Of a stretch of 51,277 nucleotides of DNA, positions 1 to 51,277 are shown piece by piece. The stretch comes from a phage. Within the stretch, counting starts at the first letter, position 1; each line of letters opens with the position of its first letter. A model generated the notes under the pieces. That model was not told the DNA's origin. It did no database searches and saw only the letters and a list, made by a program, of their open reading frames with translations. The translations under genes and the position numbers were made by a program. The stretch lies in sequence record NC_105513.1. One strand, 5' to 3'.

Positions 1-31
1 CTTTTATTTCTCCTTTCGTTTCGGTGAAGTG

Positions 32-76
32 ATTATGCCAGGCTTTTACACCTGGCTTTTAACAAAAAGTGCTATT
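32..76 (-). promoter_or_regulatory. box-type promoter (box 57..76, -10 CATAAT 32..37)
   Basis: rc reads AATAGCACTTTTTGTTAAAA-N22-CATAAT; serves gene 50891..51277 across the junction. Confidence 0.6.
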
Positions 77-782
77 TTGCGTTTGCTTCGAAGACTGCGC
101 GAGCAAAACCGCGCGGAGTGAGGGAGCGGATCATCTTTGTGCGAGATGATTTTCCGCCAGTTTTGGCCCAGCCTGGATTATCTTTGTCATTCTCTTTCGG
201 CAGGATTAAAGCGCGCTGAGGAATAACAAATCCGTTTCCAGTCCAAAGGCATGTTTTCTTAAAGTAGCGATCCCGCGCCGGAATAATATCAGGAAAGTCG
301 GGATGTTTATCATCTTCCGGAAGATAGCCAGCATAATCGCACGGATGGAACGTATAATCAGGCTTGCGCCATAACGTTGACAGCTTGCCTACAGGATTCT
401 CTATCATGTACGGAACGCCGAAATAATCAGCAATTTGCGCCGCTATTTTGCAAGTGTCGGCGGCCTCATCCTGGAAAGAGGGATTCTCAAGGCGTTTTTT
501 GGACCAATGGCGAGATCCGCTATTTGCAAGGTCAGTGCACGGCGGAAATGCCATAATGAAATCAGGCTTGCCCCAATTTTCAAGTTTTGCGGTATATTTG
601 AATAGCTCATCAATCCACACATTAACGTAAAAAATATTATCATGGATTATGCGCACTGATTGGTAATCTCCATGATCTGCATCATCGTAATTAAAGCAAA
701 TGCATTTATATCCAGCATCAGCCCAATCTTTAACGGCTTTACCAGATCCATCAAACAAAGAGAATATTAAACCTTTATACAT
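72..782 (-). CDS. DNA (cytosine-5)-methyltransferase-like protein
   Basis: 236 aa; ordered motifs FSLFDGSG (FxGxG AdoMet site), FPPC (PC catalytic Cys), IENPVG (ENV); RBS GAGGTG upstream; stop TAG embedded in promoter box. Confidence 0.55.
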   Translation of the reverse strand: MYKGLIFSLFDGSGKAVKDWADAGYKCICFNYDDADHGDYQSVRIIHDNIFYVNVWIDELFKYTAKLENWGKPDFIMAFPPCTDLANSGSRHWSKKRLENPSFQDEAADTCKIAAQIADYFGVPYMIENPVGKLSTLWRKPDYTFHPCDYAGYLPEDDKHPDFPDIIPARDRYFKKTCLWTGNGFVIPQRALILPKENDKDNPGWAKTGGKSSRTKMIRSLTPRGFARAVFEANAK

Positions 783-791
783 TTCATCACC

Positions 792-1016
792 TCAAAACGG
801 AAAGCATCTAGGGCAGTTCGGATCAAAATTGCAACCACAATCATTAACAATCATGGTTGGATCTGCAAATGCAGCGCCGCATTCATGGTCCATATCCATT
901 TCACCCAACGCATCATCAAGCGTCCTGATTTTATATGCGACCTCAAGCGCGGCCTCTTTATTCAGTCCGGCATCTTCTGCTTTTTGCAGTCGCTCAAAAA
1001 AACCGTCTTGACTCAT
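792..1016 (-). CDS. hypothetical cysteine-rich small protein
   Basis: 74 aa ORF, RBS AAGGAG; C-terminal CGCNFDPNCPRC cluster. Confidence 0.5.
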   Translation of the reverse strand: MSQDGFFERLQKAEDAGLNKEAALEVAYKIRTLDDALGEMDMDHECGAAFADPTMIVNDCGCNFDPNCPRCFPF

Positions 1017-1126
1017 TTAATAAACTCCTTAACAACAGCAAGAATAATCACAAGCCCAGCAGTAAAAACAAGCAAACCGACAAGGCCAATCATAACACCA
1101 AATAAAATATCAAGCGCCTTAATCAT
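1013..1126 (-). CDS. putative small hydrophobic peptide (37 aa)
   Basis: MIKALDILFGVMIGLVGLLVFTAGLVIILAVVKEFIK read from reverse complement; single predicted TM helix; stop overlaps next ATG; below ORF-track length cutoff. Confidence 0.3.
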   Translation of the reverse strand: MIKALDILFGVMIGLVGLLVFTAGLVIILAVVKEFIK

Positions 1127-1137
1127 TTATTCACCAT

Positions 1138-1166
1138 TGATAAAATGGGAGGCGGCAACCTCCCAT
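1138..1166 (-). terminator. rho-independent terminator
   Basis: 8-bp stem ATGGGAGG/CCTCCCAT, 6-nt loop, U-run on minus strand. Confidence 0.45.
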
Positions 1167-1173
1167 TGATTAA

Positions 1174-1434
1174 TCATACAGCCTTCCAGCTTTCAATAAA
1201 CATGCTGTTTTCTTCCAGAAGTTTAATCAATTCTTCGCGCGTATATTTGCGGATTTTACTACCTGGATGTGAGCCAACAACAAACACACCTTTACCACTT
1301 GTGATGGTTAACTGGTTAATTCCGCAAGATTTATCCATTTTCACGGCGACGCGGTGATGTGCATCAACAGTGTGCATGATGTTAGTGACTTTAGCTTTCA
1401 TTATGCGATCCTCATTGTACTTAGTGTAGGACAT
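1174..1434 (-). CDS. hypothetical protein
   Basis: 86 aa ORF in early leftward block. Confidence 0.5.
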   Translation of the reverse strand: MSYTKYNEDRIMKAKVTNIMHTVDAHHRVAVKMDKSCGINQLTITSGKGVFVVGSHPGSKIRKYTREELIKLLEENSMFIESWKAV

Positions 1435-1439
1435 TATAT

Positions 1440-1673
1440 TTACTTCAAATTCTCGATCTTGTTATTGCCAATTGCAGAATGAACGCAACGCTCTTGCGTC
1501 TCCTTGTCGCCATGAACATCAATATAATAACCAGGTATGACAGTAAAAAACCAATTACCACGCCAGAAGAAATAAAGGCCATGCTTGCTTCCTTTCGCGC
1601 ATTTATTAGCATTTTTAGGTATTGGAAGTCCGTGTACTCTCCGCAATTCTACATTCTTGTTAAAATTTGGCAT
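1440..1673 (-). CDS. hypothetical protein
   Basis: 77 aa ORF, RBS GGAGG 7 nt upstream. Confidence 0.5.
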   Translation of the reverse strand: MPNFNKNVELRRVHGLPIPKNANKCAKGSKHGLYFFWRGNWFFTVIPGYYIDVHGDKETQERCVHSAIGNNKIENLK

Positions 1674-1867
1674 TACACAACCTCCATAAAAGTATTGAAT
1701 CCACGCAGTTTGAAAGCATTGCCATGCTTAACAACGTTCCATGTCAGGCCGGAGTGATACGCAACCATATCCTCAAGATCAATGGTGATGATAGCGCCTT
1801 TCTTAAAGATTCCTTTCTCGTGAGTGGTGTCACGCTGTACAACTTTAACGTCAACCTGTGTTTCCAT
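1673..1867 (-). CDS. hypothetical protein
   Basis: 64 aa ORF preceded by promoter box 1924..1943 and conserved leader GAGGATTTAAAAATG. Confidence 0.5.
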   Translation of the reverse strand: METQVDVKVVQRDTTHEKGIFKKGAIITIDLEDMVAYHSGLTWNVVKHGNAFKLRGFNTFMEVV

Positions 1868-1898
1868 TTTTAAATCCTCATTCGTTGTCGATGCGCAT

Positions 1899-1943
1899 AA
1901 TATACCAATCAGAGGCGCATCGTTTTTAACAAAAAGTGCTATT
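1899..1943 (-). promoter_or_regulatory. box-type promoter (box 1924..1943, -10 TATATT)
   Basis: box, 22-bp spacer, TATATT, then conserved leader CATCGACAACGAATGAGGA. Confidence 0.6.
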
Positions 1944-2218
1944 CAACAACAGATCCAGTTAAAGAGATAAGCTGCCTTGTGATCATACTGACGCGCAACA
2001 ACCGGAAGATTTTCACCGCTCTGATGACCGAAGCAGATCGGCAACTCACCCTCAAGAGAGCGGAAGCCGCCAAATTCAAGATCCCGCACTGGCTTTGAGC
2101 GCCACGCTTCAATAAATCCGCGTTCGTCACGCGTGATATAGTGGTATATGTTAGGGAGGGGCAATTGTACACCCTCAAAATCCACGGTATCGGTATAGCT
2201 GTAAAACTTAGAACTCAT
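1943..2218 (-). CDS. hypothetical protein
   Basis: 91 aa from Met MSSKFYSY; RBS GGAG; start overlaps stop of 2208..2360. Confidence 0.5.
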   Translation of the reverse strand: MSSKFYSYTDTVDFEGVQLPLPNIYHYITRDERGFIEAWRSKPVRDLEFGGFRSLEGELPICFGHQSGENLPVVARQYDHKAAYLFNWICC

Positions 2219-2360
2219 AGTCAACAACTCCAAATTCGTTAACGATTTGCGCCTTATAGAATCCGCCATTTTTCGCAAGGTTGTAGCAGGCCGCTACAGT
2301 TTCAAATTCTCGCACTTCCGGCTGGCTGTTTTCATGTTCCCAGGTAATCAGAGTAACCAT
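2208..2360 (-). CDS. hypothetical small protein (50 aa)
   Basis: MVTLITWEHENSQPEV... read from reverse complement; preceded by promoter box and conserved leader GAGGATTTGAAAATG. Confidence 0.45.
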   Translation of the reverse strand: MVTLITWEHENSQPEVREFETVAACYNLAKNGGFYKAQIVNEFGVVDYEF

Positions 2361-2393
2361 TTTCAAATCCTCGCATTCGTTGTCGATGTGTGT

Positions 2394-2438
2394 AATATAT
2401 CGGATTGCGAGGATTGAGTTTTAACAAAAAGTGCTATT
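2394..2438 (-). promoter_or_regulatory. box-type promoter (box 2419..2438, -10 TATATT)
   Basis: box, 22-bp spacer, TATATT, conserved leader. Confidence 0.6.
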
Positions 2439-2704
2439 TAGTCCAGGAATTCGATTTCGCGCTCGCCAGTTAACGGATCTTTAATCCAGAATCCGAGCGC
2501 CTCACCGTAAATACCGCCATAGAATCCAAGCGCCGACAGATCCTCACCTTTAACAAATACCAGATCCCCGCTACGGCTTACGTGAGATACGTTAACGATA
2601 ACCGGAAAGGTGCGATCCTTAAATGCAGGCCGCAGGGCGTAACATCCGTTATTGAGCAAACGTGCTTTGCGCTTAACTGGAATAGGTGCATTGATTCGCG
2701 CCAT
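2438..2704 (-). CDS. hypothetical protein
   Basis: 88 aa ORF; stop abuts promoter box 2419..2438. Confidence 0.5.
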   Translation of the reverse strand: MARINAPIPVKRKARLLNNGCYALRPAFKDRTFPVIVNVSHVSRSGDLVFVKGEDLSALGFYGGIYGEALGFWIKDPLTGEREIEFLD

Positions 2705-2717
2705 CTTTATTTCTCCT

Positions 2718-2963
2718 TCATTGTTGATCGTGTTTAACGGCCATCAGAACATCACAGGACTCGTTAATGAATTTAGCCATGCGTTTATCATCACCAACAG
2801 GTATTAGCGCGTTAAACTCGCGTTTGCTACTGAATACCGTCACTTTATGAAACGATGCGAACGGCATCGACGGGAACTCGACTGTTTGCGTCAAGATTCG
2901 CAATCCCATCTTTTTGGCCCTTATCTGGGCCTCAGCGAGTTCAAAATCCACTTCACTAATCAT
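2718..2963 (-). CDS. hypothetical protein
   Basis: 81 aa ORF, overlaps start of downstream gene by 4 nt. Confidence 0.5.
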   Translation of the reverse strand: MISEVDFELAEAQIRAKKMGLRILTQTVEFPSMPFASFHKVTVFSSKREFNALIPVGDDKRMAKFINESCDVLMAVKHDQQ

Positions 2964-3232
2964 TTCTTGATCTCCTCAGCAATAAACTTCAGGACTTTGC
3001 GCAAAAACACTTCATTATTGATGGTCGCTGGCAATTCTTCTTTTACTTCTTGCGGCAGGTAAACGTTGCCATGCCAGGTTAAGCAATCGTAGTTGATACG
3101 ATAAGAGCAAAGCCACTCGCAATCGTTATCCGCTTCCCAAATGCAGAGTTGCAGAACATCACCGAAATCCTCAACAGTCAGATCCAGACCGTGACGCTTT
3201 GCAAAGTTGAAAGTGGTTTTGCTGATGTTCAT
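2960..3232 (-). CDS. hypothetical protein
   Basis: 90 aa ORF, RBS AGGAG; first gene after promoter box 3296..3315. Confidence 0.55.
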   Translation of the reverse strand: MNISKTTFNFAKRHGLDLTVEDFGDVLQLCIWEADNDCEWLCSYRINYDCLTWHGNVYLPQEVKEELPATINNEVFLRKVLKFIAEEIKK

Positions 3233-3270
3233 TTGCTTTCTCCTGATGGGTATCTCGTTTCGATGTGTGC

Positions 3271-3315
3271 ATTATGCCGAATCCAGTCAGGCACGTTTTA
3301 ACAAAAAGTGCTATT
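3271..3315 (-). promoter_or_regulatory. box-type promoter (box 3296..3315, -10 CATAAT)
   Basis: box, 22-bp spacer, CATAAT, leader CACATCGAAACGAGA; first promoter of leftward early block. Confidence 0.6.
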
Positions 3316-3539
3316 TGCTTACTGGTCATTATTCCATCTATTCCATTAATCAGGAATAACAGGAATAACTCATTCGCGATCACCTGGATTGGGAGACTTT
3401 GAGTTTGGTCAATTTTAATCAAGTGATTAACTTTTTGTGTGGAGGGGATAGAGAAACGCTGCCCTCTTGCATCCTTTCCGACAATCCTGGCGCGCGCATC
3501 TGTTATTTCTGTTCCCCATGTTATCTCAAATAAGCCTCC

Positions 3540-3868
3540 GCACTTTTAGATAACAGAATCGGCGTTCATCAACAAAAAGAACAAAATAAAATTTATATAT
3601 ATACCCATAAAATCAATAAGTTAGTTATATATGTATTTATATTTGTTATTTACTGTTGAGCTTGTTCTATGGGTATATGGTGGAGTGGTATTGTTTGTGG
3701 TGATATGTATGTGTGATTGTATATTTTTTAATCAATGGTGATATGTGGTGATTTTTGTATGTATATATATAGGTATGGAGCAATCCTCCGTCAACCAAGT
3801 CAACAAGGTCATTTTTAAAAGAAAAACCAATGACTTAACTGAAGCATTTTGTTATCTTTAAACGCGCC
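3540..3868. repeat. AT/GT-rich non-coding region A, homologous to region B
   Basis: ORF-free; shares exact 16-mer AAATCAATAAGTTAGT (3610..3625) and about 55 bp of flanking similarity with 32755..32812; GGTGAT iteron-like repeats. Confidence 0.6.
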
Positions 3869-3904
3869 ACATGCCAAAAATTGTTATTAAAACACAAAAA
3901 TACA

Positions 3905-3933
3905 TTGACACGTATGAAAGGCAAGGCAATAAT
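3905..3933 (+). promoter_or_regulatory. sigma70-like promoter TTGACA-17-AATAAT
   Basis: canonical spacing, about 35 nt upstream of ATG 3970. Confidence 0.5.
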
Positions 3934-3969
3934 GCATCCAGTTTAAACGCAACAAAAGGAGTAGACGCC

Positions 3970-4455
3970 ATGAGCGAAGAAAATATTAGCACCATGTCGC
4001 GTAGTGAGTTCTGCGATATGCTTCGCAGCCTGGGCGCGGCAATTGGTAGCGGTGAGCGTAATGATGTATTCATGCCAGCACTTTTTTTGTGCGCTAACGT
4101 GGAGAACGGCGAAGCAATTACGGCATCGTACATGCGCCAAGTGGTCAACCGTGTGCCAGAAGTAAAGCAAAAAGGCGTGATCAGCATTAAGCGAAAGGTG
4201 ACTGATGAGGGTGATGGCTTTGTGTTTACGCTCACTGAAGCCAAAAGCAAGCCTCGCGTTCTGACTGGTGAAGAAATCGACGAGATCGCAGAAAAGCGCG
4301 CAGAGAAGGCGGTAAGCAAAATTCTTAATCACCTGGTAAACGTAATGCCAAATATCACAGACCTGGAAGGCGACAAACTTGCTGGGGCGTGTGAGGCTAT
4401 CGGGCGCTACCAGGATATGATTCGTAAACTCGCTGGAGGAAAAGAGGATGAATAA
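3970..4455 (+). CDS. hypothetical protein
   Basis: 161 aa from MSEENIST; RBS AAGGAG; downstream of TTGACA-17-AATAAT promoter. Confidence 0.6.
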   Translation: MSEENISTMSRSEFCDMLRSLGAAIGSGERNDVFMPALFLCANVENGEAITASYMRQVVNRVPEVKQKGVISIKRKVTDEGDGFVFTLTEAKSKPRVLTGEEIDEIAEKRAEKAVSKILNHLVNVMPNITDLEGDKLAGACEAIGRYQDMIRKLAGGKEDE

Positions 4456-4708
4456 GGCATTAATTGGAGTTTTGATTGCAATCGCTACCCTTACCGGATG
4501 CGAAAAGGCATCTGAATCAACAGTTGTCGTAGGAGTGGAGTCAGATTTTAAAGTCGGTCGCCTGTTTACTGTTGATGGATGCACTGCGTACCGATTCTAT
4601 GACAACGGTCGAGCAATCTATTACACCAATTGTAAGGGCGCAACGGATAGCACATACCGCAGCGGCAAAAACGTAATGCACCAACAAGTCACAACAGATA
4701 TTAAATAG
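4448..4708 (+). CDS. putative lipoprotein
   Basis: 86 aa; N-terminal signal peptide with lipobox LTGC (MNKALIGVLIAIATLTGCEK). Confidence 0.6.
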   Translation: MNKALIGVLIAIATLTGCEKASESTVVVGVESDFKVGRLFTVDGCTAYRFYDNGRAIYYTNCKGATDSTYRSGKNVMHQQVTTDIK

Positions 4709-4748
4709 CACTTTTTGTTAAAACTCGAAAACGATAACCAGGCATAAT
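4704..4748 (+). promoter_or_regulatory. box-type promoter (-10 CATAAT 4743..4748)
   Basis: AATAGCACTTTTTGTTAAAAC, stop TAG 4706..4708 inside box; 22-bp spacer. Confidence 0.6.
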
Positions 4749-4803
4749 AAATCACATAGGGCGGCACGGCGTCGCACAGTTAAACCAATCAGGAGAAAGC
4801 ACC

Positions 4804-5697
4804 ATGTTAAAACTTGCTGACATTAAATTCCCGATCACCTTCGAATCTCGCGGCATTGGTCATTACATTTTTACCGATGAAAAAACATGCCATAAGGTTG
4901 ATATGAATAGCGACAAACTAACCCCATCAACAATGGAGATTGAACACTTTATTGATGCACACAATACGCACTACAACGCACTTAAAGACTATGGCTATGC
5001 AATGCCAGGCTACACATGTTTGCACTACAAGCCATATAAGGGCCAGGTGTTACCAGTGCGCTCACCGGAACGCGCAGAGATTCCGATGGTCAATATGAAA
5101 ACCTGCGACTACAAAAAGCTGTGGTGCTTAAGTCTGGACAATATCAAGTATCCGATCACGTTCCACACGACTGGTAAGTCAACGATTCGCTACACATCGC
5201 GCGACAATGGCGTTTATAGCGATGGTACGAAATCAGGGTTGAAAGTTGATTTCTTTGTCAATGGTCACAACAAGTTCAATCCGCACAATGAAAAGGATAA
5301 GGTGTACTACGTGGAAGATATTACAAAACACTTGTTTGGAGAAACACCATTCGGCGGCGGTAAGACGTCAATTCAACAAATCATTGGCGAGGAGATCCAC
5401 AAGGCAGCCGTTGAAATGAAAGCGCCTGGAGGATGGCGTATTGATAAGAGCGCAATTGTCTATCAAGAAATAGTAACGCAGGGCGCAATTGAAGACATGC
5501 CACTTGCCGCCACGCTAAAAGGCGTCCAAATTGCGGATGGCACATGGTTTGAATTAACGGCAAAACCAAAGACTATCGAGATTCATGATGATGTTGTTAT
5601 TCTTCTGCTTCATTACGGTAGCGCAAAAAACCGTACCGTTGCGGGTGAGATTAGCATCAAGCGCGGAACGATGGTTAAGTGGAATGTCAAAGTGTAA
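4804..5697 (+). CDS. hypothetical protein with internal tandem duplication
   Basis: 297 aa; two homologous segments (LADIKFPITFESRGIGHY... and LDNIKYPITFHTTGKSTI...). Confidence 0.65.
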   Translation: MLKLADIKFPITFESRGIGHYIFTDEKTCHKVDMNSDKLTPSTMEIEHFIDAHNTHYNALKDYGYAMPGYTCLHYKPYKGQVLPVRSPERAEIPMVNMKTCDYKKLWCLSLDNIKYPITFHTTGKSTIRYTSRDNGVYSDGTKSGLKVDFFVNGHNKFNPHNEKDKVYYVEDITKHLFGETPFGGGKTSIQQIIGEEIHKAAVEMKAPGGWRIDKSAIVYQEIVTQGAIEDMPLAATLKGVQIADGTWFELTAKPKTIEIHDDVVILLLHYGSAKNRTVAGEISIKRGTMVKWNVKV

Positions 5698-5740
5698 ATA
5701 GCACGAATTGTTAAAACTCAAATGTGGGGCCAGGTATAAT
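5697..5740 (+). promoter_or_regulatory. box-type promoter (-10 TATAAT 5735..5740)
   Basis: AATAGCACGAATTGTTAAAAC; 21-bp spacer. Confidence 0.6.
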
Positions 5741-5770
5741 GGCCTCACTTTCAACGAAGGAGATAAAACG

Positions 5771-6208
5771 ATGTACATTAGCAAGAAGATGAAATGCGTT
5801 TCCGTTAATTATGGTTGTGCTGGAATGTTCAAGCCTGGCGAAATCTATACGGCGCAAAAACTGAAATCATCAACCGGATCCTTTTACGTGAGCAATAGTA
5901 AAGGGCATCGCATGTTCCTGAACGGTGGCGAAGGCACTAAGGTTATGGCGCACGCTATGGTGATTGCTGAATTTGAGGAAGTGAAAGATGGAACAAATAA
6001 GCGCGTTAAGCACAAGTTTATTGATAATCATGGCGATGCACTTGAGGTATATAAGTTCGGCGATCGCGTGTTTATTGATGGCACATTTGAAGGTGGACGC
6101 AGGCCGGATTTTAGATCGATACTCACCATTGACCAGGTGCGCAAGCTGGCGGATAAGTTAAATGATCTGGCAGATGAAATCGAATACAAGCAAATTCATT
6201 TTAATTGA
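5771..6208 (+). CDS. hypothetical protein
   Basis: 145 aa from MYISKKMK; RBS AAGGAG. Confidence 0.55.
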   Translation: MYISKKMKCVSVNYGCAGMFKPGEIYTAQKLKSSTGSFYVSNSKGHRMFLNGGEGTKVMAHAMVIAEFEEVKDGTNKRVKHKFIDNHGDALEVYKFGDRVFIDGTFEGGRRPDFRSILTIDQVRKLADKLNDLADEIEYKQIHFN

Positions 6209-6219
6209 TAGGTTTGATA

Positions 6220-6759
6220 ATGAAAAAATACGAATTTGAACTTTGGGGCAGCAAATACCATTTTTCCACGAGCAAGCCGATTGTTATCGTTGACCTGGAC
6301 GGAACGTTATCAGACGGAACGCATCGCTTACACCTGCTTCCGACAGAAGATTTGCACCTTACAGAAAGCTGGTCTGAGTTCAATAAGGCGGCTGTTGGCG
6401 ATTCGCCGATTAAGAGCACGGTTGCAGTGGTTAACGGTTTGTGGATGTCAGGATTTGCCATCGTTATCCTGACCGGACGTAGCGATGAAGTGATGGAGGA
6501 CACCTGCAAATGGATTAACGAAAACGGCATCAAGTACGATGCGTTAATCATGCGCCGCAAGGAAGACAACCGCAAAGACACAATCATTAAAGAAGAAGTC
6601 TTGCGCGCTATCGGCCTAGAAAACATCGTGTGCGCTTTTGATGATTCGCCGAACGTGGTTAAGCACTTCCGCAGCCTGGGAATCACAACCTATCAGGTCA
6701 CGGAATACGACAAGCCACATAATCATATCCAATCGCATGGCGTGGAGGAATTGAAATGA
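6220..6759 (+). CDS. HAD-superfamily phosphatase-like protein
   Basis: 179 aa; DxDGT nucleophile motif (IVIVDLDGTLSDG), later ILTGR and FDDSP motifs typical of HAD hydrolases. Confidence 0.6.
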   Translation: MKKYEFELWGSKYHFSTSKPIVIVDLDGTLSDGTHRLHLLPTEDLHLTESWSEFNKAAVGDSPIKSTVAVVNGLWMSGFAIVILTGRSDEVMEDTCKWINENGIKYDALIMRRKEDNRKDTIIKEEVLRAIGLENIVCAFDDSPNVVKHFRSLGITTYQVTEYDKPHNHIQSHGVEELK

Positions 6760-6917
6760 TCTGGTTACTTTTAATCTTTGTCACAAGTTACAATTCCGCC
6801 GCTATTGAATCGCAAGAGTTCCACGGCGAATCAAGATGCCAGGAAGCACGAAAACAAGTTGTTCTCCACATGTCAGATAGTGGGAAAGATGTAACAGCGC
6901 TATGCGTTCGTAAATAG
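6756..6917 (+). CDS. small membrane protein (MIWLL family, 53 aa)
   Basis: ATG overlaps upstream stop; hydrophobic N-terminus MIWLLLIFVTSY; stop TAG embedded in promoter box. Confidence 0.45.
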   Translation: MIWLLLIFVTSYNSAAIESQEFHGESRCQEARKQVVLHMSDSGKDVTALCVRK

Positions 6918-6957
6918 CACTTTTTGCAAAAACACATTATCGGGCTTGCGGTATAGT
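6913..6957 (+). promoter_or_regulatory. box-type promoter (-10 TATAGT 6952..6957)
   Basis: AATAGCACTTTTTGCAAAAAC; 21-bp spacer; conserved leader CCCATCGACAACAAGCGAGGA. Confidence 0.55.
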
Positions 6958-6988
6958 AAGCCCATCGACAACAAGCGAGGATTAAATC

Positions 6989-7253
6989 ATGGTTAATAAA
7001 GTTGAGTTTTTCAAAGCGGTAGACAAGATTGACGGCGCGCCAAGTTTCTTTGCTATCCATTCCATTGACGGCGAAAGACGTTGCATACAACGTGATTAGT
7101 CGAGACGGTATATCAAAACTTAGTGACCTGGTGGGTTATATTGTGGCAAACGGGAAATGTGCATGGCCCGATTCGCCACGAGAGCCGCGCCGCCGCGACA
7201 TGCAAAATCCAGTCCTGCTTTACACGCTGGTAATTGAAGGAGTCAACAAATGA
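6989..7253 (+). pseudogene. frameshifted or two-part ORF (hypothetical protein)
   Basis: ATG at 6989 with conserved leader and RBS GAGGA reads 36 codons to TAG 7097..7099; the +1 frame stays open to 7253 with no ATG of its own. Confidence 0.3.
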
Positions 7254-7435
7254 TTTGGTTACTTGTATTTTTGGTGGTTTTCTTTTATATTTCAGGCTTA
7301 TTCATCTTCCGTGCGCTGGTGAAAACATGCGATTGCACGGATAAAGATCATCCTCTTGTTCTGATGTTCTGGTTTGTGTGGTTTTGGGTTGCGCTTTATC
7401 AGATTGTACGGGATAAAAGCGGATTCAAGTGGTGA
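7250..7435 (+). CDS. small membrane protein (MIWLL family, 61 aa)
   Basis: Starts MIWLLVFLVVFFYISGLFIF; two hydrophobic segments; paralog of 6756..6917. Confidence 0.5.
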   Translation: MIWLLVFLVVFFYISGLFIFRALVKTCDCTDKDHPLVLMFWFVWFWVALYQIVRDKSGFKW

Positions 7436-7629
7436 TTCTTACTATAGCGCATTCACGCAGTGCGCTATGTTGAGATAACAACATGAGATCATGAAGATGC
7501 GAAACTTCGAAAAAATCGTATCCAAAAAGAAGCGATACAGCTACCACGAGCACCAAGAGATGAATCAACGCTATCGCAATAAGCGCCAGCGCAAAGGTAA
7601 ACATTCCGGTAAACATGGAGAAAATCAAT

Positions 7630-8220
7630 ATGAAACGCGACATTATCATTCTTAACGGACCGCCAGGAGTTGGCAAAGATACGCTTGCGGCATACTTAAC
7701 GGGTCATCGTTACGCAGCGGTTAAAGCGTCATTTAAACAGCCTATGTTCGATATTGCATTCTCCATGCTTGGCGTTTACCGATATGACGAGTTCATTGAT
7801 CTGTATAACGACCGTGAGCAGAAAGAAAAGCCTCAAGCAATCTTGCAAGGTAAGTCTCCGCGACAATTCATGATCTGGATTAGCGAAGAAGTCATGAAGC
7901 CAGCTTTTGGCGAGCAATATTTTGGGAATCGCATGGTTGAGCAAGTACACGAGATGTACAGAGATTTAGCTGTTGTAATTAGTGATGGCGGATTCCCTGA
8001 AGAAATCAAGCCGCTCGTTAAGGCAGGCCATGAAGTTCACATTTGCCGACTGCATCGCGAAGGATTCACGTTTGATGGCGATTCACGAAACTATATTGAC
8101 CTGAGCGGATACCATCACCGAGTCAAGCATTACGACTTCACAATGATTGATGGCGAGCCAGAAAAGACTGTTGACGAGATCATCAAAGCGGTGCAGTGGA
8201 AACACACAAAGATTGAATAG
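7630..8220 (+). CDS. P-loop nucleotide kinase-like protein
   Basis: 196 aa; Walker A ILNGPPGVGKDT near N-terminus; RBS GGAG. Confidence 0.6.
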   Translation: MKRDIIILNGPPGVGKDTLAAYLTGHRYAAVKASFKQPMFDIAFSMLGVYRYDEFIDLYNDREQKEKPQAILQGKSPRQFMIWISEEVMKPAFGEQYFGNRMVEQVHEMYRDLAVVISDGGFPEEIKPLVKAGHEVHICRLHREGFTFDGDSRNYIDLSGYHHRVKHYDFTMIDGEPEKTVDEIIKAVQWKHTKIE

Positions 8221-8260
8221 CACGAATTGCTAAAAGCGGGGCGCAATGCCTCGCTATAAT
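8216..8260 (+). promoter_or_regulatory. box-type promoter (-10 TATAAT 8255..8260)
   Basis: AATAGCACGAATTGCTAAAAG; 22-bp spacer. Confidence 0.6.
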
Positions 8261-8290
8261 GCAAACACCAATCAACGAGAGGAAATCATC

Positions 8291-8692
8291 ATGGTAGAGT
8301 TAAACGACATTCGCGTTGGAACAAAATTTCGCGTAACCTGGGCAGATGAATATTGCGGCGTTAGCAAGGGCCAGGTTGTTACTGTGGATAGTATTTATCG
8401 CGGATGCAGCAAAGACTTTCGCCGCCCACGCATCAAGAATGGCTATATCATTACTCGCCGTTTTGGATTTGATCATTATTGCGTAGTGGCGACTCAAGGA
8501 GTTTTGATTGAGCTTAAGCGAATCAGCGATCATCGCGGCTGTCATGTTAAGACAATGAAGACACCATCTCAGCGATCGCGATACGATGCGCGCAGGATGC
8601 GCAGGCTTGCACGAAACGCGATCAAGTTCAAAAAGCCTGGTGGTAACTTTTACCGAATGTACAAAGGGATTGCGCGAAATGCTGGAAAATAA
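8291..8692 (+). CDS. hypothetical protein (basic C-terminus)
   Basis: 133 aa from MVELNDIRVG; RBS GAGAGGAA. Confidence 0.55.
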   Translation: MVELNDIRVGTKFRVTWADEYCGVSKGQVVTVDSIYRGCSKDFRRPRIKNGYIITRRFGFDHYCVVATQGVLIELKRISDHRGCHVKTMKTPSQRSRYDARRMRRLARNAIKFKKPGGNFYRMYKGIARNAGK

Positions 8693-8791
8693 CAACAACG
8701 CAACCAATCCAAAGCCGCCATTTGATTTTCATGAAATCATGATTGTGTTATTCTTGATTCTCTTAGTTATTTATTCAGTGAGGGCCGCACT

Positions 8792-9055
8792 ATGGTTTTT
8801 AACGCACTAAAACGAATCTTTAAACCTGAATACCGGATCGTTGCTTGCACAGAATGCAAGATTTATTACCTGCAACGCCGCCGCGTTATTAGTGGGGATT
8901 GGGAATATCTGACGGATGATGCTTTCGGATTTTGGGCTATGGAGTTCAATAGCTACAGCGAAGCGCGTGAATACGCTAAAAAGTTGCACAAGTTCAGACC
9001 TTACAAGCTGCGTTTGCTGGTTGTCAAAAAATGCGATGTGTTGGATCACGAATGA
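8792..9055 (+). CDS. hypothetical protein
   Basis: 87 aa, RBS GAGGG; CTEC motif. Confidence 0.5.
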   Translation: MVFNALKRIFKPEYRIVACTECKIYYLQRRRVISGDWEYLTDDAFGFWAMEFNSYSEAREYAKKLHKFRPYKLRLLVVKKCDVLDHE

Positions 9056-9231
9056 AAAGAGTAATTATCATTTTTATTACCATTATCGCTGGTTGCTACC
9101 TGGCTTATAATTATAGCGGCATTGTTGAGTCAATCGGCGGGTTGATTATCTTCATGGCTGGCGGGTATGCTGGCTATTGTGATGGATTCGAAAACGGAAA
9201 GCGTTACATGCTGACCGGAAAAAAGAAGTAA
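9052..9231 (+). CDS. small membrane protein
   Basis: 59 aa from MKRVIIIFITIIAGCYLAY; ATG overlaps upstream stop. Confidence 0.5.
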   Translation: MKRVIIIFITIIAGCYLAYNYSGIVESIGGLIIFMAGGYAGYCDGFENGKRYMLTGKKK

Positions 9232-9273
9232 TGTTAACCGCGCCGCTCCGGTGGCGCTAAAAGGAGGAAGCAA

Positions 9274-9561
9274 ATGGCTAAAAGCAATCGTAAAATGTTG
9301 ATTAACGCATTCGAAAAGGCAGCGCTTGAGCGTGGCTGGAATGACTCATTTCACACAGCAAACTGTATCCGCCGTTACGGATTCAAGAATTGCCGCTCCT
9401 GGGCGCGTCAAATGGCTTCATGGTATGATCTTGATGCGCATTACCTTGATATGGATTGCGCCCTTGTTGAAATGATTGAGCAGGCCGCATTAGAGGATCG
9501 ACCATTAACGCAATCTGATTTTGACGATTTTGTGCGCGATGAAATTTATTATATGAGCTAA
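9274..9561 (+). CDS. hypothetical protein
   Basis: 95 aa, RBS AAGGAGGAAG; stop followed by promoter box. Confidence 0.55.
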   Translation: MAKSNRKMLINAFEKAALERGWNDSFHTANCIRRYGFKNCRSWARQMASWYDLDAHYLDMDCALVEMIEQAALEDRPLTQSDFDDFVRDEIYYMS

Positions 9562-9604
9562 TAGCACTTTTTGTTAAAACTTCCGCGAGGGCATTTGTTA
9601 AAGT
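9560..9604 (+). promoter_or_regulatory. box-type promoter (weak -10 TAAAGT)
   Basis: AATAGCACTTTTTGTTAAAAC; 22-bp spacer to TAAAGT. Confidence 0.45.
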
Positions 9605-9636
9605 GTCCTCATTGAAGCGAAATAGAGGAAAGCGCA

Positions 9637-9855
9637 ATGAAAATCAAGATTATAGACGTGAACAATGCCATTAGTGGTGACGAACTTACACTTGAGGAGT
9701 GCGGGATTGAGGTTGGCGATGTGTTCGAAGTTACCGGACAATATCGCGATGGAACTTTGAGCATTCAAGCGCCACGAGATACCGATGATGGTTGCATCAA
9801 GGCTGGCGATGAATTGAGCGTTAACGAAGGTGAATATGAGGTTGTAGAAGAATGA
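9637..9855 (+). CDS. hypothetical acidic protein
   Basis: 72 aa, RBS GAGGAA. Confidence 0.55.
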   Translation: MKIKIIDVNNAISGDELTLEECGIEVGDVFEVTGQYRDGTLSIQAPRDTDDGCIKAGDELSVNEGEYEVVEE

Positions 9856-10115
9856 TCACGATTAACCTGTCAGAGCAGCAAGCGCGCATTATGTTAGCGG
9901 CCTTTGGTTGGCGAGATGATGACGGTATTCAGGCAACGGTTAAAATCCCTGATACGGTAGCGCGTGAAGTTTTTAACCAGCTTGAACACGCATTTGTTCC
10001 TGTTGGCACTGATCAGGCAGAAACAGCGGCTTGGTTCGGAGAGAACGGATACAGAGATCAGCAAGTCGAAAACTGGAAGCGCAAAAACGAGACTGCGGAG
10101 GAGGCCGGATTATGA
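9852..10115 (+). CDS. hypothetical protein
   Basis: 87 aa, start overlaps upstream stop. Confidence 0.55.
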   Translation: MITINLSEQQARIMLAAFGWRDDDGIQATVKIPDTVAREVFNQLEHAFVPVGTDQAETAAWFGENGYRDQQVENWKRKNETAEEAGL

Positions 10116-10426
10116 TTTACATTCACTACTACCAGATCGGGACAAACGAAAACAAGCAGGAGCGCAGAGCAATTTGTGACACGCTCGACGATGCGAAAGC
10201 ACAGCAACGCGTTTTGGGTGGTGTAATTCAGGCTTTTGAGCCAGTGGAAGATATAGAGCACCGAGAGCATTTGAAAGAGATTGTTGTTGATGAAATTTCA
10301 TCACTAATCGACGACATGACAAATCACGGGCCTGGTTCTCCGTGGGAAGAAGCCGGATCGACGGAGTGGGATTGTGCTAAAGTTGCAACGCTTAACGAAT
10401 TTCGTGAGTTGCTAGACGATTTTTAA
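10112..10426 (+). CDS. hypothetical protein
   Basis: 104 aa from MIYIHYYQ, RBS GGAGGAGG. Confidence 0.55.
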   Translation: MIYIHYYQIGTNENKQERRAICDTLDDAKAQQRVLGGVIQAFEPVEDIEHREHLKEIVVDEISSLIDDMTNHGPGSPWEEAGSTEWDCAKVATLNEFRELLDDF

Positions 10427-10624
10427 TTAAAATTGAATGCCTCATACAGCGAACAGGACGCATTTTGACGAGGTATTTTTTATGTAAGGTGATTCAATGG
10501 GTAGCTATATAAAACCGTCGCAATGGTGCGCACAGAAGCAAGAGGAAGCATTAGAGCGCGGCAACAATGAAACAGCAATGCACTATTTCGAAATGTACAA
10601 CTTGTGGAAGGGTAGAGGTCTGTA

Positions 10625-10855
10625 ATGTTTGGAATGAACGAGGCACAATTCAACGCTGCAAAACGCCAGGCTAAGAAGTGCGGCGAGGCAATGAAGGCGG
10701 ATGTTGAAAAGCGCGGGAAGTATGTTGATGAAGTCATGAAGGGCATTATTGCCGAACATTATCAGCCAGTTGCGCCAATGCTGACAATTACCCAATTCAT
10801 CTGGTTGTGTGGTTATCTTCGTGGGAGATGGGGAAACGCATTTGACCGCGAATGA
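10625..10855 (+). CDS. hypothetical protein
   Basis: 76 aa ORF. Confidence 0.5.
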   Translation: MFGMNEAQFNAAKRQAKKCGEAMKADVEKRGKYVDEVMKGIIAEHYQPVAPMLTITQFIWLCGYLRGRWGNAFDRE

Positions 10856-10884
10856 TTGACAACGATTTCCTGATTGGTTAGCAT
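10856..10884 (+). promoter_or_regulatory. sigma70-like promoter TTGACA-17-TAGCAT
   Basis: in 164-bp ORF-free gap; followed by structured region and U-run. Confidence 0.35.
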
Positions 10885-11019
10885 ATTCAGCGTTTACATA
10901 AGAGCGGCATTAGTGCCGAACGGGTGGCGCGGTTGCCACGCAACAATGGCGATGTGCTGGAGGTTATTGCGATGCAATATAATCCGTAAGACGTATCGCC
11001 TTTTTTTATAGGTGAATAT

Positions 11020-11253
11020 ATGGAAAAGTACAAATTAACTTTCATGTTTAATAGCATGGTGATGAATCCCTTAAATGGTTACGCTTGCAATAGCTTTTCT
11101 GTTACCGTTAATGAGGATGAAATTGATGATGATGGAAAATTCATTCGAATTGGTGAATACTTGTACCCAGTGCACAATATCAATTGCATCAAACGCGAGA
11201 TCGTAAAAGATGAAGTACAAGGTAAGGTTGACGATCAGGCGAATGGGGCGTAA
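11020..11253 (+). CDS. hypothetical protein
   Basis: 77 aa ORF, RBS GGTGA. Confidence 0.5.
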   Translation: MEKYKLTFMFNSMVMNPLNGYACNSFSVTVNEDEIDDDGKFIRIGEYLYPVHNINCIKREIVKDEVQGKVDDQANGA

Positions 11254-11395
11254 TTGCTCGTCATGTAGACAAAGTTTTGAATGTGATGTTGAAGCGCGCG
11301 GAGAGCTTGAGGCAGCAGCAAGAGCAAAAGAGTTGTCCGGCGCTAATCAAGACACTCACCAGTTTTCAATAGATCTTGTAAGGAAAATGTCATGA
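11243..11395 (+). CDS. hypothetical zinc-ribbon-like small protein
   Basis: 50 aa from MGRNCSSCRQSFECD; overlaps preceding ORF, start uncertain. Confidence 0.35.
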   Translation: MGRNCSSCRQSFECDVEARGELEAAARAKELSGANQDTHQFSIDLVRKMS

Positions 11396-11631
11396 GTTCT
11401 GTAATTATTGGTTTGGTTGCTTTAATCATTGGTGTTCTAATCGGCTTTGTTGCTGTATCTTTCGTGGTGGCTGTTGGTGTTCGCTATAAGTCAAAAAAAG
11501 GTGAATTTGCTTTAGCGTTTTGGGATGAAGATCAGAAAGTTTGGCAGGTTCGCGGTCACTACTTATCAATCGGTGGCAGGATTCACAGCACTATGAAGAC
11601 AAATCCAGAAAAAGTAAAATACAAGTATTGA
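11392..11631 (+). CDS. hypothetical membrane protein
   Basis: 79 aa; N-terminal TM segment VIIGLVALIIGVLIGFVAVSFVVAV. Confidence 0.5.
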   Translation: MSSVIIGLVALIIGVLIGFVAVSFVVAVGVRYKSKKGEFALAFWDEDQKVWQVRGHYLSIGGRIHSTMKTNPEKVKYKY

Positions 11632-11638
11632 ACAACTA

Positions 11639-11661
11639 CCCGCCAAATGGCGGGTTTTTTA
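11639..11661 (+). terminator. rho-independent terminator
   Basis: CCCGCC-AAAT-GGCGGG then TTTTTT. Confidence 0.6.
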
Positions 11662-11683
11662 TTGCCTGCAATTTGTCTATAAT
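11655..11683 (+). promoter_or_regulatory. putative promoter with consensus -10 TATAAT (11678..11683)
   Basis: perfect -10 about 28 nt upstream of terminase small subunit ATG; -35 not convincing. Confidence 0.35.
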
Positions 11684-11711
11684 GATGCTTTGTTATAAAG
11701 GAGGGCGCATT

Positions 11712-12233
11712 ATGGCTAAAAACGTTGAGCCAGCAGTAAAGGCTTGCAATTTTAAAAAACTATATAATAAGCAATATGGCGATATAGCAAAAATGACAAA
11801 GGCGCACAAGTACACGCCGGAGCAGGTATTTGATCTGGCTGTTCGTTACTTTACGTGGGCTGAGGAAAACCATATACAGGCTGCGGAAACGGCATCCTTT
11901 CAGGGTGACGTATACGAAAGTAAGATTCACAAGCCGCGCGTGTTCACCTTAAATGGATTCCGCTTATTCGCTGGCCTTTCTGCCTCCGTACTTGAAAAAT
12001 GGCGACGTGAGCCAGGATTCAGCGATGTTATGGACTTTATCGACGGCGTTGTTTACGAGCAAAAATTCCAGCTTGCCGCAAACAATATTGTTAACGCTGG
12101 ATTCATTGGCAAAGAGATCGGCATTGAAAAGCCAGCTACCGTTACCATTGAGAATAACACAAGCGCCAGCGTTGACGCTGTAACGGCGGAGGAAGTAAAA
12201 GAGGCGGTAATTGACATTCTGGAGAAGATATAA
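11712..12233 (+). CDS. putative terminase small subunit
   Basis: 173 aa directly upstream of and overlapping the large terminase start; RBS AAGGAGGG; assigned by position only. Confidence 0.5.
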   Translation: MAKNVEPAVKACNFKKLYNKQYGDIAKMTKAHKYTPEQVFDLAVRYFTWAEENHIQAAETASFQGDVYESKIHKPRVFTLNGFRLFAGLSASVLEKWRREPGFSDVMDFIDGVVYEQKFQLAANNIVNAGFIGKEIGIEKPATVTIENNTSASVDAVTAEEVKEAVIDILEKI

Positions 12234-13801
12234 TGCTGATTTGGGAAGACTTAACAGCGGCGCAAAAACGCGCCGTTAAGGAAATGAGCGAATATTCATT
12301 CGAAAAGATGATCCGCATTTGGTTTCAACTTCTCCAGGGGCAAAGGTTTTTAGGAAACTGGCATTTCAGTTACCTATGCAGCGAAGTTGAAAAAATCATC
12401 AAAGGCGAGTCACAGAATGTAATTTTCAACATAACGCCAGGCAGTGGTAAAACAGAGATATTCTCGATCCACATGTCACCTTATGCGTCATTGAAAAGTA
12501 AGAAGGTGAGAAATCTTAATTTGTCGTTTAGTGATGGCCTTGTCCAGCAGAATAGCAACCGCATCAAAGAGATTATTGGTTCTCCAGAATGGCAGGAGCT
12601 ATGGCCTGGAAAGTTGGCAAAGGCGAGCGCAAAGGATTTGATTGTAACTGATGGCGGCAAGGTTAAATTACAAGTTAACTCGCGTTCTATCGGAGGTCAG
12701 GTTACTGGTCTGCGTGGTGGCTACATGGACGATGGTTTTACTGGTATGTTGGTTCTTGATGATCCAGACAAGCCGGATGACATGCTTTCTAAGGTGAAGC
12801 GCGAAGCCGGACACATGCGCCTAAAGAACACGGTGCGATCGCGTCGAATGAAGGACACCACGCCAATTGTGATGGTTCAGCAACGTCTACACGTCAATGA
12901 TTCAACATGGTTCATGACAAACGGCGGCATGGGCGGCATCAAGTTTAAGGTGGTTAGTATTCCGGCGCTCGTTACTAAGGAATATCGCGAAACGCTTCCT
13001 GATTGGTTAAAGCCTGAGTTTGATCGCGATGTTTTGTCCAGTAAGCCAGTGATGATTGATGGCGTTGCTCATTATTCATTCTGGCCTGCTAAGGAAAGCG
13101 CGGATGAATTGCTTGCGCTTCGCAATGCCGATCCGTACACGTTCGCTAGTCAGTATCAGCAACAGCCTGTTGCGCTTGGCGGTAACGTGTTTAAAACAGA
13201 GTGGTTTCAGTATTACGGAAGCAGCGAGAAATGCACGCTACCAAAACCGGATCGCTTTGAATATACATTTATCACGGTTGATACCGCGCAGAAAACAGGG
13301 GAGCTTAACGACTATTCCGTGATCTGTTATTGGGGGATGTATAAAGATCGTGTCTACTTCATTGATGGCGTTCGCGGGAAATGGGAAGCACCGGACCTTG
13401 AGACGAATTTTGTTGCATTCGTTAATCAGTGCTGGAAGCGCAATAAAGAATGCGGAACGTTGCGAAGGATTCATGTTGAAGATAAATCGTCTGGCACTGG
13501 ATTGATTCAGAGTGCGGCGAAAAAAATCATGATCAAGATCAATCCCGTTCAGCGCGATAAAGACAAGGTTACTCGTGCAATGGACGCAGCACCAGTAATG
13601 CGCGCCGGACGCGTGGCACTTCCAGAATCTCATTCTATGCTGGCTGAGATACTCGCTGAAGTTGCGGCGTTCACATTCGATGATTCGCATCCTCATGATG
13701 ATATTGTTGATAACATCATTGATGCGGTTAACATTGAAATGAACATGGCAGATGATCCGGTTGGAAGAATGAAAAAATTGGCAGGTTTGCGGAACAAATA
13801 G
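12233..13801 (+). CDS. terminase large subunit
   Basis: 522 aa; N-terminal ATPase with Walker A ITPGSGKTE and acidic Walker B LVLDDPDKPDD; C-terminal nuclease-like region; position before portal. Confidence 0.85.
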   Translation: MLIWEDLTAAQKRAVKEMSEYSFEKMIRIWFQLLQGQRFLGNWHFSYLCSEVEKIIKGESQNVIFNITPGSGKTEIFSIHMSPYASLKSKKVRNLNLSFSDGLVQQNSNRIKEIIGSPEWQELWPGKLAKASAKDLIVTDGGKVKLQVNSRSIGGQVTGLRGGYMDDGFTGMLVLDDPDKPDDMLSKVKREAGHMRLKNTVRSRRMKDTTPIVMVQQRLHVNDSTWFMTNGGMGGIKFKVVSIPALVTKEYRETLPDWLKPEFDRDVLSSKPVMIDGVAHYSFWPAKESADELLALRNADPYTFASQYQQQPVALGGNVFKTEWFQYYGSSEKCTLPKPDRFEYTFITVDTAQKTGELNDYSVICYWGMYKDRVYFIDGVRGKWEAPDLETNFVAFVNQCWKRNKECGTLRRIHVEDKSSGTGLIQSAAKKIMIKINPVQRDKDKVTRAMDAAPVMRAGRVALPESHSMLAEILAEVAAFTFDDSHPHDDIVDNIIDAVNIEMNMADDPVGRMKKLAGLRNK

Positions 13802-13817
13802 CACGAATCGACAAACC
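13797..13817 (+). promoter_or_regulatory. degenerate box copy without correctly spaced -10
   Basis: AATAGCACGAATCGACAAACC at terminase stop; followed by terminator, not a -10. Confidence 0.4.
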
Positions 13818-13831
13818 AATATATAATCAAA

Positions 13832-13856
13832 GGCTGGTAAATCCAGCCTTTTTTAT
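13832..13856 (+). terminator. rho-independent terminator between terminase and portal
   Basis: GGCTGG-TAAAT-CCAGCC then TTTTTTATT. Confidence 0.6.
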
Positions 13857-13869
13857 TGGAGGAAAGATA

Positions 13870-15150
13870 ATGAGTAAATCACGAATCGTTAAGGCTGATG
13901 GCTATAACGAGATCTTTAAAGGCGAGAATTGCAAATCGCGAGTAGAGCAACCATTCTACATGCAATCAATGCCATACAAGACACTTGCTGACTTTTACGA
14001 AAAAGACGGCCTGGCAAAAAGGGTTATTGACGTAGTACCAGAGGAAATGGTTTCCCCTGGCTTCACGGTTGACGGCGTGGCAGACGAGGCAGCATTCCGT
14101 TCTTTGTGGGATGAGAAGCGATTGAATGCAAAAATTATTGATGCGCTTTGCTGGTCGCGTTTGTTTGGTGGATCTGCAATCATTGCTCTTGTTCAGGATG
14201 GGCGAGCGCTCAAATCACCTGTAAAGCCTGGTGCCATGTTGGAGGATGTGCGAGTTTACGATCGCTATCAGATTCGCGTTGAAGCGCGCGAAACTAATCC
14301 CCGCAAGGTTCGCTATGGTGAGCCAGTGCTTTACACTGTAACGCCAGGCGGAGACTTGCCGGAATACCAGGTACACTACACGCGCGTTTGCATTATCGAC
14401 GGTGAGCGGATACCTAACGCAAAGCGACGCAGCAATGATGGCTGGGGTGAGTCAGTTCTTAACAAGCGACTTGTTGAGGCTATTGTTGATTATAACTATT
14501 GTGAAACATTGGCAACGCAATTATTGCGGCGTAAGCAACAGGCGGTATGGAAGGCTAAAGGACTCGCTGACTTGTGCGATGATGAGGAAGGTGTTAGCGC
14601 GGCACGCCTGAGACTTGCGCAGGTTGACGATGAGGGCGGCGTAGGCAAGGCCATTGGTATTGATGCTGAGGATGAGGAATATGATGTTCTTAACTCTGAC
14701 ATTAGCGGAGTTGATTCTTTTCTGGAAAAGAAAATGGATCGCATAGTTTCCCTTTCAGGTATTCATGAAATCATCCTGAAAAATAAAAACGTTGGCGGCG
14801 TTAGCGCAAGCCAAAACACGGCGCTTGAAACATTCTATAAACTTATTGAGCGAAAACGCGTTGAGGATTACAAACCTATCCTTGAATTTCTATTGCCGTT
14901 CATCATTAGTGAGCAGGAGTGGAGCATTGAGTTTTCACCTTTGAGCGTGCCTAGCGATAAAGATCAGGCTGAAATTCTGAATAAGAATATCGACTCAATC
15001 AGCAAGGCTATTGATGGTCAGTTCCTTGATGTTGAAGAAGCGCGAGACACGTTGCGAGCAATCGCCCCAAGCGTTAAACTAAAGGACACTAATAAAATCA
15101 AGCTGCCGGAGCCATCGGAGCCGGAGCCAGGCACGCAGGGGAATGAGTAA
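13870..15150 (+). CDS. portal protein
   Basis: 426 aa immediately after terminase, RBS GGAGGAAAG; size and position typical. Confidence 0.75.
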   Translation: MSKSRIVKADGYNEIFKGENCKSRVEQPFYMQSMPYKTLADFYEKDGLAKRVIDVVPEEMVSPGFTVDGVADEAAFRSLWDEKRLNAKIIDALCWSRLFGGSAIIALVQDGRALKSPVKPGAMLEDVRVYDRYQIRVEARETNPRKVRYGEPVLYTVTPGGDLPEYQVHYTRVCIIDGERIPNAKRRSNDGWGESVLNKRLVEAIVDYNYCETLATQLLRRKQQAVWKAKGLADLCDDEEGVSAARLRLAQVDDEGGVGKAIGIDAEDEEYDVLNSDISGVDSFLEKKMDRIVSLSGIHEIILKNKNVGGVSASQNTALETFYKLIERKRVEDYKPILEFLLPFIISEQEWSIEFSPLSVPSDKDQAEILNKNIDSISKAIDGQFLDVEEARDTLRAIAPSVKLKDTNKIKLPEPSEPEPGTQGNE

Positions 15151-15914
15151 TGAAAGTGAATGGCGTCGTTAAACAATGGCGCTTTCCTGAAGCAAGCGAG
15201 CGGCAATTTAGCCGCTCAATTCAGGAGGCAATTAGAGATCTTGTGGTTCTCATGCGCAAGCGTACAAAAGCGATGAAGTTTGACGCAACAGATAATGAGA
15301 TCAACAGCGCAGAAGATGAAATTAACAACTTGGCAACTGACCTTATAGCTGGCATTGTTTCCACTCTTCCTGCAATAGCGTTGACCATCTATAAATTCAA
15401 TGCGAAGCAGTTCATAAATGTTGCCAAGTCAACTGGCGGAAAGGATAACACGGCGGTAATTGTTTTGATCGCGGTTGGCGCTAACGCTAACGAGGAGTGG
15501 TATCAGACGCTTTACGGTCAATGGCACGGCCTTACAGAATCATCGCTAAGAAAGTTATTCACAAATATTGTGTCTGACTGGTCAACAAACATTCGCAATG
15601 CAAACTTTCGCGGAAGCAATGATAAACAGGTTAATGATCTTGCAGAAAAGAGATTTGCTGTTTATAGCTCCTGGGGTAAAACGAGATCAGAAAACATTAT
15701 CGGCGCGTGGAATAGTCGCCTGATGCGCCAGCGCCTTTATGATGCTAAGGTGACTCATTATTTCTGGCATGGAATGTTAGATGATAGAGAGCGCTTGCAG
15801 CATGTGTTATGGGAAGGTAAAAGAATAGCGCTTGATGCAATTCATGATTTCCCTGGTGAGCCGTGGGGTTGCCGTTGCTGGGCGATTCCAGATTGGAATA
15901 GTAAAGGAGAATAA
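15150..15914 (+). CDS. putative minor head / head morphogenesis protein
   Basis: 254 aa, start overlaps portal stop; assigned by gene order. Confidence 0.45.
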   Translation: MKVNGVVKQWRFPEASERQFSRSIQEAIRDLVVLMRKRTKAMKFDATDNEINSAEDEINNLATDLIAGIVSTLPAIALTIYKFNAKQFINVAKSTGGKDNTAVIVLIAVGANANEEWYQTLYGQWHGLTESSLRKLFTNIVSDWSTNIRNANFRGSNDKQVNDLAEKRFAVYSSWGKTRSENIIGAWNSRLMRQRLYDAKVTHYFWHGMLDDRERLQHVLWEGKRIALDAIHDFPGEPWGCRCWAIPDWNSKGE

Positions 15915-15917
15915 TTA

Positions 15918-17030
15918 ATGAAGGCAAAACAAAGATTTGATAGCGTCCAGGTTAAGGCGCATTTTGATGATAATGGCTTTTTAGTGGATCGCCCAATTGT
16001 GGCGCGAATTGGCTTGCAGGAGTACCGCACACCGTATGGAATCAGACGAGAGTTCCGTCCAGCGTCCGAGGTGTTCAAGGCTGATTCGCTTGCTACGTTC
16101 GCAGGCAAGCCGATCACTATCGGTCACGTCACAGTGACGCCAGATAATGCGGATCAGGTTGTTGTTGGTTCATGCGCTGGCGCTGGTGTTCCAAATGGGA
16201 TTGGCGTTGAAGTTCCGTTAAGCATTTACTCAAAGCGAGCAATTGAGAGCGCAAAAAAGAAAGACACGGCGGAAATTTCAGTTGGTTACACATCGGTTGA
16301 TATTGATAAGCCAGGGTGGGGTAATAATAAAACTGGTGATTACTTGTTTGAGGAAGACCTTAAGGAAGACTGGAAGCCTGATTCTCCTGATTGGGTTAAA
16401 TTTGACGCCATTCAGACGAATATTCGTGTTAATCACATTGCGCTCGTCTTTCGTGGTCGTGCTGGAATTGCCAAATTAAATCTTGATAGCGAACAGGATT
16501 TTCCGTATAGTGACGAGGTTTCAAATGACAAAGGAGATGAGGAAATGACAGTAAAAATCAAACTTGATGGCGCGGTAGAATTTGATGTTCCAAAGGCCGT
16601 TGCTGATCATATTGAGGCGTTAAAGGCAGATGCAAAAGCTGCAACCGAAAAAGCTGATGGCCTTGAGGCCGAGCGTGACGCCCTGAAAACTAAAGTCGAT
16701 GGCATTCCGGCGCAGATTGCAGAAGCTGTTAAGAAGGCAAAGACTGACGCAGAAGAACACGCCAAGCTGGTTGCAGATGCAACTGAAATTGGCATCAAGT
16801 GTGACGGATTGGACGCTAAAGCGATCAAGGTTGCTTACGTCAAAGAAGTCACTGGCGCTGATATTTCAGAAAAAGCAGATGCATATATTGAAACAGCTTT
16901 TGACCTTGCGAAGCAGTCTGATAAAATGGCGGCGCAGCGTAAATCTGTTAAGGGCGATTCTTTCGAATCTGGCAAGAGTGAAAAAACCGACTCCCTTGAT
17001 CCGACTGCGCGTTTGAAAAAACTTAAATAA
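15918..17030 (+). CDS. putative scaffold / prohead maturation protein
   Basis: 370 aa with charged, coiled-coil-like C-terminal half (KADAKAATEKADGLEAERDALKTKVDG...); position between portal and capsid. Confidence 0.45.
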   Translation: MKAKQRFDSVQVKAHFDDNGFLVDRPIVARIGLQEYRTPYGIRREFRPASEVFKADSLATFAGKPITIGHVTVTPDNADQVVVGSCAGAGVPNGIGVEVPLSIYSKRAIESAKKKDTAEISVGYTSVDIDKPGWGNNKTGDYLFEEDLKEDWKPDSPDWVKFDAIQTNIRVNHIALVFRGRAGIAKLNLDSEQDFPYSDEVSNDKGDEEMTVKIKLDGAVEFDVPKAVADHIEALKADAKAATEKADGLEAERDALKTKVDGIPAQIAEAVKKAKTDAEEHAKLVADATEIGIKCDGLDAKAIKVAYVKEVTGADISEKADAYIETAFDLAKQSDKMAAQRKSVKGDSFESGKSEKTDSLDPTARLKKLK

Positions 17031-17042
17031 GGAGAAATAAAC

Positions 17043-17555
17043 ATGGCTACAATTGGAGCAAGTTATTTTGCTGTAATGTCTCGTGCGTTACCTGGTCAGG
17101 TTTCTGACACTTCAGCTTATAATATTGATGGCGCTTGTGTTCTTGAGAATGCGGCAGGCAATCAGAATCAGTCTGTTTTTGTTGGTGTGGCGGTCCAGCA
17201 TGGCGGCGTTGATGCTATGGGCAATAAGCTAATTAAGCCGATGGCGGCAAGCGGCAAGGCTTACGGCGTTGCAATTCGATCTCACTTTCAGACAACTTCG
17301 TCTGACGGTCGAATGATTTATGAATCTGGCGGCGGAATCAACGTAATGACTGAGGGGCGTGTTTGGATGTTGGCTAAAGACGCTTCCGCTCCAGCGTTCG
17401 GCGCTACAATCAAACTTTCTGATGATGGTCAGGTTGATACCGCGTCTGGCACTATCGAAACAAACTGGATCGCGACTGGTGATTTCACCGAGTTTCAAGG
17501 CTTGAAGCTGGTAGAGGTTCAGGTGCAAAAAGTTCCGGCAGTTTCAGCAGGTTAA
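17043..17555 (+). CDS. putative head decoration / structural protein
   Basis: 170 aa, RBS AAGGAGAAA; paralogous to 17601..18035. Confidence 0.5.
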   Translation: MATIGASYFAVMSRALPGQVSDTSAYNIDGACVLENAAGNQNQSVFVGVAVQHGGVDAMGNKLIKPMAASGKAYGVAIRSHFQTTSSDGRMIYESGGGINVMTEGRVWMLAKDASAPAFGATIKLSDDGQVDTASGTIETNWIATGDFTEFQGLKLVEVQVQKVPAVSAG

Positions 17556-17562
17556 TAAATAT

Positions 17563-17586
17563 GGCGCTCACTGAGCGCCTTTTTTA
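17563..17586 (+). terminator. rho-independent terminator
   Basis: GGCGCTC-ACT-GAGCGCC then TTTTTTAT. Confidence 0.65.
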
Positions 17587-17600
17587 TATTTGGGGTTATC

Positions 17601-18035
17601 ATGAGTGATTATTCAGTCATTGTTGGCGCTGAGTCGCCAGGGTGCATGGTCGATTCTTCAATAATGGTGATTAACGGATCTTTCGTGTGCGGAGATGAAT
17701 TTATTGCGCCAGGTAAGATTGTGCGACTATCACATATAATAAATGGATACAAAATAGCAAGTGTTCATGGGGATCTTGTTATTGGCGTGGTAGTAAGGCC
17801 GCCGGACTCGTGCATATATGAGGAGGGTGATCCCGTTAATGTGGTTAGTAGAGGTAGTGTGTGGTGCTTAACTTCTGAGAGCGAAGCGCCAGAATATGGA
17901 GATAAAGTATTTGTAACGCAAGATGGAGATGCGGCATACAGTGAAGGCGACTTGCTGAGCGGTTGGATCTTTACTGGCGAACATGTAAAGGTTGATCATG
18001 ATTCATATATTGTCGGGGTAAGCATTAGCGCATAA
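17601..18035 (+). CDS. putative head structural protein (paralog of upstream gene)
   Basis: 144 aa; shares G-V-x-V..G.VW...A..G...DG pattern with 17043..17555. Confidence 0.5.
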   Translation: MSDYSVIVGAESPGCMVDSSIMVINGSFVCGDEFIAPGKIVRLSHIINGYKIASVHGDLVIGVVVRPPDSCIYEEGDPVNVVSRGSVWCLTSESEAPEYGDKVFVTQDGDAAYSEGDLLSGWIFTGEHVKVDHDSYIVGVSISA

Positions 18036-18054
18036 CACAAAATTATGTTGCACG

Positions 18055-18072
18055 TTTAACAAAAAATGCTAT
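18055..18072 (-). promoter_or_regulatory. orphan box copy, inverted relative to flanking genes
   Basis: TTTAACAAAAAATGCTAT about 50 bp upstream of major capsid ATG; no -10 at 21-22 bp on the minus strand. Confidence 0.4.
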
Positions 18073-18118
18073 CATTGTGGCGTTACATACTAACAGCCTT
18101 TATATATGGAGGAAGAAA

Positions 18119-19093
18119 ATGGAAAAAGAAAAATTTGATCAGCTAGATGCGGATATTGTTTCTAGCTATCTGGCTACTCGCGGCGTTAAGGGTGATGCTT
18201 CTGATATGGGTATCTGGACGGCGCAAGAGCTTCACAAGATCCGCTCAACTGCTTACGAGAAAGAATATCCGGCAGGTTCAGCGCTTCGTGTATTCCCTGT
18301 AACTAATGAGCTTTCTGATACTGATAAGACTTTTGAATATCAGATGTTTGACAAGGTTGGTTACGCAAAAATTATCGCTGATTACACCGACGATCTGCCG
18401 ACCGTTGACGCGCTGATGTCCAGCGAATTTGGTAAAGTGTTCCGCTTGGGTAACGCGTTCTTGATCTCCATTGACGAAATCAAGGCTGGTCAGCGCACTG
18501 GTAAGAGCCTTTCCACTCGCAAGGCAAACGCAGCGCAAAACGCTCATGATCAGGAAGTTAACCGCCTGGTGTTTAAGGGTTCAAAGCCGCATAAGATTCT
18601 TTCGGTGTTTGAGCACCCTAACCTGACAAAGATCGTGTCAACTGGCTGGTTAAGTGCTGATGAAAACACTAAGTTCCCGCAGGCGGCATCTGATGAACTG
18701 GAAAAGGCTATTGAAACAATTCAGACCATCACCAATGGTCAGCACCGAGCAACCAACATCCTGATTCCGCCGTCTATGCGCAAGGTTCTTTCCGTTCGAA
18801 TGGAAAACACCACTGAAAGTTATCTGGAATACTTCCAGAAACAAAACAGCGGAATCACCATTGACTCAATCGCAGAGCTTGAGGATATTGATGGCACAGG
18901 AACGAAAGGTTGCCTGGTATATGAGAAAGACCCGATGAACATGTCGATCGAAATTCCAGAAGCATTTAACATGCTTCCTGCGCAACCAAAAGATCTGCAT
19001 TTCAAAGTTCCATGTACTTCAAAATGTACTGGCCTGACGATTTACCGTCCGTTTACGCTAGTACTTATTACTGGCTTGAAAAAATCAGGTTAA
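18119..19093 (+). CDS. major capsid protein
   Basis: 324 aa from MEKEKFDQ, RBS GGAGGAAG; strong terminator downstream; position and size. Confidence 0.7.
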   Translation: MEKEKFDQLDADIVSSYLATRGVKGDASDMGIWTAQELHKIRSTAYEKEYPAGSALRVFPVTNELSDTDKTFEYQMFDKVGYAKIIADYTDDLPTVDALMSSEFGKVFRLGNAFLISIDEIKAGQRTGKSLSTRKANAAQNAHDQEVNRLVFKGSKPHKILSVFEHPNLTKIVSTGWLSADENTKFPQAASDELEKAIETIQTITNGQHRATNILIPPSMRKVLSVRMENTTESYLEYFQKQNSGITIDSIAELEDIDGTGTKGCLVYEKDPMNMSIEIPEAFNMLPAQPKDLHFKVPCTSKCTGLTIYRPFTLVLITGLKKSG

Positions 19094-19105
19094 TCGTATA
19101 ACATT

Positions 19106-19136
19106 GGGGAATCCTTAACTGGATTCCCTTTTTTAT
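19106..19136 (+). terminator. rho-independent terminator after major capsid gene
   Basis: GGGGAATCC-TTAACT-GGATTCCC then TTTTTT. Confidence 0.7.
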
Positions 19137-19149
19137 TGGAGGTTATGAA

Positions 19150-19422
19150 ATGGCTAAAGAAAAAACTGTAACGCTAAAGGTTTCCGGCGTGTGCCTTATC
19201 ATTGTTGATGGTGAGCATTATCATCCAGGCAAAGAGTTTGACGTAGAAGAATCAAAATTGAAAACAAGCGCGTTTGAATATCTAATTGCAAAAGGCGATC
19301 TGGAGGTTAAAGACAACTCCGCATTGAATGAAGAAATCAAACAGAGCGCAGCAAGCAAACGTAAAAAAGACCCGCGAGAGGGCAAGAGCAAAGCCGAACT
19401 TGAAGACGGCGGCATCTATTAA
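19150..19422 (+). CDS. hypothetical protein
   Basis: 90 aa ORF between two terminators. Confidence 0.5.
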   Translation: MAKEKTVTLKVSGVCLIIVDGEHYHPGKEFDVEESKLKTSAFEYLIAKGDLEVKDNSALNEEIKQSAASKRKKDPREGKSKAELEDGGIY

Positions 19423-19428
19423 TAAAGA

Positions 19429-19448
19429 GGGCGCTATAAGCGCCCTTT
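19429..19448 (+). terminator. possible terminator / stabilising hairpin
   Basis: GGGCGC-TATAA-GCGCCC then TTTGT, short U-run. Confidence 0.4.
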
Positions 19449-19469
19449 GTCATATCTGGAGGAAACACA

Positions 19470-19886
19470 ATGGTTGATGAATTTTTCACTGACGCAGAAA
19501 TCACGCAGCAAATCGTGAAATTAGCTCCACCGATGAAACAGATTGATCCAGATTTAATGGTGACATGGATTGATCTGGCAAAGGAATTTGTTTGCAAGAA
19601 GCGGTTTAAAGAATCATATCCAAAAGCGGTTGCTCTTTATACGTTGCACCTTATGACGCTTGATGGAGCCATGAAGCAAGAAGGGGAAAGCGTAGAAAGT
19701 TACTCGCGGCGAGTTGCGTCATTTTCCCTGACTGGTGAATTTAGCCAGACTTTTGATCGAGTGTCAGGCGACTCTGGCGGAAAAGAGATTAGACAAACTC
19801 CCTGGGGGAAAATGTACGAAACGCTAAATCGTAAGAAAGGCGGTGGATTTGGCCTTGTGACTGGATTTCGGAGGCGCTGCAAATGA
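19470..19886 (+). CDS. putative head-tail connector protein
   Basis: 138 aa, RBS GGAGGAAA; assigned by gene order. Confidence 0.4.
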
Positions 19887-20254
19887 ACTATAACGAGATC
19901 GCAAGAATGGCAACCGAAGGAATTAACTTCTTTAGTGATAGCAACGGTGAGTTTAAGTGCATAACGCAGCGTGGAAGCGTTGAAATCATTGGAGGCGAAG
20001 AAGTAGAAAAGCCAGAGATTAGTGTAATGATTAATGGTTTAATTCGATCCCCAAAAGTCCGAGAGGTTGACGGCGAGACAATACGAGTAACAGATAAGTT
20101 GGGAGTTTTTAACAATAAAGTTGAAATTAAGAACGGGTATCATATTGATGTTGATGGTGAATTATATGTTGTAGTTGAAGCAAGACCAATCAGGCAAACC
20201 AATGTCACTGTTGCTTATCGGCCTATTTTGAGAAGGATTTCTGTACATGGCTAA
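19883..20254 (+). CDS. putative head-tail joining protein
   Basis: 123 aa, overlapping starts; gene order. Confidence 0.4.
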
Positions 20255-20690
20255 AAACTACACGATAAGGGAATTTCACGGCAACATTGATGCGTGGATA
20301 AAAGCCGTTGATAGTGGACTAAAAGATTGCGTGGAGTTGTTCGCCGAAAAAGTACACACAGATTTGGTTAAGCGTTCTCCGGTAGATACTGGTCGTTACC
20401 GTGGAAACTGGCAGGTGACAGCAAATAAGCCGCCATTGTATGCGCTTAATCAGTACGATAAGCACGGAGACAAAACGATCGCGGAAGGAAAACGTGCCAT
20501 ATACGCAATATTACGAGGTGGCGGCGCAGTAAGAGCTATTTATTTTTCTAACATGCTTATTTATGCTAACGCGCTTGAGTACGGTCATTCAAAACAAGCG
20601 CCAGCGGGTGTGCTTGGTATTGTTGCCGTGAAATTGCGTTCATATATGGCTGAGGCAATAAAAGAGTCGAGGGCAAAAAATGCACTATGA
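20247..20690 (+). CDS. putative neck / tail component
   Basis: 147 aa; gene order. Confidence 0.4.
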   Translation: MAKNYTIREFHGNIDAWIKAVDSGLKDCVELFAEKVHTDLVKRSPVDTGRYRGNWQVTANKPPLYALNQYDKHGDKTIAEGKRAIYAILRGGGAVRAIYFSNMLIYANALEYGHSKQAPAGVLGIVAVKLRSYMAEAIKESRAKNAL

Positions 20691-21078
20691 ATTAATGCTA
20701 TCGGCGCGTAAGGCGCTGGCGACTGAATACGAAAGCAGATTCATGATCGCTTATGAAAACGTAGAGTTTACGCCACCTGGTGACGGTTCGCCGTGGTTGA
20801 AGTTTGACTATGCCGAAGTTAACACAGAATACTTGTCATTGGATCGAAAATGCGTTTCTTATATCGGAATGATTCAGGTTGGCATTGTGTTTCCACCAGG
20901 TTACGGAACTGACAGGCCGCGCGTTCTCGCTAAAGAGATTGCGCAATTCTTTTACGATGGTAAAATGCTGGAGCATGGTTATATATATGAGGGTGCAAGA
21001 GTTCACAAACCGCTCAAGAGTGAAAGCGGATGGCTTCTCCCTATAAGGTTTTATGTTCGAATTGAAACAAAGGAGTAA
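20680..21078 (+). CDS. putative tail completion protein
   Basis: 132 aa; gene order. Confidence 0.4.
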   Translation: MHYELMLSARKALATEYESRFMIAYENVEFTPPGDGSPWLKFDYAEVNTEYLSLDRKCVSYIGMIQVGIVFPPGYGTDRPRVLAKEIAQFFYDGKMLEHGYIYEGARVHKPLKSESGWLLPIRFYVRIETKE

Positions 21079-21083
21079 AAATT

Positions 21084-21746
21084 ATGCATTTACCAAATGG
21101 ATCGCAAATTTTCGTTGAGAGCAATCGCGGAAGCGAAATCCAAGCAACAGCAGTGTCAAACGCCAAAGATCCTGTTTTCACTGTTGCATCTGGCGGCACT
21201 GCGTACAAGAAAGGTGATTATGTGATCATCACTGCGTCTTCTTGGGGTAAGCTGATTGATCGTGTTATGCGTGTAAAGGCTAACGGTGAAGAAACAAGCG
21301 TGACTCTTGAAGGTGTAGATACTACTGATCAGAACGTTTTCCCGACTGGCGGTACTGCATCTTTTGCCAAAATTGATGCATGGACTGAGATCCCTTGCGT
21401 TCAAGATTTGTCGCAGGACGGCGGCGAACAGCAATACTACACTTATCAGTGTTTGGCAGACGATCAGGAACAGCAGTTACCTACCTATAAGAGCGCCGTT
21501 TCTCTTACCTACACTTTTGCGCACGAATACGATAACGCGATCTATCCGCTATTGCGTTCAGCAGATGAATCAGGCGAAGTAACCGCGCTTCGCATGTATG
21601 TACCAAAAGCAAAAGAGATGCGTTGCTGGGCTGGTGTCCTTTCGTTTAACGAAATCCCGAAGACCACAGTTAACGAAATGGAAACCGTTTCCCTATCTGT
21701 ATCCCTGAAAGGTCGATTCACCTTCCTACCTTCTCAAGTAGCATAA
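21084..21746 (+). CDS. major tail protein
   Basis: 220 aa, RBS AAGGAG; followed by strong terminator then chaperone and tape measure genes. Confidence 0.6.
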   Translation: MHLPNGSQIFVESNRGSEIQATAVSNAKDPVFTVASGGTAYKKGDYVIITASSWGKLIDRVMRVKANGEETSVTLEGVDTTDQNVFPTGGTASFAKIDAWTEIPCVQDLSQDGGEQQYYTYQCLADDQEQQLPTYKSAVSLTYTFAHEYDNAIYPLLRSADESGEVTALRMYVPKAKEMRCWAGVLSFNEIPKTTVNEMETVSLSVSLKGRFTFLPSQVA

Positions 21747-21752
21747 TCACAA

Positions 21753-21774
21753 GGGGCGTTGCGCCCCTTTTTTT
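21753..21774 (+). terminator. rho-independent terminator after major tail gene
   Basis: GGGGCG-TTG-CGCCCC then TTTTTTT. Confidence 0.7.
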
Positions 21775-21807
21775 GTTACTGTACAATCATGCTACACGAT
21801 TCATAAT
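21773..21807 (+). promoter_or_regulatory. putative promoter TTGTTA-N23-CATAAT
   Basis: immediately after major-tail terminator, upstream of chaperone gene. Confidence 0.4.
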
Positions 21808-21813
21808 CAATTC

Positions 21814-21832
21814 TTTTAACAAAAAGTGCTAT
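21814..21832 (-). promoter_or_regulatory. orphan box copy, inverted, abutting RBS of chaperone gene
   Basis: TTTTAACAAAAAGTGCTAT directly before CAAGGAGAAAGAAATG. Confidence 0.4.
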
Positions 21833-21845
21833 CAAGGAGAAAGAA

Positions 21846-22163
21846 ATGTCAAAAATGAAATTGACGATTGGGCCGCTTCCTGACTTTAAATTACCAGTGA
21901 AATTTGCAATGCCTAACGGAGAAGATCAAACAATTATCTTCACAGTTCGCCACCGCAAAACAAGTGAGATTCACGATCGCTACACGTCAGATACTCCAAT
22001 GAGCGATGTTGAAATGATCACCTTCCTTGCTTCCGGTTGGAATCTTGATGATGAATTTAACGAAGAAAATATTAAACAGCTTCTTGATTACTACCCAGCA
22101 ACAGCAATCGGATTAACTAGCGCATACATGAAAGCGCTTGCGGGGCAGCGAGTAAAAAACTAA
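21846..22163 (+). CDS. tail assembly chaperone (G-like)
   Basis: 105 aa; ends at slippery heptamer A_AAA_AAC 22154..22160 directly before TAA. Confidence 0.7.
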   Translation: MSKMKLTIGPLPDFKLPVKFAMPNGEDQTIIFTVRHRKTSEIHDRYTSDTPMSDVEMITFLASGWNLDDEFNEENIKQLLDYYPATAIGLTSAYMKALAGQRVKN

Positions 22164-22474
22164 AAAGGGCGGTTTACCTGTTTTATCAGAAACCGCCGAC
22201 AGATGCAGAGCTTGAGGCTGTTGGCCTTACAAGGGCAGACTATGAAGGAGAAGATCCGCCAGAGGTTATATTTGATGAAAGCATGATGCAATCATGGGAT
22301 ATATTTTGCGCAATGCAAACGCAATGGAGATGTTCTGGCGGTGGCGCTTACGGATTTGATTATAATGTCTTGCCTATGCTTTTTGAGATTTACAAGGTTG
22401 AGGATCGCGAGATGGCGCTAAACGACTTGCGAATCATGGAGCAAAAAGCACTTGAAATGATGCATTCAAAATAA
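21846..22474 (+). CDS. tail assembly chaperone -1 frameshift product (GT-like)
   Basis: -1 frame is open from the slippery site to 22474 (KKLKRAVYLFYQK...); stem-loop GGCGGTTT...AAACCGCC downstream of slip site. Confidence 0.55.
22154..22160 (+). other. programmed -1 ribosomal frameshift slippery heptamer A_AAA_AAC
   Basis: canonical X_XXY_YYZ in the zero frame, directly before stop; -1 frame open for 104 codons. Confidence 0.6.
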
Positions 22475-22496
22475 GCGCCTACGGGCGCTTTTTTAT
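22474..22496 (+). terminator. rho-independent terminator after GT frameshift ORF
   Basis: AGCGCC-TACG-GGCGCT then TTTTTT. Confidence 0.6.
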
Positions 22497-22513
22497 TACC
22501 TGGAGGATTAATA

Positions 22514-25186
22514 ATGTCAGAACAATACGCAGGCTTGACGCTTGGGGTTGACGTTTCTCAACTCAACAATGCTGTAAAGTCTTTGCAGCAATTCAAGAAG
22601 GCAAACGACGACGCAAAGGGAAGCATTGAGAGTTTTGTTGATTCAGAGGTTGTTGCAAGACAAAGAGCCAAACAACTGGCTGAGGAATTGGCAAAGCAGA
22701 AGCAAGAATTTAAAGCAATTCAGTCGGCAATAGATCCGACAGCAAGCAAAATGGATAAGTTGCGCCAGGCTGCGACACAGCTTGATGCGCTTTGGAAAAA
22801 AGGAATTGTTCCGGATGATACATTCTTTGAGTTAGGATCAATTCTTGAGACGCAGCAAAACAAACTGATCGCAACTAAAAAGGCGCTAACTGAAGAAGGC
22901 CGCGCGGCGCTTGAGGAAGCAAAAAACAAGGCAAGGGCAGAGGCTGAGGCAAGAAAGTTCATTGCGGCATTGCAGGCGCAAGCTGACGCAGCGGAAAAAA
23001 CAAAATCAGAGCTTGTCGAAATGAGAGCCGCACAACTTGGAGTTAGTGCAGAGGCAGCGCCATTTATTGCAAAAATGAAGGAGCAGGAAAAACAAGCCTC
23101 AAAACTTGGCGTTTCTATGGGGCAGTACAAGCAAGCAATGGCGCAATTGCCAATGCAGATCACTGACGTTGTTACTTCTCTTGCTTCAGGTATGCCAGTA
23201 TGGATGATCGCAATCCAGCAGGGGGGGCAAATCAAGGACTCATTCGGCGGTGTTGCTAATACGTTTAAAGCGCTAATGACATTTGTCACGCCGCTAAGTG
23301 TTGGCATGACGGCGCTGACTGGTGCGCTTGGTTATGCTGCATATAATGCATACAAAGCAAATGCGCAACTAAAGGAGATCACAAAAACCGTTCAGGAGGC
23401 AACTGGTCTTTCTGGTGATTTTGCGGAGCGTATTGCAACTGGAATCCAGGCGCTATCTGACAAGACAGGAGAGAGCGCAGACAATATCGCAAAGGCTTAC
23501 ATAAGCACGAAGGATGGAGCAAGCGAGGCTATACAAAAACTCGTCGATGTTGGTTTTACCTATGATGAAGCAAAGGCTAAGGTAAACGAATACAAAAACG
23601 CATCAAGTTTTGTAAGTCTTAACAATGAAATTGCTGATCACAAAAACAAAGTTCTTGAGCTTGGTGATTCATGGTATGCGGTCTTAAAAGCAAAACGTGA
23701 TTATGCTTCACCGTCCGGCGGGCTGTTGGGGAAAGAGCTTGGTTATGTGAATCCAATGCTGCAATTTGCGAAGAACACCTATGAGGATATAGGAAAGATC
23801 GTAAAAGATGCGAATAAGGATATGGCGGAACGAGCAGCACGCATCGACAGAGAAAACCTTTCATTAAACAGAGTTCGAGCGGCGCAAGAGGCTTTAAACA
23901 AAGCCATAGAGGATCAGAAGAACGTAGCAAGGACAGCAGACGAAGAGTTGAAAAAGCGCGCGGCTGAGAACGTGGAGTTCAGGCGAAAAGAGCTTGAAGA
24001 GGCGAAGAAGGCGCAGCAGCAAAAGGAGAAAGTTGGTGGAGTTGTAAAAGCACCAACAGAGCAGCTTGATAAGGAGCTATATGTTCTCAAGGCGCAACTT
24101 GAAACGCTGAAAGAGCACCGAACTGTAAATGATGTTATTTCACGCCAGAGGCAATCTTTGTGGAGCATTGAAAAGCAGATCCAGATCCTTGAGGAAGCGC
24201 AAAGTAAACGCAAGCTGACAAAAGCGGAACAGGCGTTACTAAACGAGCAAAAAGCAGTTATTGCTATGGCAAAAGAAAAGGCAGAGATAGGCGATCAGAT
24301 TGTTTTGCAACAGAGAAAGAACAAGCAATACCAGGAAGGGCTTAAATTCATTCAGCAAACATCAGATGCTATTGACGCTATGAACTTGCGACAGTCTGGA
24401 GCTACAGATCTGCAAATCCAGCGAGAGCTTGAGTTGAAGAAGTTGCGAACTGATTATGTTGCTGGCGGCGGTAGTATCGACGATGAAATTTATCAGCAGA
24501 TGGAAGCAAAGCTGAAGGAGTATTACGCCACTGAGGATCAGCTTAGAAATAACTGGATTGCAGGAGCAAAAAACGCATGGGAGGTTTACGGACAAGATGC
24601 AATGGATATGTACGGCAACGTGCAAGATATTGCAAGCGAGGCGCTCAACGGTCTAACCAACCAAATGGCTACATTCCTTGCAACAGGAAAGGCAAACTTT
24701 AAGAGCTTCGCAACGTCAATCATCCAAATGATTATCCAGATGATCACAAAGATGGTTATCTTTAATGCCATATCCGGTGCGATTGGCGGTGACACTTGGA
24801 CGATTGGAAGCCTTCTTAAAAATGTTGGATTTGCAACTGGTGGATACACTGGCGACGGCGGGAAGTATGAGCCAGCAGGTGTTGTTCATAAAGGCGAGTT
24901 TGTCATGACGAAGGAGGCCACGAAGCGGATCGGAGTTGGAAATCTTTACAAAATGATGCGCGGTTATGCAAATGGCGGCGTTGTTGGCGGCACTTCATAC
25001 ACTGGCGGCGGAGTTTCATCTGGAGCAACAAATCTTAATATTGGCGGGATCAGCGTTGATATTAACAACGGAAGCGATCCGAAAGGGTTGGAGACTGGCG
25101 TAAAAATGATTTTCACTGATATGATTAAGCGTTCCTGTACGCAGGGTGGGGAAGTTTACGAATTTGTTATGTCTAAGCGGGGGTGA
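22514..25186 (+). CDS. tail tape measure protein
   Basis: 890 aa, long alpha-helical charged N-terminal two-thirds, hydrophobic segment, Gly-rich C-terminus; position after G/GT. Confidence 0.85.
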
Positions 25187-25242
25187 TAGTGAAACTTGAG
25201 CAATTCAAATGGTGCACGCAAACGCAAGGAGGCGGCGGCACT

Positions 25243-25539
25243 ATGACCACATCAAATAACGACAGGGAAATCTCATTTGGTAATGGTTACACGCAGGTTG
25301 CGTCAGGAGGGTTTAACACGGTACGCAGGGAGTTTTCCATTGTCTATGTTGGCAAGGATTACAGAGACGTTGTTGACTTCCTGAATGGACACAGGCTGAA
25401 GCCGTTTTTATGGTTTATGCCTGACGGTCAACCTGGTCTATTCAGGGTAAAATCTGGTAGCGTTGGATTAACTCCAATATCAGCAACCGTTCAGGAAGTG
25501 AAAGCAACATTTACTGAGCAATTTACATCAATGCAATAA
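25243..25539 (+). CDS. minor tail protein (lambda M-like)
   Basis: 98 aa from MTTSNND, RBS AAGGAGG; position after tape measure. Confidence 0.6.
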   Translation: MTTSNNDREISFGNGYTQVASGGFNTVRREFSIVYVGKDYRDVVDFLNGHRLKPFLWFMPDGQPGLFRVKSGSVGLTPISATVQEVKATFTEQFTSMQ

Positions 25540-25542
25540 TTC

Positions 25543-25568
25543 AAGCCGCCTTTGTGCGGCTTTTTTAT
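25543..25568 (+). terminator. rho-independent terminator
   Basis: AAGCCGC-CTTTGT-GCGGCTT then TTTTATT. Confidence 0.6.
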
Positions 25569-25600
25569 TGATGATACAATGCACGAAAGGAGGTGCAATC

Positions 25601-26362
25601 ATGGCTAATGAAACAACAGGTCGCGCGGATCTTGAAAATTGTCTGCAAAGCCTTTACCCTGGCGAGATTATCACGCTAATTGAGATTGACGGCACAAAGT
25701 TTGGCGCAAACATTTACCGCATACACAATGAGAACATCTCATACACTGCGGAAGAATTATTGCAGGCGCGAGAAACTGGAGTTCTTCCGCCGAAAGAGAT
25801 TACATTCCGTGGCGAGGTTTACGGCGCGCGACCGTTTGGAATATCTGGAATCAACTTCACAAGCAACGGAAAGGCTGATAAGCCACAATTGATACTATCA
25901 AACCTTGATAGCCAGGTGAGCGCGATGATTCGCAACTTTAACGGCATGATGCAAGCTAAGGTTACAATCTGGATCACGCCAGCGGAATTAATGGGGAAAG
26001 ATGGCAGCATTAAAGATGGAGCCTCAAGAAAGCTGGTTTACTACATTGAGCGCCCAAGCCATTACAATAGAATGATGGCGAAATTTGACCTGACATCGCC
26101 TTATGATATGGATGGAATAATGATTCCTCCGCGAATAACTCAAAGCGTTTGTTATTGGGCGCAGCGTGGATGGTATAGAAGCGGAAAAGGTTGCGGATAC
26201 AATGGATCGCGAATGTTTGACAAAGACAACAATCCTATAACCGATCCATCTCAAGACTTTTGCGCCGGAACTGTAACGGCGTGCAAACTTCGTTTTGGTG
26301 CAGATAAGCAGCTTGATTTTGGCGGTGCACCAGTAGCAAGCCTGTTAAGGAGAAATCAGTGA
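25601..26362 (+). CDS. minor tail protein (lambda L-like)
   Basis: 253 aa from MANETTGR, RBS AAGGAGG; gene order. Confidence 0.65.
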   Translation: MANETTGRADLENCLQSLYPGEIITLIEIDGTKFGANIYRIHNENISYTAEELLQARETGVLPPKEITFRGEVYGARPFGISGINFTSNGKADKPQLILSNLDSQVSAMIRNFNGMMQAKVTIWITPAELMGKDGSIKDGASRKLVYYIERPSHYNRMMAKFDLTSPYDMDGIMIPPRITQSVCYWAQRGWYRSGKGCGYNGSRMFDKDNNPITDPSQDFCAGTVTACKLRFGADKQLDFGGAPVASLLRRNQ

Positions 26363-27093
26363 TGATTAGTGCAAAAATAAAACTTGAAATAATGCAGCAC
26401 GTAAAAGATGAATACCCGCGCGAGGCGTGCGGGGTTATCACTCAAAAATCACGCGTGCAAAAATACCACCGCATAACCAACGTGCATGATGATCCTGAAA
26501 ATCATTTTGAGATGAACGCAATTGAATACGTTGAGGCGTGTGAAAGTGGCGAGCTTATTGCTGTTGTGCATAGCCACACTGGAGACGGTGCAAGTACAAT
26601 TCCAAGCGCCCATGATACATGCATGTGTGATGAGATGGGTGTTTCATGGGTTATTGTGTCATGGCCAGAAGGTGATATGAGAATAATTGAGCCTGAATCT
26701 CGTCCTCTGATTGGTCGCCCGTGGTCGCTTGGGGCGTATGATTGCTGGGGGCTTATTATGGCATGGCACAAGCAACATGGCGTTATCCTGAATGATTTCA
26801 GGAAACCATATGAATGGTGGAAGCCTGAGCACGGCGAAAATCTTTACCAGGAAAATTATCTGAAAGAGGGTTTTGTTGAAACAGGAGAGACGCCAAAACC
26901 TGGTGATATGGTTATCTTTCAGCTTTCCGCGCCAGTGTGGAATCATGCAGGCATTTATCTTGGCAACAATCAATTGCTTCATCATGCCTTTGGCAAGTTG
27001 TCAAGGGTTGATTTGTATTCTGGATGGTATCAGGAACATGCAAAAATGGTTTGTAGACACAAGGATCTGAAATATGACTTTGAAGGTAATTAA
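26359..27093 (+). CDS. tail assembly protein (lambda K-like, MPN/JAB + NlpC/P60)
   Basis: 244 aa; JAB-like EACGVI...HSHT motif then NlpC/P60-like DCWGL Cys and downstream His. Confidence 0.8.
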   Translation: MMISAKIKLEIMQHVKDEYPREACGVITQKSRVQKYHRITNVHDDPENHFEMNAIEYVEACESGELIAVVHSHTGDGASTIPSAHDTCMCDEMGVSWVIVSWPEGDMRIIEPESRPLIGRPWSLGAYDCWGLIMAWHKQHGVILNDFRKPYEWWKPEHGENLYQENYLKEGFVETGETPKPGDMVIFQLSAPVWNHAGIYLGNNQLLHHAFGKLSRVDLYSGWYQEHAKMVCRHKDLKYDFEGN

Positions 27094-27670
27094 ATTATCT
27101 GGATCTTTAGGCCGAAGATTTGGAGTATTTCATAAGCTGGCTGTTGATTCATACCCCGAAGCAATACGCGCACTATCTTCGCAGGTGGAAGGATTCAAGG
27201 ACTACATGCAAAGCGAAGTAGGATCGCGAATGCGTTACGCTGTATTTGTTGACGGTAAGAATGTAGGACAGCACGATGAAAAAGCGTGGCAATGTGCAAA
27301 GGAAGTGAGGATTATTCCAATTCCAACAGGTTCAAAGTCTGGCGGGTTGTTTCAGGTTGTTCTTGGCGCGGTTATTATGGCGACTGCATTTTTCACTGGC
27401 GGCTCTTCACTTGCTTTGATGGGCGCTTTTGCATCTTCTGCTTTCATGATGGGTGGTGCTATGGTGCTTGGCGGAGTAATGCAAATGATTTCACCGCAGC
27501 AAGGCGGATCAAGATTGTCATCGCAGTCAGCAGAAAACAAACCGTCTTATGCTTTCGGTGGCGCTGTTAACACAACGGCAGCAGGATACCCAATACCATT
27601 GCCATACGGTCAAAGGACAGTCGGCGGAGCTATCTGGTCGGCTGGCAGCTATGCAGAGGACAAGGCTTAA
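27074..27670 (+). CDS. tail assembly protein (lambda I-like)
   Basis: 198 aa with hydrophobic Gly/Ala-rich C-terminal half; position between K-like and J-like. Confidence 0.65.
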   Translation: MTLKVIKLSGSLGRRFGVFHKLAVDSYPEAIRALSSQVEGFKDYMQSEVGSRMRYAVFVDGKNVGQHDEKAWQCAKEVRIIPIPTGSKSGGLFQVVLGAVIMATAFFTGGSSLALMGAFASSAFMMGGAMVLGGVMQMISPQQGGSRLSSQSAENKPSYAFGGAVNTTAAGYPIPLPYGQRTVGGAIWSAGSYAEDKA

Positions 27671-27679
27671 TATAAAAGA

Positions 27680-27705
27680 GTCGCGCGTTGCGCGGCTTTT
27701 TTTTT
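27680..27705 (+). terminator. rho-independent terminator before J-like gene
   Basis: GTCGCGC-GTT-GCGCGGC then nine T. Confidence 0.65.
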
Positions 27706-27727
27706 GCCCGTATAATTCAACAAATCA

Positions 27728-27735
27728 AATAGCAC
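27728..27735 (+). promoter_or_regulatory. half-box AATAGCAC 15 nt upstream of J-like ATG
   Basis: only the AATAGCAC half is present. Confidence 0.25.
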
Positions 27736-27750
27736 AAAAGGTGAAAAAGC

Positions 27751-30700
27751 ATGGCTGAAAATATGATAACGGGAAGTAAGGGCGGATCATCAAAACCTTA
27801 TGTTCCGAAAGAGATGGAAGATAACCTGATCTCAATCAACAAAATCAAAATTCTTCTTGCCGTTTCCGATGGCGAGTGCGATCCAGATTTTACACTTCGC
27901 GATCTGTATCTTGATGATGTTCCGGTAATTGCAGGCGACGGAACTGTTAACTACCAGGGTGTGAAAGCTGAATTTCGACCTGGAACGCAGACGCAAGATT
28001 ACATCCAGGGGTTTACTGACACATCAAGCGAAGTGACGCTGGCGCGTGACATTACGACAACAAATCCTTATGTAATTTCCGTAACCAACAAAACATTATC
28101 GGCTATCAGAATCAAAATGCTAATGCCAACAGGCATTAAGCAAGAGGATAACGGCGATCTTGTTGGCGTTAAGGTTACTTATGCTGTTGATATGGCTGTT
28201 GACGGAGACTCTTACAAAGAAGTATTGCGAGACACTATCGAAGGTAAAACGCGATCAGGTTACGACAGAAGCAGAAGGATTGACCTTCCGGCATTTAATG
28301 ATCGCGTATTACTTAGGGTTAGAAGGGTTACGGCAGACAGCACATCTTCTCGTGTTACTGATCTGATTAAACTACAAAGTTACGCTGAGGTTATTGATGC
28401 AAAATTCCGTTACCCTCTGACTGGTCTTGTATACGTTGAATTTGACAGTGAGTTGTTCCCTAACCAGATCCCTAACATTTCAATCAAGAAGAAATGGAAG
28501 TTGATTAATGTTCCGAGCAATTACGATCCGGTAATGCGAGAGTATCACGGTTCATGGGATGGTACGTTCAAAAAAGCGTGGTCGAACAATCCGGCGTGGG
28601 TACTTTATGACATTATCACAAACCAGCGATACGGATTAGATCAGAGAGAGCTTGGTGTGCAGGTTGACAAATGGAGTCTTTACGAAGCGGCGCAATACTG
28701 CGATCAGAAAGTGCCGGACGGAAAAGGCGGTACAGAGCCGCGTTATCTATGCGACGTTGTGATTCAAAGCCAGATTGAGGCTTATCAGCTTATTCGTGAT
28801 ATTTGCTCAATCTTCCGAGGAATGAGCTTTTGGAATGGAGAGAGCTTGTCAATCGTCATTGATAAGCCGCGCGATCCGTCGTACATCTTCACCAATGACA
28901 ACGTTGTTGATGGTGATTTTCAGTACACAACAGCAAGCGAAAAGAGCATGTACACGCAGTGCAACGTGACGTTCGACGACGAACAAAACATGTATCAACA
29001 GGACGTAGAGGGCGTATTCGACACCGAGGCTGCATTGCGCTTTGGATACAATCCGACAAGCATAACAGCGATCGGATGTACACGCAGGAGTGAGGCTAAT
29101 CGGCGCGGTCGATGGATACTAAAAACCAACTTGCGCAGCACTACGGTAAACTTTGCTACTGGACTGGAAGGAATGATCCCATCAATAGGTGATGTGATTG
29201 CTATTGCTGACAACTTTCACAGCAGCAACCTTAAATTAAACCTATCAGGGCGCGTGATGGAAGTTTCCGGCTTGCAGGTGTTCGTTCCGTTTAAGATTGA
29301 CGCGCGACCAGGTGATTTCATTATCATCAACAAACCGGACGGAAAGCCAGTTAAGCGCACAATCTCAAAAGTAAGCGGCGACGGAAAAACCATTGAACTA
29401 AACATTGGGTTTGGGTTTGAAGTTAAACCGGATACAGTTTTTGCAATCGACCGCACTGATATTGCATTGCAGCAATACGTTGTAACGAGTATCGGCAAAG
29501 GTGATGATGATGATGAATTTACATACTCCATCACGGCTGTTGAATATGACCCGAACAAATACGACGAGATTGATTACGGAGTAAACATTGACGACAGGCC
29601 AACTTCAATTGTCCAGCCTGACACAATGGCAGCACCGGAAAACGTGCAAATATCCTCATACTCGCGAATTGTCCAGGGTGCAAGCGTTGAAACAATGGTT
29701 GTGTCGTGGGATAAAGTACCTTACGCATCGCTGTATGAAATGCAATGGCGAAAAGGTGATGGAAACTGGCTGAATACACCACAGACCGCAAACAAAGAAA
29801 TTGAGGTTGAAGGTATTTATTCAGGAAACTACCAGGTAAGGGTTAGATCTGTTTCCGCTTCAGGTTCTACTTCTCCGTGGTCCAGAATTGTGACAGCATC
29901 ACTGACTGGTAAGGTAGGAGAGCCAGGCGCGCCAGTTAACTTAACAGCATCCGACAATGAAGTGTTTGGCATTCGTGTTAAGTGGGGGATGCCAGAAGGG
30001 AGCGGGGACACGGCATACATTGAGCTTCATCAGTCGCCGGATGGAACGGCTGAAAACTCAAGCCTGCTAACGCTGATCCCGTATCCACAATATGAATACT
30101 GGCACGGTACGCTTCCGGCTGGTCATGTTGTATGGTATCGGATCAGGAGCGTGGACAGGATCGGCAACGTTTCCGGTTGGACTGATTTTGTTAGAGGTAT
30201 GGCTTCAGATGATGTGGAGGCTGTTTTAGGAGATATTCTTGATAAGATTTTTGATACTGAAGCAGGTCAGGATCTTAAAGAGAACGCCATTGACAGTGCA
30301 AACAAGATAAAGGACCAGGCGCAAGCAATCATCCAGAATGCTCTTGCTAATGATGCTGATATTAAGTGGACGCGAGTACAAAACGGAAAGAGAAAGGCTG
30401 AATATGGTCACGCTCTTGAGCTTATCGCCACAGAGACTGAGGCGCGAGTTACGCAGATTGAAGAATTGAGGGCGTCAATCGACGAGGATATTGTTTCAAG
30501 CATAAAGACAGTGCAGGAGGCTATCGCCACAGAATCTGAAACGCGAGCAACTCAAATAAACGCTTTGGATTCAAAATTCACAACTGAAATTGACGGCGTA
30601 AAACGCAATACAGCAGCAAGCATTAATCAGGTGAATCAAACAATTGCCAATGAATCAGAGGCGCGAGCGCAGGCCGTTAACGCGCTTGATGCGAAGTTCA

Positions 30701-31329
30701 CAAAGGAGATCGAAGATTTAAACGGAGTCATTAAGACTGAGGTTGAGGCTAACATCTCTGAAGTGAAACAGGCTATCGCTAATGAGACAGAAGCAAGGGT
30801 GCAGGCTGACCAGGCTTTAACAGCTAAATTCGGAGACGTTGAATCTGCATTAGCTCAAAAACTTGATTCGTGGGCTGGCGTGTCATCTGTTGGTGCTAAA
30901 TACTCAATGAAATTGGGGTTAACATACAATGGGCAGAAGTACAGCGCAGGAATGGTAATGCAGCTTTCGCAGAGTTCATCCGGCCTTGTCTCGCAAATCT
31001 TGTTTGACGCGAACAGGTTCGCGATCATGACAAGTTCGACTGGCGGGGTGTATACATTGCCTTTCGTGGTGGAAAATAACCAGGTATTCATTAACAGCCT
31101 GTTAGTTAAAAACGGTTCAATTACAAATGCCATGATCGGTAATTATATTCAGTCGAATAACTTTGTTGCCAATCAGCAGGGTTGGAGGCTGGATAAAAAC
31201 GGCAGATTTGAGAACTACGGTTCTACGTCTGGAGAGGGGGCCATGAAGTTGACCAATGAAACGATAAGTGTACGAGATGCAAACGGGCGCTTGCGTGTTC
31301 AGATTGGTAGGCTTACTGGTACGTGGTAA
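27751..31329 (+). CDS. central tail fibre / host specificity protein (lambda J-like)
   Basis: 1192 aa; FN3-like segments; C-terminal repeated coiled-coil units; position after K/I. Confidence 0.85.
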   Translation: MAENMITGSKGGSSKPYVPKEMEDNLISINKIKILLAVSDGECDPDFTLRDLYLDDVPVIAGDGTVNYQGVKAEFRPGTQTQDYIQGFTDTSSEVTLARDITTTNPYVISVTNKTLSAIRIKMLMPTGIKQEDNGDLVGVKVTYAVDMAVDGDSYKEVLRDTIEGKTRSGYDRSRRIDLPAFNDRVLLRVRRVTADSTSSRVTDLIKLQSYAEVIDAKFRYPLTGLVYVEFDSELFPNQIPNISIKKKWKLINVPSNYDPVMREYHGSWDGTFKKAWSNNPAWVLYDIITNQRYGLDQRELGVQVDKWSLYEAAQYCDQKVPDGKGGTEPRYLCDVVIQSQIEAYQLIRDICSIFRGMSFWNGESLSIVIDKPRDPSYIFTNDNVVDGDFQYTTASEKSMYTQCNVTFDDEQNMYQQDVEGVFDTEAALRFGYNPTSITAIGCTRRSEANRRGRWILKTNLRSTTVNFATGLEGMIPSIGDVIAIADNFHSSNLKLNLSGRVMEVSGLQVFVPFKIDARPGDFIIINKPDGKPVKRTISKVSGDGKTIELNIGFGFEVKPDTVFAIDRTDIALQQYVVTSIGKGDDDDEFTYSITAVEYDPNKYDEIDYGVNIDDRPTSIVQPDTMAAPENVQISSYSRIVQGASVETMVVSWDKVPYASLYEMQWRKGDGNWLNTPQTANKEIEVEGIYSGNYQVRVRSVSASGSTSPWSRIVTASLTGKVGEPGAPVNLTASDNEVFGIRVKWGMPEGSGDTAYIELHQSPDGTAENSSLLTLIPYPQYEYWHGTLPAGHVVWYRIRSVDRIGNVSGWTDFVRGMASDDVEAVLGDILDKIFDTEAGQDLKENAIDSANKIKDQAQAIIQNALANDADIKWTRVQNGKRKAEYGHALELIATETEARVTQIEELRASIDEDIVSSIKTVQEAIATESETRATQINALDSKFTTEIDGVKRNTAASINQVNQTIANESEARAQAVNALDAKFTKEIEDLNGVIKTEVEANISEVKQAIANETEARVQADQALTAKFGDVESALAQKLDSWAGVSSVGAKYSMKLGLTYNGQKYSAGMVMQLSQSSSGLVSQILFDANRFAIMTSSTGGVYTLPFVVENNQVFINSLLVKNGSITNAMIGNYIQSNNFVANQQGWRLDKNGRFENYGSTSGEGAMKLTNETISVRDANGRLRVQIGRLTGTW
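30420..30840 (+). repeat. imperfect tandem repeats in C-terminal region of J-like gene
   Basis: four units starting about 30424, 30523, 30643, 30775 encoding IA-x-E-(T/S)-E-(A/T)-R...NALD-x-KFT-x-EI. Confidence 0.6.
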
Positions 31330-31336
31330 AATCAAA

Positions 31337-31360
31337 GCGGGGCGTTTGCCCCGCATTTAT
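31337..31360 (+). terminator. possible terminator after J-like gene
   Basis: GCGGGGC-GTTT-GCCCCGC then ATTTAT. Confidence 0.45.
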
Positions 31361-31372
31361 GGAGGTTTAATA

Positions 31373-31678
31373 ATGGCTGAATATGGGATCTCAACTTGGG
31401 ATGCAAACGGGAAGTATAACAACTACGGAATCAAGCCAGTTTCCGTTGTTGGTGTCATTAGCCTTGCCGCTGGTCAGACAAGCGGATCGTGGAGCTTTAG
31501 CATTCCAAGTGGTTTTAAGGTTGGGTATGTTGTTTCACTTGATGAAGGTGCCAGGGGAGTTGGAAGGGAAATAGTAGCATCTGGAAACACAATAAGAATT
31601 AGTCCTACATCGTCGGTTGGTGCAAATAGATATTCTTCTTCAAAGTGCGAGTTAGTTGTTTTTCTTGAGAGGGTTTAA
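31373..31678 (+). CDS. hypothetical tail-fibre-associated protein (MAEYG family)
   Basis: 101 aa, RBS GGAGG; begins MAEYGISTWDANGK. Confidence 0.5.
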   Translation: MAEYGISTWDANGKYNNYGIKPVSVVGVISLAAGQTSGSWSFSIPSGFKVGYVVSLDEGARGVGREIVASGNTIRISPTSSVGANRYSSSKCELVVFLERV

Positions 31679-31679
31679 A

Positions 31680-32318
31680 ATGGCTGAGTATGGAGCAATG
31701 TTATCTTTATCAAATGGGAATCCATTTGTCACACCAAAATCAACGCCATTTTGCTTATATGGCAAGTACACTTATTCATCTTCAGGTACTTCTGCCTATC
31801 ATAGTGCAAGCGCAAATATACCAGTAAACCAATCTTATCCATGCATGGCATTTATAAAAACAACAAACACACAGCAGCCAACTGCATTAATAGCTTACAG
31901 GAATGGTGGCAACATTTATGTAAACGGAGGAAATCCATATGGTCAATCATTTACAATGACTGTTTATATATTTGCCATATTCCCTCAAACTCTACCCAAA
32001 TATGGTATGGCTATATGGGATGCAAGCGGCAAGTTGGTTTTAACTAATGAAAGCAGGGTGCTAACAGATCTTGTTACAATTGGTACTCCTGGTTCTTCAG
32101 GTGGAACGAATATAGATCAAACGTTATCTGGTTCTTATGCCGTTTGCCCTTCAAGGCTTGGTGCGGTTATAGGTATGGGCGCTTCTGATATATATACATC
32201 ATGCAGGTATAATGGTTCAAGCACAAGGATAGGTGCAGCAAGGACAACGCCAGGAACAGGTTCTATAACAAATAACGGAAATTCAATAATTGCAATAAAG
32301 ACTGATATTTACGACTAA
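31680..32318 (+). CDS. hypothetical tail-fibre-associated protein (MAEYG family)
   Basis: 212 aa; begins MAEYG and has internal KYGMAIWDASGK repeat of the neighbour's N-terminus; Gly/Ser/Thr/Asn-rich. Confidence 0.5.
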   Translation: MAEYGAMLSLSNGNPFVTPKSTPFCLYGKYTYSSSGTSAYHSASANIPVNQSYPCMAFIKTTNTQQPTALIAYRNGGNIYVNGGNPYGQSFTMTVYIFAIFPQTLPKYGMAIWDASGKLVLTNESRVLTDLVTIGTPGSSGGTNIDQTLSGSYAVCPSRLGAVIGMGASDIYTSCRYNGSSTRIGAARTTPGTGSITNNGNSIIAIKTDIYD

Positions 32319-32320
32319 TG

Positions 32321-32348
32321 AAAAGGGGCTTTCGCCCCTTTATTTTTA
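32321..32348. terminator. bidirectional terminator between convergent genes
   Basis: AAAAGGGGC-TTTC-GCCCCTTTATTTTT, A-run and T-run on either side. Confidence 0.65.
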
Positions 32349-32349
32349 T

Positions 32350-32577
32350 TCACAGACTGCAATCAGCGTTTTTAAAGTTATCAATACTTACCCACTGAAA
32401 ATTAAACGGATAGCCAGCCTTAACAAGAGTGCGGTCGCCAACTCGTTTCACTCCGAAAATAGCAACTGAATACTGCATTCCGCTATTTTCATAAATAGCC
32501 GTGCATTCACGTTTAGGCATATTTGCACATCCAGTCAGTGCAACGGCTGCAATCAAAACGGCGATTAACTTTTTCAT
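32350..32577 (-). CDS. lipoprotein, possible Cor-like superinfection exclusion protein
   Basis: 75 aa; signal peptide with lipobox LTGC; RBS AAGGAG; own promoter box 32634..32651; convergent with tail fibre genes. Confidence 0.55.
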   Translation of the reverse strand: MKKLIAVLIAAVALTGCANMPKRECTAIYENSGMQYSVAIFGVKRVGDRTLVKAGYPFNFQWVSIDNFKNADCSL

Positions 32578-32607
32578 TTTGTGTCTCCTTAGTTGTTATT
32601 GGTTGCA

Positions 32608-32651
32608 ACTATACACGATCTTGCGGTGGGCGTTTAGCAAAAAGTGCTATT
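32608..32651 (-). promoter_or_regulatory. box-type promoter (box 32634..32651, -10 TATAGT)
   Basis: rc AATAGCACTTTTTGCTAAA-N22-TATAGT upstream of lipoprotein gene. Confidence 0.55.
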
Positions 32652-32699
32652 CTTGTTCTTTTTGTTATCCGGTGTTCTCAAATCTGCGGAGTCTTAAAT

Positions 32700-33076
32700 T
32701 TAGCTCAAAAAGTGAACAACAATAGAGCGCAATACATACAGATAAATATATACATACATATAAATCAATAAGTTAGTAGTATATATATTCATGTTTGTTC
32801 TTTATTGTTATCTATGTTTTGTGTGATTTTGTGCGTCTGGTGATTTTTCTGTGATTATGCATGTGTCAGTGGTTATGTGTGTCTATATATCTATATCCGG
32901 CGCAAATGAGGGAACAAGAGAACAAAAAGACAACAAAGGTATTTATCAATCACTTACATGTGAATTTTGTTATCCAATTCTCCTAGAACGTTGTTAGAAC
33001 AGAAAAAACAAAATAACTGTTGACTAAACGCATTAAATAGCTAAAATGCAGGCATACCAACCAACGAGGGCAAATC
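32700..33076. repeat. AT/GT-rich non-coding region B, homologous to region A
   Basis: ORF-free; 16-mer AAATCAATAAGTTAGT at 32762..32777; GTGTGATT and GGTGATTTTT segments shared with region A. Confidence 0.6.
33020..33047 (+). promoter_or_regulatory. sigma70-like promoter TTGACT-16-TAAAAT
   Basis: about 30 nt upstream of exonuclease ATG 33077. Confidence 0.5.
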
Positions 33077-34138
33077 ATGAATAAGTTTATGGCGTACACC
33101 AGCGAAGAAATGAGTAACGAGCTTTATCACGATCCAGAAGCGTGGACGGCTGATTATGTTAGCGGTTCAAGCCTGGCAGAGATTTACAGCACATGCCCGG
33201 CAGCGTGGAAGTTCAAGCCGCGTGATGACAAGAGCAAGGCGCTAGTTTTCGGTACGCAGTCGCATACCAACTTTGAAAGCAAGGAGCTTTTCGAAAAAAC
33301 CTATCGCCGTGCGCCAGCACCAGAAGAATTTAAGGATCTGATAACCAGCCAAACGGCGCTTGCTGCAAAGCTGAAATCATTTGGACTGAAAGGTACAACC
33401 GGAAAGACTTATCCCGAACTTATAAAAATGATGGTTGACTGCGGAGAAGACCTTAACGTCATGTGGTTAATCGACATGATCGCAGAAAGTCAGGCCAGGG
33501 CCGATGGGGTTCAGTTAATCGAGGCTAAAGATTACGATTCTTGCGTGGCAATGCGCCAGGTTCTGGAATCAATACCGGAACATAACGCATGTATGAATAG
33601 CAAGACGGCACAACGTGAATTATCGTTGTTCGGTGAAATTAACGGCGTAAAAGTCAAAGTGCGATGCGATCACGTTGACGTAACAAAGAACGTCACCGCA
33701 ACGCTTATTGATGGTTACGATGAAAAAGGTCAGCCAATTTGCCGCGATATTATTTATCCAGAGGCCATTGTGATCACAGACTACAAAACCACAATGAGCG
33801 CGAATCCGGCTGAGTTTATGCGCCTGGCTTACAATCACGGCTATTATTTGAAAATGGCGTTGCAATGTGATTTATTCAGAAAAGCGTATCCAGAAGAAAA
33901 GCGACCTATAGTTGTTCGACTGTTAGCGCAAGAGAAGAAAGAGCCTTATTTGCCGTTGGCTTTCCGCATGAACAGCGAGCAATTGAAGATCGGGCGCATT
34001 CAGTACATGAGCGTAATTAACCAGTTTGCCATGTGCCAGCAACATGACGTTTGGCCTTCGTATTCAAACGGCGAGCCGGAGGTTTGCCTTGATACTCCTG
34101 ATTGGGTGCGACGCCAGTTTAAGCAATATCTTATTTAA
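33077..34138 (+). CDS. putative recombination exonuclease (PD-(D/E)XK family)
   Basis: 353 aa; RCDHVD ... ITDYKTT nuclease-like motifs; precedes annealase-like and SSB genes. Confidence 0.55.
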   Translation: MNKFMAYTSEEMSNELYHDPEAWTADYVSGSSLAEIYSTCPAAWKFKPRDDKSKALVFGTQSHTNFESKELFEKTYRRAPAPEEFKDLITSQTALAAKLKSFGLKGTTGKTYPELIKMMVDCGEDLNVMWLIDMIAESQARADGVQLIEAKDYDSCVAMRQVLESIPEHNACMNSKTAQRELSLFGEINGVKVKVRCDHVDVTKNVTATLIDGYDEKGQPICRDIIYPEAIVITDYKTTMSANPAEFMRLAYNHGYYLKMALQCDLFRKAYPEEKRPIVVRLLAQEKKEPYLPLAFRMNSEQLKIGRIQYMSVINQFAMCQQHDVWPSYSNGEPEVCLDTPDWVRRQFKQYLI

Positions 34139-34219
34139 ACAGCACAAATAGCTAAACAAATGAAAAATGCGGTGTTATAATTCACCGCATAAGTTAACAA
34201 CAAGAGTAAGGAAATAAAC

Positions 34220-34498
34220 ATGGAAAACAAACAAGTGTCAGAGGTAGCAGTTCATATCAATAATTTTGCAACTGGCATGGCTATGTTGCTTCGTGATTTT
34301 GTTGCGCCGCTTGATCCAACGGCAGGCGCAGAAGAAATGGAGTACATCAGAAAAGTAATGGATGCAGTCGATAACGTCGTACTTGTTGCAACAATGAGCG
34401 AAGACAACGAGGAAGCAATCAAGGCGGTAAAAGAAAGCTCTGATCGCATGATGGAAAGTCTGATTAAATTACACACCAAAGAAGAAACAAAACATTAA
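34220..34498 (+). CDS. hypothetical acidic protein
   Basis: 92 aa, RBS AAGGAAA. Confidence 0.5.
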   Translation: MENKQVSEVAVHINNFATGMAMLLRDFVAPLDPTAGAEEMEYIRKVMDAVDNVVLVATMSEDNEEAIKAVKESSDRMMESLIKLHTKEETKH

Positions 34499-34543
34499 CA
34501 GCAATAAGGCGGCGAAAGCCGCCATTAATTACGGGAATTAATC

Positions 34544-35200
34544 ATGAAACTATCAGAGCAATTCGACAAGGTTTTACCAGCACTGCATAAGGCGCGTAGT
34601 TTGTTTGTAAAGGTGAAGAAGGATAAGCAAAATACGCACCTTAAAAACCGTTACGCAACGCTTGATGCCGTACTTGATGCAATCACTCCAGCATTGAATG
34701 ATAACGAGCTAATGTTGATGCAGGACATGATTGAAAGCGAACAACCAAACAGAATCAAGGTTGAGACAACAGTTCTTCATGTTTCCGGTCAGTGGGTGAA
34801 ATTTTACGCAGAACTACCAATCGTTAAAAACGATCCTCAAGGTGTCGGATCCGCATTCACATACGCTCGTCGTTATGCAGCCGCAGCTGCATTTGGCTTA
34901 AGCCAGGCAGACGATGACGCGCAGATTGCCGTTAAATCTGCAAACGACTGGAAGCGTGACATTGAGAAATGCGAAAGCGTAAACGAATTACAAGAAGTGC
35001 TCAAATCAGCATGGAAGGCAAGCGATCCGGCAAGCAAGCAGGTAATTAAAGAGCATTACGAAAAACGAAAAGCAGAGCTTGAGATCGGAAAAGCACGAGG
35101 ATTTAATCCAGCGCAACCAAAACAAAATCTTGCCGCTCAAGACGTTGACACAAAAAACGACGAGCAAGTAAAATCACAAAGTATCACTGATTTTGAATAA
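34544..35200 (+). CDS. putative single-strand annealing protein (Erf-like)
   Basis: 218 aa; position between exonuclease and SSB; [14 protein letters not shown] and [15 protein letters not shown] segments. Confidence 0.5.
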
Positions 35201-35207
35201 TTGACAT

Positions 35208-35230
35208 GGGGCGCTTGCGCCCCTTTCTTA
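35208..35230 (+). terminator. possible terminator / attenuator before ssb
   Basis: GGGGCGC...GCGCCCC then TTTCTT. Confidence 0.45.
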
Positions 35231-35244
35231 CAGGAGTATAAAAC

Positions 35245-35697
35245 ATGCATATTATTACTGGTGAGATCCGAAAAGAGCCGCGGGTAAAGCAAATGCCTAA
35301 CGGCAGCACGCTTTATGTGGTTGAACTTTCAGAGCGATACAAAGATAAAGATGGAAACTGGCAATATACAAACTACAGTTTCTTTTTTAATGCTAAAACA
35401 GAAGGTCTTAAGGGTTGGTATGATGAGGCATTCCAGGTTGGCAAGGTTATTTCTGTATCTTGCGACACGCTGCGCATTGAAACGCGTGAATATAACGGAA
35501 AGATGTATTCAAGTTTAATGCCAGGAGGATTTGCAAATCTTATCTTCAGTCAGCGCGGGGAAAGCCAGCAACAATATCAGCAGCGAACGCAAGGAGGATG
35601 GGGCCAACCACAACAACAGAATCAACCGCAACAACCGCAACAGCCAAGACAAAGCAATCAGCCTCCTATGGACTTTGACGACGACATTCCTTTCTGA
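35245..35697 (+). CDS. ssb: single-stranded DNA-binding protein
   Basis: 150 aa; OB-fold-like N-terminus, Gln/Pro-rich linker and acidic tail ending DFDDDIPF. Confidence 0.85.
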   Translation: MHIITGEIRKEPRVKQMPNGSTLYVVELSERYKDKDGNWQYTNYSFFFNAKTEGLKGWYDEAFQVGKVISVSCDTLRIETREYNGKMYSSLMPGGFANLIFSQRGESQQQYQQRTQGGWGQPQQQNQPQQPQQPRQSNQPPMDFDDDIPF

Positions 35698-35704
35698 TCA
35701 ACAA

Positions 35705-35726
35705 AGGGGCACTACGCCCCTTTTTC
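35705..35726. terminator. bidirectional terminator between ssb and convergent gene
   Basis: AGGGGC-ACTAC-GCCCCT then TTTTTC; A-run upstream. Confidence 0.6.
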
Positions 35727-35969
35727 ACTTTCAGCCATCCCAAGCACGGCAATCACCTTAACAGCAATTCTCTTTGCAAGTTCAGTTTGATGAGCGTTAA
35801 GTTTTCCAGTGGTCATTATTGACAACATTCCGCTCATACTTCCAAGACCGTTAAAATCTGACATTGCCGATTTCATTATTGATATTGGCGAATGACCTTC
35901 ATCAGCTATTGTGTGCGCTCTCTCTGACAGGTCTTTAACTACCTGATCAATTCCTTCACTTTTCGTCAT
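35712..35969 (-). CDS. hypothetical protein
   Basis: 85 aa ORF; stop lies inside bidirectional terminator. Confidence 0.4.
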   Translation of the reverse strand: MTKSEGIDQVVKDLSERAHTIADEGHSPISIMKSAMSDFNGLGSMSGMLSIMTTGKLNAHQTELAKRIAVKVIAVLGMAESEKGA

Positions 35970-36447
35970 TTGCTTTTCCTTCAGGAGTTGATTGCTGTTC
36001 TGGCATTACAGGCCACGGGCTAATTGATTCCCTTTCTGCTACTGGCTTTTCAGGCTCAATTCCTAAAAACTTTCCTACAAACTCACCAACAAAATTTGAG
36101 CTATCGCTTACATAAACATGCATCCTGTCTAGATCTGCAACCGTAACGCTATTTGGTGCGATCATGATCCTCTGTTGGTGAAAACCGATATACATCACAT
36201 TAGCCGGACGCTCAAGAGTCCCCATATTTGGCGCAATTACGCCCATTATCCAACAATAATGAATGTTGCCATCAAGCGGCTCACATCCAGCGTTAAGCCA
36301 GTTTACTTTCTGGTGAGGAAACGCCATCGATGAATCAGTAGCATCACGCCGTAACGACCATTTAACGCCGCCAATCTCAATGATTTGTTTCGGCCTCATC
36401 CCGTTGAATTGAGTCACGCCAGCGCCATTTTGATTAATGTTTTGCAT
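35956..36447 (-). CDS. hypothetical protein
   Basis: 163 aa ORF. Confidence 0.5.
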   Translation of the reverse strand: MQNINQNGAGVTQFNGMRPKQIIEIGGVKWSLRRDATDSSMAFPHQKVNWLNAGCEPLDGNIHYCWIMGVIAPNMGTLERPANVMYIGFHQQRIMIAPNSVTVADLDRMHVYVSDSSNFVGEFVGKFLGIEPEKPVAERESISPWPVMPEQQSTPEGKANDEK

Positions 36448-36461
36448 ATCGGTTAACCTTT

Positions 36462-36785
36462 TTACATTGATTTCATTTTACGCAATGCGCAGATACAAGC
36501 GGCAGCAAGATCGGTTAATTCTTTCTCAATGCCATGATGCGAGCCGTCTGCCTTTTCGGTCATTAGCTCTTTGTATTCCATTTCTACAATCGACATTAAG
36601 CCGCCTGGCTTGTCAATGTGCGCGTCCCAGGTTTTAGGATGGTGCTTAGTTCTTTCAATAACACTTCCCATAACTGAATCATGTTCATGATCTCGATCAT
36701 AATCTCCATCATTGTCCTTTCCTCCAATTACTACTCGCGGCAAATGCACGCGAGGTAAATGATAGCCAGCGACACGAATTTTCAT
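36462..36785 (-). CDS. hypothetical protein, possibly MazG-like nucleotide pyrophosphohydrolase
   Basis: 107 aa; helical segment with spaced acidic residues (VEMEYKELMTE ... IEKELTDLAAA); weak. Confidence 0.4.
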   Translation of the reverse strand: MKIRVAGYHLPRVHLPRVVIGGKDNDGDYDRDHEHDSVMGSVIERTKHHPKTWDAHIDKPGGLMSIVEMEYKELMTEKADGSHHGIEKELTDLAAACICALRKMKSM

Positions 36786-36796
36786 GAGTATATCCC

Positions 36797-36824
36797 CTTA
36801 TAAAAAAGCGCCCCGAAAGGCGCT
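36797..36824 (-). terminator. rho-independent terminator after glycine-rich gene
   Basis: AAGCGCC-CCGAAA-GGCGCTT; on minus strand followed by TTTTTTAT. Confidence 0.6.
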
Positions 36825-36831
36825 TGATTTA

Positions 36832-37536
36832 TTAGCAACCGCAGCAGCCAGTCGGCGGAGTCGCCGGAGTAGGCAACTTGAAGTTTACCAGTTGCTCGAC
36901 CTGGTTGATTTTGCAATTCAGTGCGGCGGTCTGGTTTGCCTGAGAAAGAGCAAAACGAGCCTCCTGCAACTGAGCTTTCATATCACAAATCAGAACAGCC
37001 TGAGAATCAGCGAACTGTTGACGAATCAGATCTCGCGTTGCATTGCCTTGTCGCTCAATATTCAGGTTTGTCTCACAGCAACATCTCTCCGCTGCAATCT
37101 GTGCCTGATAGGAACGCTCAAGAGCATTAACATCAGCAGCATTAATCGCAGCAACTGTCTGGTTAGTACCGCTAACAATCGCGGTATTCAGTCCGGCGAA
37201 ACCTTGCACCGATGCAAGCAGGTTTTGCGTATTCTGGCTGGTAATGCCGTTAAAGGTTGATGCGGCGGAGCGCTCAACGGCAAGGTTTGTGGAGTTTTGG
37301 CCTTGCAGAGTTTGCAGCCCCAGGTTGTTTACGCCTGTCTGGATGTTATTAATACCATCAAGAACAGCGTTAGCACCGACAGCAACAGCCGCACCATCAC
37401 CACCATAACCACCACGACCATTAAAGCCGTTACCAAACCATGACCCAATCAGGCCGCCAACAGCACCGCCAAGTCCAGCCGCGCCAGCTTCGCCACCAAA
37501 ACCACCACCAGTAGGGAGTAAAGTCATATCCGACAT
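36832..37536 (-). CDS. glycine-rich protein of unknown function
   Basis: 234 aa from MSDMTLLPTGGG (RBS AAGAGGAA); Gly-rich N-terminus, Gln/Asn-rich helical middle, C-terminus PTGCCGC; terminators on both sides. Confidence 0.55.
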   Translation of the reverse strand: MSDMTLLPTGGGFGGEAGAAGLGGAVGGLIGSWFGNGFNGRGGYGGDGAAVAVGANAVLDGINNIQTGVNNLGLQTLQGQNSTNLAVERSAASTFNGITSQNTQNLLASVQGFAGLNTAIVSGTNQTVAAINAADVNALERSYQAQIAAERCCCETNLNIERQGNATRDLIRQQFADSQAVLICDMKAQLQEARFALSQANQTAALNCKINQVEQLVNFKLPTPATPPTGCCGC

Positions 37537-37670
37537 AGTAAATTCCTCTTTGACGTTAAAAAATATTAAAAAAGTTTGTAACACTCTCGTTACGACAAAG
37601 AGTATGCGCCTAACTGTCAGGAATAGATATAAAACATTTGTAAGCGATATGTCAGCAAATGGCATAAAGA

Positions 37671-37700
37671 CGAAAAAAGGCGCAGCCTAAGCCGCGCCTT
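37671..37700 (-). terminator. rho-independent terminator after tail fibre gene
   Basis: minus strand AAGGCGCGGC-TTAG-GCTGCGCCTT then TTTTTCG. Confidence 0.65.
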
Positions 37701-37714
37701 GTGATTATTTTTTG

Positions 37715-40111
37715 TTAACTCTCAAGAGTTGTTGGCTTGTTGATCAATGCAGAAACAGCCGCTTTTAACTCCTCTATTTCTTCTCTCATTGATTTCAAGT
37801 CTTCTTCTTGCTCCTTACATACCTGAAGTAAATATGCTGAAATTGCTGAGTAATCAACTTGTAAAAATTCAGCTTTACCTATTAACTCACTTCCGTCTTT
37901 CGTCGGCCCTTGAAGATAATCATAATCCTCAAAAGTGCTAACAGCTTCAGGAATAACTCCTTGAACTTCTTGTGCTATAACTCCAACATGACGAGATCCA
38001 TCTTTCTTAAGTGTGTATGAATACCCACACAGTTTACTAAGTCCATCCCTTGCATTCTTAAGTGGTTTTATATCTTCCTTAAGATTTACATCCGATCCCT
38101 GGTTGAAAGCGCTTGCGTTTACAGGTCCGTTAACCTGAAGATGCTTTGTGTTATTTGAGTTTAATTGCGCATAAAAAACCCACCCAGGGCCATTATCGAA
38201 ACCACACTCAATAACCGACAATCGATCTGACCCATTACCCCACAATTTGAAGGTTGCAGGGTGTGACGAGTTGCCGTCGTTCAGCATTTTGAAATACTTT
38301 CCGCTCGGACGGTCGATCTCTAAACTTGCGGCCTGGACGTATGCCTTGCCCGCAAAATTCTTTGTACCAAGCACAACGCCGTCTGTGATCAGATCAACCT
38401 TAGACGATGTAACATCGTTCAGGAATAGCGCGTTCGCCCCAGTGTCCTTCCCTAAAAACCAAAGACGCGTGCCTGCTGAGTTGTACCCTGTTACGTGCAG
38501 TGGTTGGTTGTTTGTTGACGTTGTTCCGTCGATCCGGAAGCCACCATTAGCGGTTGTAACTTTAATGCTGGGTACGGTCATAGCAAATGTGCCACTGGCT
38601 GCAAGGCCATTATAGGCAATCAGCTTGTTGTCATATGCAAGCTCACCATTGTCCCTTAATTGCAAGAATTTATTAGATGCCGAGTTGGAAACAGAAACAT
38701 CATTAGGCCAGGTGCGAAGAACTGCGCGCTTTTCGTCCCCTCTAGCCTCCACCGAAGAACCAGCGACCACCCCAGAAAAAGTCGGCGACGACCCCGCGTT
38801 ATACAGTTCGTACCACTGCGACCATGGGCCAGTCGTCGCGTTGCCTAGCCATCGAATCCAACGCCGCCCGTTGCCGTAGGCGGTGTACGTCTGTACGCAA
38901 CTCTTCGGATCGTTAGCACCGGATCTTTGCACCAGTAAACAACCCGCCATGTTAATAGGATAGTTACGCTCTGGGGTGGCGTTAGCCGACATGGACTGAT
39001 AATAAAATCCAGCCTTATCACCCTGAAGGATGTTAAGGTCTTCGCTAACCAACGTTGCCCGTCGCTCATGCATGACCTGAAGGTTGGCGCGCGCTCCCTG
39101 GTCGTTCGATGCGCCTGTCCCGCCGTCCCCGATCGCCACGTCACCGTTAGCACCCAGCTTCGCCAGTTCAATGGCGCCAACACTTCCCGACGCACCGTTG
39201 ATCGCGTTGTTGTTCCCCGAGAAAACTTTAACGCGCGAGGTTTGCCAATCAACGTTGATTGCAAAGAATGTATCCCCCGCGCCTCCACATACGCCAGGTC
39301 CGTATCTGAAAGGGGTCATCTCACCCGATGGGAACTGCGAAATATCATCGACGCGCCAGAATCCTCCTTTGACCGTATCGCGCAACCGCTTGAGCATATC
39401 CCTTACGCCAGTCGGTGCCGGTAATGTTACGCCAGCATACGGCACTCTATTTTGAGCTTCTGAGCTTTCAGCAGCAGCCGCTGCGCGATCAGCCTCTGTT
39501 TTAGCCTTGTTCGCACTGTTTGCAGCATTAGTTTCAGATGTTTTGGCGTTTGTCTCAGAAGTCTTCGCGGCACTAGCCGAGTTAGCAGCATTAGTTTCCG
39601 ATGTTTTAGCCGCATTCTTACTTGCATTAGCTGCATTTTCAGATGCTTTGGCATTAGTTTCCGATGTTTTAGCGTTTGTCTCAGAAGTCTTCGCAGCGCT
39701 GGCGCTTTGTTTTGCTGATTCAGCGCCTTGCTTGACTTGATTTACAAGATCCTTCAATCCTTCAAGATCGAAATCTCTAAAAAATTCAAGTGCGTCAGCG
39801 ATCTCTGTTTCTTTGCTTTGATAGTAACGCAATGTTTCAGCTACATCTTGAGCAAGACCATCAACAGTTATTGAGTCATGAAGTAAGATCGCGTAATTTG
39901 AACGGGCAACTACCGCGCCACCAGTTGTAATTGCACGAATGCTTGTATCGTTAATAACTTCAGTTATCACGGCAATCTGCAACGGCTGAGTTAAAAATAC
40001 AATAGTTGCACCAGGGCGAATGAGCGTTAGTTGCTCTCGCCATTTTGTGTCGTATCCAGTGATATAACCTTGCGCGTCCATTGACGCTTGTCCTGTTCTG
40101 TAAATTGCCAT
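37715..40111 (-). CDS. L-shaped (side) tail fibre, T5 pb1-like, with C-terminal intramolecular chaperone domain
   Basis: 798 aa from MAIYRTGQ (RBS GGAGAAA); AAKTSETNA-type repeats as in T5 pb1; C-terminal segment resembling S74 self-cleaving chaperone domain. Confidence 0.8.
39480..39720 (-). repeat. in-frame tandem repeats (about 62-bp period) inside tail fibre gene
   Basis: GCATTAGTTTC(A/C)GATGTTTT(G/A)GC recurs at about 39527, 39589, 39651; encodes AAKTSETNA-type repeats. Confidence 0.7.
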
Positions 40112-40169
40112 GCGCTTTCTCCAATGTTGCATGTTAATGTCAATGAAGATAATAGCATTTGCTAAGGCC

Positions 40170-40193
40170 AAAAAAAACCCCGCAATGCGGGGT
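40170..40193 (-). terminator. rho-independent terminator after primase-like gene
   Basis: ACCCCGC-AAT-GCGGGGT; minus strand followed by eight U. Confidence 0.65.
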
Positions 40194-40209
40194 AAAGTAG
40201 CAGTGACAT

Positions 40210-41142
40210 TTAGAGAATTGATTCAGGTTTGAAAACCTTCCTCTCTATCCCTTGCCTGTAATTATCATTAATCGGCATCATAATTTCAAGACCTCTTTCC
40301 TCTGCGGCAATGATAGCGTCACGATCTGTGCTCTTACAGACAACTCGCATTCTTCTGTTGCCTTTATACCTGTAAGCAACAATCTCAATGTTAGTCGCAT
40401 CAAAGCAGGCCCAAACCTCTTGACCAGTTGCAAGGTGAATATGTTGCGCATCAATCCAGTCAACGCAAAGATAGATAGTCTTATCTGTGCTTCCTGTTCT
40501 CACAACCGACCCGCGCGTGTAATCCTTAGCGAGAAAAGATTTATTTCCTTCTTCATCAATGAAAAGCACATTGCACATTTCATCATCAATCTCATCTGAG
40601 TGTACCAGGTGACACGGTAGCGCGTGAATGTATCGACCATCTTTAACGCCGCATTCATAATAACCATCTTCAGGCGGATATATCCCTTCATATGTACTTA
40701 ACGGCGTGCGATCAAATTTTAGTGTTTTTGACATAACGCGCTCGCAGCATTCATGGCTTGCCTGCTTCCCAAACGAATAACCAGAATCACGAGATACTCG
40801 CTTATTTGCCTTGATCCTATAGTCCTGCGGAACTTTTCCAAGAAAGCGGCCCAAAATATTGATCACTTCGCTGTAAGGTTCTCCGGTTAGCTTCATGATC
40901 CAACCAATTCCAGTATCGTTTCCGCACACATTGCAGATAGCGCCGCCGTCGCCTTTTTTATCTCCAAGTTTATCAGTCCATCTAAAGCGATCCTTTCCGC
41001 CGCAGTGTGGGCAAGATTGATGCTTGCCGTTAAAAACTTCATTTGGAAGACCGCAAATACTTTGTAGCGCCTCACGCCATAATCCCTGCATATATGGGAG
41101 AACATCTTCCTTTTGATAAACCATAAAGTTTTCGTTATTCAT
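40210..41142 (-). CDS. putative DNA primase (zinc-ribbon, Toprim-like)
   Basis: 310 aa from [10 protein letters not shown] (RBS GAGGTG); CPHCGG...CNVCG zinc ribbon; acidic C-terminal domain. Confidence 0.5.
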
Positions 41143-41198
41143 ATGCACCTCAAACAAAAAAGCCTGACAGATGATAACATCATGCCAGGCATTGGTTT

Positions 41199-41672
41199 TT
41201 AGCAATTAGTGCTTTCAGGTTTATACAGGAATCCTCCAGGCTCATAATCTGACATTCTTACCACTCGCAACATTTCGCGCTTATCACATCTCTTTGTGAG
41301 CGGTTTGCCATTGGAATCAAATCGCAGATCTGGACGACAGAATGATGCGCGATAGCCTTGACATCCATATTTTTTGTAATCGTTATGCACCTTTTGAGCG
41401 CCAGCGGCTGAAATCATACCGCGAACGCGCCACTGATTTACAGTTTGCTGGCTAACGTTAAGACGCTTTGCCATTGCTGACACGCTGCCGTAATACTCAA
41501 TAAGAATGTCAAGCCGTGCTTTTAGTCCGGCGCGCACTTCATCTTTTAAAACATAGTATCCTGTAGGGCGCTTGCGCTTTTTCTTATCTTTACCCCGTCG
41601 AGTTCCGTTATTGCCATTGATTGTGCGTTTGTCAATCTTACCAGTTGATACTGCGATTCGCTGTTCTTTCAT
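41199..41672 (-). CDS. putative DNA-binding protein
   Basis: 157 aa; basic N-terminus (KDKKKRKRP) and helix-turn-helix-like LNVSQQTVNQWRVRG. Confidence 0.45.
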   Translation of the reverse strand: MKEQRIAVSTGKIDKRTINGNNGTRRGKDKKKRKRPTGYYVLKDEVRAGLKARLDILIEYYGSVSAMAKRLNVSQQTVNQWRVRGMISAAGAQKVHNDYKKYGCQGYRASFCRPDLRFDSNGKPLTKRCDKREMLRVVRMSDYEPGGFLYKPESTNC

Positions 41673-41684
41673 TATTCATTCTCC

Positions 41685-41728
41685 AATAGCATTTTTTGTT
41701 AAACGATGATTTAATGATTGTGTATTAT
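41685..41728 (+). promoter_or_regulatory. box-type promoter (-10 TATTAT 41723..41728)
   Basis: AATAGCATTTTTTGTTAAAC; 21-bp spacer; upstream of helicase gene. Confidence 0.55.
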
Positions 41729-41761
41729 ACACGCCAAATGGCATTACTCAAAGGTTTTAGA

Positions 41762-43801
41762 ATGATTCCAAACATTGAAAAGCAAATATCAGCACTTGGT
41801 GAGGCGGTAATTAAATCCATTCAGGAGCGATTCACTGTTGGCGATATTGTGCCTTACCCTTACCAGTGCGTTGCATACGCTGAGATCGCAAAGCGTATGA
41901 AAAATTATGAGCATCCATTCTTTGTTAAAGCGTCCGTATCGGCTGGCAAAACATTGATGTTTGCAATGGTTGCTCACCAGTGCCGGAAAATGGGCTTGAA
42001 AATGATGGTACTTGCTCGCCAGGCTGAGATTGTGGATCAGGATTCTGAAGAGATAACAAATCTTGGTGTGCCGAACTCCATCTATTGTGCAGGACTGAAG
42101 ACAAAAAGCGCATACTTTCCGATCGTTGTTGGCTCTGAGGGAACTGTAGTTAATGGACTGTTTAAAGCGCTTGGCGACTATGTTCCGCACGTTATCGGGA
42201 TTGACGAGTGTCACCAGGTGGATTGGGAAGACCTTGCCGACGCAATAGAGAAAGACGAATCATTTTTACAAATGACGACGAAGAAAGGCGAAAAAGTACC
42301 AAATCCAGATTATGACATAACTAGCGATAACGAATGCGAAGAGTTTCTGATTGGTGAGGATGGATTGCCAATGGAGGGAACAGGCCGCACACAATACACT
42401 GTCATTATCATGGAAATGATGCGCCGCTGCCGGAAAACATATGGTCATGAACTGCGCATCTTTGGTATGACTGGATCAGAGTTTCGCGGCGTGGTTCCGA
42501 TCCTTGTCGAAGATAAAAAGCAGAAAGGATTCTGGCGCGAACAGGTTACTAATATTGACACCAACTACCTGATCAAATTCGGTTCTGTTGTGCCAACAAA
42601 TTTTGGCGACGTTGGCGATCTAGGGTATGACCTTTCAGAGTTTGAGGCATCCAGTGAGGATGGCGTTGCAGACTTTGACGCTAAAACGCTTCGCAGGATG
42701 GAACAAAAAATTCATGAAGAAGCGACCATGACAAAGCGCATCATGGCGAAAGTTCACGAGATCTGTAAAAACCGTAACGGCGTACTTGTTACATGTGCAG
42801 GAGAAAGGCATTGCAAAGAGGCAGCGGCAGCTTTGCCACCTGGAACGACTTACAGGATCATTACTGGTAAGACTGGCGACAACCAGCGCAAGGAGTGGTT
42901 GAAGGAAGCATACGAGGGGAAGGTAAAATACATCTTCCAGGTTCAGGCGCTAACAACTGGCGTTAACGTGCCGTTTTGGGATACGTCGGTTATATTGCGT
43001 AAGATTGGATCTCTTACGTTGCTGATTCAGCTTTTAGGGCGCGGAATGCGACTACTTAAGAAGTGGCATAAGGAGCAAGGATTCCAGAAAGATGATCATC
43101 TCGTCATGGATTTTTCAGGAACGATGGACGAGCTAGGGGAGCTTTATTTTGATCCGATACTGGAACAGGCGCAGCACCAGAAGCGATTCAGAAATGGTAA
43201 AGATCCGAAGCCTTGTCCTATTTGCGGAACTCTTAACAGCTATTATGCTCGTCGCTGTATGCACGTAGACGAAGACGGCAACAGATGCGAGTGGTTCTTT
43301 AAATTCAGGACATGTGACGATCAGGTTGACCCACGCACTAAAAAGATTATTCAGCGCGGTTGTGGAACGAAAAATGATATTGCGGCCAGGGTATGCAGAC
43401 ATTGCGACATGTCATTGATTGACCCTAACGAGAAGTTAAGCGGAAAGCACTACACAAAAAACGACTGGTTCCAGGTGCAATCTTTCTCGGTTGACATGAC
43501 GAAAAACCAGAAAGGGATAATATTTAATTATGAGCTTTCCGATGGCATAGACACTTTCAGGGCGAGAGAGATATTTTTCCCTGAATCTGAGAGCCAAATT
43601 TGCCGCGCAAAATGGCGAAGCGTTGCTCTTAAGCACATACCAGATCGCCGCGTTGCTGGCATGGTGGCGAGCTATCGTAATGCACGAAAAATAATGCAAT
43701 ATGTTAATCACATTATGCCGCCATCGCGTGTGACTCACCGCAAGACTAGCAAGGGCGAAGATAATTTGTACAAGAAGGAATTTAATTATGGCAATGACTG
43801 A
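41762..43801 (+). CDS. ATP-dependent helicase (superfamily 2) with C-terminal zinc fingers
   Basis: 679 aa from MIPNIEKQ; Walker A SAGKTLMF, DECH box IGIDECHQV; C-terminal CPICG...C...C clusters. Confidence 0.8.
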   Translation: MIPNIEKQISALGEAVIKSIQERFTVGDIVPYPYQCVAYAEIAKRMKNYEHPFFVKASVSAGKTLMFAMVAHQCRKMGLKMMVLARQAEIVDQDSEEITNLGVPNSIYCAGLKTKSAYFPIVVGSEGTVVNGLFKALGDYVPHVIGIDECHQVDWEDLADAIEKDESFLQMTTKKGEKVPNPDYDITSDNECEEFLIGEDGLPMEGTGRTQYTVIIMEMMRRCRKTYGHELRIFGMTGSEFRGVVPILVEDKKQKGFWREQVTNIDTNYLIKFGSVVPTNFGDVGDLGYDLSEFEASSEDGVADFDAKTLRRMEQKIHEEATMTKRIMAKVHEICKNRNGVLVTCAGERHCKEAAAALPPGTTYRIITGKTGDNQRKEWLKEAYEGKVKYIFQVQALTTGVNVPFWDTSVILRKIGSLTLLIQLLGRGMRLLKKWHKEQGFQKDDHLVMDFSGTMDELGELYFDPILEQAQHQKRFRNGKDPKPCPICGTLNSYYARRCMHVDEDGNRCEWFFKFRTCDDQVDPRTKKIIQRGCGTKNDIAARVCRHCDMSLIDPNEKLSGKHYTKNDWFQVQSFSVDMTKNQKGIIFNYELSDGIDTFRAREIFFPESESQICRAKWRSVALKHIPDRRVAGMVASYRNARKIMQYVNHIMPPSRVTHRKTSKGEDNLYKKEFNYGND

Positions 43802-44207
43802 TAAAGGCGATTATCTGGAGTTTTACGAAAGAGATCCGACAGATACTCTGAAAGAGGAATCGCACCAGATCGGGGCGTTTCAATGGGTAACTTATGCTCA
43901 TCCTGAATTACTGGCATGGCATACGAAAAACGAGGGCGATAAGGGAATCGCCACCGCAATGATGGATCAGCAAGCCGGACTAGTTAAGGGTGTAAGTGAT
44001 TTTATCATCCTGATTGGATTAAAAGGCCGTTACCCGTTCGCGGCAATAGAGATGAAGCGCGTCAATAAGTCCGGCAAGGGGAAGGCTTCACCAGTCAGCA
44101 AGGATCAAAAAGCCTTCTTGCGCCGTGTGCGTGAGCTTGGCGGATTCGCTGCCGTAACATACGGATATAAGCAATTCATGATCGCTGTAGAATACATGAT
44201 GAAATAG
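43788..44207 (+). CDS. putative VRR-NUC domain nuclease
   Basis: 139 aa; GVSDFIILIG ... AAIEMKR resembles PD-(D/E)XK VRR-NUC core; adjacent to helicase. Confidence 0.5.
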   Translation: MAMTDKGDYLEFYERDPTDTLKEESHQIGAFQWVTYAHPELLAWHTKNEGDKGIATAMMDQQAGLVKGVSDFIILIGLKGRYPFAAIEMKRVNKSGKGKASPVSKDQKAFLRRVRELGGFAAVTYGYKQFMIAVEYMMK

Positions 44208-44247
44208 CACTTTTTGTTAAAACTGGCGCGAAGGATTGCGCCATAAT
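44203..44247 (+). promoter_or_regulatory. box-type promoter (-10 CATAAT 44242..44247)
   Basis: stop TAG 44205..44207 inside box; inverted repeat in spacer; upstream of dam. Confidence 0.6.
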
Positions 44248-44281
44248 AACACCAGTTCAACAAGCAACAGGTAATTAAGAA

Positions 44282-44983
44282 ATGAGTAAAGAAACTGAAG
44301 TGACATTTGAACAAATAGAACGAGAAACATTCATTGGCAATGCTCTTGCTACTGGAGGCCATTACCAGGCCGTTAAACCAAATCAATATTATAAAGTCAC
44401 TGGCAACCGCTATAACGGCAGCAATACGCCGGACGTTGTGCGAGATTTGTGGTCTACGCCGTCTGAGCTTGTCGCATGGATGGAAATCGAATACGGTGAT
44501 TATGACATCGACGCGGCGGCAAGCAAAGAAAATGCTGTATGTGAAAAATTCTACAGCAAGGAAACAAATTGCTTAAAGCGTTGGTGGGGTAGTAATAAGC
44601 ATATATGGCTGAATCCGCCGTACAGCAATATAACGCCTTTCGTTAAGAAAGCGATTGAGCAAATGGAGCACAATAACCAGATCGACATTCTGTTACCTTG
44701 CGACACATCGACAGGATGGTTTTATGAGGCACAGCAGAAAGCAGCGGAAATCATCTGGATCACTGGCGAAGTTTACCAGGAGGGCGGAACAGAATATTCC
44801 CGAACAGGACGCCTTGCGTTTACCTCGGCCCTTACAGGTAAACCAGTACAGGGAAACAACAAAGGCAGCGTTATTTTCATCATGCGAGAACTGAAAGAAG
44901 GTGAGAAGCAGAAAACGCGATACGTTAAAATCAGCGACATTTGCCCTTCGGTGGCAGACCGTCGCGCACGGAAACGGAGCTAA
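44282..44983 (+). CDS. dam: DNA N6-adenine methyltransferase (phage Dam-like)
   Basis: 233 aa; YDIDAAAS and NPPY catalytic motifs. Confidence 0.8.
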   Translation: MSKETEVTFEQIERETFIGNALATGGHYQAVKPNQYYKVTGNRYNGSNTPDVVRDLWSTPSELVAWMEIEYGDYDIDAAASKENAVCEKFYSKETNCLKRWWGSNKHIWLNPPYSNITPFVKKAIEQMEHNNQIDILLPCDTSTGWFYEAQQKAAEIIWITGEVYQEGGTEYSRTGRLAFTSALTGKPVQGNNKGSVIFIMRELKEGEKQKTRYVKISDICPSVADRRARKRS

Positions 44984-44987
44984 AGCC

Positions 44988-45245
44988 ATGCAAAAAGAAA
45001 GAAGCATTTATTTAAATGAAACTGGAAAGTGGTTGTTATTTCGCGCTATGGTATGCGATGCACTTGATAAAAACCCTAACGTGAAAAAGATGATTGATTG
45101 CGATCCGTGGGAATTTTCAAGCGCATTAGACATGAGCTTTGAGGAGATCAAAAAACTCCCGCTTGAAAAATGGAACGAGCAAATCAGAAATGACATGCAA
45201 GAATTTGTCGATTCGTGGAATTTTCAGCACGGAATAATCCACTAA
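44988..45245 (+). CDS. hypothetical protein
   Basis: 85 aa from MQKERSIY, RBS GGAG. Confidence 0.5.
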   Translation: MQKERSIYLNETGKWLLFRAMVCDALDKNPNVKKMIDCDPWEFSSALDMSFEEIKKLPLEKWNEQIRNDMQEFVDSWNFQHGIIH

Positions 45246-45288
45246 TAGCACTTTTTGTTAAAACGCCCGACCTTGTGTCGGGCATAAT
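45244..45288 (+). promoter_or_regulatory. box-type promoter (-10 CATAAT 45283..45288)
   Basis: 22-bp spacer containing inverted repeat GCCCGA...TCGGGC. Confidence 0.6.
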
Positions 45289-45320
45289 TATTTCATCAAA
45301 ACGAACAAGAGGAAAACAAA

Positions 45321-45500
45321 ATGGTTGTTTACGATCCACGCGCTTTTAAAATTGCTCAAGAAGTTTCACGCGAATCTGTTGCTGGCGGTTCGGTTAACGG
45401 CTATCAGTTTGATTGGTCGGCAGCAATGACCTTGCTTAAGGTTGCATATGGTCACGCGCCAATTGAAACAGCGGAGGCATATTATAAGCATGAAGGTTGA
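45321..45500 (+). CDS. hypothetical small protein (59 aa)
   Basis: MVVYDPRAFKIAQEV...; RBS AAGAGGAAAA; below ORF-track cutoff. Confidence 0.4.
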   Translation: MVVYDPRAFKIAQEVSRESVAGGSVNGYQFDWSAAMTLLKVAYGHAPIETAEAYYKHEG

Positions 45501-45732
45501 ACAAGGTAGGCAGGCTGTATGGGATCACGCAAAGGAATGCGGGATCGCAGAAGACATAGCCAGGATAGCGAAATATTTTGATATTGCTGACATAAGCATT
45601 ATCAGCGGCGACAAAATGACATTTCTCAATGAGCGACCGCGCAAAATGCATCGAGTACCTGCAATACCAACAAAGATTGATTTCAAAGAGGCTATGGCGA
45701 AAATTCGCGAGCCGCGCAAATACTACAAATGA
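45490..45732 (+). CDS. hypothetical protein
   Basis: 80 aa from MKVEQGRQ; RBS GGAGG. Confidence 0.45.
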   Translation: MKVEQGRQAVWDHAKECGIAEDIARIAKYFDIADISIISGDKMTFLNERPRKMHRVPAIPTKIDFKEAMAKIREPRKYYK

Positions 45733-45830
45733 GGATTATTATCATGTGGCGTTTGTTACTTTTGCCCTTACCTGTTATGATGGTGATCTCTATTGTATAT
45801 GTTGTCATAATGAGATAAGGAGAATTTTTG

Positions 45831-46946
45831 ATGAAGCAAATCAAAATCACAGATGAACAATTTATCAATGAGCGCAAGCAGGGAAAGACATATAAGCAGA
45901 TCGCTAGTGAGTATGGCATGAACGTTCGCAGCATTGAGCGACGCGCGGCACGATTAGCAAAGCAGGGTAAAGTTACAACCATCGGATCACCTGGTTTTGG
46001 TGTTACTGGAGAATCAAAGCTAATTGATAAAGATGGCAATGTGGTTATGACATGGATTAAGACAAGCAAAGACCGCGAACAGTTAGAAGCATTAATGCAG
46101 GCCGCTATGGATGCATTTAGCGAAGAAGTTCCGCGACTTGATCCGCAGCCAGAATCACAAAAGGATTATAGCGAGACGTTATCACTGTATCCGATCTTTG
46201 ACATGCACTTGGGCGCAATGGCGCATAAGCATGAATGCGGCGAGAATTGGGATACAGCAACAGCAGAGCGCGTAATGAATAATTTCATTGATTATTCCAT
46301 CCAGTGCGCGCCGGATAGTGAAAAAGCTGTTTTGCTGATTGGTGGTGATATGCTTCACAGCGACGGACTGGAAGCGGTGACACCTGCAAGCGGTCACGTA
46401 TTAGATCAAGATAGTCGATACGCAAAACTTGTTTATGTTGCCATCCGGTCAGTGCGTCGAGCAATCACAAAGCTGTTATCAAAACACAAAAACGTCGAGA
46501 TTCAGATTATTGAAGGAAACCACGACCAAAGCGGCATGATCTGGTTGCGCGCAGCAATGGCGGCAGCGTATGAGAATGAGCCGCGAGTGCATGTTGATGT
46601 GTCTCCGCGAGTGGTTCATCACACACAATATGGCAAAACATTCCTGGCATACCATCATGGGCACACTATCCGCAAGCCTGAAACATTGCTCATGATGTGT
46701 GCGGCAGACTGGCGCGAAGACTTCGGAAATTCAAAAATGATGTATGCTCACGTAGGGCACTGGCATCATCAGACAGTAACTGAAACAAGTCTGGGCATTG
46801 TTGAAGTGCATAGCACTATGGCGGCAAAAGATGCATATGCGGCGCGCGGTGGATGGCGTTCTCGTCGCCGTGCGGCTGTTATTGTTTATGATAAAGAATA
46901 CGGAGAAGTAGGTCGATTTATGCATTATCCAGAAATGGCTGGTTGA
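45831..46946 (+). CDS. calcineurin-like metallophosphoesterase with N-terminal HTH-like extension
   Basis: 372 aa; ordered MPP motifs FDMH, GGDMLHSDG, EGNHD, YHHGH, GHWHH; N-terminal YKQIASEYGMNVRSIERRAARL. Confidence 0.6.
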   Translation: MKQIKITDEQFINERKQGKTYKQIASEYGMNVRSIERRAARLAKQGKVTTIGSPGFGVTGESKLIDKDGNVVMTWIKTSKDREQLEALMQAAMDAFSEEVPRLDPQPESQKDYSETLSLYPIFDMHLGAMAHKHECGENWDTATAERVMNNFIDYSIQCAPDSEKAVLLIGGDMLHSDGLEAVTPASGHVLDQDSRYAKLVYVAIRSVRRAITKLLSKHKNVEIQIIEGNHDQSGMIWLRAAMAAAYENEPRVHVDVSPRVVHHTQYGKTFLAYHHGHTIRKPETLLMMCAADWREDFGNSKMMYAHVGHWHHQTVTETSLGIVEVHSTMAAKDAYAARGGWRSRRRAAVIVYDKEYGEVGRFMHYPEMAG

Positions 46947-46989
46947 ACTTTTAATCATTAAAATATAAATATAAATCATCAATTTAATT

Positions 46990-47020
46990 GGGCGTGGCAT
47001 TTTGCTTCGCCCTTTTTTTA
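46990..47020 (+). terminator. possible terminator before lysis cassette
   Basis: GGGCG...CGCCC with 13-nt loop then TTTTTTT. Confidence 0.45.
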
Positions 47021-47092
47021 TTCCTTTTTGTGCGTTCAATGGTTAGGATACAATCAATTAATTGTTGACTTTTATATACAGGAGATCTAATC

Positions 47093-47308
47093 ATGAAAGA
47101 TTTTTTAAACGCTGCAACTTCCGGCACTGGCGGCGCGTCAATCACTGGCGCGGTAACTGGTCAAACAACTATTGCAATAGCCAGCTTCGTTTTGATGGCT
47201 GCATTTGGTATGTGGGGCGCTTATCTTCGCTGGCGTGATAGTAAGGCGCTACGTAACGCGCTTGAATGCGGTGATATTAAGAAAGCTATTGAGATCAGAG
47301 GTAAATAA
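47093..47308 (+). CDS. holin
   Basis: 71 aa, hydrophobic core [29 protein letters not shown] and charged C-terminus; first gene of lysis cassette. Confidence 0.6.
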
Positions 47309-47796
47309 TGAGTATAAAACAAAGAGTGACCGCTGCGGCTTTTGGCGTTGCTCTTGCTCTTACTTCTCCATTGCTGGAGGAAATAGAAGGAGTAAAATAT
47401 AAGCCGTACAAAGATATTGCTGGAATATGGACGGTTTGCGCCGGAATAACTGGACCTGACGTAATACCAGGTAAAACGTACACACAGAGAGAGTGCGATG
47501 CGCTACTGGCAAAGCATATCAAGATCGCAAAGGATGAAGTTGATAAGCGCGTGAAGGTTGATATTCCTGATACAATGCGCGCGGCAATGTATTCATTCAC
47601 ATACAATGCTGGCACTGGTGCTTTTAGAAATTCAACCATGCTTAAGCTGATTAATAACGGTCGTTATATGGAAGCGTGCGATCAGTTATGGCGATGGACA
47701 AAATACACCAATCCAAAAACAGGAAAGAAAGAAACGTCTAAAGGACTGCGAAACCGCCGCGCTGTGGAATTTAAATATTGCATTAAGGATCTGTAA
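47308..47796 (+). CDS. endolysin (phage lysozyme, GH24-like)
   Basis: 162 aa; E-x8-D-x5-T triad context ([16 protein letters not shown]); N-terminal hydrophobic stretch suggests signal-anchor-release type. Confidence 0.8.
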
Positions 47797-47798
47797 TT

Positions 47799-48197
47799 AT
47801 GAGAAAGTTATCAATAATCGCAATCGCTGTTATTTTGTCTGGATGTTCAAGCGTTATGCCACTGACCGGATTAATCGGTAGTAAGCCGGAAATCACAGCA
47901 CAGGCAGGAGCGGAGAACGTAAAGCAGACCGTTGGCGTTACCGCAAAGCAGGACACCAGCACAAAACAGGAAACTACAATAAATGAATCTGCGGTTGATA
48001 AGGTGGACAATTCCAGCAAGAAGGATTTTACTACGTCAACCATTCAGGCTAACACCATCAAGGCTGATAAAATCCAGGTCGTGCAAGGTGGGCAAAGGAA
48101 GTGGTACGATCCTATAATCTATTGCGCGGCAATTTTTAGTGGTCTTTTGTCAATGCTTTACTTTTCCTACCGCAAAGGCAACAAAAAGGAGGCTTAA
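47799..48197 (+). CDS. unimolecular spanin (T1 gp11-like)
   Basis: 132 aa; N-terminal lipobox LSGC plus C-terminal TM helix IIYCAAIFSGLLSMLYFSY. Confidence 0.65.
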   Translation: MRKLSIIAIAVILSGCSSVMPLTGLIGSKPEITAQAGAENVKQTVGVTAKQDTSTKQETTINESAVDKVDNSSKKDFTTSTIQANTIKADKIQVVQGGQRKWYDPIIYCAAIFSGLLSMLYFSYRKGNKKEA

Positions 48198-48213
48198 CGC
48201 CTCCTTTGTTTTA
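48182..48213. terminator. bidirectional terminator after spanin gene
   Basis: GGAGGC-TTAAC-GCCTCC then TTTGTTTTA; spanin stop inside loop. Confidence 0.65.
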
Positions 48214-48432
48214 TAGTGAATCCATCAAATCTTGAAAGCTGTTTCCGCTATAATCATTCTCGACAAGAATGTAAGCACCTTTCTTCTTTATATCCCATAA
48301 CATTTCATTGTATTCGTAACGATTTATTTCAAACGTGCTACCATCTTCTCTTGTCGCAGTTCCTTTGTCGTTGAAAACATCAAAAGTTACATTGATGATT
48401 TTTGTTTCTTTCTTTGTTACTTTGATAGCCAT
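48211..48432 (-). CDS. hypothetical protein
   Basis: 73 aa from MAIKVTKK; start chosen because conserved leader GAGGATTTTAAAAATG precedes it. Confidence 0.5.
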   Translation of the reverse strand: MAIKVTKKETKIINVTFDVFNDKGTATREDGSTFEINRYEYNEMLWDIKKKGAYILVENDYSGNSFQDLMDSL

Positions 48433-48465
48433 TTTTAAAATCCTCATATTCGCTTCGATGAAACA

Positions 48466-48510
48466 AATATACCCGATACGAGATCAGGTGTTTTAACAAA
48501 AAGTGCTATT
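48466..48510 (-). promoter_or_regulatory. box-type promoter (box 48491..48510, -10 TATATT)
   Basis: 22-bp spacer; conserved leader CATCGAAGCGAATATGAGGA. Confidence 0.6.
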
Positions 48511-48700
48511 CAATACGCTTTACAGTAACCAACAAAACTCCGTCCTCATCACACAAATTATGCTCTGATATATCAAACGCTCGCATGTCAGAATGAATGA
48601 GCGTTAACATTGCGTGCATGAAGTCGTCATGTGAGATTGAACTTACGGCGCAGAACTTCAATATTTTGTCTATTAGCATTTGACGTAAACAATTCTTCAT
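48506..48700 (-). CDS. hypothetical protein (start uncertain)
   Basis: ORF overlaps 48627..49019 in another frame; stop TAG embedded in promoter box. Confidence 0.35.
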   Translation of the reverse strand: MKNCLRQMLIDKILKFCAVSSISHDDFMHAMLTLIHSDMRAFDISEHNLCDEDGVLLVTVKRIE

Positions 48701-49019
48701 CGCTCATTTCTCCGATCCGTAAAGCATCTCTTACCCATTCGTTTTGCATACCTTCCAGGCTGTAAAGTTCAAACGAGAAAGGGCGATTTGCTGATCCTTT
48801 CTTACACCAGAACTTTCCACCAACTCCATCAAGATAACCAGCGGTCATCATTCTTGCGCAAAATTCTTTTGAAACGGCACTTGCAAACATCCTCGGAGTA
48901 AATCCTGCGGCCCTTGCGAGCCGCTCACATTCTCTGTGCTGAAAGATAAATTTTGCTATATGTTGACGTGTAAACCATTCGAATGACTCACACCATCGAT
49001 ACAGATCCAGAAGAAACAT
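48627..49019 (-). CDS. hypothetical protein
   Basis: 130 aa ORF downstream of the large ATPase gene. Confidence 0.45.
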   Translation of the reverse strand: MFLLDLYRWCESFEWFTRQHIAKFIFQHRECERLARAAGFTPRMFASAVSKEFCARMMTAGYLDGVGGKFWCKKGSANRPFSFELYSLEGMQNEWVRDALRIGEMSDEELFTSNANRQNIEVLRRKFNLT

Positions 49020-49021
49020 AA

Positions 49022-50605
49022 TTACCCCAGCAATGTTGGATTTACAAAAACAACGCCATTAATCACACAAATATAATTTCTTTCTTCAAGCATCGGCAGC
49101 AGTTGCGTTTCCATACGCTTCATTACGCCAGCCTGGCCAACAAACGGCTTAACTTTTCGTGCAGCCTCATATATGGCGCGCACATTCAAGATCCCCTTGT
49201 TAGCCTTACCGTGTCGAGTGATGATCTCGATTAGTTTACCCATTTCAGCATCATCACCAGCATAGCCAGAAGCGTTGGCGGCGCTAATGTATGTTTTGCT
49301 CAACTCGCTAAACATCAGCAGTGCTTCCTGAACGGTTTCAACCTCAATCTCTTTCGACTTTTGAGGGTATCCGCCAGGATTAAACCAATTGCGGATAGTG
49401 TGCAAAACCGAAGCAATCCTGATCACCTGCTTATCCATTTTGCCAAGCGCACCGCGCAGCATTGTATGCGAATACTTTCCGCCATCGGCAAGGTGCGGTT
49501 CCATCTCCTGACGAGCCATGTTAAGAACTCGCATTGCGGATTTGCTGATCTTAAGCTGGATGTTCGATTCACTCATGATGTTATGGATCAGCTTGAAATA
49601 TTGGCTTTTCAGTTCTCCATCAACAGGTTCATAAGTAGAATCACCGTTATCATCAACAAACTTTCTACGGCCTAAAAATGATTCCTCACGCACAAGCAAA
49701 TAACGCTCACTTACACCGATACCGCGCGATCCTGCATCCATGATGGCATTGATTGTTTCATCCTGGGCAATTACCGCCATACAGCCAAGAGCTTTAAAAC
49801 TCATATTGTTGTCAGCGTTTGCGCGAGCTATAGAAACATGACCGTGATCCCATGCTTTTAATACAAGTTCGCTGTTGGTTTTACGTTCGCTATTGGCATA
49901 TGTCAGACCTAAAAGGCTGTTAATACTTGTTGCCTCGTCTGAAATCACAGCAAAGTTACCCTGGCGATTGTTGATTCTTGCAAGTCCTTCCGGCGTTGTG
50001 TCGGACACAGGGAAAACGATGTCACACATCTTTTCCAGTTTTTCTTCCAGATCTTCTTTCTCCTGGTACAGAGATTCCATATCAGCGCCGGAGCGCTCGC
50101 TTTTCATCTCTTTTGCAAGACCTGCCAACTTTGCCTGAATCTTTTTTCTTTCCTTCTTTCGCTGTTCATTAATTCTTTCCACTTCAGCAACCATAGGAGC
50201 AAGTGCCAGGCTGTTAACGGCAGATTTACCAGTTGATGGAGGCTGGCTTGTGACAACGTAAAGAGCGGTTGGTTGATCCGTTCCGTGATACTCAACCGTG
50301 AAGCGTCCAAGCATTGCAGCAGACACGCAGCCGATAAAATGCATATATGCCGATGATTCAGGGAACTGAACTGATCGAGCAATGTTGCGCGCCAACTTAC
50401 CAACAACATCAATATCATTGCCAAGAGAAATTACAGGGTAGCGATCGTTTCCGTTATTAACATCATTAACCTCACCCCAAAAGCTGGACGATTGACGGTA
50501 TCCGTTTGCCTGAATGGACACGCGCACAGGAGACAATCCTTGTGCATCAGCTAATTCGATAATTTGTTTTGGTGTTAGTTTATTGGTTTCAAACGAAAAA
50601 TTCAT
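49022..50605 (-). CDS. putative P-loop ATPase (replication-associated?)
   Basis: 527 aa from MNFSFETNK (RBS AAGGAG); deviant Walker A SQPPSTGKS and Walker B-like FAVISDEA. Confidence 0.55.
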   Translation of the reverse strand: MNFSFETNKLTPKQIIELADAQGLSPVRVSIQANGYRQSSSFWGEVNDVNNGNDRYPVISLGNDIDVVGKLARNIARSVQFPESSAYMHFIGCVSAAMLGRFTVEYHGTDQPTALYVVTSQPPSTGKSAVNSLALAPMVAEVERINEQRKKERKKIQAKLAGLAKEMKSERSGADMESLYQEKEDLEEKLEKMCDIVFPVSDTTPEGLARINNRQGNFAVISDEATSINSLLGLTYANSERKTNSELVLKAWDHGHVSIARANADNNMSFKALGCMAVIAQDETINAIMDAGSRGIGVSERYLLVREESFLGRRKFVDDNGDSTYEPVDGELKSQYFKLIHNIMSESNIQLKISKSAMRVLNMARQEMEPHLADGGKYSHTMLRGALGKMDKQVIRIASVLHTIRNWFNPGGYPQKSKEIEVETVQEALLMFSELSKTYISAANASGYAGDDAEMGKLIEIITRHGKANKGILNVRAIYEAARKVKPFVGQAGVMKRMETQLLPMLEERNYICVINGVVFVNPTLLG

Positions 50606-50632
50606 TGGTGATAACTCCTTTTTGATGCGGCA

Positions 50633-50677
50633 ATAATACCGCACCAATGCTACCCGCATTTAACAAAAAATGCTATT
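50633..50677 (-). promoter_or_regulatory. box-type promoter (box 50659..50677, -10 TATTAT)
   Basis: 22-bp spacer; leader CATCAAAAAGGAG; upstream of ATPase gene. Confidence 0.6.
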
Positions 50678-50894
50678 TGATCCGCTCTATGCTAACTAAG
50701 ATTTTTTCTGGTTCCTTTGCACTATGGCAATGCGCGGTTACAGAATCAACAAAATCAAAGTAAAGTGATTTGTGATATGAGAATCCAATCAGCCACCCAA
50801 CCATCGTTTTCTTTATTGGCCTGACTATATCGCCAGGCTTAAAGGTTTTTGTTGCCGAATAAGTCACCTTATAGCGATATTCAGTCTTGATCAC
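50673..50894 (-). CDS. hypothetical protein
   Basis: 73 aa ORF; stop TAG embedded in promoter box. Confidence 0.5.
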   Translation of the reverse strand: MIKTEYRYKVTYSATKTFKPGDIVRPIKKTMVGWLIGFSYHKSLYFDFVDSVTAHCHSAKEPEKILVSIERIK

Positions 50895-51277
50895 TTATAC
50901 ATAGCCTCAAACAAATGACAGCCACCAGCGGAAAATCCTACTTCTTCGCGGTATAGCGTCCAGCGGTCGCCAGCTTCATCAAAAACATAACCAGCAACAG
51001 CACCAAGAGCGCGACCTTGCTCAATCTGGTAACGCTTTCCTTCTTTGAAATGTTTTTTGCACGGGATCTTGTGATCTACAAAGGTGCATTTAATTGTTTT
51101 TGTCTTGATATGACGATAGTCAGACTCAACAGCGTTTTGCCACTTGCTACCCTTTGTAATGCTCTTTACCTGGAATTGCTCCAACTCGATCACATCATCG
51201 CTACCAGCAATTTTTTCGTATACAACTTTATAACGACCGTTCATCAAAACGTTGGTTTTATTGCAGATAACTTTCAT
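50891..51277 (-). CDS. hypothetical protein
   Basis: 128 aa; ATG is the last 3 bases of the window; its RBS AGGAG and promoter lie at window positions 1..76. Confidence 0.55.
   Translation of the reverse strand: MKVICNKTNVLMNGRYKVVYEKIAGSDDVIELEQFQVKSITKGSKWQNAVESDYRHIKTKTIKCTFVDHKIPCKKHFKEGKRYQIEQGRALGAVAGYVFDEAGDRWTLYREEVGFSAGGCHLFEAMYK

Follow-up and report, generated by a model that had tools for sequence, protein, structure and literature searches.

Paired intergenic regions with hexamer repeats, IHF-type sites and AT-rich cores in a T1-like phage: candidate replication origins or early-gene control regions

The phage under study (sequence record NC_105513.1) is placed by BLAST in Hanrivervirus (Drexlerviridae, Tempevirinae) and is T1-like; the window, meaning the whole stretch of DNA that was analysed, is 51,277 nucleotides long. 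Region B fills a 499-nt gap at 32578-33076, with cor reading leftward on its left and exoVIII-erf-ssb reading rightward from 33077 on its right, and is 100% identical throughout to Escherichia phage JLBYU09. Matches elsewhere were found neither in plasmids nor in 5,426 E. coli genomes. Region A, at about 3500-3935, lies between two early operons, one that reads leftward and ends at 3232 and one that reads rightward from 3970. The two regions, ~450 bp each, are duplicated 29 kb apart, and each is flanked by divergent transcription units. In and around region B, the following features are found.

32350-32577, minus strand: coding sequence of cor (superinfection-exclusion lipoprotein), from the list of open reading frames; annotated as Cor in JLBYU09, G29-2 and T1
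32608-32652, minus strand: box promoter for cor, with the box ATAGCACTTTTTGCTAAACG at 32631-32650 and the -10-like TATAGT at 32608-32613
32654-32678, plus strand: iteron triplet 1, TGTTCT-n3-TGTTAT-n4-TGTTCT, with starts at 32654, 32663 and 32673; T1 has TGTAAC/CGTATA/TGTAAC there
32685-32691, no strand: short G+C motif TGCGGAG; region A has the reverse complement CTCCGCA, and other lineages have CCGCAGAAT or GGCGTAAAT
32714-32723, minus strand: inverted degenerate iterons GAACAACAAT on the left side of the AT-rich core
32731-32830, no strand: AT-rich, (TA)n-rich core, a candidate DNA-unwinding element by nearest-neighbour ΔG
32762-32777, plus strand: shared 16-mer AAATCAATAAGTTAGT, with the IHF core consensus at 32763-32775 after an A/T-rich tract
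32796-32820, plus strand: iteron triplet 2, TGTTCT-n4-TGTTAT-n3-TGTTTT; T1 has TGTAAC-n3-TGTATA-n3-TGTAAC at the homologous position
32815-32896, plus strand: G+T-rich spacer that contains GTGATT repeats and ends in CTATATATCTATAT; between lineages the sequence varies and the strand bias is conserved
32897-32907, no strand: second G+C motif CCGGCGCAAAT; other lineages have CCACCGCAAAT, GCGGCGTAAAT or CCCGCGAAAAAT
32911-32935, minus strand: inverted iteron cluster GGAACA-AG-AGAACA-AAAAG-ACAACA; in T1, GTTACA / GTTACG / TAGACA
32944-32956, plus strand: a further match to the IHF-core consensus, TATCAATCACTTA; the inferred transcription start follows about 100 nt downstream
32964-32974, plus strand: promoter-proximal iteron ATTTTGTTATC; region A has the identical 11-mer at 3846-3856
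32996-33010, minus strand: inverted pair AGAACA-GAA-AAAACA close to the promoter, 10 nt before the -35; in T1, ATTACA-n5-ATTACA
33020-33047, plus strand: σ70 promoter TTGACT-16-TAAAAT for exoVIII-erf-ssb, matching the consensus at 10/12 positions
33077-34138, plus strand: coding sequence of an exoVIII/RecE-like nuclease, the right neighbour of region B

The functional unit of region B runs from about 32650 up to the promoter. An earlier, sequence-only reading of this DNA had placed the left limit at 32700. The landmarks which that reading had named on either side are all present: a GT-rich segment to the right of the 16-mer (G+T-rich over 32815-32896), a box promoter on the left (box at 32631-32652 on the minus strand, with the -10-like TATAGT 21-22 nt on) and the σ70 promoter on the right. 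Two open reading frames of 41 and 48 amino acids at 32851-32997 were rejected as genes: a 2-nt indel breaks them in PGN590, which is 89% identical, they are missing in other lineages, and only some automatic annotations place genes there.

Regions A and B are paralogous. The 16-mer AAATCAATAAGTTAGT occurs in exact copies at 32762-32777 and 3610-3625, on the plus strand at both loci, and the earlier claim of a second copy of a non-coding element in the same orientation holds; the similarity extends far beyond the 16-mer. Positions 3501-3724 of A and 32654-32876 of B are colinear over ~225 nt, with a local alignment score of 59, as against 14.3±2.2 for dinucleotide shuffles (z=20) and 26.4±4.0 for shuffles preserving the composition of 30-nt blocks (z=8.2), and BLASTN aligns A with B over 131 nt at 69% identity (E=5e-18). 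The promoter-proximal parts also match, the 11-mer ATTTTGTTATC lying 54-59 nt before the -35 in each. The components of region A, and of a segment to its left, are as follows.

3320-3500, no strand: A-specific segment GGAATAACAGGAATAAC with its flanks, the probable pac region; no counterpart in B
3501-3935, plus strand: region A, the paralogue, with iteron triplet starts at 3501, 3510 and 3519 and inverted copies at 3550 and 3578
Region A, continued: AT-rich core at 3571-3670, 16-mer at 3610-3625, repeats at 3644 and 3663, G+T-rich part at 3670-3760
Region A, right end: ATTTTGTTATC at 3846-3856 and σ70 promoter TTGACA-17-AATAAT at 3905-3933

A hexamer, TGTT(C/A/T)(T/C), recurs through both regions in clusters of direct and inverted orientation, with about 17 sites over 450 bp. 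Same-strand triplets at 9-11 nt spacing are found at 3501-3524, 32654-32678 and 32796-32820; these are the only phased triplets in 51 kb, all of them in A or B, and local shuffles give 0.02. An unbiased k-mer count returns TGTTATC and TTGTTCT as 29-fold and 37-fold enriched in A and B, and GTGATT as 6-fold enriched. Short phased repeats confined to the locus, as in an iteron-type origin, are therefore seen both in the triplets and in the k-mer enrichment. Hexamer arrays were found at none of the other promoters of the genome, and in T1 the sequence TGTAACA occurs six times in that phage's A and B and nowhere else. Each IHF-type site has inverted hexamer clusters on either side, with a strand-biased G+T spacer and two G+C motifs between. 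Positions 32714-32723 pair with 32792-32815 in a single-strand fold, and so form an inverted repeat around the IHF-type site. The phased lineage-specific hexamers, the second IHF-type site, the promoter-proximal homology and any mechanism were absent from the sequence-only reading.

By nearest-neighbour ΔG, 32731-32830 is the least stable 100-nt segment of the genome (z=4.68), followed by 3571-3670 in region A (z=4.64), with the third-ranked segment at z=3.39. At segment lengths of 60, 100 and 200 nt alike, A and B supply the two least stable segments genome-wide in calculated stability (z=4.6-5.0). They are also the two most AT-rich 100-nt segments, with 20 TA steps per 100 nt each compared to a genome mean of 5.4. 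On calculated stability, both regions have an adjacent AT-rich candidate unwinding element of the kind that accompanies iteron-type origins. The melting minima lie 250-300 bp upstream of the σ70 promoters.

The 16-mer holds a perfect match to the IHF core WATCAANNNNTTR, preceded by an A/T-rich 5' tract; the earlier naming of IHF, beside Fis and H-NS, as a possible host factor is to that extent borne out. The match takes the form AATCAATAAGTTA at 32763 and 3611, with an A/T-rich tract before each, and each region has a second core, at 32944 and 3417. Nine IHF cores occur in the genome against 3.8 expected, and four of the nine, all on the plus strand, fall within A and B (2.2% of the sequence). 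The distal site is kept as AATCAATAGTTTA or AATCAATGAGTTA in related lineages; in the TLS and T1 groups, conservation of its core is missing, and a case for a role of IHF can accordingly be made only in this phage and its closer relatives. The stretch ranked fifth for instability contains the proximal IHF-type site. The T1 group has an IHF-type site at the same distance as the one at 32944, in the opposite orientation, in which WATCAA and TTR are constant and NNNN varies in six ways. Such constant contact positions around a variable NNNN would indirectly back IHF binding to the proximal site. With up to one mismatch, no DnaA boxes occur inside A or B, where there are two IHF-core matches per region; GATC sites are depleted and form no clusters, with one GATC per region against 5.5 per kb genome-wide.

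Conservation across lineages was followed by aligning sequences from 45 viral contigs, in each case the 500 nt that precede exoVIII. Within Hanrivervirus, region B shows 89-97% identity; in tunaviruses, the figure for the full length is about 72%. Region B is thus conserved in related genomes; an absence of such conservation would have refuted the sequence-only reading. The positions of the repeats are conserved and their sequence depends on lineage (TGTTCT, TGTTTC, TGTTTA, TGTATA, TGTAAC in the T1 group, TGTAAT); a de novo motif search at each locus returns the same lineage-specific hexamers. That homologous positions carry different hexamers in different lineages suggests a binding protein encoded by the phage. 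Both regions are present in T1, in TLS and in damhaus, with the same architecture despite sequence divergence, and in region A of damhaus the sequence has diverged while the order of the parts is unchanged. That both copies are kept in these three phages, together with the similarity that survives shuffling (z=8-20), agrees with the earlier claim of function, not chance. The first gene downstream of region A differs among close relatives, with the architecture retained. In a set of 14 T1-group genomes, conservation is higher in region B than at the synonymous sites of exo (column identity 0.93 vs 0.80 at exo third codon positions), and 95% of the repeat columns are invariant compared to 76% of the other columns. 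The G+T-rich spacer is poorly conserved between genera.

Regions A and B each end in a σ70 promoter. The right promoter of region B, with its 16-nt spacer, is conserved as TTGACTAAA...GCTAnAAT in all Drexlerviridae lineages aligned, and activity is known only from its T1 homologue, PrecE: a reporter placed behind the 150 bp that precede recE (exoVIII) in T1 is expressed in E. coli, and both Pir and cAMP-CRP repress this promoter (PMC6737242). That 150-bp fragment includes the proximal repeats and the proximal IHF-type site. The box of the cor promoter has 17 copies in the genome, with a -10-like hexamer 21-22 nt after TTGNTA in every copy; one copy adjoins region A and one adjoins region B. 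The only repeat family earlier described in T1-like phages is a 21-nt intergenic repeat, aaATAGCACnnnTTGnTAAAA (PMC11447400). The 21-nt box is conserved across genera and stands at a fixed 21-22 nt from the -10, whereas the hexamers are lineage-specific and confined to A and B. The regulator that acts on the T1 promoter has a homologue in the window.

41199-41672, minus strand: homologue of Pir (Orf23), a Cro/YdaS-type HTH regulator, 57% identical to T1 Pir

T1 Pir activates Pdam and Phol (PMC6737242). Pdam has the conserved 21-nt box and lacks the hexamers, and the box is kept between T1 and the present phage whereas the hexamers are not, so Pir more likely binds the box. As the hexamer binder Pir is disfavoured, because a promoter that it activates bears the box and not the hexamers, and because the NC_105513.1 phage does not share the hexamer that T1 has in its Ppir spacer. 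The Pir recognition helix varies between lineages. Judged from these motifs, the hexamers would more likely need a different protein, for which one candidate was found.

49022-50605, minus strand: DUF3987 (MCM-like, SF6) helicase of 527 aa with a C-terminal winged helix; Pfam DUF3987, E=1e-43

The AF2 model of this protein has a pLDDT of 89.6, its top Foldseek hits are all MCM2-7 subunits, and its predicted winged helix comprises residues 446-527. DUF3987 proteins are SF6 helicases that serve mobile-element replication (PMC11724360). The MCM-like fold, the winged helix and the DUF3987 precedent together make a self-loading, origin-recognising helicase plausible, and the modelled winged helix is a candidate iteron binder and initiator. 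Its identity is lower than that of the ATPase core both to T1 (0.49 vs 0.62) and to TLS (0.68 vs 0.84); the correlation of this divergence with iteron type is weak and is confounded by phylogeny. Modelled separately, without an alignment, the winged helix had low confidence (pLDDT 58), and that model was left out of the fold search. The phage also encodes a Zn-ribbon primase, an SF2 helicase and SSB. Pfam returned no other DNA-binding proteins among the early genes, no G38P- or λ-O-like organiser was detected among the scanned proteins, and a Rep-family initiator was not found.

Several other element types were considered. A structured RNA was rejected, given fold z-scores of +0.12 and +0.33, like those of shuffles on both strands; Rfam has no match in the whole genome at the gathering threshold and none in 32300-33200 at E≤1. 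The cumulative GC-skew minimum falls at 3614, but the skew merely follows the coding strand and was therefore discarded as evidence for an origin. In the literature, the TLS and SU57 papers found no origin or iterons for T1-like phages (PMC11447400, PMC7718038), and searches for a Drexlerviridae origin, for IHF dependence, for mapped transcription starts and for a published description of the hexamer arrays found nothing. The finding is real, conserved and, as far as the literature was searched, undescribed, while a control region built from repeats, IHF-type sites and AT-rich DNA is of a known kind.

Repeats that are both phased and lineage-specific, sites of the IHF type, the two melting minima of the genome and a location between divergent promoters together form the signature of an iteron-type origin. 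The explanation that is tentatively preferred, at somewhat less than an even chance, is that A and B may be twin iteron/IHF/DUE replication-origin elements that double as early-promoter operators. As such, the two regions, provisionally named oriA and oriB, are the best candidate so far for the origin of the T1 family; a control region for early genes is also possible. What is directly established for them is their architecture, paralogy, conservation, the covariation of their repeats with lineage, the lowest duplex stability and the presence of promoters.

If A and B are origins, a phage protein, for which the winged helix of the DUF3987 helicase is the best candidate, would first occupy the phased hexamers. 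An IHF-induced bend in the AT-rich core would then bring the flanking inverted clusters together, and negative supercoils from the two divergent promoters would help to melt the (TA)n core together with the strand-biased G+T stretch next to it. The helicase would be loaded at the opened core, along with the Zn-ribbon primase and SSB. In a second role, the promoter-proximal inverted hexamers would probably serve as an operator for the σ70 early promoter, as in pSC101-type replicons. From the observed features we infer binding of a protein, binding of IHF, unwinding and initiation of replication at A and B. A more specific proposal is considered unlikely as a whole, namely that a self-loading, MCM-like DUF3987 helicase itself reads the 6-bp iterons at two IHF-shaped origins, with the arrays throttling the early σ70 promoters. 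Against an origin speak the lack of DnaA boxes, the depletion of GATC sites, the limited conservation of the distal IHF core and the weak correlation between winged helix and iteron type. T1 DNA synthesis also relies on the recombination genes of the phage, so that an origin-independent mode is possible.

The strongest alternative, possible but rather unlikely, is a purely transcriptional one, in which the hexamers would be operators or enhancer sites for Pir, for a homologue of T1 Orf65 or for another early protein, and in which the arrays would act with IHF bending and supercoil-sensitive AT-rich DNA to determine how strongly and when the two σ70 early promoters and the divergent box promoters fire, for example in early shut-off. 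Both regions lie between divergent transcription units and end in a strong conserved σ70 promoter whose -35 is abutted by inverted hexamers, and the fifth-ranked unstable stretch includes the proximal IHF-type site, some 100 nt before the inferred start. Repression of the 150-bp T1 PrecE fragment by Pir and cAMP-CRP (PMC6737242) also speaks in its favour. Because that fragment carries the proximal repeats, regulation alone would account for at least the third of the region nearest the promoter; it accounts less well for the distal arrays and the melting minima. However, about 17 sites in 450 bp and minima 250-300 bp upstream exceed the usual needs of promoter control, and the arrays are found at no other promoter in the genome. 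The likelier target of Pir is the box, which is conserved across lineages, whereas the hexamers vary and would require another protein; moreover, the gene that comes first after region A changes in close relatives, while the layout stays.

A role in packaging or recombination, with A and B as terminase-recognition (pac-type) sites or as preferred entry sites for Exo and Erf, is improbable. It draws on the mapping of the T1 and TLS pac to the intergenic space of region A (for TLS, by restriction digests), where several GenBank records begin, and on the resemblance to P1 pac, which likewise consists of short repeats and an IHF site. Region B adjoins the recombination genes, and strand-exchange proteins favour G+T-rich DNA. 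However, the segment in which the T1, TLS, G29-2 and Sazh records start corresponds to 3320-3500, the most conserved part (about 90% even in Hanriverviruses with a diverged A core, and recognisable in T1), and this segment is without a counterpart in B; classical work on T1 reportedly describes one pac site. The GATC hexamers that flank the IHF site of a P1-type pac were not found, with one GATC per region and the mapped pac in the A-only segment, and neither Chi nor one-mismatch Chi occurs in the G+T-rich parts, so that a Chi hotspot was rejected as well.

Less probable still are partition sites, that is, centromere-like or tethering sites for the plasmid-like carrier state reported for T1; phased repeats around an IHF site recall P1 parS, and N15 has dispersed centromeres close to promoters. 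Extrachromosomal persistence of T1 has been reported (PMC6737242), and repeats on both sides of an IHF-type site would suit such a role, but conservation of the element is strong among phages that are considered strictly virulent, and Pfam scans detected no ParA/ParB-type pair, the only small P-loop protein having weak, kinase-like matches. Finally, that A and B are AT-rich spacers of no specific function between divergent operons, homogenised by gene conversion, is hardly credible: low-complexity AT- or GT-rich DNA does align easily and the G+T spacer is poorly conserved between genera, but the similarity outlasts composition-preserving shuffles, region B exceeds synonymous-site conservation, and genera share the architecture even as the repeat motif covaries.

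T1 belongs to the original T phages, and phages related to it are frequent both as therapy candidates and as laboratory contaminants. Since iteron-like arrays and extreme melting minima occur nowhere in the genome but in A and B, the question of the T1-family origin becomes directly testable. If the more specific proposal of twin origins read by the MCM-like helicase is true, the long-missing origin of a classical phage family would be identified, T1-like phages would offer a bacterial-virus model for sequence-specific origin recognition by such a helicase, and the persistence of T1 as a plasmid-like element would be accounted for. If the regions are regulatory instead, they would be the control regions of two conserved early promoters, and a new lineage-specific DNA-binding protein would be implied. 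In either case, A and B are useful as annotation and engineering landmarks in T1-like phages.

Comparison with known systems places these regions among several types of control element. For a purely transcriptional role, the nearest models would be the O1-IHF-O2 region of phage Mu and the ilvPG IHF/SIDD UAS. The early operator of Mu, O1-IHF-O2-O3, combines short operator repeats with an IHF site between the divergent promoters Pe and Pc, and in the ilvPG UAS an IHF site lies within supercoil-destabilised (SIDD) AT-rich DNA upstream of a σ70 promoter. Regions A and B differ from both in that there is no Mu-type repressor, the arrays reach 400 bp from the promoter, and the minimum is 250-300 bp upstream and not at about -100. 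Among plasmid origins, pSC101 and R6K γ have an AT-rich region and an IHF site beside three direct iterons, and in pSC101 inverted copies overlap the downstream promoter; in the SaPI ori, short lineage-specific iterons flank an AT-rich stretch and are read by a helicase-initiator. A and B are unlike these in having no DnaA box, in having 6-mers instead of 18-22-mers, and in being duplicated 29 kb apart, and a search for a Rep-family initiator gave none.

The ori/crr of satellite phage P4 (NC_001609) offers a precedent for paired origins in having two loci that share one short iteron, in direct and inverted orientation at 10-11 bp spacing, beside AT-rich DNA. In the annotated NC_001609, the type-1 iterons of P4 are TGTTCACC, phased, 8-bp and bound by the α primase-helicase. 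The hexamer core TGTTC of the Hanrivervirus and TLS lineages is the same as that of P4, while T1 differs (TGTAAC), and the primase Zn-ribbon of the T1 family is of the same type as that of P4 α. Membership in the P4 type, in which TGTTCACC is read by the C-terminal domain of α, does not extend to this phage: no homologue of the α origin-binding domain was found in the genome by tblastn, and the helicase and the primase are encoded separately and belong to other families (SF6 DUF3987, SF2). A further parallel is provided by SPP1, a pac-type siphovirus of about 45-50 kb with distant, related origins, oriL and oriR, bound by the replisome organiser G38P. These origins reportedly consist of short repeated boxes with an adjacent AT-rich unwinding region. 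Regions A and B differ from them in sequence, in the lack of a detected G38P-like protein, and in having divergent promoters and IHF-type sites; they resemble oriL and oriR in comprising two distant related copies, each with short repeats beside AT-rich DNA.

The box, a 21-nt intergenic repeat of T1-like phages that borders both region A and its paralogue, region B, has the consensus ATAGCAC-n3/4-TTGNTA and was detected at 17 sites in the window, including the following examples:

4705, 8217 and 44204, + strand, box copies
3314, 32650 and 48509, - strand, box copies

In 17 of 17 copies, a -10-like hexamer (CATAAT, TATAAT, TATAGT and TATATT among them) lies 21-22 nt downstream of TTGNTA. Because this spacer is longer than a σ70 -35 element allows, the boxes look like activator-dependent promoters, with their centre near -43. 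Box function is listed as an open question in the TLS paper, and the box-bearing Pdam is activated by T1 Pir, a Cro/YdaS-type regulator (PMC6737242). The promoter of the pir homologue is itself followed by a box in the opposite direction, facing the SF2 helicase gene:

within 41673-41760, - strand, pir promoter TTGAGT-16-TATAAT

Judged from this arrangement, a single bound activator could switch the helicase on and block pir, a model that agrees with the reported autorepression of T1 Pir.

Several other genes merit description:

4448-4708, + strand, small lipoprotein gene near region A
32350-32577, - strand, small lipoprotein gene near region B
37715-40171, - strand, tail-fibre-like protein gene (818 aa)
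49022-50605, - strand, DUF3987 protein, the 'DNA helicase' of T1-like phages

The two lipoproteins resemble each other in signal peptide and lipobox (MNKALIGVLIAIATLTGC and MKKLIAVLIAAVALTGC), and the DNA-level trace of this likeness is a 47-nt inverted repeat, 74% complementary. The tail-fibre-like gene, in which 21-nt tandem repeats (39525-39703) encode a SETNAKT-type repeat, is unlike the corresponding region of the related phage JLBYU09 and makes up most of the window's extra 2.3 kb. No sequence homologue of the DUF3987 protein was found among PDB entries; in Foldseek, its predicted structure comes closest to MCM2-7 subunits (E=3e-5), and it has a predicted C-terminal winged helix.

Chi (GCTGGTGG) occurs exactly only once in the whole window, at 50922 (- strand). 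At <=1 mismatch there are 44 occurrences versus 26±5 expected, most of them on the + strand and inside + strand genes. Additionally, 18 unannotated GenBank records titled 'Campylobacter phage' (MG065636-MG065687) match 32300-33400 at 94-97% identity, and look like mislabelled or contaminant assemblies of T1-like coliphages.

Region A also contains a segment of its own:

3320-3500, GGAATAAC direct repeats and inverted TTATTCC

This segment is ~90% conserved, even where the remainder of region A has diverged, and its counterpart is recognisable in T1. Since the GenBank records of T1, TLS, G29-2 and Sazh all begin within or beside it, it is probably the pac region. T1 region A (L052, 48675-48836 plus 1-538) contains four copies of CGTAAT and, near its promoter, three of TGTTAAT spaced 9-10 nt apart. 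These are related to, yet distinct from, the TGTAAC repeat of T1 region B, and the repeat sequence therefore differs between copies within one genome.

What the first reader, a model, noticed from the sequence alone, without database searches (positions are those of the whole stretch)
36832..37536. Stand-alone glycine-rich gene insulated by terminators next to the tail fibre gene
234-aa product: N-terminal Gly-rich segment (GGGFGGEAGAAGLGGAVGGLIGSWFGNGFNGRGGYGGDGAA), then a Gln/Asn/Ala-rich helical region, ending PTGCCGC. The gene has its own RBS and sits between two terminators (37671..37700 and 36797..36824), i.e. a separate transcription unit (moron-like). Gly-rich N-termini of this kind occur in secreted bacteriocin/microcin-type proteins and in some fibre proteins. 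I cannot assign it to a known family.
Basis: partly seen in the sequence, partly recalled or inferred. Interest (0 to 1): 0.6.

Follow-up and report, generated by a model that had tools for sequence, protein, structure and literature searches.

The report
Glycine-zipper coiled-coil phage accessory protein
The gene is real and encodes an uncharacterised phage protein, probably membrane-inserting with a very long helical stalk, that leads a four-gene accessory operon found in many unrelated phages; it is neither a stand-alone gene, nor a bacteriocin, nor an essential virion part.

Summary
The window is a T1-like (Drexlerviridae, Hanrivervirus) coliphage. The 234-aa ORF (36832..37536, minus strand), its strong RBS and both flanking hairpin terminators are confirmed. 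The protein belongs to PHROG 9288 (unknown function). The family has thousands of unnamed members, all on phage contigs, with no hit in Pfam, NCBIfam, PADLOC or the PDB.

Its parts are an acidic N-tail, a strictly conserved four-turn glycine zipper, a Gly/aromatic linker, one predicted helix of about 163 residues with a conserved Cys triplet, and a Pro/Thr/Cys tail. The N-terminal part resembles the influenza HA2 fusion peptide in residue order.

The gene is not stand-alone. Only 20 nt separate its terminator from the next start codon. The order A, MazG-like NTP pyrophosphohydrolase, C, D recurs in eight annotated phage lineages and in metagenomic contigs (B follows A in 45 of 51 IMG/VR loci). 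Placement next to a tail fibre gene is common but not universal.

Phage 9NA carries a deletion through A, B and part of C, and T5-like phages hold decayed copies. Intact copies are under purifying selection (dN/dS 0.08).

Best reading: a membrane-inserted, oligomeric coiled-coil protein in a dispensable accessory cassette. Its actual function is unknown.

The parts
37677..37700 (-). Intrinsic terminator hairpin ending the lateral tail fibre gene. It marks the upstream boundary of the cassette; the T-tract runs to about 37667.
   Evidence: 10-bp stem, 7 G-C pairs, -19 kcal/mol. The same site is annotated in G29-2.
37537..37676 (-). A 140-nt leader and regulatory region that travels with the gene. 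It contains an imperfect palindrome, CGTAAC-N6-GTTAC (37578-37594), and the RBS AAGAGGA (37544-37550).
   Evidence: An alignment with the CAjan and Sergei upstream regions shows conserved blocks and the GTAACC/GGTTAC inverted repeat; Sergei keeps the pairing through a G-U pair. The palindrome occurs once in the window against 0.07 expected. No sigma-70 consensus promoter was found.
36832..37536 (-). Gene A: the 234-aa glycine-zipper coiled-coil protein (PHROG 9288).
   Evidence: dN/dS is 0.08.
37489..37536 (-). Codons 1-16: acidic N-tail with the conserved M-[DE]-x-M-x-L-L-P motif.
   Evidence: The net charge of the N-tail is -2 in 242 of 311 family members.
37432..37488 (-). Codons 17-35: glycine zipper. 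Small residues fall at 17, 21, 23/24, 27/28, 31/32 and 35, with hydrophobic residues between them. The segment resembles a fusion peptide.
   Evidence: Column statistics give a Gly/Ala/Ser fraction of 0.83-1.00 at those positions. G27 and G31 are invariant in the 58-sequence alignment A2 and present in 34 and 33 of 35 rows of A1. The maximum Kyte-Doolittle value is 1.13, which is weakly hydrophobic. The PDB profile search matches the HA2 fusion peptide.
37372..37431 (-). Codons 36-55: Gly/aromatic/Arg linker (NGFNGRGGYGGDG...), modelled with low confidence.
   Evidence: pLDDT is below 50. The net charge after the zipper is usually +1.
36883..37371 (-). Codons 56-218: a single predicted helix of 163 residues. 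At 1.5 Å per residue that is about 24 nm. It is rich in Ala, Asn and Gln, poor in charged residues, and contains the QGFAGLNT motif.
   Evidence: AlphaFold2 with 58 sequences predicts helix 56-218, with block-mean pLDDT 68-89 for residues 121-210. The hydrophobic period is about 3.62-3.68 over most of the helix; over residues 150-218 the strongest peaks are 3.34 and 5.78. The number of QGF-type repeats varies among homologues.
37075..37083 (-). Codons 152-154: the conserved Cys-Cys-Cys triplet inside the helix.
   Evidence: Invariant in alignment A2, and present in 87% of 311 family members.
36835..36882 (-). Codons 219-234: the Pro/Thr tail ending in GCCGC.
   Evidence: The tail is variable across the family, being Thr/Ser/Ala-rich in most members. 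A C-terminal Cys cluster occurs in 94 of 311.
36806..36825 (-). Internal terminator or attenuator hairpin between A and B; the T-tract runs to about 36798. It probably sets expression of A above that of B, C and D.
   Evidence: Only 20 nt separate the stem from the ATG of B at 36785, and those 20 nt hold B's RBS. A similar but weaker site is present in Sergei. None was detected in CAjan or X1.
36462..36785 (-). Gene B: 107 aa, with a His/Asp-rich N-terminus and a core resembling the all-alpha NTP pyrophosphohydrolases (MazG/HisE type).
   Evidence: PHROG 9157. The profile matches PDB 2P06 (AF_0060) at E = 1.5e-3. One family member hits Pfam PRA-PH at E = 0.016. E70, E73 and E89 are invariant, giving E-x-x-E, 15 residues, E-x-x-D.
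35956..36447 (-). Gene C: 163 aa of unknown fold, with a conserved I-S-P-W-P motif and an acidic tail.
   Evidence: PHROG 8329. No Pfam or PDB hits. C lies near A in 6 of 7 distant contigs and 33 of 51 IMG/VR loci.
35712..35969 (-). Gene D: 85 aa, function unknown.
   Evidence: PHROG 7239. Alignment A6. D follows A on the same strand in 30 of 51 IMG/VR loci.
35703..35723 (.). Hairpin at the convergent junction between the SSB gene (plus strand) and gene D. It marks the downstream end of the cassette.
   Evidence: Equivalent hairpins follow the cassette in Sergei, CAjan and X1.

Best explanation
Gene A encodes a membrane-active, homo-oligomerising coiled-coil protein. It is the first and most strongly expressed gene of a self-contained four-gene accessory operon: A, a MazG-like NTP pyrophosphohydrolase (B), C and D. 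The operon moves horizontally among virulent phages of enterobacteria and relatives.

Proposed mechanism (inferred). The short acidic N-tail and the four-turn glycine zipper (residues 17-35) insert into the host inner membrane. The zipper is too weakly hydrophobic to sit there stably as a monomer, so helices probably pack glycine face to glycine face, as in viroporins, pinholins and fusion peptides.

The charge distribution puts the N-terminus outside and the rest in the cytoplasm. The helix of about 163 residues, with its hydrophobic seam and Cys triplet, would then form a cytoplasmic stalk. This stalk would hold the oligomer together and could dock the soluble cassette partners B, C and D at the membrane.

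The terminator after A attenuates transcription, so that A is made in excess over B, C and D.

The cassette is not needed for virion assembly or for lysis. It most likely gives a conditional advantage in nature, such as exclusion of competing phages, countering a host defence, or host takeover. Which of these applies is not shown.

Shown: the gene, its architecture, the conservation pattern, the operon linkage, the dispensability and the purifying selection. Inferred: membrane insertion, topology, oligomerisation, partner docking and biological role.
For: Architecture. The family alignment shows small residues (Gly/Ala/Ser fraction 0.83-1.00) at positions 17, 21, 23/24, 27/28, 31/32 and 35, with hydrophobic residues between them. 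This holds at only about 30% overall identity. Such position-specific conservation is not expected of a disordered low-complexity region. Two divergent members carry a plainly hydrophobic segment at the same place (P0209, P0172).

Resemblance to HA2. The PDB profile search returns only influenza HA2 fusion peptide plus helix A (E about 1e-3). The match depends on residue order: 19.7 bits, against a maximum of 11.4 in 1000 full shuffles and 16.6 in 1000 domain-preserving shuffles.

Topology. The mean net charge of the N-tail is -1.9, and that of the 15 residues after the zipper is +0.57. The C-side flank is the more positive in 92% of 311 members. B, C and D have no hydrophobic segment (maximum Kyte-Doolittle 0.58-0.94), which fits a cytoplasmic stalk.

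Helix. AlphaFold2 predicts one helix spanning residues 56-218, with a periodic hydrophobic seam of about 3.62-3.68 residues over most of its length.

Operon. There are 20 nt between the terminator stem and the ATG of B. The A-B-C-D order is found in Hanrivervirus, Seuratvirus, Sashavirus, Nonanavirus, Eiauvirus, PY100/X1, Aeromonas phiWae15 and Enterobacter N5822. Of 51 IMG/VR loci with enough downstream sequence, 45 have B, 33 have C and 30 have D on the same strand.

Accessory status. Phage 9NA has a deletion through A, B and part of C. JakobBernoulli's copy is annotated as two CDS with no indel, which implies an internal stop; I did not translate it. T5-like phages carry pseudogene remnants. 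Yet dN/dS is 0.08 where the gene is intact. The phage has its own holin, endolysin and u-spanin elsewhere.
Against: There is no experimental or direct computational proof of membrane insertion. The zipper's hydropathy (maximum Kyte-Doolittle 1.13 here, family mean 1.24) is below the usual threshold for a transmembrane helix. AlphaFold2 models residues 1-55 with low confidence, and no multimer model could be run.

The eight cysteines, including a C-terminal cluster, would suit an oxidising compartment such as the periplasm or the virion exterior better than the cytoplasm. That argues against the N-out, C-in topology.

The charge bias is small in absolute terms, and the 311 sequences are related to each other, so they are not independent observations.

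The gene's frequent position just after tail fibre or tail genes also fits a late or structural role. No promoter was identified. The HA2 similarity is marginal in E-value and is almost certainly convergent.
Confidence: 0.4

Rival explanations
1. A is a virion-associated fibrous or ejected protein. It could be an accessory whisker or fibre, or a helper resembling a tape measure protein, whose fusion-peptide-like N-terminus inserts into the host envelope during DNA delivery.
For: A is the first gene after tail fibre or host-specificity genes in Hanrivervirus, Seuratvirus, Eiauvirus, T5-like phages and several metagenomic phages. Its composition (Ala/Asn/Gln/Thr-rich, few charges) resembles the coiled-coil segments of fibres. 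A strong RBS followed by a terminator suits an abundant late protein. There are weak local matches to tape measure proteins: PHROG 167 at E = 0.007, and the phage's own tape measure residues 753-782 at pairwise E = 0.015. Cysteines could cross-link after release from the cell. One depositor named it 'lateral tail fiber chaperone'.
Against: Phage 9NA lacks all but 47 residues of A and still forms infectious virions. A is absent from most of the named hits from Drexlerviridae genera outside Hanrivervirus and a few Salmonella, Klebsiella and Enterobacter relatives. In Sashavirus, Nonanavirus and PY100/X1 it lies outside the tail module. Its most constant neighbours are a predicted nucleotide hydrolase and small soluble proteins, not structural genes. 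In Hanrivervirus relatives the fibre gene diverges while A stays 93-100% identical. In the PY100 record the homologue (ORF29) is named only 'hypothetical protein'; the paper reporting a virion proteome analysis of PY100 (cited) could not be read.
Confidence: 0.15
2. A is a lysis-related membrane protein. It could be an extra holin or antiholin that tunes lysis timing, or a spanin-like factor acting in envelope fusion.
For: Glycine-zipper and weakly hydrophobic (SAR-like) segments are typical of pinholins and SAR proteins (my own knowledge). The fusion-peptide-like N-terminus followed by a long helix recalls membrane-fusion machinery. At 1.5 Å per residue the 163-residue helix is about 24 nm long, comparable to the width of the periplasm. 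In two metagenomic phages A lies within a few genes of the endolysin and holin. Cysteines would suit a periplasmic location.
Against: The phage already has a contiguous holin, endolysin and u-spanin cassette about 8 kb away. A is never directly adjacent to an endolysin in the annotated phages. The charge bias is the opposite of that in i-spanins, which have the N-terminus inside. No lipoprotein partner lies next to it. It co-occurs with a nucleotide hydrolase. It is dispensable in 9NA.
Confidence: 0.12
3. A is a soluble cytoplasmic scaffold. The Gly/aromatic head and the Gln/Asn-rich rod would assemble into filaments or condensates, like an intermediate filament, and organise the cassette enzymes or phage DNA metabolism.
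For: The plan of Gly/aromatic head, long rod and Cys-containing tail is reminiscent of keratin-type intermediate filaments (my own knowledge). The N-terminal segment is too weakly hydrophobic for a classical transmembrane helix. The cassette often borders replication and recombination genes. Its partners are soluble.
Against: The strict four-residue spacing of small residues, the invariant G27 and G31, and the replacement by a truly hydrophobic segment in some members all point to helix packing in a membrane rather than a disordered head. There is no homology to known cytoskeletal families.
Confidence: 0.1
4. A is a secreted bacteriocin or microcin-type toxin.
For: The Gly-rich N-terminus resembles Gly-rich class II microcins and glycine-zipper bacteriocins (my own knowledge). 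Some members have a Cys-rich C-terminus.
Against: At 234 aa it is far longer than microcins. The N-terminus lacks the double-glycine leader consensus. No neighbouring gene in any examined locus has a precomputed Pfam hit to an export, peptidase or immunity family, though most neighbours have no hit at all. The family is confined to phage contigs. A pattern scan of 185,579 species genomes found only 4 loci, all in metagenome-assembled genomes. There are no PADLOC, Pfam or NCBIfam hits.
Confidence: 0.03

Closest known systems
Influenza haemagglutinin HA2 (class I viral fusion protein): fusion peptide plus helix A
   Same: Both have a Gly-rich, aromatic-containing amphipathic segment with small residues every fourth position, followed by a Gly/aromatic turn and an Asn/Gln-rich helix. 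HA2 is the only kind of PDB sequence the family profile finds (E about 1e-3), and the match depends on residue order. The whole downstream region is predicted as one extended helix.
   Different: The E-value is marginal and common ancestry is very unlikely. A has no C-terminal transmembrane anchor, no receptor-binding subunit and no known proteolytic priming. Its segment is preceded by 16 residues rather than being a free N-terminus. The hydrophobic period is about 3.62-3.68 rather than a heptad 3.5.
Glycine-zipper membrane proteins, viroporins and pinholins (for example S21 68, VacA, and the PrP and A-beta hydrophobic cores)
   Same: A has a repeated small-xxx-small motif over four to five helical turns and weak hydrophobicity, and is inferred to need oligomerisation. 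The sequence AGAAGLGGAVGGLIGS closely recalls the PrP segment AGAAAAGAVVGGLGG (my own knowledge).
   Different: Those proteins are short or have more than one membrane segment. None carries a 160-residue helix. A is not next to an endolysin. Pore formation has not been tested.
Spanins (lambda Rz i-spanin, T1 gp11 u-spanin)
   Same: They are also phage-encoded, with a single N-terminal membrane segment followed by a long helical domain containing cysteines. A's helix (about 24 nm at 1.5 Å per residue) is comparable in length to the width of the periplasm.
   Different: The charge bias predicts the opposite orientation. There is no lipoprotein partner and no lipobox. The phage has its own u-spanin. 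A is dispensable.
Phage phi29 p16.7 (membrane-anchored coiled-coil organiser of DNA replication)
   Same: It has an N-terminal membrane anchor, a cytoplasmic coiled coil and docking of soluble partners at the membrane (my own knowledge). A's cassette often borders DNA-metabolism genes and includes a nucleotide hydrolase.
   Different: There is no sequence similarity, and no DNA-binding domain is recognisable in A. p16.7 is 130 aa and comes from a phage of a Gram-positive host. The resemblance is an analogy only.
Moron-encoded superinfection-exclusion membrane proteins (HK97 gp15, T4 Imm)
   Same: These are also dispensable and horizontally mobile, form their own expression units, and encode membrane proteins (my own knowledge).
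   Different: There is no homology. Those are single small genes, whereas this is a four-gene operon with an enzyme. No exclusion phenotype has been tested.
Class II microcins and glycine-zipper bacteriocins
   Same: A Gly-rich hydrophobic segment.
   Different: They differ in size, leader peptide, genetic context (export and immunity genes) and host range of the genes. See the membership test.

Membership tests
Class II microcins / double-glycine-leader bacteriocins | A small precursor (under about 100 aa) with an N-terminal double-glycine leader (LSxxELxxIxGG type) | tested here: not met
   The protein is 234 aa. The conserved N-terminus is M-[DE]-x-M-x-L-L-P-[VT], with no E-L-x-x-I-x-G-G pattern.
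Class II microcins / double-glycine-leader bacteriocins | Adjacent immunity gene and a C39-peptidase ABC exporter, located on bacterial chromosomes or plasmids | tested here: not met
   The neighbours are phage genes in every locus examined, and none has a precomputed Pfam hit to an exporter or peptidase family, though most have no hit at all. Only 4 loci, all in metagenome-assembled genomes, were found among species-representative genomes.
Holins / pinholins | At least one membrane-spanning segment, small size, a charged C-terminus, and a gene next to the endolysin | tested here: not met
   The only hydrophobic segment is weak (Kyte-Doolittle 1.13). The C-terminus is a Pro/Thr/Cys tail. The lysis cassette is elsewhere.
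Two-component or unimolecular spanins | An N-in membrane anchor with a periplasmic coiled coil plus an outer-membrane lipoprotein partner (or a lipobox plus a C-terminal transmembrane segment), located in the lysis cassette | tested here: not met
   The N-tail is acidic and the flank after the zipper is positive, which predicts N-out. There is no lipobox or embedded lipoprotein gene. A u-spanin is annotated elsewhere.
Class I viral fusion proteins (HA2-like) | A Gly-rich amphipathic fusion peptide | tested here: met
   The profile matches the HA2 fusion peptide plus helix A. The match exceeds all 2000 shuffles. This is a resemblance and not proof of function.
Class I viral fusion proteins (HA2-like) | A trimeric heptad-repeat coiled coil that refolds into a hairpin | tested here: inconclusive
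   A single long helix is predicted. The period is about 3.62-3.68 rather than 3.5.
Class I viral fusion proteins (HA2-like) | A C-terminal transmembrane anchor in the viral membrane | tested here: not met
   The C-terminus is a 16-residue Pro/Thr/Cys tail. Tailed phages have no envelope.
Glycine-zipper transmembrane helices | A (G/A/S)xxxGxxxG motif conserved on one helix face | tested here: met
   Small residues at 23/24, 27/28, 31/32 and 35 have a Gly/Ala/Ser fraction of 0.83-1.00 in the family.
Glycine-zipper transmembrane helices | Actual membrane insertion and homo-oligomeric packing | not testable with these tools
   This needs fractionation, topology reporters, cross-linking or a multimer model.
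Tail fibre / virion structural proteins | Homology to a structural family, or a requirement for virion formation | tested here: not met
   There is no structural-family hit apart from a weak local tape measure match. Phage 9NA lacks the gene.
Tail fibre / virion structural proteins | Physical presence in purified virions | not testable with these tools
   No virion proteome for a phage with an intact copy could be read. The PY100 paper is not held. The 9g and Henu8 papers contain no proteomics.
Morons / accessory expression units | Own regulatory signals, flanking terminators, patchy distribution among related phages, and dispensability | tested here: met
   There are terminators on both sides. 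The leader region travels with the gene. The cassette sits at different genomic positions in different phage groups. It is deleted or decayed in 9NA and T5-like phages. The promoter itself was not identified, and the unit is four genes, not one.
All-alpha NTP pyrophosphohydrolases (MazG/HisE), applied to neighbouring gene B only | A helical core of about 100 aa with an EXXE-(12-28)-EXXD metal-binding motif | tested here: met
   E70-x-x-E73, 15 residues, E89-x-x-D92, with E70, E73 and E89 invariant. PDB 2P06 matches at E = 1.5e-3. PRA-PH matches at E = 0.016 in one member. Both scores are below the curated thresholds, so membership is probable and not proven.

The most novel reading that the evidence does not exclude
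A-B-C-D is a previously undescribed phage accessory system. In it, a protein built like a class I fusion subunit (fusion-peptide-like glycine zipper plus a coiled coil of about 24 nm) remodels or perforates the host inner membrane, and works together with a MazG-like nucleotide hydrolase. The system might, for example, neutralise a membrane-linked or nucleotide-based host defence, or exclude competing phages. Protein A would then be the first phage protein with an HA2-like membrane-active module outside the lysis and DNA-entry machinery.
Probability: 0.12. Interest if true: 0.8.

Novelty: new variant of a known kind. Interest (0 to 1): 0.55.

Why it matters
The family is large: at least 4042 database proteins. 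It is spread across at least eight phage lineages that infect enterobacteria, Aeromonas and Edwardsiella, and several of those lineages include phages studied for phage therapy. Yet none of the four cassette proteins has a recognised function.

The cassette is under strong purifying selection but can be lost in laboratory phages. That is the signature of genes that matter only in natural conditions, such as anti-defence, exclusion or host-takeover functions.

A defined four-gene unit with natural knock-outs (9NA, JakobBernoulli, T5-like remnants) and a predicted enzyme makes the question directly testable. If the glycine-zipper and coiled-coil protein proves to be membrane-active, it would add a new architecture to the short list of phage membrane effectors (holins, spanins, exclusion proteins).

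Tried and rejected
1. Structure from a single sequence. AlphaFold2 gave pLDDT 46, which is unusable. The 58-sequence run gave one long helix. A Foldseek search of the PDB with that model found nothing. I ran no further fold searches, because a single helix matches only generic coiled coils.

2. Family libraries. Pfam, NCBIfam and PADLOC gave nothing credible for A, C or D. PDB profile searches for C and D were empty or at noise level.

3. Promoters. Sigma-70 consensus scans found no consistent promoter upstream of A in the window, X1, Sergei or CAjan. Own-promoter status therefore rests only on context: the divergent orientation in X1 and PY100, and the conserved leader.

4. Literature. Searches on Hanrivervirus, 9NA-like phages, CAjan/Seurat, PY100, 9g and glycine zippers in phages found no characterisation or virion proteome for the family. 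The PY100 proteome paper is not held.

5. Bacterial genomes. The first attempt failed because the alignment was too diverse. The second used a single peptide pattern and returned 4 loci in metagenome-assembled genomes. This is too narrow to prove absence from prophages.

6. My early idea that C is the most constant partner. That came from 7 contigs and was corrected by the larger IMG/VR sample, where B is the most constant (45 of 51).

7. The idea that A is the phage's spanin or holin. Rejected after finding the complete lysis cassette elsewhere.

8. A functional link to the tail fibre. Set aside after finding cassette positions away from tail genes and a similarity breakpoint between A and the fibre gene.
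Full report
**Identity of the window and check of the observation**

The region 36700-37800 is 100% identical to Escherichia phage JLBYU09 and 93-97% identical to other Hanrivervirus phages (Drexlerviridae, T1-like). The start codon is supported by an AAGAGGA Shine-Dalgarno sequence 7 nt upstream and by family-wide conservation of the N-terminus.

Both hairpin terminators exist. One is at 37700-37677 (10-bp stem, -19 kcal/mol). The other is at 36825-36806 (8-bp stem, -14.9 kcal/mol). Each is followed by a T-tract and each folds better than almost all shuffles. The annotators of phage G29-2 called the same two sites.

**Is it a real, conserved gene?**

Yes. The protein matches PHROG 9288 (unknown function) end to end at E = 7e-124. 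A single-sequence search found 230 homologues. An exhaustive search of 50%-identity cluster representatives found 91. A profile built from divergent members found at least 4042. None of the listed hits carries anything but a 'hypothetical protein'-type name or any Pfam domain.

Against the G29-2 orthologue, dN/dS is 0.08. Every genomic context examined was a phage contig. A pattern scan of species-representative bacterial genomes returned only four loci, all in metagenome-assembled genomes.

**Anatomy of the protein**

Alignments at about 30% identity show the following parts.

- Residues 1-16: an acidic N-tail with the motif M-[DE]-x-M-x-L-L-P.
- Residues 17-35: small residues fall every fourth position (17, 21, 23/24, 27/28, 31/32, 35; Gly/Ala/Ser fraction 0.83-1.00), with Leu, Val, Ile, Phe or Trp between them. 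G27 and G31 are invariant in the 58-sequence alignment. This is a textbook glycine zipper.
- Residues 36-55: a Gly/aromatic/Arg linker.
- Residues 56-218: a region that AlphaFold2, given 58 sequences, predicts as one uninterrupted helix, about 24 nm at 1.5 Å per residue. Block-mean pLDDT is 68-89 over residues 121-210.
- Residues 219-234: a Pro/Thr tail ending in GCCGC.

Further features of the helix and tail:

- The helix contains a QGFAGLNT motif that occurs in variable copy number in homologues, spaced 22 residues apart.
- It contains a Cys-Cys-Cys triplet, invariant in alignment A2 and present in 87% of 311 members, and a further conserved Cys at position 184.
- Its hydrophobic period is about 3.62-3.68 residues over most of the length, rather than 3.5. 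Over residues 150-218 the strongest peaks are 3.34 and 5.78.
- The tail is variable across the family. It is Thr/Ser/Ala-rich in most members, and 94 of 311 have a Cys cluster.

**Comparison with characterised families**

Pfam, NCBIfam, PADLOC and Foldseek against the PDB gave nothing. A profile search of PDB sequences returned one kind of protein only: influenza HA2, matching the fusion peptide plus the start of helix A at E about 1e-3.

Because both sequences are Gly-rich, I tested whether composition alone explains this. The real HA2 segment scores 19.7 bits. The best of 1000 full shuffles scores 11.4. The best of 1000 shuffles that keep the two halves separate scores 16.6. The resemblance therefore lies in residue order. 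I regard it as convergent, and as a lead on how the segment behaves, not as evidence of ancestry.

**Membrane insertion and topology (inference)**

The zipper is only weakly hydrophobic. Its maximum Kyte-Doolittle value is 1.13 here, and the family mean is 1.24. It resembles fusion peptides, SAR domains and pinholin helices rather than a classical membrane anchor. Two divergent homologues have a plainly hydrophobic segment at the same position.

Across 311 members the mean net charge of the N-tail is -1.9, and that of the flank after the zipper is +0.57. The second value is the more positive in 92% of members. By the positive-inside rule this predicts the N-terminus outside and the helix in the cytoplasm. 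The sequences are related to each other, so this is suggestive only. The many cysteines argue the other way.

**The gene is not stand-alone**

The stem of the downstream terminator ends at 36806, and the next gene starts at 36785. The 20 nt between them hold its RBS and leave no room for a promoter. Three genes follow on the same strand: B (107 aa), C (163 aa) and D (85 aa). These are PHROGs 9157, 8329 and 7239, all of unknown function.

The same order, with similar gene sizes, occurs in these phages:

- CAjan (Seuratvirus)
- Sergei (Sashavirus)
- PJ16 (Nonanavirus)
- X1 and PY100
- eiAU-183 (Eiauvirus)
- Aeromonas phiWae15
- Enterobacter N5822

Profiles of B, C and D detect C near A in 6 of 7 distant metagenomic phage contigs. 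In 51 IMG/VR loci with at least 2 kb downstream of A, B follows on the same strand in 45, C in 33 and D in 30. These are lower bounds, because the profiles were built from few sequences.

The 140-nt leader upstream of A is also conserved between Hanrivervirus, Seuratvirus and Sashavirus. It includes a GTAACC/GGTTAC inverted repeat about 40 nt before the ATG.

The unit is therefore a four-gene operon with an internal terminator, which most likely makes A more abundant than B, C and D. That internal terminator is clear in Hanrivervirus, weaker in Sergei, and not detected in CAjan or X1. No sigma-70 consensus promoter was found upstream in any of them, so the promoter remains unidentified.

**The neighbours**

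B has a His/Asp-rich N-terminus and a core with E-x-x-E, 15 residues, then E-x-x-D, where E70, E73 and E89 are invariant. Its profile matches PDB 2P06 (AF_0060) at E = 1.5e-3, and one family member hits Pfam PRA-PH at E = 0.016. From my own knowledge, AF_0060 is classed with the all-alpha NTP pyrophosphatases. B is therefore probably a MazG/HisE-type NTP pyrophosphohydrolase.

C and D gave no hits. None of B, C or D has a hydrophobic segment. They are thus likely cytoplasmic, which fits a cytoplasmic stalk on A.

**Relation to the tail fibre gene**

A is the first gene after tail fibre or host-specificity genes in Hanrivervirus, Seuratvirus, Eiauvirus, T5-like phages and several metagenomic phages.

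In other groups it lies elsewhere. It sits between terminase and portal in Sashavirus and Nonanavirus. It sits among early and DNA-metabolism genes in PY100 and X1. It lies after the lysis genes in one contig.

Among Hanrivervirus relatives, DNA similarity typically stops about 25-60 nt into the 3' end of the fibre gene while A stays 93-100% identical. The two genes therefore recombine independently. The end of the late operon is a common insertion site for accessory genes, which suffices to explain the neighbourhood.

**Dispensability**

- In the laboratory phage 9NA, the ORF after the terminase gene encodes the first 47 residues of A and then runs out of frame. B is missing, and C lacks its N-terminus. 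This is a deletion through the cassette.
- JakobBernoulli's copy differs by 12 substitutions with no indel, but is annotated as two CDS. That implies an internal stop codon, although I did not translate it.
- In T5-like Epseptimavirus phages only decayed pieces remain after the lateral tail fibre gene.
- The window's phage has a complete holin, endolysin and u-spanin cassette elsewhere.

A is thus not required for virion assembly or lysis. The strong purifying selection on intact copies points to a conditional benefit.

**Best explanation and rivals**

I consider it most likely (confidence about 0.4) that A is a membrane-active, oligomerising coiled-coil protein, anchored or inserted through its glycine zipper. 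It would act together with the soluble cassette proteins in an accessory function such as exclusion, anti-defence or host takeover.

The rivals are:

- a virion-associated fibre or ejection helper (0.15), weakened mainly by 9NA and by the non-structural partners;
- a lysis accessory (0.12), weakened by the separate lysis cassette and the charge bias;
- a soluble filament or condensate scaffold (0.10), weakened by the strict zipper pattern;
- a secreted bacteriocin (0.03), which fails every defining feature tested.

The remaining probability is for functions I have not thought of.

**Novelty**

The family is catalogued (PHROG 9288) but uncharacterised. In the searches run here I found no description of the architecture or of the conserved A, MazG-like, C, D operon. 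I file it as a new variant of a known general kind, namely mobile phage accessory units that encode a membrane protein. A small chance remains (about 0.12) that it is a genuinely new system built around an HA2-like membrane module.

**Limits**

Membrane insertion, topology, oligomeric state, expression timing and function are all inferences. The host range of the most distant members is unknown.

Noticed in passing
L029 (Salmonella phage 9NA, KJ802832) 5959-6765: 9NA carries a deletion through the cassette. gp12 is the first 47 residues of A followed by out-of-frame sequence. B is absent. gp13 is C without its N-terminus, and gp14 is D. This is a natural knock-out in a classic laboratory phage.
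   Followed up: yes
window 36462-36785 (-): Gene B has a His/Asp-rich N-terminus and an E-x-x-E, 15 residues, E-x-x-D motif, with weak matches to PDB 2P06 and Pfam PRA-PH. It is probably a MazG/HisE-type NTP pyrophosphohydrolase. It is the most constant neighbour of A (45 of 51 IMG/VR loci).
   Followed up: partly
window 35956-36447 (-): Gene C has two conserved cysteines, a conserved short motif I-S-P-W-P near the C-terminus and an acidic tail, which looks like a docking peptide. It has no recognisable fold. In JLBYU09 it is annotated, apparently wrongly, as 'putative TerL protein'.
   Followed up: partly
window 37578-37594 (-): An inverted repeat, CGTAAC-N6-GTTAC, lies in the leader about 40 nt before the ATG of A. 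It is conserved as GTAACC-N4-GGTTAC in CAjan and, with a G-U-compatible change, in Sergei. It could be an operator or an RNA hairpin. It occurs only once in the window.
   Followed up: partly
window 37715-40171 (-): The lateral tail fibre (818 aa) has SETNA-type coiled-coil repeats and a C-terminal Peptidase_S74 intramolecular chaperone domain. In JLBYU09 the corresponding region is about 2.3 kb shorter and is annotated as two short CDS, although the flanks are identical. The fibre gene is thus a mosaic hot spot.
   Followed up: partly
GenBank MG065636.1 and MG065637.1 (hits H2 and H3): Records named 'Campylobacter phage A16a/A15b', with Campylobacter jejuni given as host, are 99.8% identical to this E. 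coli T1-like phage over the query. This is likely a contaminant or a mislabelled host.
   Followed up: no
L006 (Salmonella phage polluks) 5749-6339; L013 (SuperGirl) 3959-4238: In T5-like Epseptimavirus phages, A survives only as broken fragments directly after the lateral tail fibre gene. In SuperGirl the fragments are annotated as 'tail fiber protein'. This suggests co-transfer with the 3' end of a fibre gene, followed by decay.
   Followed up: partly
window 22514-25183 (+), residues 753-782 of the tape measure protein: There is a short local similarity between A residues 22-48 and a Gly-rich segment near the C-terminus of the phage's own tape measure protein (pairwise E = 0.015). PHROG 167 (tape measure) also hits A weakly.
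   Followed up: partly
L020 6058-6906: In one metagenomic siphophage a Glyco_transf_8 gene lies directly upstream of the A homologue, whose tail, like most in the family, is Thr/Ser-rich. Glycosylation of the tail is conceivable, but this rests on a single case.
   Followed up: no
L024-L027 (genome-contig hits): The only hits in species-representative genomes are contigs binned into Anaerovoracaceae, Eubacteriales, Clostridia and Phocaeicola metagenome-assembled genomes. If these are true prophages, the family reaches phages of hosts far from the Proteobacteria, including Gram-positive ones, which would argue against a role specific to the periplasm.
   Followed up: no

Follow-up and report, generated by a model that had tools for sequence, protein, structure and literature searches.

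A long open reading frame that runs opposite to the structural module of a tailed phage raises the question of which kind of protein it encodes and, in particular, how far this protein resembles the L-shaped tail fibre pb1 of phage T5. The window considered here, i.e. the whole stretch of DNA that was analysed (51,277 nucleotides; NC_105513.1), covers the full genome of Escherichia phage JLBYU41, which belongs to the genus Hanrivervirus in the family Drexlerviridae. The reading frame and the signals that surround it are the following:

37715..40111, minus strand: lateral tail fibre gene, an intact reading frame of 798 aa
40119..40122, minus strand: GGAG ribosome-binding site, read from the sequence, 7 nt upstream of the ATG at 40111
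40177..40193, minus strand: terminator-like hairpin and T-run between the primase and fibre genes (7-bp stem with 6 GC pairs, T8 tail; pattern match only)
37677..37700, minus strand: terminator-like hairpin just past the fibre stop codon (10-bp stem with 7 GC pairs; pattern match only)

The frame opens with an ATG at 40111 and closes with a TAA at 37715-37717. A TTG at 40171, directly after the upstream terminator hairpin, was considered as an alternative start and rejected; the ATG is preferred because it is preceded by the GGAG site and because the resulting protein matches the deposited one. This match is complete, with 100% identity to the GenBank entry "putative tail fiber protein [Escherichia phage JLBYU41]", and the identity and annotation of the phage are also backed by published work (PMC10373560). 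All PHROG matches of the 798-aa protein are to families annotated as "tail fiber". Recognition of the gene as a tail fibre is therefore correct and ordinary, as it has already been deposited and annotated as such.

Two other genes define the position of the fibre gene in the genome:

27751..31329, plus strand: J-like gene (phrog_31)
40210..41142, minus strand: DNA primase, the neighbour of the fibre gene (phrog_510, E 2.9e-108; Pfam Zn_Ribbon_Prim)

The end of the J-like gene and the fibre stop codon are 6,386 bp apart, in agreement with the original prediction of an opposite-strand fibre gene about 6 kb from the J-like gene and adjoining a primase. The same prediction took this layout for a mosaic arrangement, which is not the case. 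The gene order at the locus is the same in JLBYU09, damhaus, and Poky, and the position of the fibre gene, between the recombination and the primase/helicase genes, is canonical and syntenic in Drexlerviridae, where it has been described by Maffei 2021 (PMC8594841). In that study, conservation across the family was observed to be limited to the 5′ end of the fibre gene, and binding of the O-antigen was proposed for the fibre. From these sequence comparisons, mosaicism lies in the interior of the gene and not in its position. A Gly/Cys-rich gene downstream (36832..37536), without a Pfam match and in a PHROG of unassigned function, was weighed as a possible assembly factor for the fibre. This candidate was rejected because the gene is kept whichever fibre allele is present, as in damhaus, and is missing in Poky, although the distal module there is the same.

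The protein begins with a putative anchor, followed by a helical stalk:

39767..40111, minus strand: N-terminal anchor, aa 1-115, with a predicted beta domain (aa 1-77) followed by short helices
39452..39766, minus strand: predicted continuous alpha-helix forming a coiled-coil stalk, aa 116-220 (single helix in the AF2 model, pLDDT 70-91)
39467..39718, minus strand: twelve KTSETNA-type heptads in 21-nt units, aa 132-215, with a 63/126-nt higher order
39536..39598, minus strand: 63-nt segment (aa 172-192), present in JLBYU41 and missing in A16a and Poky by DNA alignment

In the AF2 model, the anchor consists of strands between residues 2 and 77, with a pLDDT of 66-89. Residues 1-121 are 99% identical to damhaus gp24, 98% to Henu8, and 59% to ULIM2, and the N-terminal (5′) anchor that is found family-wide in the lateral fibres of Drexlerviridae is present here. 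A PDB sequence search also aligned aa 1-173 to the Webervirus depolymerases 7LZJ, 7VYV, and 7VZ3, at an E-value near 1e-61 and about 70% identity. At E<=0.001, Foldseek found no structural match for the N-terminal model; the hits that it listed were small beta-barrel domains from Uba1 and F1-ATPase. Judged by its homologues, the anchor is of a Drexlerviridae-specific type.

The stalk helix shows a weak match to region 183-271 of T7 gp17, and the homologous region of the depolymerases DpK2 and Depo32 has been described as a triple helical bundle. Within the twelve heptads, position 2 is always Ala and position 5 is Ser in ten. Tandem Repeats Finder, run on 39450-39750 with a minimum score of 30, did not find the array; the repeat was instead demonstrated via self-identity at fixed shifts and a search for repeat pairs. 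Self-identity of the heptad DNA amounts to 0.51, 0.54, and 0.56 at shifts of 21, 63, and 126 nt, respectively, compared with 0.37 in codon shuffles (z of about 4.4-4.7; a value reached by none of 2000 shuffles) and with 0.24-0.27 in the remainder of the gene. In the best pair of repeats, two 53-nt copies that are 91% identical lie 126 nt apart. Thus, the tandem repeats of about 62 bp that had been proposed at 39480..39720 correspond reasonably well to the 63-nt higher-order unit of what is a degenerate repeat with a base period of 21 nt. The peptide motif TSETNA and its variants gave no relevant paper in a full-text literature search.

The length of the stalk varies among relatives. Close homologues have stalks of 59, 80, 87, 101, 122, and 185 aa, and nearly all steps between them are exact multiples of 21 aa (63 nt), which keeps the heptads in register. 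The 63-nt segment at 39536..39598 is flanked by the direct repeats AAAACATC(G/T)GAAACTAATGC, and homology to damhaus stops within the array. The repeats had been put forward as a recombination hotspot able to vary fibre length, with a comparison of copy number as the check; copy number does vary among relatives and, although Tandem Repeats Finder was silent, the clean 63-nt (21-aa) differences between them and the break in damhaus homology support this idea.

Beyond the stalk lies the remainder of the protein:

38096..39451, minus strand: distal part of the mature fibre, aa 221-672, with its beta-rich shaft and receptor-binding end (similarity to Dhillonvirus welsh_11; AF2)
37718..38095, minus strand: intramolecular chaperone (Peptidase_S74), aa 673-798, 126 aa (Pfam PF13884; hhalign to pb1)
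38078..38095, minus strand: codons of the predicted Ser/Lys catalytic dyad, S673-D-V-N-L-K678, aligned to S1264-DARL-K1269 of T5 pb1

The distal part is 88-95% identical in amino acids to that of Dhillonvirus welsh_11, with no identity to damhaus, and by tblastn the entire module is present in 13 Dhillonvirus and Drexlerviridae records. In addition, aa 325-537 share 31-35% identity with fibres of T5-like phages. The AF2 distal model is beta-rich, and its structural matches in BFVD are tail fibres, including T5-like L-shaped fibres and those of T1 and Tls. Against the PDB, Foldseek with the distal monomer gave low-TM matches only, to R-pyocin fibres, to single-layer sheets of the OspA type, and to noise resembling WD40. 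Confidence in the AF2 models, all of them monomers, is moderate (mean pLDDT 68 for the distal model and 72), and a monomer represents intertwined trimers poorly, so that this PDB result is uninformative about the fold of the tip. The phages that carry the distal module and have a host on record were isolated on E. coli, several of them on K-12 or DH5a, which lack the O-antigen; because of these hosts, nothing indicates a specific O-antigen as the target.

The C-terminal domain is recognized more readily. The PF13884 match covers aa 673-724 (E 7.9e-15; 55.3 bits against a cut-off of 22), and the S74 domain also matches the chaperone domains of S16 gp37 and MYRF. In the AF2 model, this region forms a long beta-hairpin and a C-terminal helix (aa 754-790). 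The SDxxxK motif is present in 118 of 120 homologues and aligns to Ser1264 and Lys1269 of T5 pb1, catalytic residues that have been defined by experiment (PMC4690869); cleavage is predicted between Gly672 and Ser673. A chaperone-type C-terminus of about 130 aa had been anticipated, and the Pfam score above the cut-off, the extent of aa 673-798, and the aligned dyad bear this out. The AF2 helix, Pfam, and PHROG likewise agree with a lateral fibre of a lambda/T1-like siphovirus that has a heptad stalk and an S74 end.

How far, then, does the likeness to T5 pb1 extend? All segments that are similar to pb1 follow the same order along both proteins. Near the N-terminus, aa 73-98 align to pb1 24-50, and the heptads that follow are aligned as well (hhalign probability 97%). 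BLASTP is significant over the repeats only, where aa 126-200 align to pb1 43-159 (E 3e-12; 45% identity with 36% gaps). In the shaft, aa 270-298 match pb1 436-464 weakly, and so do aa 370-495 to pb1 722-883 (hhalign probability 28%; E 6e-4). Finally, the chaperone region, aa 643-779, aligns to pb1 1232-1394 with a probability of 95.7% and an E-value of 9e-9. Similarity over the full length of pb1, including its N-terminal attachment region, was not found with phrog_24369, BLASTP, or hhalign; the pb1 family profile phrog_24369 matches aa 128-204 of the JLBYU41 fibre, compared with residues 1 to 1396 of pb1 itself. Similarity of the tip (aa ~500-672) to the pb1 "bullet" (970-1263) was likewise not found by PDB sequence search, hhalign, or Foldseek on the monomer, and 4UW7 and 4UW8 fall outside the top 50 Foldseek matches of the monomer distal model. 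The description as a pb1-like fibre therefore stands for the heptads and the short motif before them, for the chaperone domain, and weakly for two stretches of the shaft, and fails for the anchor and the receptor-binding tip.

The reading that best accommodates these observations, to which a probability of roughly 85% can be given, is that the gene encodes a homotrimeric accessory side fibre like those of Drexlerviridae, Dhillonvirus, and T5-like phages. According to this model, the N-terminal beta domain (aa 1 to ~115), an anchor by homology, would dock the trimer on a presumed partner at the tail tip. The twelve heptads, within a helix of ~105 residues, would form a three-stranded coiled-coil stalk of ~16 nm; helix and register come from prediction and sequence, and the trimeric state would follow that of homologues. 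By analogy with T5, the distal part (aa 221-672) may bind reversibly to a surface glycan, most likely the O-antigen or an LPS structure, which would speed up adsorption and allow the glycan layer to be crossed before the J-associated receptor-binding protein engages FhuA, on which JLBYU41 infection depends (PMC10373560). The S74 domain, present together with its dyad, would template trimer folding over its 126 aa and then probably be cut off by Ser673/Lys678 at Gly672|Ser673, unmasking the tip. The gene would evolve through an exchange of modules whose break points fall at the heptad array, and unequal recombination or slippage between 63-nt units would change the stalk in 21-aa steps of ~3 nm each. 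In the literature searched, no experiments on the JLBYU41 fibre protein were found, including virion proteomics or EM labelling.

A different function is suggested by the near 70% identity of aa 1-173 to 7LZJ, 7VYV, and 7VZ3, and by the "bullseye" plaques that JLBYU41 makes (PMC10373560): the protein could be an enzymatic tailspike akin to DpK2 and Depo32, a polysaccharide depolymerase that degrades capsule or O-antigen. Nevertheless, this similarity stops at aa ~173 and spans only the anchor and the helical bundle. No catalytic or beta-helix domain was found by Pfam, and the AF2 model consists of beta-hairpin sheets in which a right-handed beta-helix is not seen. The structural neighbours are fibres, the sole BFVD match named as a pectate lyase having a TM of 0.17, and the protein ends in an S74 chaperone domain of the fibre type, all of which makes a depolymerase quite improbable. 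Even less credence can be given to the fibre as an essential and irreversible receptor-binding protein instead of an accessory one. Truncation of the LPS core does lower JLBYU41 infectivity in some FhuA loop mutants, which could reflect contact between fibre and LPS, but infection is FhuA-dependent (both PMC10373560). Moreover, the terminal-receptor determinants of small siphoviruses map downstream of the J homologue, and the lateral fibres of T5 are dispensable on rough strains (both PMC8594841). The sister genome JLBYU09, whose record is 99.8% identical, points the same way, as its fibre gene is without two thirds of the sequence (aa ~193-717; a 1.58-kb gap at window 37946..39529). If the N calls in which its junction is rich are ignored, an in-frame T193|G718 fusion results. 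The reading of this gap as a natural knock-out that proves dispensability was downgraded because of these many N calls, and the "deletion" may be an artefact of assembly or of a mixed population.

A third view concerns the stalk, and it comes somewhat short of an even chance. The heptads could be a low-complexity coiled coil whose likeness to pb1 is convergent or compositional, with length differences that are neutral drift and tune no function. In effect, the repeat alignment to pb1 has 36% gaps and is built on a five-letter composition, and stalks of 59 to 185 aa occur on the same distal module, so that any coupling of length to receptor type is not tight. On the other hand, the similarity to pb1 reaches beyond the repeats, in an order that both proteins keep, and nearly all length steps are in-register multiples of 21 aa. 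The latter fits selection for an intact coiled coil and stops short of proving adaptive tuning.

Beyond the accessory side fibre itself, two wider ideas may be considered. The 63-nt cassettes, each of three heptads, could be an evolved "length dial", in which frequent unequal recombination yields coiled coils of ~9 to 27 nm; selection could then match reach to the thickness of O-antigen or capsule, whichever receptor-binding module is attached. The distal module, in turn, may bind a rough-LPS core structure rather than the O-antigen, as suggested by the E. coli isolation hosts on record, several of them K-12 or DH5a; if true, this would account for the reported influence of the LPS core on JLBYU41. 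The combination of the dial with possible core binding is speculative and rather unlikely. The significance of the locus beyond its correct annotation is small. Nevertheless, the natural stalk alleles with 63-nt repeat junctions are ready designs for testing fibre length against adsorption, and the map of boundaries between anchor, coil, distal module, and chaperone domain, whose modules are exchanged between Drexlerviridae and Dhillonvirus, helps in engineering fibre swaps.

Among known systems, T5 pb1 (phrog_24369; PDB 4UW7 and 4UW8), which is kinked into an L and binds polymannose O-antigen, is alike in being an accessory side fibre of a siphovirus with KTSETNA-type heptads and an S74 domain with its dyad. 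It differs in length (1396 aa vs 798 aa), in its anchor domains, and in its locus, as the pb1 gene lies within the tail module beside its collar protein. With the wider S74 chaperones (K1F endosialidase, S16 gp37, and MYRF), the fibre shares the SDxxxK dyad, the predicted hairpin "tentacle", and the C-terminal coiled-coil helix; this relatedness is confined to the C-terminal 126 aa, and the cargo domains are unrelated. The Webervirus proteins DpK2 (RAD2) and Depo32 (GH-K3), from the same family, have a homologous anchor and triple-helical bundle (aa 1-173), but past the bundle they consist of a lyase/hydrolase body with a beta-helix fold, a CBM, and a small bundle of helices at the C-terminus, without S74.

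The closest counterparts are found in two groups. The fibres of Dhillonvirus (welsh_11, Gluttony, and PC2, with the architecture of RuthEpting Bas85 Gp29) follow the same plan of coiled coil, tip, and chaperone. In welsh_11, aa 223-650 are 88-95% identical, or ~92% at the nucleotide level, and the chaperone domains of these fibres are 67-69% identical. By contrast, their anchor and heptad sequences are unlike those of JLBYU41, with no significant match for aa 1-121, and their genome context is another one. The lateral fibres of Drexlerviridae, such as damhaus gp24, JakobBernoulli Bas07 Gp36, and those of T1 and Tls, share the minus-strand locus, which lies between the recombination/SSB genes and the primase, regulator, and helicase genes, as well as the N-terminal anchor, the coiled-coil stalk, the S74 end, and a variable distal part. 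In damhaus, for instance, the distal module is unrelated to aa 221-672 and the chaperone domain is 47% identical, whereas the JLBYU41 distal module is common to Dhillonvirus and a subset of Drexlerviridae. The architecture of "coiled coil, T5-like tip, chaperone domain" has already been published for the family in the BASEL papers, and fibres of the JLBYU41 kind, with this locus, a conserved 5′ end, a hypervariable remainder, and this architecture, are already known.

The lateral tail fibre protein of Escherichia phage JLBYU41 (798 aa, to which all residue numbers refer) can be separated into four modules. The gene, its surroundings and these modules are as follows:

37715..40111, minus strand: intact fibre open reading frame, with GGAG 7 nt 5′ of the ATG and a TAA stop
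40193-40177, minus strand: terminator-like hairpin on one flank of the fibre gene, recognized by pattern
37700-37677, minus strand: terminator-like hairpin on the other flank, recognized by pattern
27751..31329: J-like (central fibre) gene, with 6,386 bp between its end and the fibre stop
aa 1 to ~115: anchor, a predicted small beta domain (strands within aa 2-77) and then short helices
aa 116-220: stalk, one unbroken helix in the AF2 model (pLDDT 70-91)
aa 221-672: distal part, rich in beta structure (mean pLDDT of the model 68, some blocks >80)
aa 673-798: chaperone domain, Peptidase_S74 (E 7.9e-15)

Both halves of the window match genomes of Hanrivervirus, which are T1-like phages of the Drexlerviridae (Tempevirinae), at 94-99.8% identity with about 90% or more of the length covered. 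The fibre is 100% identical across its 798 aa to the ‘putative tail fiber protein [Escherichia phage JLBYU41]’, from a T1-like, FhuA-dependent phage (OK272479) that was isolated on E. coli K-12 (PMC10373560). About 20 GenBank records named ‘Campylobacter phage’ (host C. jejuni), including A16a, A15b, A123 and A118, also match the window. The one opened, A16a (MG065636), carries an UNVERIFIED flag, is classified as Hanrivervirus and shows ~94% identity to the window over 25 kb. The Campylobacter host given for it is very probably an error, to which contaminating T1-like coliphages may have led. Several deposited product names look wrong as well. In the record of the relative JLBYU09 (OK272487), a 92-aa ORF is named ‘tail length tape measure protein’ and a 163-aa ORF ‘TerL protein’ (window equivalents 34220..34498 and 35956..36447); the only PHROG match of the window counterpart of this ‘TerL’ is a family of unknown function. 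Likewise, a 150-aa gene of the Warwickvirus Poky (902-1354 of its locus), between a recombination gene and the fibre gene, is named ‘putative DNA primase’; SSB occupies this place in the window and in JLBYU09.

At the N-terminus, aa 1-173 match those of two depolymerases from Klebsiella phages of the genus Webervirus, DpK2 (7LZJ) and Depo32 (7VYV/7VZ3), with E ~1e-61; the matching region of these proteins, which their structures do not show at high resolution, is described as an anchor plus a triple helical bundle. At 1.5 Å per residue, the modelled stalk would be about 16 nm long. For the distal part, all neighbours in a library of predicted viral structures are tail fibres, including those of T5-like phages, T1, Tls and aaroes. 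The S74 chaperone-type C-terminus of the original prediction is confirmed by the Pfam match, and its model, a long beta-hairpin with a C-terminal helix of ~37 residues, agrees with the ‘tentacle plus coiled coil’ reported for the chaperone of pb1, the L-shaped tail fibre of phage T5 (1396 aa). The predicted dyad Ser673/Lys678 aligns to pb1 Ser1264/Lys1269, shown experimentally to drive autocleavage (PMC4690869), and the SDxxxK motif is found in 118 of the 120 best homologues.

The repeat region that had been predicted is also real: 12 heptads follow one another without interruption at aa 132-215 (nt 39467..39718). Position 2 is invariably Ala and position 5 is Ser in 10 of the 12, a 3-4 spacing of small residues typical of a coiled-coil core. 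The DNA unit is 21 nt, with higher-order periods of 63 and 126 nt (self-identity 0.51, 0.54 and 0.56 at shifts of 21, 63 and 126 nt), against 0.37 for codon shuffles (z ~4.5; 0 of 2000 as high) and ~0.25 for the remainder of the gene. The top repeat pair is 91% identical over 53 nt, at a spacing of 126 nt. Tandem Repeats Finder nevertheless called no array in the heptad region, because the repeats are too degenerate. Overlapping ORFs of 75 aa (minus strand) and 77 aa (plus strand) in other frames at 39427..39740 are spurious by-products of the repeats and not genes.

Variation in copy number, as anticipated, occurs among related isolates and metagenomic contigs. In close homologues whose flanks agree, the stretch from LVNQVK to QNR measures 59, 80, 87, 101 (JLBYU41), 122 or 185 aa; nearly all differences are multiples of 21 aa, and the missing 21-aa blocks vary between relatives (for instance, in homologues P0009 and P0010). 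In the DNA alignment with A16a and Poky, there is a single clean 63-nt gap (39536..39598) flanked by the direct repeats AAAACATC(G/T)GAAACTAATGC, a pattern characteristic of slippage or unequal recombination between units of three heptads. In most 185-aa alleles (P0002, P0004-P0006 and P0008), the array is interrupted midway by an insert outside the heptad pattern, TDAQRYRYESENFRNEASAAAANAKESETNSSANKAAAA, at which the coiled coil would break or stutter and might bend like a hinge; P0003 is equally long, yet has heptads throughout. No description of this polymorphism in 21-aa steps was found in the literature searched. It is a small, tidy observation, to be expected of repeat-encoded coiled coils.

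The fibre gene does lie about 6 kb from the J-like gene and adjoins a primase gene, but to call its position a mosaic arrangement was something of an overstatement, as the position itself is not mosaic. The order recombination genes, SSB, small ORFs, fibre, primase, regulator and helicase is common to JLBYU09, the Hanrivervirus damhaus and Poky, and Maffei et al. (2021) describe the locus as fully syntenic, the 5′ end being the only conserved part of the fibre gene. What is mosaic is the interior of the gene. The anchor belongs to the Hanrivervirus type (99% identity to damhaus), while aa 223-650 are 88-95% identical (~92% in nucleotides) to the fibre of welsh, a Dhillonvirus and so from a virus group other than that of JLBYU41. 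The chaperone domain is 100% identical in A16a, 66-69% in Poky and welsh, and 47% in damhaus. Nucleotide homology to damhaus ends within the heptad array, at 39687, and restarts directly after the stop codon.

Immediately downstream of the fibre gene (36832..37536, minus strand) is a conserved 234-aa gene, flanked by terminator-like hairpins of its own. Its product has a very Gly-rich N-terminus (GGGFGGEAGAAGLGGAVGG...), the Cys clusters CCCETN and, C-terminally, GCCGC, a match to phrog_9288 (function unknown) and no Pfam match. It is found in damhaus and JLBYU09 and is probably not a fibre-specific factor, since it is missing from Poky despite the same distal fibre module.

In the JLBYU09 record, 37946..39529 is absent, a loss of ~1.58 kb from the fibre gene; outside this gap, identity to the window is 99.8%. 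The gap has one end within the heptad array, and two fragment ORFs are annotated there. It is either an artefact of assembly or genuine, from a deletion mutant or a mixed population that was selected on K-12. When the N calls that fill the junction (4200-4280 of that locus) are ignored, an in-frame Thr193|Gly718 fusion would result, and a real deletion would mean that the fibre is dispensable on K-12. Because the junction is riddled with Ns, however, we do not rely on it.

The lateral fibres of T5 bind O-antigen reversibly, speed up adsorption and can be dispensed with on rough strains. Given this analogy and the FhuA dependence of JLBYU41, the fibre is most likely an accessory glycan-binding adhesin and may operate like pb1. 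The likeness to pb1 itself had been somewhat overstated. By BLASTP, the only significant match is the heptads (45% identity, 36% gaps, E 3e-12), others being weak, and phrog_24369, the PHROG of pb1, matches only aa 128-204. Profile comparison adds a short pre-repeat motif (pb1 YTVVLSNSISSITAADVTSAI, inside a 97%-probability match), two weak matches in the shaft (aa 270-298 to pb1 436-464; aa 370-495 to pb1 722-883, probability 28%, E 6e-4) and the entire chaperone domain (95.7%, E 9e-9). Several T5-like phages have long tail fibres that tblastn aligns to aa 325-537 at 31-35% identity. The pb1-matching segments are collinear in both proteins, which argues for a distant common ancestor of the scaffold. 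No counterpart of the pb1 anchor domain or receptor-binding tip (970-1263) was detected, so the fibre is not a pb1 orthologue and belongs to the Drexlerviridae lateral-fibre family. The original prediction is correct in substance but not new: the gene already carries a tail fibre annotation, and the architecture is that of Humolli et al. Finally, phrog_24159 matches aa 1-219 of the fibre with its N-terminal end and pb1 891-1396 with its C-terminal end. Fibres that join a Drexlerviridae-type anchor and coil to a pb1-type distal end must therefore exist, which is direct evidence for exchange of fibre modules between T1-like and T5-like phages.

What the first reader, a model, noticed from the sequence alone, without database searches (positions are those of the whole stretch)
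49022..50605. Large early P-loop ATPase of unclear function
527-aa protein with a deviant Walker A (SQPPSTGKS) and a Walker B-like FAVISDEA about 90 residues later, expressed from its own box promoter in the leftward early block. It is distinct from the SF2 helicase at 41762 and the primase-like gene at 40210. It may be a replication initiator, helicase loader or primase-associated ATPase.
Basis: partly seen in the sequence, partly recalled or inferred. Interest (0 to 1): 0.4.

Follow-up and report, generated by a model that had tools for sequence, protein, structure and literature searches.

The report
MCM-like replicative helicase of T1-like phage
The gene is the DUF3987-family, MCM-like AAA+ DNA helicase that T1-like phages carry for their own DNA replication; it is already annotated as a helicase in public records, so the finding is real but ordinary.

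Summary
A 527-aa gene lies at 49022-50605 (-), with a strong ribosome-binding site, a deviant Walker A (SQPPSTGKS) and FAVISDEA 97 residues later. K127 and E224 are invariant in 108 relatives. The repeated 'box' upstream is also real.

The function is not unclear. The window is a Hanrivervirus (Drexlerviridae). The gene is 100% identical to the 'putative helicase' of Escherichia phage JLBYU09 and orthologous to T1 ST9, annotated 'DNA helicase'. It matches Pfam DUF3987 (E 1e-43). Kazlauskas et al. (2016) classed that family as MCM-related SF6 replicative helicases, and one member was shown in 2025 to be an ATP-dependent helicase.

Best reading: a ring-shaped replicative helicase working with the phage DnaG-type primase and host Pol III. 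A helicase-loader role is unlikely. No experiment exists for this phage.

Novelty: already known. Interest: low. The promoter box and a coupled winged-helix gene downstream are the more curious by-products.

The parts
49022..50605 (-). CDS of the 527-aa DUF3987 / MCM-like AAA+ helicase (stop codon 49022-49024)
   Evidence: ORF listing; SD and start; Pfam DUF3987 E 1.1e-43; PHROG 2373 'DNA helicase'; 100% identical to the JLBYU09_83 'putative helicase'.
50658..50677 (-). 20-nt promoter-type 'box', AATAGCATTTTTTGTTAAAT; its TAG (50673-50675) is the stop codon of the upstream 73-aa ORF
   Evidence: 16 copies in the window against 0.02 expected; same layout at every copy; coordinates.
50633..50638 (-). 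-10-like hexamer TATTAT, 19 nt after the box
   Evidence: All 16 box copies have an 18-19 nt spacer; 13 then carry a good -10-like hexamer, and three have weaker ones (TAAAGT, TATGCG, TAGCAT).
50615..50620 (-). Shine-Dalgarno AAGGAG, 9 nt before the ATG
50306..50605 (-). N-terminal helical region (residues 1-100); no OB fold
   Evidence: DSSP of the model shows only helices at 12-22, 26-34, 37-42, 67-79 and 83-97. In relatives this region is replaced or preceded by DnaB-N, DnaG zinc-ribbon or PriCT-2 domains.
50222..50248 (-). Deviant Walker A, SQPPSTGKS (residues 120-128); K127 invariant
50030..50221 (-). Long antiparallel helical hairpin inserted after the P-loop helix (residues about 129-192), rich in K, E and R
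   Evidence: Model helices 127-169 and 173-192, pLDDT above 95. The spacing is conserved in the family. This region causes the spurious coiled-coil hits.
49931..49954 (-). Walker B strand, FAVISDEA (residues 218-225); E224 invariant, S222 near-invariant, D223 variable
49793..49840 (-). Beta-hairpin between Walker B and sensor 1 (residues 256-271), in the place of a pre-sensor-1 hairpin. It carries invariant R261. The R264 column is R in 100 of 108 sequences but A in this protein.
   Evidence: DSSP strands 256-259 and 268-271; column counts. The DNA-binding role is inferred.
49760..49774 (-). Sensor-1 position: strand VIA followed by Q281 (Q in 107 of 108 sequences)
   Evidence: Assigned by position in the AAA+ topology (inference).
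49697..49711 (-). SERYL (family consensus SERFL) with invariant R301 just before strand 302-306; candidate arginine finger, reminiscent of the MCM 'SRF' motif
   Evidence: The equivalence to the MCM SRF motif is inferred; profile alignment could not confirm it.
49271..49618 (-). Helical lid region (residues 330-445) with invariant K389
49025..49255 (-). C-terminal winged-helix domain (residues 451-527)
48627..49019 (-). Downstream 130-aa gene (T1 ST10 occupies the same position), starting 2 nt after the helicase stop codon; winged-HTH fold; possible DNA-binding partner (inferred)
40210..41205 (-). DnaG/T7-type primase (zinc ribbon); presumed functional partner, about 8 kb away
   Evidence: Pfam Zn_Ribbon_Prim E 1.9e-12; PHROG 510 'DNA primase'. 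The partnership is inferred from fusions in relatives and from adjacency in phage Vi II-E1.

Best explanation
The gene encodes the phage's own replicative DNA helicase. It is a member of the DUF3987 family, whose ATPase core is an MCM-like (superfamily 6) AAA+ domain.

Proposed mechanism:
- The protein assembles into a ring, presumably a hexamer.
- ATP binds between subunits. K127/S128 (Walker A) and E224 (Walker B) come from one subunit, and R301 (arginine finger) comes from the neighbour.
- ATP hydrolysis moves the basic hairpin at residues 256-271 (R261) along single-stranded DNA in the central channel and unwinds the fork.
- The phage DnaG-type primase (40210-41205) primes on the unwound strands, and host DNA polymerase III, which the phage does not replace, extends the primers.
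- The C-terminal winged helix, and possibly the translationally coupled winged-helix protein encoded just downstream, would place the helicase on phage DNA.

Shown here: family membership, motif conservation, fold, domain fusions in relatives and gene context. Inferred: ring formation, the roles of R261, Q281, R301 and K389, the primase and polymerase partnerships, the loading route, and early expression from the box promoter.
For: - Pfam DUF3987, 150 bits against a cutoff of 27, residues 82-431. PHROG 2373 'DNA helicase', E 9e-246.
- K127, E224, R261, G297, R301 and K389 are invariant in 108 relatives of 23-72% identity.
- AlphaFold model: pLDDT 94.9, pTM 0.92.
- The secondary-structure order fits an AAA+ core with a hairpin before sensor 1, followed by a winged helix.
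- Relatives carry a DnaG zinc ribbon, a DnaB N-terminal domain or PriCT-2 in front of the same domain. That is the position a replicative helicase domain normally occupies.
- In phage Vi II-E1 the homologue sits beside the primase, the SF2 helicase and exonuclease VIII.
- The annotated close relative slyngel has no DNA polymerase, DnaB or DnaC.
- The gene is present in 918 phage records.
- Literature: DUF3987 was classed as MCM-related SF6 putative replicative helicases with a C-terminal wHTH, and the N4 dns member is essential for replication (PMC4889955). The PriCT-DUF3987 protein AgaPH unwinds DNA 5'->3' with ATP or dATP, is killed by Walker A or Walker B mutations, and binds its primase-polymerase (PMC11724360).
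Against: - No experiment exists on this protein or on any Drexlerviridae orthologue that I could find.
- The phage also has an SF2 helicase (41696-43801), so the division of labour at the fork is not known.
- The primase gene is about 8 kb away and not adjacent.
- My own profile-profile comparison with an MCM alignment was not significant (probability about 2%, E 0.02-0.03; only the Walker A region aligned). No Pfam MCM hit was found. The MCM link therefore rests on fold comparison and on the literature.
- The Walker B aspartate is not conserved.
- From memory only and unverified: a 1980 paper title states that T1 DNA synthesis needs host dna elongation genes. If these include dnaB, this protein would not be the only fork helicase.
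Confidence: 0.72

Rival explanations
1. Origin-binding initiator or loader. The protein would mainly recognise the phage origin through its winged helix, melt the DNA, and recruit or load the host DnaB helicase, as lambda O/P or DnaA/DnaC do, without driving the fork itself.
For: - A C-terminal winged helix resembling ORC and Cdc6 winged helices.
- No separate initiator or loader is annotated in the close relative.
- A winged-helix gene is coupled downstream.
Against: - The best fold matches are MCM motor domains, not DnaA, DnaC or ORC AAA+ cores. ORC and Cdc6 matches cover only about 80 residues, the winged helix.
- There is no DnaC/IstB or DnaA family hit.
- Relatives place this domain after DnaB-N or primase domains, where a helicase domain belongs.
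- A family member is a true helicase (PMC11724360).
Confidence: 0.12
2. Accessory recombination or fork-remodelling motor. It would be a branch-migration or restart helicase, comparable to ComM, RuvB or MCM8/9, supporting recombination-dependent replication and concatemer formation while host DnaB moves the forks.
For: - ComM and MCM8/9 are among the fold matches.
- The phage encodes Erf, exonuclease VIII, SSB and a VRR-NUC nuclease, so recombination matters to it.
Against: - Family fusions are with primases and DnaB-N, not with recombination domains.
- The SF2 helicase next to the VRR-NUC nuclease is the more obvious remodelling pair.
Confidence: 0.12
3. A non-replicative ATPase, for example one acting against host defence, in host takeover or in packaging, that merely shares the fold.
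For: - The gene sits among small genes of unknown function in the leftward block.
- Timing and phenotype are untested.
Against: - Everything listed for the best explanation argues against this.
- There is no significant defence-library match; the only PADLOC hit, JetC, lies in the coiled-coil insert at E 0.0046.
- The terminase is encoded elsewhere.
Confidence: 0.04

Closest known systems
DUF3987 family (Pfam PF13148), including AgaPH (PriCT-DUF3987 helicase, PMC11724360), the phage N4 dns protein and T1 ST9
   Same: The full-length domain matches above the Pfam threshold. The Walker A lysine and Walker B glutamate are conserved. There is a C-terminal winged helix, and the gene lies in a mobile-element or phage replication context alongside a primase.
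   Different: The protein stands alone with no fused PriCT, AEP, DnaG or DnaB-N domain. Its primase gene is about 8 kb away. It has a short helical N-terminus. No biochemistry exists for this subfamily. AgaPH's reported 5'->3' polarity has not been tested here.
Archaeal and eukaryotic MCM (SF6 AAA+ replicative helicase)
   Different: There is no N-terminal OB-fold or zinc tier. A helical hairpin of about 65 residues is inserted after the P-loop helix. No obvious helix-2 insert is present. Sensor 1 is Q. Sequence similarity is below detection in my tests. It has a bacterial-type primase partner.
Self-loading MCM-like or AAA+ helicases of staphylococcal elements (SCCmec Cch; SaPI Rep/primase-helicase; PMC7581432, PMC9371898)
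   Different: They belong to different Pfam families (DUF927, D5-like) and are much weaker structural matches than MCM itself.
DnaB / T7 gp4 (SF4 RecA-type replicative helicases)
   Same: They have the same presumed job at the fork. Relatives of this protein even carry the DnaB N-terminal domain or a T7-type primase zinc ribbon.
   Different: The ATPase fold is unrelated (RecA-type rather than AAA+). No DnaB_C match was found.

Membership tests
DUF3987 (PF13148) | Match to the family HMM above the curated gathering score | tested here: met
   150.3 bits against a cutoff of 27; residues 82-431 cover profile positions 3-350 of 364.
DUF3987 (PF13148) | Conserved Walker A (GxxxxGK[ST] with variation) and Walker B acidic residue | tested here: met
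   K127 and E224 are invariant and S128 is S or T in all 108 sequences. The first G is Q in 104 of 108. D223 is variable.
DUF3987 (PF13148) | [quoted passage not shown] | tested here: met
DUF3987 (PF13148) | Fused to, or encoded next to, an AEP or DnaG primase (typical of the family, not obligatory) | tested here: not met
   In this window the primase gene (40210-41205) is about 8 kb away, and the neighbours are small ORFs of unknown function. Relatives do show fusions and adjacency.
DUF3987 (PF13148) | ATP-dependent DNA unwinding | not testable with these tools
   Shown only for AgaPH (PMC11724360).
MCM / SF6 AAA+ helicases | AAA+ core whose closest solved structures are MCMs | tested here: met
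MCM / SF6 AAA+ helicases | Detectable sequence homology to the MCM domain (PF00493) | tested here: not met
   No Pfam MCM hit at E up to 1. No MCM found by a profile search of the PDB. hhalign against a 43-sequence MCM alignment gave probability about 2%, E 0.02-0.03. The literature reports 98% HHsearch probability for a different DUF3987 member (PMC4889955).
MCM / SF6 AAA+ helicases | N-terminal OB-fold / zinc-binding tier | tested here: not met
   Residues 1-100 are all-helical in the model.
MCM / SF6 AAA+ helicases | Pre-sensor-1 beta-hairpin | tested here: met
   Strands 256-259 and 268-271 lie between the Walker B strand (218-222) and the sensor-1 strand (274-280), with invariant R261. 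This was judged from the DSSP string only, because coordinates could not be inspected.
MCM / SF6 AAA+ helicases | Helix-2 insert hairpin | tested here: inconclusive
   Helix 205-215 is uninterrupted in the DSSP string. The large insertion is instead a helical hairpin after helix 1. No residue-level superposition was available.
MCM / SF6 AAA+ helicases | Trans-acting arginine finger (SRF motif) and hexameric ring | not testable with these tools
   Invariant R301 in S-E-R-F/Y just before strand 302-306 is in the expected place. No multimer model or assay was possible.
DnaC/DnaI/IstB-type helicase loaders | Family HMM match, and an initiator-clade AAA+ fold without a pore hairpin | tested here: not met
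   No such Pfam or NCBIfam hit was found. The best fold matches include no DnaC or DnaA. A hairpin is present before sensor 1.
DnaB (SF4) helicases | RecA-type DnaB_C domain | tested here: not met
   No DnaB_C hit was found, and the fold is AAA+.

The most novel reading that the evidence does not exclude
T1-like phages may run a hybrid replisome. An MCM-like AAA+ ring with no OB-fold tier would load itself at the origin through its own winged helix together with the co-translated 130-aa winged-helix protein. It would translocate 5'->3' like DnaB, as reported for AgaPH, rather than 3'->5' like MCM. It would also couple directly to a bacterial DnaG-type primase and to host Pol III, making replication independent of host DnaB and DnaC. 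The family-specific 65-residue helical hairpin after the P-loop would be the docking arm for primase or for the clamp loader.
Probability: 0.25. Interest if true: 0.5.

Novelty: already known. Interest (0 to 1): 0.2.

Why it matters
The result corrects 'unclear function' to a specific, testable assignment: the phage's own MCM-like replicative helicase. The family is widespread, with 918 phage records and more than 2,400 representative clusters. It is still poorly studied, with no solved structure and one biochemical paper. Drexlerviridae would therefore be a convenient genetic system for asking how an archaeal/eukaryotic-type motor works with a bacterial primase and Pol III. For this window, however, nothing goes beyond existing annotation and the 2016 and 2025 literature.

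Tried and rejected
- Sequence searches of the PDB, with the single protein and with the 108-sequence profile, returned only spurious coiled-coil matches to the helical insert (augmin, caprin-2, ROCK1, designed helical proteins). No helicase was found.
- The WWC1, OmpH, LysM-regulator and JetC hits fall in the same insert or are below threshold, and I rejected them.
- I compared the profile with a 43-sequence MCM alignment using hhalign. Only the Walker A region aligned, with probability about 2%. Removing the insert and the termini did not help. Residue-level equivalence of Walker B, sensor 1 and the arginine finger with MCM therefore could not be shown by sequence.
- The simple sigma-70 scan did not detect the promoter upstream of the gene. 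Its only nearby minus-strand hit (50730-50701) is a different, weak site. The box promoter came out of the repeat search instead.
- Literature searches for T1 genetics and host dna-gene dependence, and for defence-escape mutations in this gene, found nothing usable. A search for the box sequence found no paper.
- I considered and rejected the helicase-loader and DnaB-type readings (see the membership tests).

Full report
**What is there**

The window is a T1-like siphophage genome. The 1.6-kb region is 100% identical to Escherichia phage JLBYU09 (Drexlerviridae, Tempevirinae, Hanrivervirus), where it is annotated 'putative helicase'. It is 97-98% identical to many relatives annotated 'DNA helicase', 'putative helicase' or 'hypothetical protein'.

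The mechanical ORF is 49022..50659 on the minus strand. AAGGAG lies nine bases before the ATG at 50605, and no ribosome-binding site precedes the ATG at 50659. Homologues are 520-531 aa.

SQPPSTGKS is residues 120-128 and FAVISDEA is residues 218-225.

**Are the motifs real?**

An exhaustive search of 1.8 billion representative proteins gave 2,409 relatives at E up to 1e-3. I aligned 108 of them, at 23-72% identity to the query.

- K127, E224, R261, G297, R301 and K389 are invariant.
- Q121, P122, S128, S222, Q281, E300, E307 and R314 are conserved at 90% or more.
- The first glycine of a canonical Walker A is replaced by Q in 104 of 108 sequences. The motif is deviant, but it is a family signature.
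- The Walker B glutamate is invariant. The preceding aspartate is not: it is D in 49 of 108, and otherwise mostly A or S.
- The long spacing between the two motifs, median 98 residues, is also a family trait.

**What family?**

Pfam places residues 82-431 in DUF3987 (E 1.1e-43, 150 bits against a cutoff of 27). PHROGs places the whole protein in phrog_2373 'DNA helicase' (E 9e-246). NCBIfam and PADLOC gave nothing meaningful.

The family has been treated in the literature:

- Kazlauskas, Krupovic and Venclovas (2016, PMC4889955) identified DUF3987 proteins as divergent superfamily-6 helicases distantly related to MCM. They noted a C-terminal winged helix and frequent fusion or adjacency to AEP or DnaG primases. 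They predicted that these proteins are phage replicative helicases. They placed the N4 dns protein, which is essential for replication, in this family.
- A 2018 paper (PMC5862659) lists DUF3987 among the ATPase domains that substitute for MCM, RepA or DnaB in primase fusions.
- A 2025 paper (PMC11724360) purified a PriCT-DUF3987 protein, AgaPH. It is oligomeric and unwinds 5'-tailed and forked DNA with ATP or dATP. It loses activity on Walker A or Walker B mutation, and it binds its primase-polymerase.

**Structure**

The 108-sequence alignment gave an AlphaFold2 model with mean pLDDT 94.9 and pTM 0.92. By DSSP its order of elements is:

- a helical N-terminal region (residues 1-100);
- strand 116-120, followed by the P-loop;
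- a 43-residue helix (127-169) that returns as helix 173-192, forming a charged helical hairpin;
- helix 205-215;
- strand 218-222, carrying Walker B;
- a beta-hairpin, 256-259 and 268-271, carrying R261;
- strand 274-280, ending at Q281;
- helix 282-293;
- R301, immediately before strand 302-306;
- a helical lid (330-445) containing K389;
- a winged helix (451-527).

This is the AAA+ order, with a hairpin in the pre-sensor-1 position. Q281 sits at the sensor-1 position and R301 at the arginine-finger position. These role assignments are inferences from position.

Sequence-only methods did not reach MCM in my hands:

- PDB searches returned only coiled-coil noise from the helical insert.
- hhalign against a 43-sequence MCM alignment aligned just the Walker A region, with probability about 2%.

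The MCM relationship here therefore rests on fold comparison and on the published HHsearch result for another family member.

**Context**

Relatives carry a DnaG-type zinc ribbon (P0147), a DnaB N-terminal domain (P0196, P0254) or PriCT-2 (P0228) in front of the same domain. That is where a replicative helicase domain normally sits.

In this window the partner genes are separate:

- a DnaG/T7-type zinc-ribbon primase at 40210-41205 (-);
- an HTH regulator at 41199-41672 (-);
- an SF2 helicase at 41696-43801 (+), followed by a VRR-NUC nuclease.

In phage T1 the orthologue is ST9, annotated 'DNA helicase'. It is followed by ST10, which occupies the same position as the 130-aa ORF downstream here. 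In the more distant Salmonella phage Vi II-E1 (35% identity), the homologue lies directly beside the primase, the SF2 helicase and exonuclease VIII.

The RefSeq annotation of the close relative slyngel lists no DNA polymerase and no DnaB- or DnaC-like gene. Host polymerase must therefore be used, and this protein is the only ring-helicase candidate. By tblastn the gene is present in 918 phage records, mostly phages of Klebsiella, Escherichia, Salmonella and Shigella.

**Expression signals**

AATAGCACTTTTTGTTAAAA occurs 16 times at 3 mismatches or fewer, against 0.02 expected. In all 16 copies an 18-19-nt variable spacer follows the box.

- In 13 copies the spacer ends at a good -10-like hexamer: CATAAT, TATATT, TATAAT, TATAGT or TATTAT.
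- Three copies have weaker hexamers: 9560 (+) with TAAAGT, and 18054 (-) and 21814 (-) with TATGCG and TAGCAT.
- A semi-conserved CATCGAnAACGA leader, a Shine-Dalgarno sequence and an ATG usually follow.
- Thirteen copies, among them 32632 (-), point the same way as the gene that follows. Copies 18054 (-) and 21814 (-) are antisense within the plus-strand structural block and have no obvious downstream gene.

The copy at 50658-50677 (-) has the standard geometry: 19 nt, TATTAT, AAGGAG, then the ATG at 50605. T1 has 11 copies, and one of them lies about 55 nt upstream of ST9.

The geometry does not fit a sigma-70 -35 element. TTGTTA would give a 22-nt spacer, and the plain consensus scan missed the site. 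The box copies in sense orientation precede non-structural genes only, which is compatible with an early or middle promoter class. Neither promoter activity nor timing has been measured.

The transcription unit probably continues into the 130-aa gene. The helicase stop codon and the next ATG are 2 nt apart. The leftward block ends at a bidirectional hairpin at 48185-48207.

**The downstream gene**

**Mechanism and rivals**

- **Replicative helicase (about 0.72).** An MCM-like AAA+ ring hydrolyses ATP at inter-subunit sites and threads ssDNA past the basic hairpin. It works with the phage DnaG-type primase and host Pol III.
- **Initiator or loader for host DnaB (about 0.12).** The fold, the fusions in relatives and the family biochemistry argue against this.
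- **Recombination or fork-remodelling motor (about 0.12).** ComM and MCM8 score well below the best MCM matches, although MCM9 ranks among them. The SF2 helicase with the VRR-NUC nuclease is the more obvious pair for that job.
- **Unrelated role (about 0.04).**

Open points:

- AgaPH's reported 5'->3' polarity is unusual for an AAA+ helicase.
- How the ring is loaded is unknown.
- It is not known whether host DnaB is dispensable. I recall only the title of a 1980 study stating that T1 needs host elongation genes, and I could not check it.

**Verdict**

The gene is already annotated as a helicase, and the family has been described and partly characterised. Novelty is 'already known' and interest is low, about 0.2.

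Noticed in passing
window 57-76(-), 1924-1943(-), 2419-2438(-), 3296-3315(-), 4704-4723(+), 5697-5716(+), 6913-6932(+), 9560-9579(+), 41685-41704(+), 44203-44222(+), 45244-45263(+), 48491-48510(-), 50658-50677(-); also 18054-18073(-), 21814-21833(-), 32632-32651(-): A 20-nt box, AATAGCACTTTTTGTTAAAA, has 16 copies against 0.02 expected. Each copy has a fixed 18-19 nt spacer, and most are followed by a good -10-like hexamer and a semi-conserved CATCGAnAACGA leader. The geometry does not fit a sigma-70 -35 element, which suggests an activator-dependent or otherwise unusual promoter class for the non-structural genes. Phage T1 has 11 copies. No paper containing the sequence was found.
   Followed up: partly
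window 72-74, 48506-48508, 50673-50675 (minus strand): The TAG inside the box serves as the stop codon of the upstream gene in at least three copies. Gene ends and the next promoter are therefore fused into one element.
   Followed up: partly
window 18054-18073(-), 21814-21833(-), 32632-32651(-): Three box copies point antisense within the plus-strand structural gene block. The copy at 32632 precedes a small minus-strand gene with a good SD. That gene is in the position of the Cor superinfection-exclusion gene of T1 and slyngel. The other two have weaker -10 hexamers and no obvious downstream gene.
   Followed up: no
window 48627-49019 (-): A 130-aa gene starts 2 nt after the helicase stop codon (GGGGTAATTATG). 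It has no Pfam family. Its model (pLDDT 87) has an N-terminal winged-HTH resembling MarR, ArsR and PadR domains. T1 ST10 occupies the same position. It is a candidate DNA-binding partner of the helicase.
   Followed up: partly
window 50030-50221 (-), residues 129-192 of the helicase: A family-conserved, highly charged antiparallel helical hairpin of about 65 residues is inserted after the P-loop helix. I did not see it in the MCM comparison. It is responsible for all the spurious coiled-coil database hits, and its role is unknown.
   Followed up: partly
window 39525-39703 (within the minus-strand ORF 37715-40171, tail fibre): A run of imperfect 21-nt-periodic repeats (GCATTAGTTTCAGATGTTTTGGCG...) lies inside the long tail-fibre ORF. 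This implies a 7-residue repeat in the protein (family D4).
   Followed up: no
window 21751-21772, 27680-27701, 32322-32343, 35207-35228, 35704-35725: A family of GC-rich hairpins followed by T runs (AAGGGGCGTTGCGCCCCTTTTT) sits between late genes. They look like intrinsic terminators, at positions matching the terminators annotated in T1.
   Followed up: no
hits H5, H6, H9-H11 (MG0656xx records): About 20 GenBank records named 'Campylobacter phage' with host Campylobacter jejuni are 97% identical to this E. coli and Salmonella phage gene. The host attribution looks doubtful, perhaps through contamination or mislabelling.
   Followed up: no
L003 2916-2940 and 3147-3171 (Salmonella phage Vi II-E1): Two annotated copies of a 25-nt repeat, GTGGGGCAACCAACCTGCCCCACGA, lie just upstream of the DUF3987 helicase gene of Vi II-E1. 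They may be origin or regulatory repeats. No comparable repeat was seen next to the gene in this window.
   Followed up: no
L002 46085-46624 (phage T1 ST8): In T1 an HNH endonuclease gene is inserted immediately upstream of the helicase orthologue ST9 and abuts its start codon. The box copy then lies inside the 3' end of that HNH gene.
   Followed up: no
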